13,794 nt of DNA from Armatimonadia bacterium. Its GTDB lineage: Bacteria; Armatimonadota; Zipacnadia; Zipacnadales; UBA11051. The DNA is taken from contig JBDKRC010000275.1 in NCBI GenBank assembly GCA_039683575.1, positions 1 through 13,794 of the forward strand. The letters run 5' to 3'. Position 1 is the first letter of the stretch; each line of letters starts with the position of its first letter. A program made the position numbers and the translations under genes. Positions 1-13,794 of the stretch are shown one piece after another. The notes beneath the pieces were generated by a model. The model did not search any database. It was not told where the DNA came from and worked only from the letters and a program-made list of their open reading frames with translations.

Positions 1-11
1 TGGGGCGCGTT

Positions 12-57
12 CCAGGGGTTTCACCCCTGGCTATAGTCGGTGACCCCATTGGGGTCA
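12..57. repeat. Pair of GC-rich palindromes (REP-like double hairpin)
   Basis: CCAGGGGT-TTC-ACCCCTGG (12-30) and TGACCCC-ATT-GGGGTCA (41-57) are both perfect stems, 10 nt apart. The style is typical of extragenic palindromic repeats. The element may continue left of the window. Confidence 0.65.
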
Positions 58-128
58 AACGGCGAGAGACGGGCTATGGCGGTGCGGTGGGGATGGTGGG
101 GACGGTGGGGACATGACGCGGAGGCGCG

Positions 129-396
129 GAGGGTTGATCGGGGATGGCGGGTGCGGGTGGGATGCCGTGCGACGCGGGTTGAGGGAGGCGAGAGGGTGGT
201 CGGAGATGACGGATGGCCGGGTACGAGCCCCGGCCCTACAGCGGAGGGTTGGTGGCTGCGGGTGGGATGCCCGTGCTACGCGGGTTGGGGGAGGGCGGGA
301 GGTTGGTCGGAGATGACGGCCGGCCGGGTACGAGCCCCGGCCCTACAGCAGAGGGTTGGTCGGTGATGGCGGATACGGGTGGGATGCCCGTGCTAC
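129..396 (-). repeat. BIME-like mosaic of two alternating GTAG-type REP elements with a conserved linker
   Basis: Read on the minus strand, type A is GTAG-GGCCGGG-GCTCGTA-CCCGGCC (215-239 and 322-346, identical). Type B is GTAG-C-ACGGG-CATCCCA-CCCG(T/C) (259-279, 375-396, and a degenerate copy at 154-173). The order is B-A-B-A-B, separated by variants of GAGGGTTGGTCGG(A/T)GATG(A/G)CGG. A GTAG tetranucleotide followed by a palindrome is the established signature of RAYT-associated REPs. Confidence 0.75.
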
Positions 397-663
397 GCGA
401 GGTTGAGGAAGAGGAGGAGGAGGTTGTTGAACTTGGTGAAGATGACGCTCGTCAACCAAGGCGTGCGGGCCTTCCTCTTTGGGACCGTATTGTCCAGGAT
501 CACCCGATTTCCCCGTTTCTTCTGGTATGCGCCTGGTTGTCCCTGGCGGAGTCTCTGGATGGGCGCAAGTTGTGGTCAGGCCGAGTTTGGAGTACTCCAC
601 CACAGGGAATACGCGAGGTACACGCCATTCCCGGGGGGACTTCTGCAACCCAAGGTCTGGGGT

Positions 664-668
664 GGAGG
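664..668 (+). promoter_or_regulatory. Ribosome-binding site for CDS1
   Basis: GGAGG lies 6 nt upstream of ATG 675, which opens a signal peptide. Confidence 0.75.
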
Positions 669-674
669 CTCCTT

Positions 675-3600
675 ATGTCATGTCGAGTTCGTATCGCCCT
701 CTGTGTACTGCTCCTCGTCGTGTCTTCCTCTTCTTCCTCGTGGGCCAAACGTAGCCGCCCGGTGCGGGTGAGCGGTCCTGCTTACCGTTCCGGTGAGGTG
801 ATCGTCGGCTATCGCCAGGCCGATATGGTCAAGGCTCTCGGCAAGGCGCAGTCTGAGTATGGCGCGTCGACTGTGAGGTCGGTGCCCAGTCTCCATTTCA
901 GCCTGATGCGCAGCGCGCAGGCCACGCGCGACATCCACGGGTTCTGCCGGGCGCTGAAGAAGATCCCGGGCGTGCGGTATGCCGAGCCCAACTACCGGCG
1001 GCAGGTGCTGCTGGCCGACCCCAATGACCCGGCTTACATCAATGTGGACAGCCTGTATGCGCCGCTGGACCCGGACATTGATCCGAGCGACTACACCTGG
1101 TACCAGTGGGGCCTGCATCAGATCGAGGTGCTGGGCGCCTGGAGCATCTATCCCGGGACCTACTATACCTCTCTGACCAAGCCAGGCGGCGGGCCTAAGA
1201 TCGCAGTGGTGGATACGGGAATTGACGTCGGCGGGACGGACAGCATCCCCCACCCGGACTTCATCAATGCCGGCGGGACCAGTTGCGACGCGGCGTTGGG
1301 CGGGCAGATTGATATCGCCGATAGCCGGAACGTGATCTCCGGGGGCACACCCAGCAACTTCGCGGATGACTTTGGGCACGGGACGGCGGTGGCCGGGGTT
1401 ATCGGAGCCTCGACCAACAACGGCGGGAGCGGCGACGGCGAGGGCATTGCCGGGCTTGCCTACAACTGCCAGTTGGTATCGATCAAGACGTTTGACAACA
1501 CCGGCAATGGCACGGCAGCGGACACCGCGAGCGCTATCCTGTGGGCGGCTGACCACGGGGCGCTGGTGGTCAACATCAGTGCGGGTGACGTGTTCTACTC
1601 GCAGGCGGAGCAGGACGCGGTGGACTACGCCTGGGAGCATGGGACGCTGGTGGTCGCGGCGGCGGGGAATGAGGGCGACGGGGCCAACCGCACGTTCTAC
1701 CCGGCGGCATGCAATGGGGCGTTGGGCGTCGCGGCGACCGACATGAATGACTCCGCGGCAAGCTACTCCAACACGGGTGAGTATGTCGGCATCTCCGCGC
1801 CCGGTGGTGATGTCTCCTACTTCCCGCTCGGGGCGTGGCTGATCTGGACCACGTTGCCGACTGAGGACGTACCGCTCAAGCAGTTGAGCTACCCGGACAC
1901 GGGGATGTATTCGTATGAGACGGGCACCTCGATGGCTTGTCCCTTCGTCGCGGGACTGGCCGGGCTGTATGCGTCGCGGTTTGGCATCACGCAGGGGACC
2001 GCGGGCGGGGTGCTGAGGATGTATCAGGCGTTGCAGCGCGGGTCGGAGAATGCGGCGGGGATTGCGGGCTGGAGCCCGAACTGGGGCTGGGGGCGCATCA
2101 ACGCCCAGCAGACGCTGATGGACGCGAACTACCGCGGCTCCAGCGTCGGGTGCATAACAGGACAGTTGATCTATATCGACACGGTTGCGCCGAATAAGGA
2201 AGTGCAGGCGAAGGTGGCGGGGACCAGCACGGTGGTGGCGACCACGACCACGCGGTCAGACGGGATGTTCCGTTTCGCTAACCTGACGCCGGGCAACTAT
2301 GACCTCACTGCTACCTACTTCGGCCAGCCCGGGCTGGTGTCCAATGTGCCGGTGATCGCTTCGGCGGACACGCCGCATGTGGAAATCCTGATCGGCGGAG
2401 ATACCAACGATCCCCCGACCCCCCCGAGCAGCGTGAGCATCTCTCCTGCCGAGCCGAGCGGAGATGACAATCTGGTAGCCACGGCCGAGGGCAGCCTTGA
2501 CCCGGATGGCACGACGCCGAGCTATCTGTATGAGTGGTCCAAGTGGGACTCGGGTTTGGGCGACTGGGGCGCGTGGGGTAGTCCGGGGCGAACTCTGGAC
2601 AAGAGCAAGACGGCTCCGGGCGATCAATGGAAGGCTCGCGCGCAGGCGACAGACGGCCAGGCGGCGAGTATCTGGGTCGAGAGCGCGTCGGTGACAGTCA
2701 GCAATGCCACGCCAACGGTGCCCACGAAGGTTACCATCACACCTGCCAAGCCCACCGGGGATGACAATCTGACAGCCACGGCCCAGGGCAGCACCGATCC
2801 GGATGGCACGACGCCGACCTACGGTTACGAGTGGTCGAAATGGGATCCTGACACGAGCCTCTGGAGCGAGTGGGGCTATGCCGGGGCCATCATAGACAAG
2901 AGCCTGACGGCTTCGGGGGAGAAGTGGAAGGCCCGGGCGAAGGCTACTGACGGCAGCGCGTCCAGCGCATGGCTGGAGAGCGCGTCGGTGACCATCGACA
3001 ACACCGCGCCGACGGCTCCGACCACGGTGACAATCAGCCCCTACATGCCGGGCCGGGAGGATATGAAGGCGACGGCGAGTGGCGCGGCGGACCTCAACCA
3101 GGACACGCTGACCTACCAGTACCAGTGGTCGAGGAAGGGGCCTGATGGCGTCTGGGAGGGCTGGATTTACAAGGGCGACACTCTCGCCGGGGCCTACGTG
3201 CGGATTGGCGAGACGTGGGGAGTGAGGGCGCGAGCGTATGACGGCAGCGTCTACGGGCCCTGGAAGCTCGCCGCCACGCGGATCTACAACATGGCGGGCG
3301 TGACGCCGGCGCCGAATACCTATGGGGTGCCGGTGACGACGACAGTCTTCGCAAGTTTCCGTTGGCCGGTGCGGCAGTCTACGGTGACGACGCGCGTGCA
3401 ACTGAAGCTGGGGACGACGAGGATCATCCCAACCGTGATGACATGGGTCACGGCGGAGCGGAAGGTGAAGCTGAGACCGAAGACAGCACTGCTGCCGAAT
3501 ACCTACTATCGGATCAACATCGATCCAGGCATCGTGTGCACCAGCGGGCGCGTGCTGGGGTGGGGTGAGAACTACTGGTTCAAGACCGCGGCGGCAACGA

Positions 3601-3887
3601 CTACGGCGAGCGTGAGTGTCGCCGCGGCGCCGACGGCGGCGGGAGCGCAGGTGACGGTGAACCTCAGCGCGGCGGCGACGGTGCGAACAATGATCTGCAA
3701 TCTCGCGGGACGAGTGGTGGCACAGTTGGCGGAGCGAGACCTGCCGGCGGGTGTGAATAGCCTCGTGTGGAATGGGAGGGGCAACAATGGGACAAGGGTG
3801 CCGGCGGGGAGCTACCTGGTACGAGTGGAGGCAAAGGGCGCGGAAGGTCAATTGACTTGCGCGATGGTGGCGGTGCAGATGCGGTGA
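675..3887 (+). CDS. Secreted S8 (subtilisin/thermitase-like) serine peptidase, 1070 aa: propeptide, catalytic domain, carboxypeptidase-regulatory-like domain, 3 Ig-like repeats, Big_5-like domain, FlgD_ig-like C-terminal domain
   Basis: Signal peptide MSCRVRIALCVLLLVVSSSSSSWA. Propeptide-like GEVIVGY...VRYAEPNY. Catalytic triad: IAVVDTG (Asp 1212-1214), GHGTAVAG (His 1377-1379), GTSMACP (Ser 1929-1931). Oxyanion motif AAAGNEG (Asn 1668-1670). Followed by ITGQL...TTTRSDGMFRFANLTPGNYDLTA. The track start at 213 only reads through the REP array. Confidence 0.93.
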   Translation: MSCRVRIALCVLLLVVSSSSSSWAKRSRPVRVSGPAYRSGEVIVGYRQADMVKALGKAQSEYGASTVRSVPSLHFSLMRSAQATRDIHGFCRALKKIPGVRYAEPNYRRQVLLADPNDPAYINVDSLYAPLDPDIDPSDYTWYQWGLHQIEVLGAWSIYPGTYYTSLTKPGGGPKIAVVDTGIDVGGTDSIPHPDFINAGGTSCDAALGGQIDIADSRNVISGGTPSNFADDFGHGTAVAGVIGASTNNGGSGDGEGIAGLAYNCQLVSIKTFDNTGNGTAADTASAILWAADHGALVVNISAGDVFYSQAEQDAVDYAWEHGTLVVAAAGNEGDGANRTFYPAACNGALGVAATDMNDSAASYSNTGEYVGISAPGGDVSYFPLGAWLIWTTLPTEDVPLKQLSYPDTGMYSYETGTSMACPFVAGLAGLYASRFGITQGTAGGVLRMYQALQRGSENAAGIAGWSPNWGWGRINAQQTLMDANYRGSSVGCITGQLIYIDTVAPNKEVQAKVAGTSTVVATTTTRSDGMFRFANLTPGNYDLTATYFGQPGLVSNVPVIASADTPHVEILIGGDTNDPPTPPSSVSISPAEPSGDDNLVATAEGSLDPDGTTPSYLYEWSKWDSGLGDWGAWGSPGRTLDKSKTAPGDQWKARAQATDGQAASIWVESASVTVSNATPTVPTKVTITPAKPTGDDNLTATAQGSTDPDGTTPTYGYEWSKWDPDTSLWSEWGYAGAIIDKSLTASGEKWKARAKATDGSASSAWLESASVTIDNTAPTAPTTVTISPYMPGREDMKATASGAADLNQDTLTYQYQWSRKGPDGVWEGWIYKGDTLAGAYVRIGETWGVRARAYDGSVYGPWKLAATRIYNMAGVTPAPNTYGVPVTTTVFASFRWPVRQSTVTTRVQLKLGTTRIIPTVMTWVTAERKVKLRPKTALLPNTYYRINIDPGIVCTSGRVLGWGENYWFKTAAATTTASVSVAAAPTAAGAQVTVNLSAAATVRTMICNLAGRVVAQLAERDLPAGVNSLVWNGRGNNGTRVPAGSYLVRVEAKGAEGQLTCAMVAVQMR
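2406..3287 (+). repeat. Three tandem Ig/cadherin-like coding repeats (module A) in CDS1
   Basis: NDPPTPPSSVSISP (2406), NATPTVPTKVTITP (2703) and NTAPTAPTTVTISP (3000) recur with a 297-nt (99-aa) period. Each has D-x-(D/N)-x...Y-x-Y-x-W...W-x-x-RA-x-A-x-DG. Confidence 0.85.
3000..3887 (+). repeat. Shared C-terminal cassette, copy 1 (other copies 5622-6512, 7974-8855, 12944->13794)
   Basis: All four proteins share SFRWPV, W(V/A)TA(E/N)RK(V/I)KL, WGE(N/D)YWF(K/E)TA, GAQ(V/L)TVNLS(A/S)AATVRT(V/M)ICN(I/L)AGRVVA and LVWNG(R/K)G..G.(K/R)VPAG(T/S)YLVRV(E/D)A.GAEG. Confidence 0.92.
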
Positions 3888-3910
3888 GTGTGGCTGGCGG
3901 GCGAGAGGAC

Positions 3911-3945
3911 ACAGGCGCAGCCAGATGGCTGCGCCTGTTTGGTTC
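3911..3945 (+). terminator. Putative intrinsic terminator after CDS1
   Basis: Perfect 12-bp stem ACAGGCGCAGCC/GGCTGCGCCTGT with an AGAT loop, followed by TTGGTT (weak U-tract). Confidence 0.65.
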
Positions 3946-4139
3946 TGGGGGTAGGAGAGTGCCTGTCGGGGCGAGGGCAGGAGAATGCTCACTAAAGTGG
4001 CAGGAAAAGGGAGGGATGAAGGGTGTTCTGACGAAAGAACGAGCCTGTACCATTTGAAAGGGGGTATAGCTCGTTAGGCGGGAGGTAGCAGTATCTGAAA
4101 ACAGTCTCACGGACGGGGCCCTAACCGGGTCCGCAACAG

Positions 4140-4144
4140 GGAGG
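4140..4144 (+). promoter_or_regulatory. Ribosome-binding site for CDS2
   Basis: GGAGG lies 7 nt upstream of ATG 4152. Confidence 0.75.
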
Positions 4145-4151
4145 ACAGTTT

Positions 4152-6512
4152 ATGGGCAGGTCATACGTTGTCTTGGCTGTATTGCTGGTGACAATGCTGG
4201 TATGTGGCGCGGCGTTGGGCGCTACGATCAATGTCCCGACAGACTACACCACCATCCAGGCCGCCATTGATGCGGCAAGCGATGGGGATACGATTATCGT
4301 AGGGCAGGGGACGTACAAGGAGAACCTTGATTTCAAGGCGGCCGCAATCACACTGACAAGCACCGACCCCAACAGCAGCACCGTTGTGGCACGTACGATC
4401 ATTGACGGGCAAGACCTGGGTCCCGTCGTGAAGTTCGTTTCCGGTGAGATGGCTAACTCGGTTCTGACTGGCTTCACCATTACCAATGGTACCGCCACAA
4501 ATGGCGGAGGCATACTCTGCGATGCTTCATCTCCGACCATCAGCAACAACCGCATCCGGCTCAACAAGGCTACTTCGCGCGGGGGGGGCATTTGCTGTCT
4601 TACTGGGTCGGCTCCGAAGATCACCGCGAACAACATTTCCGGGAATACGGTCGACAGTGGCGGAGATCCCTCGGTCTTCGGTGGCGGCATCTACTGCCGC
4701 AATTCCTCAGCCGAGATCTCTAACAACACAATCATGGGAAACAGCGCGGTTGCGTACGATGACTGGCCCTATGAAAATGGTGCTGCGTGTGGCGGGGGCA
4801 TTACGTGTAGCGGGGGCACACCCTTGATCTCTGCGAATGTGATCACCTCCAATAGCGCCTCCGGCCCGATAGAGAGCCTCGGTGGTGGCATCTACCTGCA
4901 GTCGGCGTCTGGCGCCCTCGTAATCGGGAACACCATCAGCGGCAACACCGCACCTGCCAGCAGCGGCGACAACTATGGTGGCGGCATCTGTCTCCAGGGT
5001 TCACCATCCAGGATCGAGAGCAATGTGCTTGACGGCAACTCTGGCCGGCGGGGTGGTGGCATCTTCTGCGACGGCGCCTCGGCGGCCCCTGTAACCGGCA
5101 ATGTGCTCCTCAACAACGCCGCCAGCGAGGCGGGCGGAGCCATCTGCAGCGAGGCCTCGGCAGTCATCACCAACAACACCTTCCGCGCCAATTCAGCCCC
5201 GGCGGGCGCCGGGGGAAGCATCTGGTGCGCGGCTGCCAGCCCACAGATCAAGAACTGTATCGTCGCCAGTTCCGCAGGCGGGGGAGGCATCGGAGCCTCC
5301 GCGTCCTCGACGCCGAATGTGTCCTATTGTGACGTCTGGGGCAACACTGGCGGCGAGTATGTGGGGCTGACCGACCCGAGCGGCACCAATGGCAATATCA
5401 CGCGGGACCCGCTGTTCGTCAGTCCCGCCACCGGCGACTTTCGGCTCAAGTCCCGTGCAGGGCGCTGGAATGGCACCGCGTGGGTGAATGATACCGTCCT
5501 GAGCCCCTGCATTGATGCCGGCGATCCCGCGTCACCGTTCGCGAATGAACCGACGCCCAACGGCGGGCGGGTCAACATGGGCTATGACGGCAACACGGCG
5601 TTCGCGTCCAAGACGCCGCCGAACTCCGCGCCGCTGGCCCCCACAACCGTGACGATCACTCCGGTCGTGCCCGGTCCGGAGGACCTTACCGGCCACGCCA
5701 GTGGCGCCACTGATGTGGACGGGAACGCCATAGCCTACAGGTACCAGTGGGCGAAGAAGAAGGTGGACGGGACCTGGGACCGGTGGAGCTATACCGGCGA
5801 AGTCCTCCCGAAGGCCAGGATCCTCCTTGGTGAGACCTGGAGAGTCCGGGCGCAGGCCTATGATGGCGCCCTGTACAGCGCGTGGACGATGGGCCCGAGC
5901 ACTGCTATCCTCAACATGGCCGGAGTGACCCCCGCCCCGAAGACCTACGGGGTGCCGGTGACGGCCTGTGTGTTCGCGAGTTTCCGGTGGCCTGTGCAGC
6001 CGGCGTCCGTGCCAACGCGAGTGCAGCTCAAGATTGGGACGAGGGTCATTCCGACGGTTCTGTCCTGGGTGACGGCGGAGCGGAAGATCAAGCTCCGGCC
6101 CAAGACCGCCCTGGTACCCAACACGTTCTACCGCGTCAACTTCGATCCGGGGATCGTGCGCCTCATTGACGGGCGGACCATTGGCTGGGGTGAGAACTAC
6201 TGGTTCAAGACCGCCCCGGCGGCGTCATCGTCGGCTGTCTCAGTGGCGGCAACGCCCACAGCTTCCGGCGCGCAACTGACGGTGAACCTCAGTGCGGCGG
6301 CGACGGTGCGGACCGTGATCTGCAACATCGCCGGTCGGGTGGTCGCAGAACTGGCGGAGCGAGACCTGCCGGCGGGTGTGAATAGCCTCGTGTGGAATGG
6401 CAGGGGTAACGGCGGGAGCAAGGTGCCGGCGGGGACTTACCTGGTGAGGGTAGAGGCGAAGGGGGCTGAGGGTACGCAGACAACAGCGGTGACGTCGCTG
6501 CAGATACGGTAG
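4152..6512 (+). CDS. Secreted right-handed parallel beta-helix (pectin-lyase-fold) protein, 786 aa, with the shared Ig + Big_5-like + FlgD_ig-like tail
   Basis: Signal peptide MGRSYVVLAVLLVTMLVCGAALG-A. N-cap TINVPTDYTTIQAAIDAASDGDTIIVGQGTYKEN. Repeated GGGI-x-C...P-x-I-x-x-N-x-I-x-x-N coils. C-cap DPLF...GDFRL...SPCIDAGDP...PNGGRVNMG. Shared tail from 5622. Substrate and activity cannot be determined. Confidence 0.88.
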   Translation: MGRSYVVLAVLLVTMLVCGAALGATINVPTDYTTIQAAIDAASDGDTIIVGQGTYKENLDFKAAAITLTSTDPNSSTVVARTIIDGQDLGPVVKFVSGEMANSVLTGFTITNGTATNGGGILCDASSPTISNNRIRLNKATSRGGGICCLTGSAPKITANNISGNTVDSGGDPSVFGGGIYCRNSSAEISNNTIMGNSAVAYDDWPYENGAACGGGITCSGGTPLISANVITSNSASGPIESLGGGIYLQSASGALVIGNTISGNTAPASSGDNYGGGICLQGSPSRIESNVLDGNSGRRGGGIFCDGASAAPVTGNVLLNNAASEAGGAICSEASAVITNNTFRANSAPAGAGGSIWCAAASPQIKNCIVASSAGGGGIGASASSTPNVSYCDVWGNTGGEYVGLTDPSGTNGNITRDPLFVSPATGDFRLKSRAGRWNGTAWVNDTVLSPCIDAGDPASPFANEPTPNGGRVNMGYDGNTAFASKTPPNSAPLAPTTVTITPVVPGPEDLTGHASGATDVDGNAIAYRYQWAKKKVDGTWDRWSYTGEVLPKARILLGETWRVRAQAYDGALYSAWTMGPSTAILNMAGVTPAPKTYGVPVTACVFASFRWPVQPASVPTRVQLKIGTRVIPTVLSWVTAERKIKLRPKTALVPNTFYRVNFDPGIVRLIDGRTIGWGENYWFKTAPAASSSAVSVAATPTASGAQLTVNLSAAATVRTVICNIAGRVVAELAERDLPAGVNSLVWNGRGNGGSKVPAGTYLVRVEAKGAEGTQTTAVTSLQIR

Positions 6513-6537
6513 GAGCGTAAAGGCGGGGCAAGTCCAG

Positions 6538-6572
6538 CAGGCGCGGCTTTGGTGGCCGCGCCTGTTTGGTTT
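6538..6572 (+). terminator. Putative intrinsic terminator after CDS2
   Basis: 10-bp stem CAGGCGCGGC (6538-6547) / GCCGCGCCTG (6555-6564), followed by TTTGGTTT. Confidence 0.65.
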
Positions 6573-6677
6573 GTGTCGCGGTCGGGGAGGGTGACTGTAA
6601 CAGCTTTGTCACAAAACGGCAGGAGTTGGTCTCTAAGGTCACGAACTAGATTGGTAATCTGTTACGAGGTATAGTGC

Positions 6678-8855
6678 ATGTCCTACCCCAAAGTCGCGCC
6701 GCGTCTCTTGTCTGCGTTCGTGCTGTCGTTAGGGCTGCTCGTGGGGGCGTGGGCGGGGACGACCACTCGCGTTAGCGTATCCAGCGGCGGGGCGCAGGCC
6801 AATGATCAGAGTAGATACCCTGTCATCAGCAGCGATGGCCGCTATGTGGCCTTTGAATCCTACGCCGGTAATCTCGTGGCTGGCGATACCAATGGCGGGT
6901 GGGATGTGTTCCGGCATGACCGGACGACAGGGCAGACCATGCGGCTGAGCGTGACCGCCGCGGGCACACAGGTTTTCGCGCCCAGCTACGACCCGCAGAT
7001 TACCGCGGATGGGCAGTACGTGGCGTTCATGTCCACCTCGCAAGACCTGGTCGCCAATGACAACAACGGTTGGAACGACATCTTCCTGCGCAGTTGCTTG
7101 TCCGGGAGCGTCTCGCTCATCAGTGTGGCAACTTCGGGCGCGCAGGGGAATGACGACAGCAGCGAACCCTCGATCAGCGCCGACGGGCGGTATGTGGCTT
7201 TCACATCGTTGTCTACGAACCTGGTGAATGCCGATACCGCGGTGCCCGGCCAGGTTTACGTGCGGGATCTGGTGGGGCACACCACCACACGGGTGAGCGT
7301 GTCGAGCGCGGGGGTGGCGGGTGACGGCTGGAGTCATGTGCCGTCGATCAGCCCGGATGGGCGGTATGTGGCGTTCCAGTCCGAGGCCACCAATCTCGTG
7401 CCGGGTGACACGAACGGGAAGTGGGACATCTTCGTGCATGACCGCAGCACGGGCACCACGTCGCGGGTGAGCGTGTCTACCGGCGGGACGCAGGGCAACT
7501 GGGATAGCTGGGAGCCATCGATCAGCAAGGATGGGCGCTATGTGGCGTTCGAGTCGGGCGCGAGCAACCTGGTGTCCGGCGACACGAACAGCGTGTGGGA
7601 TGTGTTTGTGCGCGACCGGGTGTCCAATGTGACGACCCGGGTGAGCGTGAACGAGACGGGCGGGCAGGGCGCGTTTGAGAGTGTGAGTGCCTCCATCAGC
7701 CCCGATGGGCGATATGTGGCGTTCGCGTCGGAGGCGTCGCTGGTGACGGGGGACACGAACCAGAGCCAGGACGTGTTCATCCGCGACCGGGTGGCGAACC
7801 AGACGAAGCGGCTGAGCCTTAACACCGCCGGGACGCAGGGCAATGGTGCCAGCGGGCGTCCGGCGCTGAGCGCGAACTCGCGATGGATCGCGTTTCTCTC
7901 CATTGCCAGCAATCTCGTAACGGGGGACACCAATGGCGTGGAGGATGTCTTTGTCCGCGATACCGGCGCTGTGAATGCACTGCCGACTGCGCCGACGACG
8001 CTGACGCTCAATCCCTCGGCGCCGGGCCGGGAGGACATCAAGACGATAGTGGGCGGCAGCACGGATGCCAACGGCGACAAGCTCACGTACCAGTGCAAGT
8101 GGGCCAAGCAGAACGGCGACGGAACCTGGGGGGCGTGGTCCTATACCTCGCGAACTCTGCCGGCGGCGCAGGTGGCAATCGGGCAGACCTGGCGGGTGCG
8201 GGCGCGGGCGTATGACGGCATCGGCTACGGGTCCTATGGCGCTATCAAGACCTTCACGATCGTCGGCCTGGGTGGCTTCACGCCGGCCCCCAGCACGCGC
8301 GGCGTGGCGGTGAGCACGTGCATGTTCGTGAGCTTCCGCTGGCCGGTGAAGCAGTGCTCGGTGACCAGCCGGGTGCAACTGAAGCGGGGAACGACGGTGG
8401 TCCCGACGACCATGACGTGGGTGACGGCTGAGCGGAAGGTGAAGCTGCGGCCGAAGACGCCGCTGCTGCCGGGCACGTACTACCGCATGAACGTCGATCC
8501 CGGCATCGAGTGCACCAGTGGCCGAGTGCTGGGGTGGGGCGAGAACTACTGGTTTGAGACGGCAGCCAGCTCCGGCGCGGTGTCCGTGGCGGCAGCCCCA
8601 ACGGCAGCGGGCGCACAGGTGACGGTGAACCTGAGCGCAGCGGCGACGGTGCGGACGGTGATCTGCAACATCGCCGGGCGAGTGGTGGCGGAGTTGGCGG
8701 AGAGGGAGCTGCCGGCGGGCTTGAACAGCCTGGTGTGGAATGGCAGGGGTAACGGCGGGAGCAAGGTGCCGGCGGGGACTTATCTGGTGAGGGTAGAGGC
8801 GAAGGGGGCTGAGGGTACGCAGACAACGGCGGTGACGTCGCTGCAGATACGGTAA
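6678..8855 (+). CDS. Secreted TolB-like (PD40/WD40-like) beta-propeller protein, 725 aa, with the shared Ig + Big_5-like + FlgD_ig-like tail
   Basis: GAGGT RBS at 6666-6670. Signal peptide MSYPKVAPRLLSAFVLSLGLLVGAWA. Seven repeats of P-x-IS-x-DGRYVAF-x-S...NLV-x-GDTN...DVFVRD. Shared tail from 7974. Not a true TolB: no TolB N-terminal domain and no tol-pal neighbours. Confidence 0.9.
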   Translation: MSYPKVAPRLLSAFVLSLGLLVGAWAGTTTRVSVSSGGAQANDQSRYPVISSDGRYVAFESYAGNLVAGDTNGGWDVFRHDRTTGQTMRLSVTAAGTQVFAPSYDPQITADGQYVAFMSTSQDLVANDNNGWNDIFLRSCLSGSVSLISVATSGAQGNDDSSEPSISADGRYVAFTSLSTNLVNADTAVPGQVYVRDLVGHTTTRVSVSSAGVAGDGWSHVPSISPDGRYVAFQSEATNLVPGDTNGKWDIFVHDRSTGTTSRVSVSTGGTQGNWDSWEPSISKDGRYVAFESGASNLVSGDTNSVWDVFVRDRVSNVTTRVSVNETGGQGAFESVSASISPDGRYVAFASEASLVTGDTNQSQDVFIRDRVANQTKRLSLNTAGTQGNGASGRPALSANSRWIAFLSIASNLVTGDTNGVEDVFVRDTGAVNALPTAPTTLTLNPSAPGREDIKTIVGGSTDANGDKLTYQCKWAKQNGDGTWGAWSYTSRTLPAAQVAIGQTWRVRARAYDGIGYGSYGAIKTFTIVGLGGFTPAPSTRGVAVSTCMFVSFRWPVKQCSVTSRVQLKRGTTVVPTTMTWVTAERKVKLRPKTPLLPGTYYRMNVDPGIECTSGRVLGWGENYWFETAASSGAVSVAAAPTAAGAQVTVNLSAAATVRTVICNIAGRVVAELAERELPAGLNSLVWNGRGNGGSKVPAGTYLVRVEAKGAEGTQTTAVTSLQIR
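6756..7965 (+). repeat. Seven 58-aa beta-propeller blade repeats
   Basis: The DG(R/Q)YVAF codons start at 6834, 7008, 7182, 7356, 7530 and 7704 (exact 174-nt period). NSRWIAF starts at 7875. Confidence 0.88.
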
Positions 8856-8882
8856 GAGCGGGTTACGGGGGTGAGATTGGAC

Positions 8883-8919
8883 AGGCGCGGCCTTTGGTGG
8901 CCGCGCCTTTTTTCGTTTT
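8883..8919 (+). terminator. Intrinsic terminator after CDS3
   Basis: 10-bp stem AGGCGCGGCC/GGCCGCGCCT with a TTTGGT loop, followed by TTTTTCGTTTT. Confidence 0.8.
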
Positions 8920-9007
8920 GGGGGAGGGCAAGACAGGAAGTAGAAGAAGAACGCCGAATAGTCGTGCTGTTGTGGTTATTCTGCCTATTGAGGACGGGGA
9001 GTTTTTC

Positions 9008-12000
9008 ATGAGAAGGTTCGTAGGTATTGGTCTCGTCGCTCTGCTGGTGCTGTTGGCTATCGCCAGCCCGTGCTTGTCGGCTGGCCGCAACAAGTACCTT
9101 GTCAGGAGCATCCTGCAGGGGGGAAGAGTGGTGGATGAGCGCACGACGCCGGTTTTGCCGCCCCCGTACCGTGTGCCGGCGGTGAAGCGCCCTCTGCCCA
9201 ACAAGAGCCGCGGCGTGAACATACTCAGCAACGTCCCGGCCCTGAAATGGTGTTTCGGGTGTTCAGCAACGTCCGCCGCGATGATGTTTGGATACTATGA
9301 CGGTAACGGCTTCCCGAGCATGTACACCGGGCCAACGAATGGCGGAGTGTTTCCCCAGAATAACTCAGCGTGGCCGAACGTCAGCATAGGCGGCGAGGCG
9401 CGGAGCCAGTGCCCGCTCAGCGCAACGCGGGATGGACTGGACGGGCGAGTCGGCCGGGGACATGTTGATGACTATTGGATAGTGTCGAACGATGCGGGCC
9501 CTGACCCGTGGATAGCCAACGGGTGGACGGAGCATAATTGGGGCGACTGCACCGGCGATTACATGGGCACCAGCCAGTCGGCGTGGAGCAATATTGATGG
9601 CAGTACCACGTTTGTGTACTACAACGACGGCAGCCCAACGTATGACTATACGCTTGGAGAGGGCAGTGGCACGAAAGACGGCTGTCATGGGATGAGGGCC
9701 TTTGCGGAGTCGCGAGGGGCGACGGTGGAGGCCAACTTCAACCAGTACATCGATACGGAGGTCCCTGGCGCAGGCTTCACGTACGCGCAGTACATGGCGG
9801 AGATAGACGCCGGGCGTCCGGTGCTGATCCAGGTGGACGGCCACACGATGCTCGGCGTGGGGTATGACGACTCGACCAATACCGTGTACGTGCACAATAC
9901 GTGGGACTGGGACTTGCACACGATGACGTGGGGGGGATCGTATGAGGGTATGGGGCACTACGGCGTGACGGTGCTGCGTCTGCAGCAATCAAATCCCGTG
10001 CCGCAGATCAGCCTCTCGATTAACAACGGCGCGGCCAGCACTGACACTCTGGGCGTGACGCTGAATCTGAGCCAAAGCGGCGGAGGGGCACCGACCGAGG
10101 TGCGGTTTGCCAATGATGTCGGTGGCAGCCCGGGAACATGGACGAGTTGGGCGTCCTGGACATCGAGCCGATCCTGGAACCTCGTCGCCGGCAACTATGG
10201 CACGCGAGGAGTGTGGGCTCAGGCGCGCAACGCGGCCGGTGAAGGCAGCACAACGTATGATGACATTCTCTATCAGACTTCGGTGACGGTACCGCTGATC
10301 GACCTCTCGATTAACGACGGCGCGGAGAGCACCGAGAGCCTGGGCGTGACCCTCAACCTGAGCCCGAACGGCGGGGGCGCACCCACCGAGGTGCGCTTTG
10401 CCAATGATGTCAGCGGCAGTCCGGGAACATGGACGAGCTGGGAGGCCTGGACCTCGAGCAGAACATGGAACCTCGCGGCTGGCGACTTCGGTACGCGTGG
10501 AGTCTGGGCGCAGGCGCGCAATGCAGCGGGCCCAGGCTACACAGCGTATGATGGCATTGTCTATCAGACTTCGGTGACGGTGCCGTTCATCAGCCTCTCG
10601 ATCAACGACGGCGCGGACAGCACTGAAAGTCTGAGCGTGACGCTGAATCTGAGCCAAAGCGGCGGAGGGACGCCGACCGAGGTCCGTTTCGCCAACGACA
10701 CTGACGGCAGTCCGGGAACCTGGTCTACGTGGCAGGCGTGGGGTACGTCGAAGTCATGGACGCTGGCTCCGGGCGGCAACGGCACGCGGTGGGTCTGGGC
10801 ACAAGCGCGTAACGCCGCCGGCCCAGGCAGCACAACGTATGATGGCATTCTCTACGAGGCCTCGGTGACGGTACCGGAGATCGGTATCTCTATCAACAAC
10901 GGTGACAGCACGACCTCGAGTCTCGATGTGACTCTGGGGCTATGGCAGAGCGCGGGCGGCAGCCCGACAGAGGTGCATTTCGCGAACGACAATGGCGGCG
11001 CCCCCGGAACGTGGTCTACGTGGCAGGCGTGGGGTACGTCGACGTCATGGACGCTGGCTCCGGGCGCAGGCGGCACGCGTAAGGTCTGGGCCCAGGCGCG
11101 TAACAGCGTCGGCACGGGCGGCAGTACCTCAGACACGATCGACTTCCAGGGCGTGACTGAGCCTACGGCACCCACCAAGCCAACGGTGGTGGCCGTCAGC
11201 CCCTCTACGCCCGGGCCCGAGGAGTTGAGCGCTGCCGCCAGCGGTTCCTGGGACGCCAATGGCGACGCTGTTACGTACCAGTATCAATGGTCGAAGAAGG
11301 CTGCGGACGGGTCGTGGGAGGGCTTTACCTACAACGGCCAGACCCTGGCGGCAGCCAATGTACACATGGGCGAGACGTGGGGAGTGAGGGCGCGGGCGTC
11401 CGATGGCAGCCTGTATAGCGGGTGGACCGTCGCGACGAGTGTGACTATCGTGGGCATGGCGAACTACACGCCCGTGCCGAAGACCCGCAATGTGCCGCGG
11501 ACGGCCAGCGTCTTTCTCAGCTTCCGCTGGGCGCCGGTGAAGTCATCCGCGGTAGCGAGGGTAACGCTGACGCAGGCCGGTGAGATCGTGCCGGTTACCG
11601 CGCTTTGGGTCAGCGATAAGAAGCTCAAGCTTACCCCGCGGACGCTTCTCAAGCTTGATTCTGACTACCGGATGAACATTGCCCGCGGTGTGCGATGCGT
11701 CAGCGGCAGGGTACTGGACTGGGAGGAGAAGTACGCCTGGTTCCACACGGCCCCGGCGGGCTCGCCGACCGCGCCAACCTCGATCGCGATTAGTCCAGCT
11801 ACCCCCGGACCAGAGACACTGGTAGCGACGGCCAGCGGGGCAACGGATCCCAACGGCGATGTGATTACGTATCAGTACCAGTGGTCGCCGAGGAATGCGG
11901 ACGGAACCTTCGCGGGATGGGACTACAGCGGGGGGACGCTTCCCGGTGCGTACCTGCGCATCGGCGGAACCTGGGGTGTACGGGCGCGCGCCTTCGACGG

Positions 12001-13794
12001 CTTCACCTCCAGCGACTGGTTCACCAGTACTGTGACCCCGGTCAGCATGGCGGGCTATAGCCCTGAGCCAGGGGCGCGCAACATCGCGCGCACTGCGGCC
12101 GTGTTCATCAGTTTCCGCTGGACGCCGGTGAAGTCTTCGGTGGAGTCACGCGTAAGGCTCTTGCACGGGACCACAATCGTCCCGACGTCGCTGAGCTGGG
12201 TGAGTGACAGGAAACTGAAGCTGCGGCCCAGGGACATGCTTGAGGTCAGCAAACTCTACCGGGTGCAAATCGCCAGCGGAGTTGAGTGTGTCGGGGGCCG
12301 GGTGCTCAACTGGGAAGAGACGCACGCGTACTTCACGACCGCGCCCGCAACGGCGCCGACCACGCCGACGCTGGTCACCATCAGCCCGAGCAGCCCGGGG
12401 CCGGAGGACCTGTTCGCTTCCGCCAGTGGTTCGACTGACCTCAACGACGACCCGCTTTACTACGAGTACCAATGGTCGAAGAAGAAGAGCGACGGGAGCT
12501 GGGAGGGCTGGAACAACAGCGGAGACCTCCTGCCGACCGGAAGAGCAAAGATTGGGGAGACGTGGGCGGTGCGAGCGCGAGCGAATGACGGCACGGCGTC
12601 CAGCTCGTGGAGGATCTCCGATCCGGTAACGATCACCAGCATGGCAGAGTATCTGCCCGCACCGGGAGCGCAGAACGTACCCAGGACGGCCCCTGTCTTC
12701 ATCAGCTTCCGTTGGATGCCGGTGCACTCGTCAGCGGAAGGTCTGGTGGAGCTGCGGCAGGGCAGTACAGCCATCCCGGTCACGATGACCTGGGTGAATG
12801 ACAAGAAGCTGAAACTGCAACCGAGGTCTCTGCTGCAGGTTGACACCGAGTACTGCGTCTACATCGGCGCCGGACTGGAGTGCGCCAGCGGCCGCCTGCT
12901 CAGTTGGAGCGAGTCGTATGCCACCTTCCGAACGGCATCTGCCACGCCGCCGACGATGCCGACCGTGGTCGCGATCAGCCCCGAATCGCCAGGGCCGGAG
13001 GTCTTGCACGCTTCGGCCAGCGGCTCGACTGACGCGAACGGTGACACCATCACCTATGAGTACCAGTGGTCCAGGGTCTGGGCGGAGGACGGCTCCTGGG
13101 AGGGCTGGGACTACAGCGGCAACACGCTGCCCGCGGCGGTCCTGACGATTGGCGAGACCTGGGGCGTGCGGGCACGGGCCTTCGATGGGACGCTGTATAG
13201 CTCCTGGAAGAGCGCGAGCGTGACCATCACCAACATGGCCGGCGTTACGCCGGCCCACAGGACGTACGGCGTGCCGGTGACGACCGCAGTGTTCGGCAGC
13301 TTCCGCTGGCCGGTGCAGCAGTCCACGGTGACCACGCGAGTTCACCTCAAGCGCGGCACCGTCGAGGTGCCGGTCACCATGAGTTGGGCAACGGCGAACC
13401 GGAAGGTGAAGCTCCAGCCTAACGCGCCGCTGCTGCCGGCAACGTACTACCACATTATCTTCGATCCGGGCATCGTGTGCAGTGACGGCCGCGTGCTGGG
13501 CTGGGGCGAGGATTACTGGTTCAAGACCGCGGGGACTGCGGCGACTGCGGTAACTATCGCCGCGGCGCCGACCTCGCTGGGGGCGCAGGTGACGGTGAAC
13601 CTGAGTTCGGCGGCGACGGTGCGGACGGTGATCTGCAACATCGCCGGACGGGTTGTGGCGCAGTTGGCGGAGAGGGACCTACCGGCGGGCTTGAGTACGC
13701 TGGTGTGGAATGGGAAGGGGAGCAGTGGGACGAAGGTGCCGGCAGGAACTTATCTGGTGCGGGTGGACGCCATGGGAGCGGAGGGGACGCAGGC
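9008..13794 (+). CDS. Secreted papain-fold (clan CA; C10/C39-like) cysteine peptidase, >1595 aa, 3'-truncated by the window edge: 4 'INNGA' Ig-like repeats, 4 (Ig + Big_5-like) pairs, FlgD_ig-like C-terminal domain
   Basis: Translated by hand; I found no in-frame stop from ATG 9008 to the window end. GGGGAG RBS at 8996-9001. Signal peptide MRRFVGIGLVALLVLLAIASPCLS-A. Catalytic motifs: WCFGCSATSAAMMFGYY (Cys85, 9260-9262), EIDAGRPVLIQVDGHTMLGVGYD (His279, 9842-9844), VYVHNTW (Asn297, 9896-9898). Ends ...GTYLVRVDAMGAEGTQ, about 10 codons short of where the paralogs stop. Confidence 0.88.
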   Translation, partial: MRRFVGIGLVALLVLLAIASPCLSAGRNKYLVRSILQGGRVVDERTTPVLPPPYRVPAVKRPLPNKSRGVNILSNVPALKWCFGCSATSAAMMFGYYDGNGFPSMYTGPTNGGVFPQNNSAWPNVSIGGEARSQCPLSATRDGLDGRVGRGHVDDYWIVSNDAGPDPWIANGWTEHNWGDCTGDYMGTSQSAWSNIDGSTTFVYYNDGSPTYDYTLGEGSGTKDGCHGMRAFAESRGATVEANFNQYIDTEVPGAGFTYAQYMAEIDAGRPVLIQVDGHTMLGVGYDDSTNTVYVHNTWDWDLHTMTWGGSYEGMGHYGVTVLRLQQSNPVPQISLSINNGAASTDTLGVTLNLSQSGGGAPTEVRFANDVGGSPGTWTSWASWTSSRSWNLVAGNYGTRGVWAQARNAAGEGSTTYDDILYQTSVTVPLIDLSINDGAESTESLGVTLNLSPNGGGAPTEVRFANDVSGSPGTWTSWEAWTSSRTWNLAAGDFGTRGVWAQARNAAGPGYTAYDGIVYQTSVTVPFISLSINDGADSTESLSVTLNLSQSGGGTPTEVRFANDTDGSPGTWSTWQAWGTSKSWTLAPGGNGTRWVWAQARNAAGPGSTTYDGILYEASVTVPEIGISINNGDSTTSSLDVTLGLWQSAGGSPTEVHFANDNGGAPGTWSTWQAWGTSTSWTLAPGAGGTRKVWAQARNSVGTGGSTSDTIDFQGVTEPTAPTKPTVVAVSPSTPGPEELSAAASGSWDANGDAVTYQYQWSKKAADGSWEGFTYNGQTLAAANVHMGETWGVRARASDGSLYSGWTVATSVTIVGMANYTPVPKTRNVPRTASVFLSFRWAPVKSSAVARVTLTQAGEIVPVTALWVSDKKLKLTPRTLLKLDSDYRMNIARGVRCVSGRVLDWEEKYAWFHTAPAGSPTAPTSIAISPATPGPETLVATASGATDPNGDVITYQYQWSPRNADGTFAGWDYSGGTLPGAYLRIGGTWGVRARAFDGFTSSDWFTSTVTPVSMAGYSPEPGARNIARTAAVFISFRWTPVKSSVESRVRLLHGTTIVPTSLSWVSDRKLKLRPRDMLEVSKLYRVQIASGVECVGGRVLNWEETHAYFTTAPATAPTTPTLVTISPSSPGPEDLFASASGSTDLNDDPLYYEYQWSKKKSDGSWEGWNNSGDLLPTGRAKIGETWAVRARANDGTASSSWRISDPVTITSMAEYLPAPGAQNVPRTAPVFISFRWMPVHSSAEGLVELRQGSTAIPVTMTWVNDKKLKLQPRSLLQVDTEYCVYIGAGLECASGRLLSWSESYATFRTASATPPTMPTVVAISPESPGPEVLHASASGSTDANGDTITYEYQWSRVWAEDGSWEGWDYSGNTLPAAVLTIGETWGVRARAFDGTLYSSWKSASVTITNMAGVTPAHRTYGVPVTTAVFGSFRWPVQQSTVTTRVHLKRGTVEVPVTMSWATANRKVKLQPNAPLLPATYYHIIFDPGIVCSDGRVLGWGEDYWFKTAGTAATAVTIAAAPTSLGAQVTVNLSSAATVRTVICNIAGRVVAQLAERDLPAGLSTLVWNGKGSSGTKVPAGTYLVRVDAMGAEGTQ
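9998..11150 (+). repeat. Four tandem 97-aa Trp-rich Ig-like repeats in CDS4
   Basis: Consensus SIN(N/D)G...ST..L.VTL.L...PTEV.FAND..G.PGTW..W..W.....W.L..G..GTR.VWAQARN..G. The I-N codons start at 10019, 10310, 10601 and 10892 (exact 291-nt period). Confidence 0.88.
11162..13528 (+). repeat. Four tandem (module A + module B) di-domain repeats in CDS4
   Basis: The SFRW motif starts at 11519, 12110, 12704 and 13298 (periods 591, 594, 594 nt). Each is preceded by a PT-x-P...SP..PGPE.L.A.ASG..D.N.D...Y.YQWS...G.TW.VRARA.DG domain. Confidence 0.88.

Follow-up and report, generated by a model that had tools for sequence, protein, structure and literature searches.

A strictly terminal FlgD_ig-type domain on unrelated secreted proteins of Armatimonadia, a candidate sorting signal related to T9SS C-terminal domains

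Why should four secreted proteins with unrelated heads, encoded side by side, all end in the same C-terminal sequence? The question is raised by a contig from an Armatimonadia bacterium, of which we analysed a stretch of 13,794 nucleotides (hereafter, the window) that carries four genes in tandem on the forward strand, coding for an S8 subtilase, a NosD-type β-helix protein, a PD40 β-propeller protein and a C39-like peptidase (g1 to g4). A reading made from the sequence alone had described them as four unrelated heads with signal peptides on one common tail, and this description stands: the open reading frames and tails lie where it placed them, and all four N-termini pass a leader heuristic (a K or R followed by a 10-residue window with a mean Kyte-Doolittle hydropathy of at least 2.0), which is crude and not a dedicated signal-peptide predictor. 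The tails, of about 295 residues each (3000-3884, 5622-6509, 7974-8852 and 12944-13792), are 62.5-68.4% identical over 280-294 shared columns and consist of three modules, here termed A, B and C.

The first gene (g1, 675..3887, +) encodes a secreted S8 subtilase (Peptidase_S8, 145.6 bits, Pfam) with a fervidolysin-type prodomain. Its reading frame is open from 213, but the leader (675-746, delimited by eye) begins with M155, at 675, just ahead of which stands GGAGG. The prodomain (~765-992) is followed by the S8 domain (1185-2000), in whose translation the D, H and S motifs VVDTGID, HGTAVAG and GTSMACP are seen, and by a CarboxypepD_reg-like domain (2187-2369). Three tandem A modules (2406..3290, +; 2406-2705, 2703-3002 and 3000-3290, with local HMM E-values of 1.6e-17, 5.6e-22 and 6e-50), one Ig-like B module of the Big_5 type (3291..3593, +, identified by Pfam and the local HMM) and a FlgD_ig-type C module (3612..3884, +, 46.2 bits), whose last residues are VQMR, complete the protein. 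The second gene (g2, 4152..6512, +) encodes a secreted NosD or right-handed β-helix protein with a Disaggr_assoc region (Pfam), composed of a by-eye leader (4152-4220), a head (~4254-5522) and single copies of A (5622-5915), B (5916-6218) and C (6237-6509); its tail is 97% identical to that of P0006, a protein from an Armatimonadia metagenome-assembled genome.

The third gene (g3, 6678..8855, +) encodes a secreted protein with PD40 repeats (Pfam), in which a by-eye leader (6678-6755) precedes a β-propeller (~6756-7973) with a blade periodicity of 174 nucleotides, followed by A (7974-8267), B (8268-8567) and C (8580-8852). The fourth (g4, 9008..13792, +) encodes a secreted C39_2-like cysteine peptidase of the papain fold (Peptidase_C39_2, 28.2 bits against a cut-off of 24), with a by-eye leader (9008-9082), a head (~9083-9997) for which no relative was found by sequence in the PDB, four 291-nucleotide repeats of unknown family (9998-11161), four A-B pairs recognised by the local HMMs (11162-11755, 11756-12346, 12347-12940 and 12941-13534, +) and C (13550-13792). 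This gene is open at its 3' end, as the window stops inside C about 10 residues short of the stop codon. All four frames are uninterrupted, and a near-identical counterpart of each gene exists on a separate public contig (P0006, P0007, P0017 and P0005).

The first three genes are each followed, 24-28 nucleotides past the stop codon, by a terminator-like hairpin with a T-tract (3911..3938, +, with a 12-bp stem; 6536..6566, +, 13-bp; 8883..8908, +, 10-bp), and the three hairpins are related to one another in sequence. The duplicated unit therefore takes in the terminator, and the genes form separate transcription units. No other gene was found in the window, where six antisense or upstream open reading frames have no Pfam match, in line with the earlier statement that no machinery gene lies within it, and no Rfam family reaches its threshold anywhere along it.

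Chance can be ruled out as the source of the similarity between the tails, because the local module HMMs match with E-values from 1e-17 to 1e-60, and the conservation is graded along their length: among the four paralogues, pairwise identity is 45-59% in A, 64-76% in B and 77-94% in C, and the tails differ at 12-43% of their nucleotides, depending on module and pair. Module B passes the gathering score of Big_5 (PF13205, cut-off 23.6) with 32.3-37.8 bits in g1-g3 and with 114.5 bits over four stretches in g4. Three copies of module A were compared with Pfam, including the PKD families PF00801 and PF18911, and gave no family even at E ≤ 10; its structural neighbours in the ESM Atlas are PKD-bearing clusters (TM 0.77-0.82), and it has a weak match in the PDB (4xed, E 0.2). 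On these modelled structures, we take module A to have a PKD-like fold without a Pfam family.

Neither A nor B is confined to the tail, as the sequence-only reading had assumed. Within the window, the local HMMs resolve the module orders A-A-A-B-C in g1 and four A-B pairs followed by C in g4, and, in relatives, A occurs from 0 to more than 30 times and B from 0 to 12 times, at varied positions, with both also forming long arrays in proteins without C. We collected 182 related proteins, 138 of which carry C and 130 of which carry it once. In these 130, the final modules are ABC in 47, AAC in 44, BC in 14, BBC in 11, C alone in 10 and AC in 4; the constant three-domain A-B-C tail proposed earlier thus describes the ends of the four window genes and is not the unit of the family. 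A and B behave like spacer or stalk modules rather than like components of a signal.

What remains constant is C, a domain of about 91 residues (FlgD_ig in Pfam) and the sole strictly terminal module. The expectation that it would always stand last was borne out with the module HMMs, as the single C lies at most 3 residues from the protein end in 130 of 130 relatives, 3 of which are themselves cut inside C. The same is true of the three complete genes in the window, g4 being cut inside C. The last residue of the single-C relatives is R in 102 and K in 9 of the 130. In the 8 of 138 proteins with more than one C, the domain forms 6-12 tandem copies, and in 6 of these 8 the last copy lies 20-452 residues from the end. 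Upstream of C there is a linker rich in Ala, Ser and Thr, which would be compatible with cleavage but does not in itself indicate it.

C is also the module under the strongest purifying selection. Among the four paralogues, dN is 0.35-0.53 in A, 0.15-0.28 in B and 0.03-0.13 in C, while dS is alike in the three modules (0.51-1.19). Since dN drops from A through B to C at similar dS, the conservation of C reflects selection and not merely recent conversion. Gene conversion as its sole cause was rejected on the same grounds, dS in C being comparable to that in A and B with the exception of the g2-g3 pair, where it is 0.51.

The tail extends well beyond these four genes, as the sequence-only reading had anticipated. 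A search with the tail gave 44 matches, and a profile of it collected 11745 representatives at E ≤ 1e-3, a count in which any one of the three modules suffices for a match. Carriers appear to be secreted and are diverse at their heads, again as proposed: of the 91 relatives with an initial M and 60 or more residues ahead of the first module, 76 satisfy the leader heuristic, and the C-bearing heads include S8, NosD/β-helix, PD40, C39_2, M6, cadherin-like, NHL/SGL, DUF1080 and dockerin-containing proteins. The 44 representatives span 44 Pfam families, with C1, C11 and C14 peptidases and lectins among the families listed, and 2 of 32 heads match "choice-of-anchor C". Two of the C-bearing S8 proteins (P0197 and P0199) additionally contain a dockerin domain. 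All carriers with a named organism belong to Armatimonadia or Armatimonadota. Among genome contigs, a profile search with the whole-tail alignment gave no confirmed locus, and one with a closer, 11-row alignment of C gave 6 loci.

In a tree of the tails, sequences group with their lineage and not with their head type (11 label changes, where 7 would be the minimum), and one clade (97% SH-aLRT) unites tails of C39, β-helix, NHL and PD40 proteins on end branches of 0.03-0.10. This pattern is consistent with co-evolution alongside a partner specific to the lineage, or with conversion. Seen from the heads, a search with the PD40 domain, a very broad family, returned among the 120 relatives listed 3 with SLH (PF00395), 1 with dockerin (PF00404) and 2 with RTX repeats (PF00353), and none with Por_Secre_tail; these relatives weakly back the idea of a choice of anchor.

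To which known domains is C related? It passes the FlgD_ig (PF13860) gathering score of 27 in all four whole proteins (37.6-43.2 bits) and as an isolated domain (45.9-46.8 bits), and 42 of the 44 representatives match the same family. Its best sequence matches in the PDB are FlgD structures (7eh9 and 7bhq, E ~3e-7, best 2.4e-7), and no solved T9SS C-terminal domain (CTD) in the PDB is matched at E ≤ 1. By sequence, C is nearer to FlgD itself, reaching 38.8 bits on one hook-cap equivalog of NCBIfam; this is its highest score on these models, whose cut-offs are 230-383, and the match covers the Ig part only. FlgD (7eh9, 7bhq, 3c12, 3osv) is a hook-cap protein, whereas the four proteins studied here are not flagellar but enzymes that bear Sec-type leaders; the Ig domain of FlgD, for its part, sits within a Tudor-like domain and not at the C-terminus.

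The closest matches to C outside the Armatimonadota, at 35-39% identity, are the C-terminal domains of proteins from Cloacimonadota, Bacteroidetes and Thermoanaerobaculia. These pass TIGR04183 (36.5-45.1 bits, cut-off 23), and the three of them scored on PF18962 all pass it as well (31-40 bits, cut-off 27). Aligned with hhalign, the Armatimonadota C domains match the type A CTDs of FCB bacteria with a probability of 98.8% (E 7.5e-17, 38% identity), and, of 32 C-bearing proteins, 17 match the CTD end of PorU, 10 match TIGR04183 and 7 match the end of PorZ at E ≤ 0.01. C nevertheless falls short of both curated cut-offs, with 21.0 bits (C of g2 alone) and 16.9 bits (whole g3) on TIGR04183 and, on PF18962, 14.4, 14.6 and 12.6 bits in three of five Armatimonadota C domains and no match in the other two. 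Neighbours of C in the ESM Atlas are clusters from FCB phyla labelled FlgD_ig and Por_Secre_tail, and an Atlas model containing C has neighbours bearing Por_Secre_tail or FlgD_ig tails at TM 0.83-0.95 (by query); another structural neighbour is a cluster with NAGPA and FlgD_ig whose recorded members are mostly Actinomycetota. Judged from these comparisons, C is homologous to the T9SS type A CTD, a known sorting domain, which gives substance to the kinship with sorting systems that had been suspected from the arrangement of the genes.

The T9SS type A CTD is an Ig-like β-sandwich of ~70-100 residues that is removed by the sortase, the cargo being bound to anionic LPS or released, and the core of the system comprises the SprA/Sov translocon, PorV, the PorU sortase, PorZ and PorK-N or GldK-N. 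C, a probable β-sandwich (those CTDs being β-sandwiches of ~85-90 residues), resembles such CTDs in closing proteins that bear leaders and whose heads vary widely, in its basic last residue and in the fact that FCB CTDs also pass FlgD_ig. The core common to both is N-x-x-G-[RQ]-x-V ... G-x-x-x-L-x-W-N-G ... G-x-Y, although the FCB loci were retrieved using a word taken from C, and that word is common to them by construction. C differs in its N-terminal strand, which is of PNPF type in FCB CTDs and reads A-P-T-x-x-G-A here, in lying under both curated cut-offs and in its carriers, which are Armatimonadota, outside FCB. The type B CTD (CHU_C, PF13585) is likewise a terminal Ig-like signal domain, but C reaches only a weak 14-18 bits on it, far under the cut-off of 27, while FCB type A controls score higher (26.8-28.2 bits). 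Dockerin, SLH, PEP-CTERM and LPXTG follow the same logic of one terminal module for many heads but have no kinship to C in sequence or fold, C being a folded 91-residue domain and not a short transmembrane tag.

Armatimonadia belong to the Terrabacteria, outside the FCB superphylum, and Armatimonadota are almost uncultured; we know of no T9SS in this phylum. No T9SS machinery was found in the window, in a 14-kb Armatimonadetes locus (L001) or in the flanks of two others (L005 and L006), nor was a PorU-like Peptidase_C25 head among the Pfam content listed for C-bearing proteins (25 of the 44 families for the representatives). Our literature searches yielded incidental co-mentions but no publication that treats FlgD_ig tails of Armatimonadota as signals or deals with T9SS in the phylum. 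Passages of two publications indicate, on the basis of LPS genes and BamA (PMC5629042) and of OmpM (bioRxiv 10.1101/2021.05.31.446380), that Armatimonadetes are diderm, and passages of two others restrict SprA/T9SS and TIGR04183 to the FCB superphylum (PMC12611786, PMC4737851).

Our preferred reading, to which we assign a probability of roughly 55%, is that Armatimonadia use C as a common signal for sorting or attachment, in the manner of the T9SS type A CTD, in proteins built of a head, a stalk and a terminal domain. The four proteins would be exported by Sec and be extracellular, with the head performing the work (as protease, β-helix or propeller) and a variable number of Ig-like modules, the PKD-like A and the Big_5 B, spacing it from whatever holds the C-terminus. 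After Sec export into the periplasm, C would be recognised by a single machine in the outer membrane, dedicated to export or attachment, and might then be either removed or used to keep the protein on the cell surface; this recognition, the passage across the outer membrane and the cleavage or anchoring are what we infer. The family may have spread by duplication of a 3' cassette, comprising tail and terminator, and its recombination with new heads.

That cassette also lends itself to a plainer account, in which C is an ordinary structural or adhesive Ig-like domain, for instance one that binds glycans or stabilises the stalk, its terminal place is a by-product of copying A, B, C and the terminator together, and no dedicated machine reads it. 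The duplicated unit indeed runs past the stop codon into a related hairpin, tails are homogenised within lineages, 8 of 138 proteins have C-like domains arrayed in tandem in their interior, FlgD_ig also marks the mostly actinomycetotal cluster, C misses both T9SS-tail cut-offs, and no machinery was found in the window or in locus L001. Yet cassette copying accounts for ABC tails and not for a terminal C in the relatives ending in AAC, BC, BBC, C alone or AC, and it leaves unexplained both the conservation of R or K as last residue (111 of 130) and a dN in C that is 3-10 times below that in A at similar dS; moreover, the outside relatives closest to C occupy that position too and are functional sorting domains. 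We consider this account rather unlikely.

Two further explanations carry much less weight. C could be a dockerin-like module that plugs enzymes non-covalently into a surface scaffold or S-layer protein with matching receptors, as in a cellulosome, and plays no role in outer-membrane crossing. Such a module would share the logic of many heads on one terminal domain, related PD40 heads in other phyla bear SLH, dockerin or RTX (among the 120 listed), and the dockerin domains of P0197 and P0199 point the same way; against this, no protein suited to be the scaffold turned up, C is unrelated in sequence to dockerin and SLH and akin instead to secretion CTDs and FlgD, and the proteins would still require a route through the outer membrane, all of which makes the idea improbable. 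That the similarity is an artefact, be it an assembly chimera, collapsed repeats or chance, is hardly credible at all: the assembly is of metagenome type and repeated 3' ends could mislead an assembler, but tails that differ at so many nucleotides, with dS of 0.5-1.2, are not collapsed copies, the near-identical counterparts lie on separate contigs, and the frames are open throughout.

A broader and more tentative proposition, which we hold to be possible though not the likelier case, is that Armatimonadia run a CTD-dependent outer-membrane crossing or surface attachment, either through a T9SS beyond FCB, by old inheritance or transfer, or through an unrecognised machine that reads a FlgD_ig-type terminal domain. 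C would then stand for a class of sorting signal that is new and peculiar to the phylum, and A for a new, uncatalogued stalk domain. Should C prove merely structural, the finding would shrink to a lineage-specific domain-shuffling family. As it stands, the C family bears every mark of a sorting signal in its position and in the selection on it, and shows a clear kinship to T9SS tails, in an unrelated diderm phylum, and the possible outcomes are that T9SS-like export ranges wider than thought or that a new machine awaits discovery. With an HMM of module C, the extracellular and surface proteins encoded in metagenome-assembled genomes of Armatimonadia, including proteases, β-helix proteins and lectins, could be picked out, and the partner genes could be approached through phylogenetic profiling.

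Apart from four plus-strand genes, nothing in the window (G+C about 64%) is recognisable: Pfam matched none of six further ORFs, antisense or upstream, and Rfam returned zero families at threshold across its 13.8 kb. By Pfam, g1 (675-3887, + strand) encodes an S8 subtilase that has a fervidolysin-type prodomain and, readable in the translation, D, H and S motifs; g2 (4152-6512, +) a NosD/right-handed β-helix protein that includes a disaggregatase-related region; g3 (6678-8855, +) a PD40 β-propeller with, by repeat analysis, a blade period of 174 nt, and g4 (9008->13792, +) a C39_2-like cysteine peptidase that the window end cuts ~10 residues short of the stop. Ahead of every start stands a Shine-Dalgarno-like GGAGG or GAGG, and all four products carry a leader that satisfies a simple charge-plus-hydrophobicity test (4/4), with cleavage sites placed by eye only. 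Terminator-like hairpins lie on the + strand after g1 (3911-3938), g2 (6536-6566) and g3 (8883-8908), 24-28 nt past the stop; they have G+C-rich stems of 10-13 bp, a T-tract and mutually related sequences. The genes are therefore transcribed separately, and what was duplicated is the tail together with its terminator, which seem to travel as a 3′ cassette.

Upstream of g1, a G-rich stretch holds a 90-nt direct repeat (176-265 and 283-372, 83% identity). The repeat lies in the 5′ extension of ORF 213-3887, which is probably non-coding, and neither Rfam nor Pfam gave a match there. In g4, four tandem 291-nt (97-aa) repeats (9998-11161), 74-82% identical in DNA sequence, separate the peptidase head from the first A module; the one copy searched matches no Pfam family, and the head with the repeats (9008-11160) has no PDB relatives by sequence.

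The sequence-only reading had proposed that these unrelated secreted heads share a constant three-domain tail. The pattern is borne out, as the four tail intervals align at 62.5-68.4% identity over 280-294 columns, and HMMs built from them resolve three modules. Module A (~98 aa) has no match in Pfam, even at E ≤ 10; in an ESM Atlas model of an A-carrying protein, the neighbours of A are PKD-bearing clusters (TM 0.77-0.82), and a profile search against the PDB gave only a weak match, the 99-residue 4xed_A (“Peptidase M14, carboxypeptidase A”, E 0.2). Module A appears to be a PKD-like repeat family that has not been catalogued. Module B (~100 aa) is a Pfam Big_5 domain and module C (~91 aa) a FlgD_ig domain, scoring 37.6-43.2 bits in whole proteins and 45.9-46.8 bits alone (cut-off 27). 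The order A-B-C does close all four proteins, but the constant unit is C only: A and B also occur upstream, local HMMs giving A-A-A-B-C in g1 and (A-B)x4-C in g4, and they behave as a variable stalk.

Nor is the tail confined to the window. With the g2 tail as query, a word-indexed search collected 44 proteins, among which all four window genes have near-identical counterparts on other contigs; all named ones come from MAGs labelled “Armatimonadia bacterium” or “Armatimonadota bacterium”. A search with C only, among longer proteins, gave 56 matches and the same taxonomic picture, with S8, NosD/β-helix, PD40, C39_2, M6, cadherin-like, NHL/SGL and DUF1080 heads; two of the S8 proteins additionally carry a dockerin. 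In a Pfam census of 44 representatives we found 44 families, including C1, C11 and C14 peptidases, lectins and NHL propellers, and FlgD_ig in 42/44. An exhaustive profile search of 1.84 billion representatives, in which a match to any one of the modules A, B and C counts, returned 11745, 1419 and 181 sequences at E ≤ 1e-3, ≤ 1e-10 and ≤ 1e-30, respectively.

When the module HMMs were mapped onto 182 retrieved proteins, C was present in 138 and occurred exactly once in 130, always within 3 residues of the protein end (130/130, three of them being fragments cut inside C). These proteins end in ABC (47), AAC (44), BC (14), BBC (11), C alone (10) or AC (4), and their last residue is R in 102 and K in 9. 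The claim of a strictly terminal C thus stands for single-C proteins, but not for the 8/138 with 6-12 tandem C-like copies (P0082, P0106, P0112, P0117, P0121, P0142, P0165 and P0176), where the final copy lies 20-452 residues from the end in 6/8; the FlgD_ig-type fold thus also serves as an ordinary repeat. Signal peptides, likewise expected on all carriers, are indicated by the leader heuristic in the four window proteins and in 76/91 relatives, those beginning with M and with 60 or more residues ahead of the first module; 15 fail, several of which look like mis-called starts or fragments.

In 44/182 proteins there are A arrays or B arrays only. Module A forms very long arrays (P0049, P0063 and P0074 among others), including one of more than 30 copies followed by B-C in a 4766-aa protein, and arrays of 9-18 copies without C. 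P0010 and P0011 are both listed with a longest contig of 38411 bp, P0015 and P0030 with one of 13989 bp, and P0008 and P0188 with one of 10822 bp, which suggests that tandem clustering of tail-bearing genes recurs. Among the 120 listed relatives of the g3 PD40 head, drawn from several phyla, we observed SLH in 3, RTX repeats in 2, a dockerin in 1, PKD modules in several and FlgD_ig only in P0021 (1/120); the PD40 head is paired with differing add-on modules in differing lineages.

Module C is the most constrained part of the tail. Across the four window tails, dS (Nei-Gojobori) is similar in A, B and C (0.51-1.19), whereas dN drops from module to module, being 0.35-0.53 in A, 0.15-0.28 in B and 0.03-0.13 in C; its conservation is more than recent conversion, except in the g2-g3 pair, which has the lowest dS (0.51). 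In a quick IQ-TREE tree of 33 tails (SH-aLRT support only; head labels from the Pfam annotation of database matches; rows with unknown or partial heads, e.g., P0014, P0023-P0025, P0035 and P0036, omitted), tails cluster by lineage and not by head, with 11 head-label changes against a minimum of 7, at least 5 of the β-helix label on starred branches. In one clade (97% support), tails from C39, β-helix, NHL and PD40 proteins come together, with end branches of 0.03-0.10. This grouping is compatible with tails being homogenised within genomes or co-evolving with a lineage-specific partner.

A genome scan with one word pattern from C yielded six loci, all with the match at the end of the ORF (6/6): one Armatimonadetes MAG (L001, 48% identity) and five others (35-39%), of which two are Cloacimonadota, one “Bacteroidetes”, one Thermoanaerobaculia and one unclassified. 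L001 holds two large C-tailed genes in tandem (2143-6180 and 6125-10273), one with a β-helix head; a URO-D-like and a RyR/TPR/cyclase gene flank the pair. The FCB-type CTDs of L002-L005 score 36.5-45.1 bits against the T9SS-tail model TIGR04183 (cut-off 23) and L006 22.2 bits; three tested FCB-type CTDs reach 31-40 bits with PF18962 and 36.5-47.7 with FlgD_ig (cut-off 27 for both). Armatimonadota C exceeds the cut-off of FlgD_ig (42-47 bits) but falls below those of TIGR04183 (g2 C alone 21.0 bits, whole g3 16.9; no match in the L001 tails at E ≤ 1e-3) and PF18962 (12.6-14.6 bits in 3/5, none in 2/5). As these curated cut-offs were tested and not reached, we do not file C under either model.

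Genuine T9SS type A signals are the nearest outside relatives of C, in the same C-terminal position. Profile-profile comparison of six Armatimonadota C with five FCB-type CTDs, from loci that share the fishing word by construction, gave a probability of 98.8% (E 7.5e-17, 38% identity, 71 columns); both have the core N-x-x-G-[RQ]-x-V ... G-x-N-[ST]-L-x-W-N-G ... G-x-Y, but FCB CTDs start with PNPFNP-x-T and Armatimonadota C with A-P-T-x-x-G-A. Among 32 diverse C-bearing proteins, FlgD equivalogs match all 32 over the Ig part only, and the PorU CTD end matches 17, TIGR04183 10 and the PorZ end 7 at E ≤ 0.01. FlgD is also the sole PDB sequence match of the tail profile (7eh9 and 7bhq, E about 3e-7), which found no solved T9SS CTD at E ≤ 1. 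In the ESM Atlas, feature and structure neighbours of C are clusters that carry the label FlgD_ig, alone or together with Por_Secre_tail, with members recorded mostly from Bacteroidota, Cloacimonadota, Fidelibacterota, Ignavibacteriota, Krumholzibacteriota, WOR-3 and Armatimonadota, one being a PorU-like Peptidase_C25 cluster. Type B T9SS CTDs of C. hutchinsonii are reported to be sometimes labelled FlgD_ig superfamily (PMC11611037).

Sorting domains are usually recognised by a strictly terminal position on otherwise unrelated leader-bearing proteins, a conserved end, the strongest constraint within the protein and lineage-wise homogenisation. It is on these features, all seen in C, and on its T9SS relatives that we read C as a probable shared sorting or attachment signal working like a T9SS CTD, at a probability of roughly 0.55; a T9SS or some other machine would read it. 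A plain structural or adhesive Ig domain, terminal through copying of the 3′ cassette, is possible but less likely. In its favour, the duplication includes the terminator, tandem C arrays exist, and no secretion machinery was seen in the window or in the flanks of the L001 pair. A further point for it is one structural neighbour of C, a cluster of NAGPA phosphodiester glycosidases of which 69% have FlgD_ig; this cluster is recorded mostly from Actinomycetota, a classically monoderm phylum, so FlgD_ig tails may exist even without an outer membrane to cross. We consider it improbable that C is a dockerin-like plug into a surface scaffold, and scarcely credible that the tail likeness is an assembly artefact, which the divergence among the window copies and the counterparts on independent contigs contradict.

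Published work indicates that Armatimonadetes are diderm, with LPS genes and BamA (PMC5629042) and with OmpM (bioRxiv 10.1101/2021.05.31.446380), and therefore need a route across the outer membrane. SprA and the T9SS are described as specific to the FCB superphylum (PMC12611786, whose supplementary phyletic tables may bear on the claim), and TIGR04183 is likewise described as restricted to that superphylum (PMC4737851); our searches found no literature linking Armatimonadota with the T9SS or with FlgD_ig tails. The proposed sorting or display system is supported in part, its mechanism being what we infer. C-terminal sorting domains are already known; new here would be a phylum-specific C-terminal domain of the sorting type, carried on a modular Ig-like stalk.
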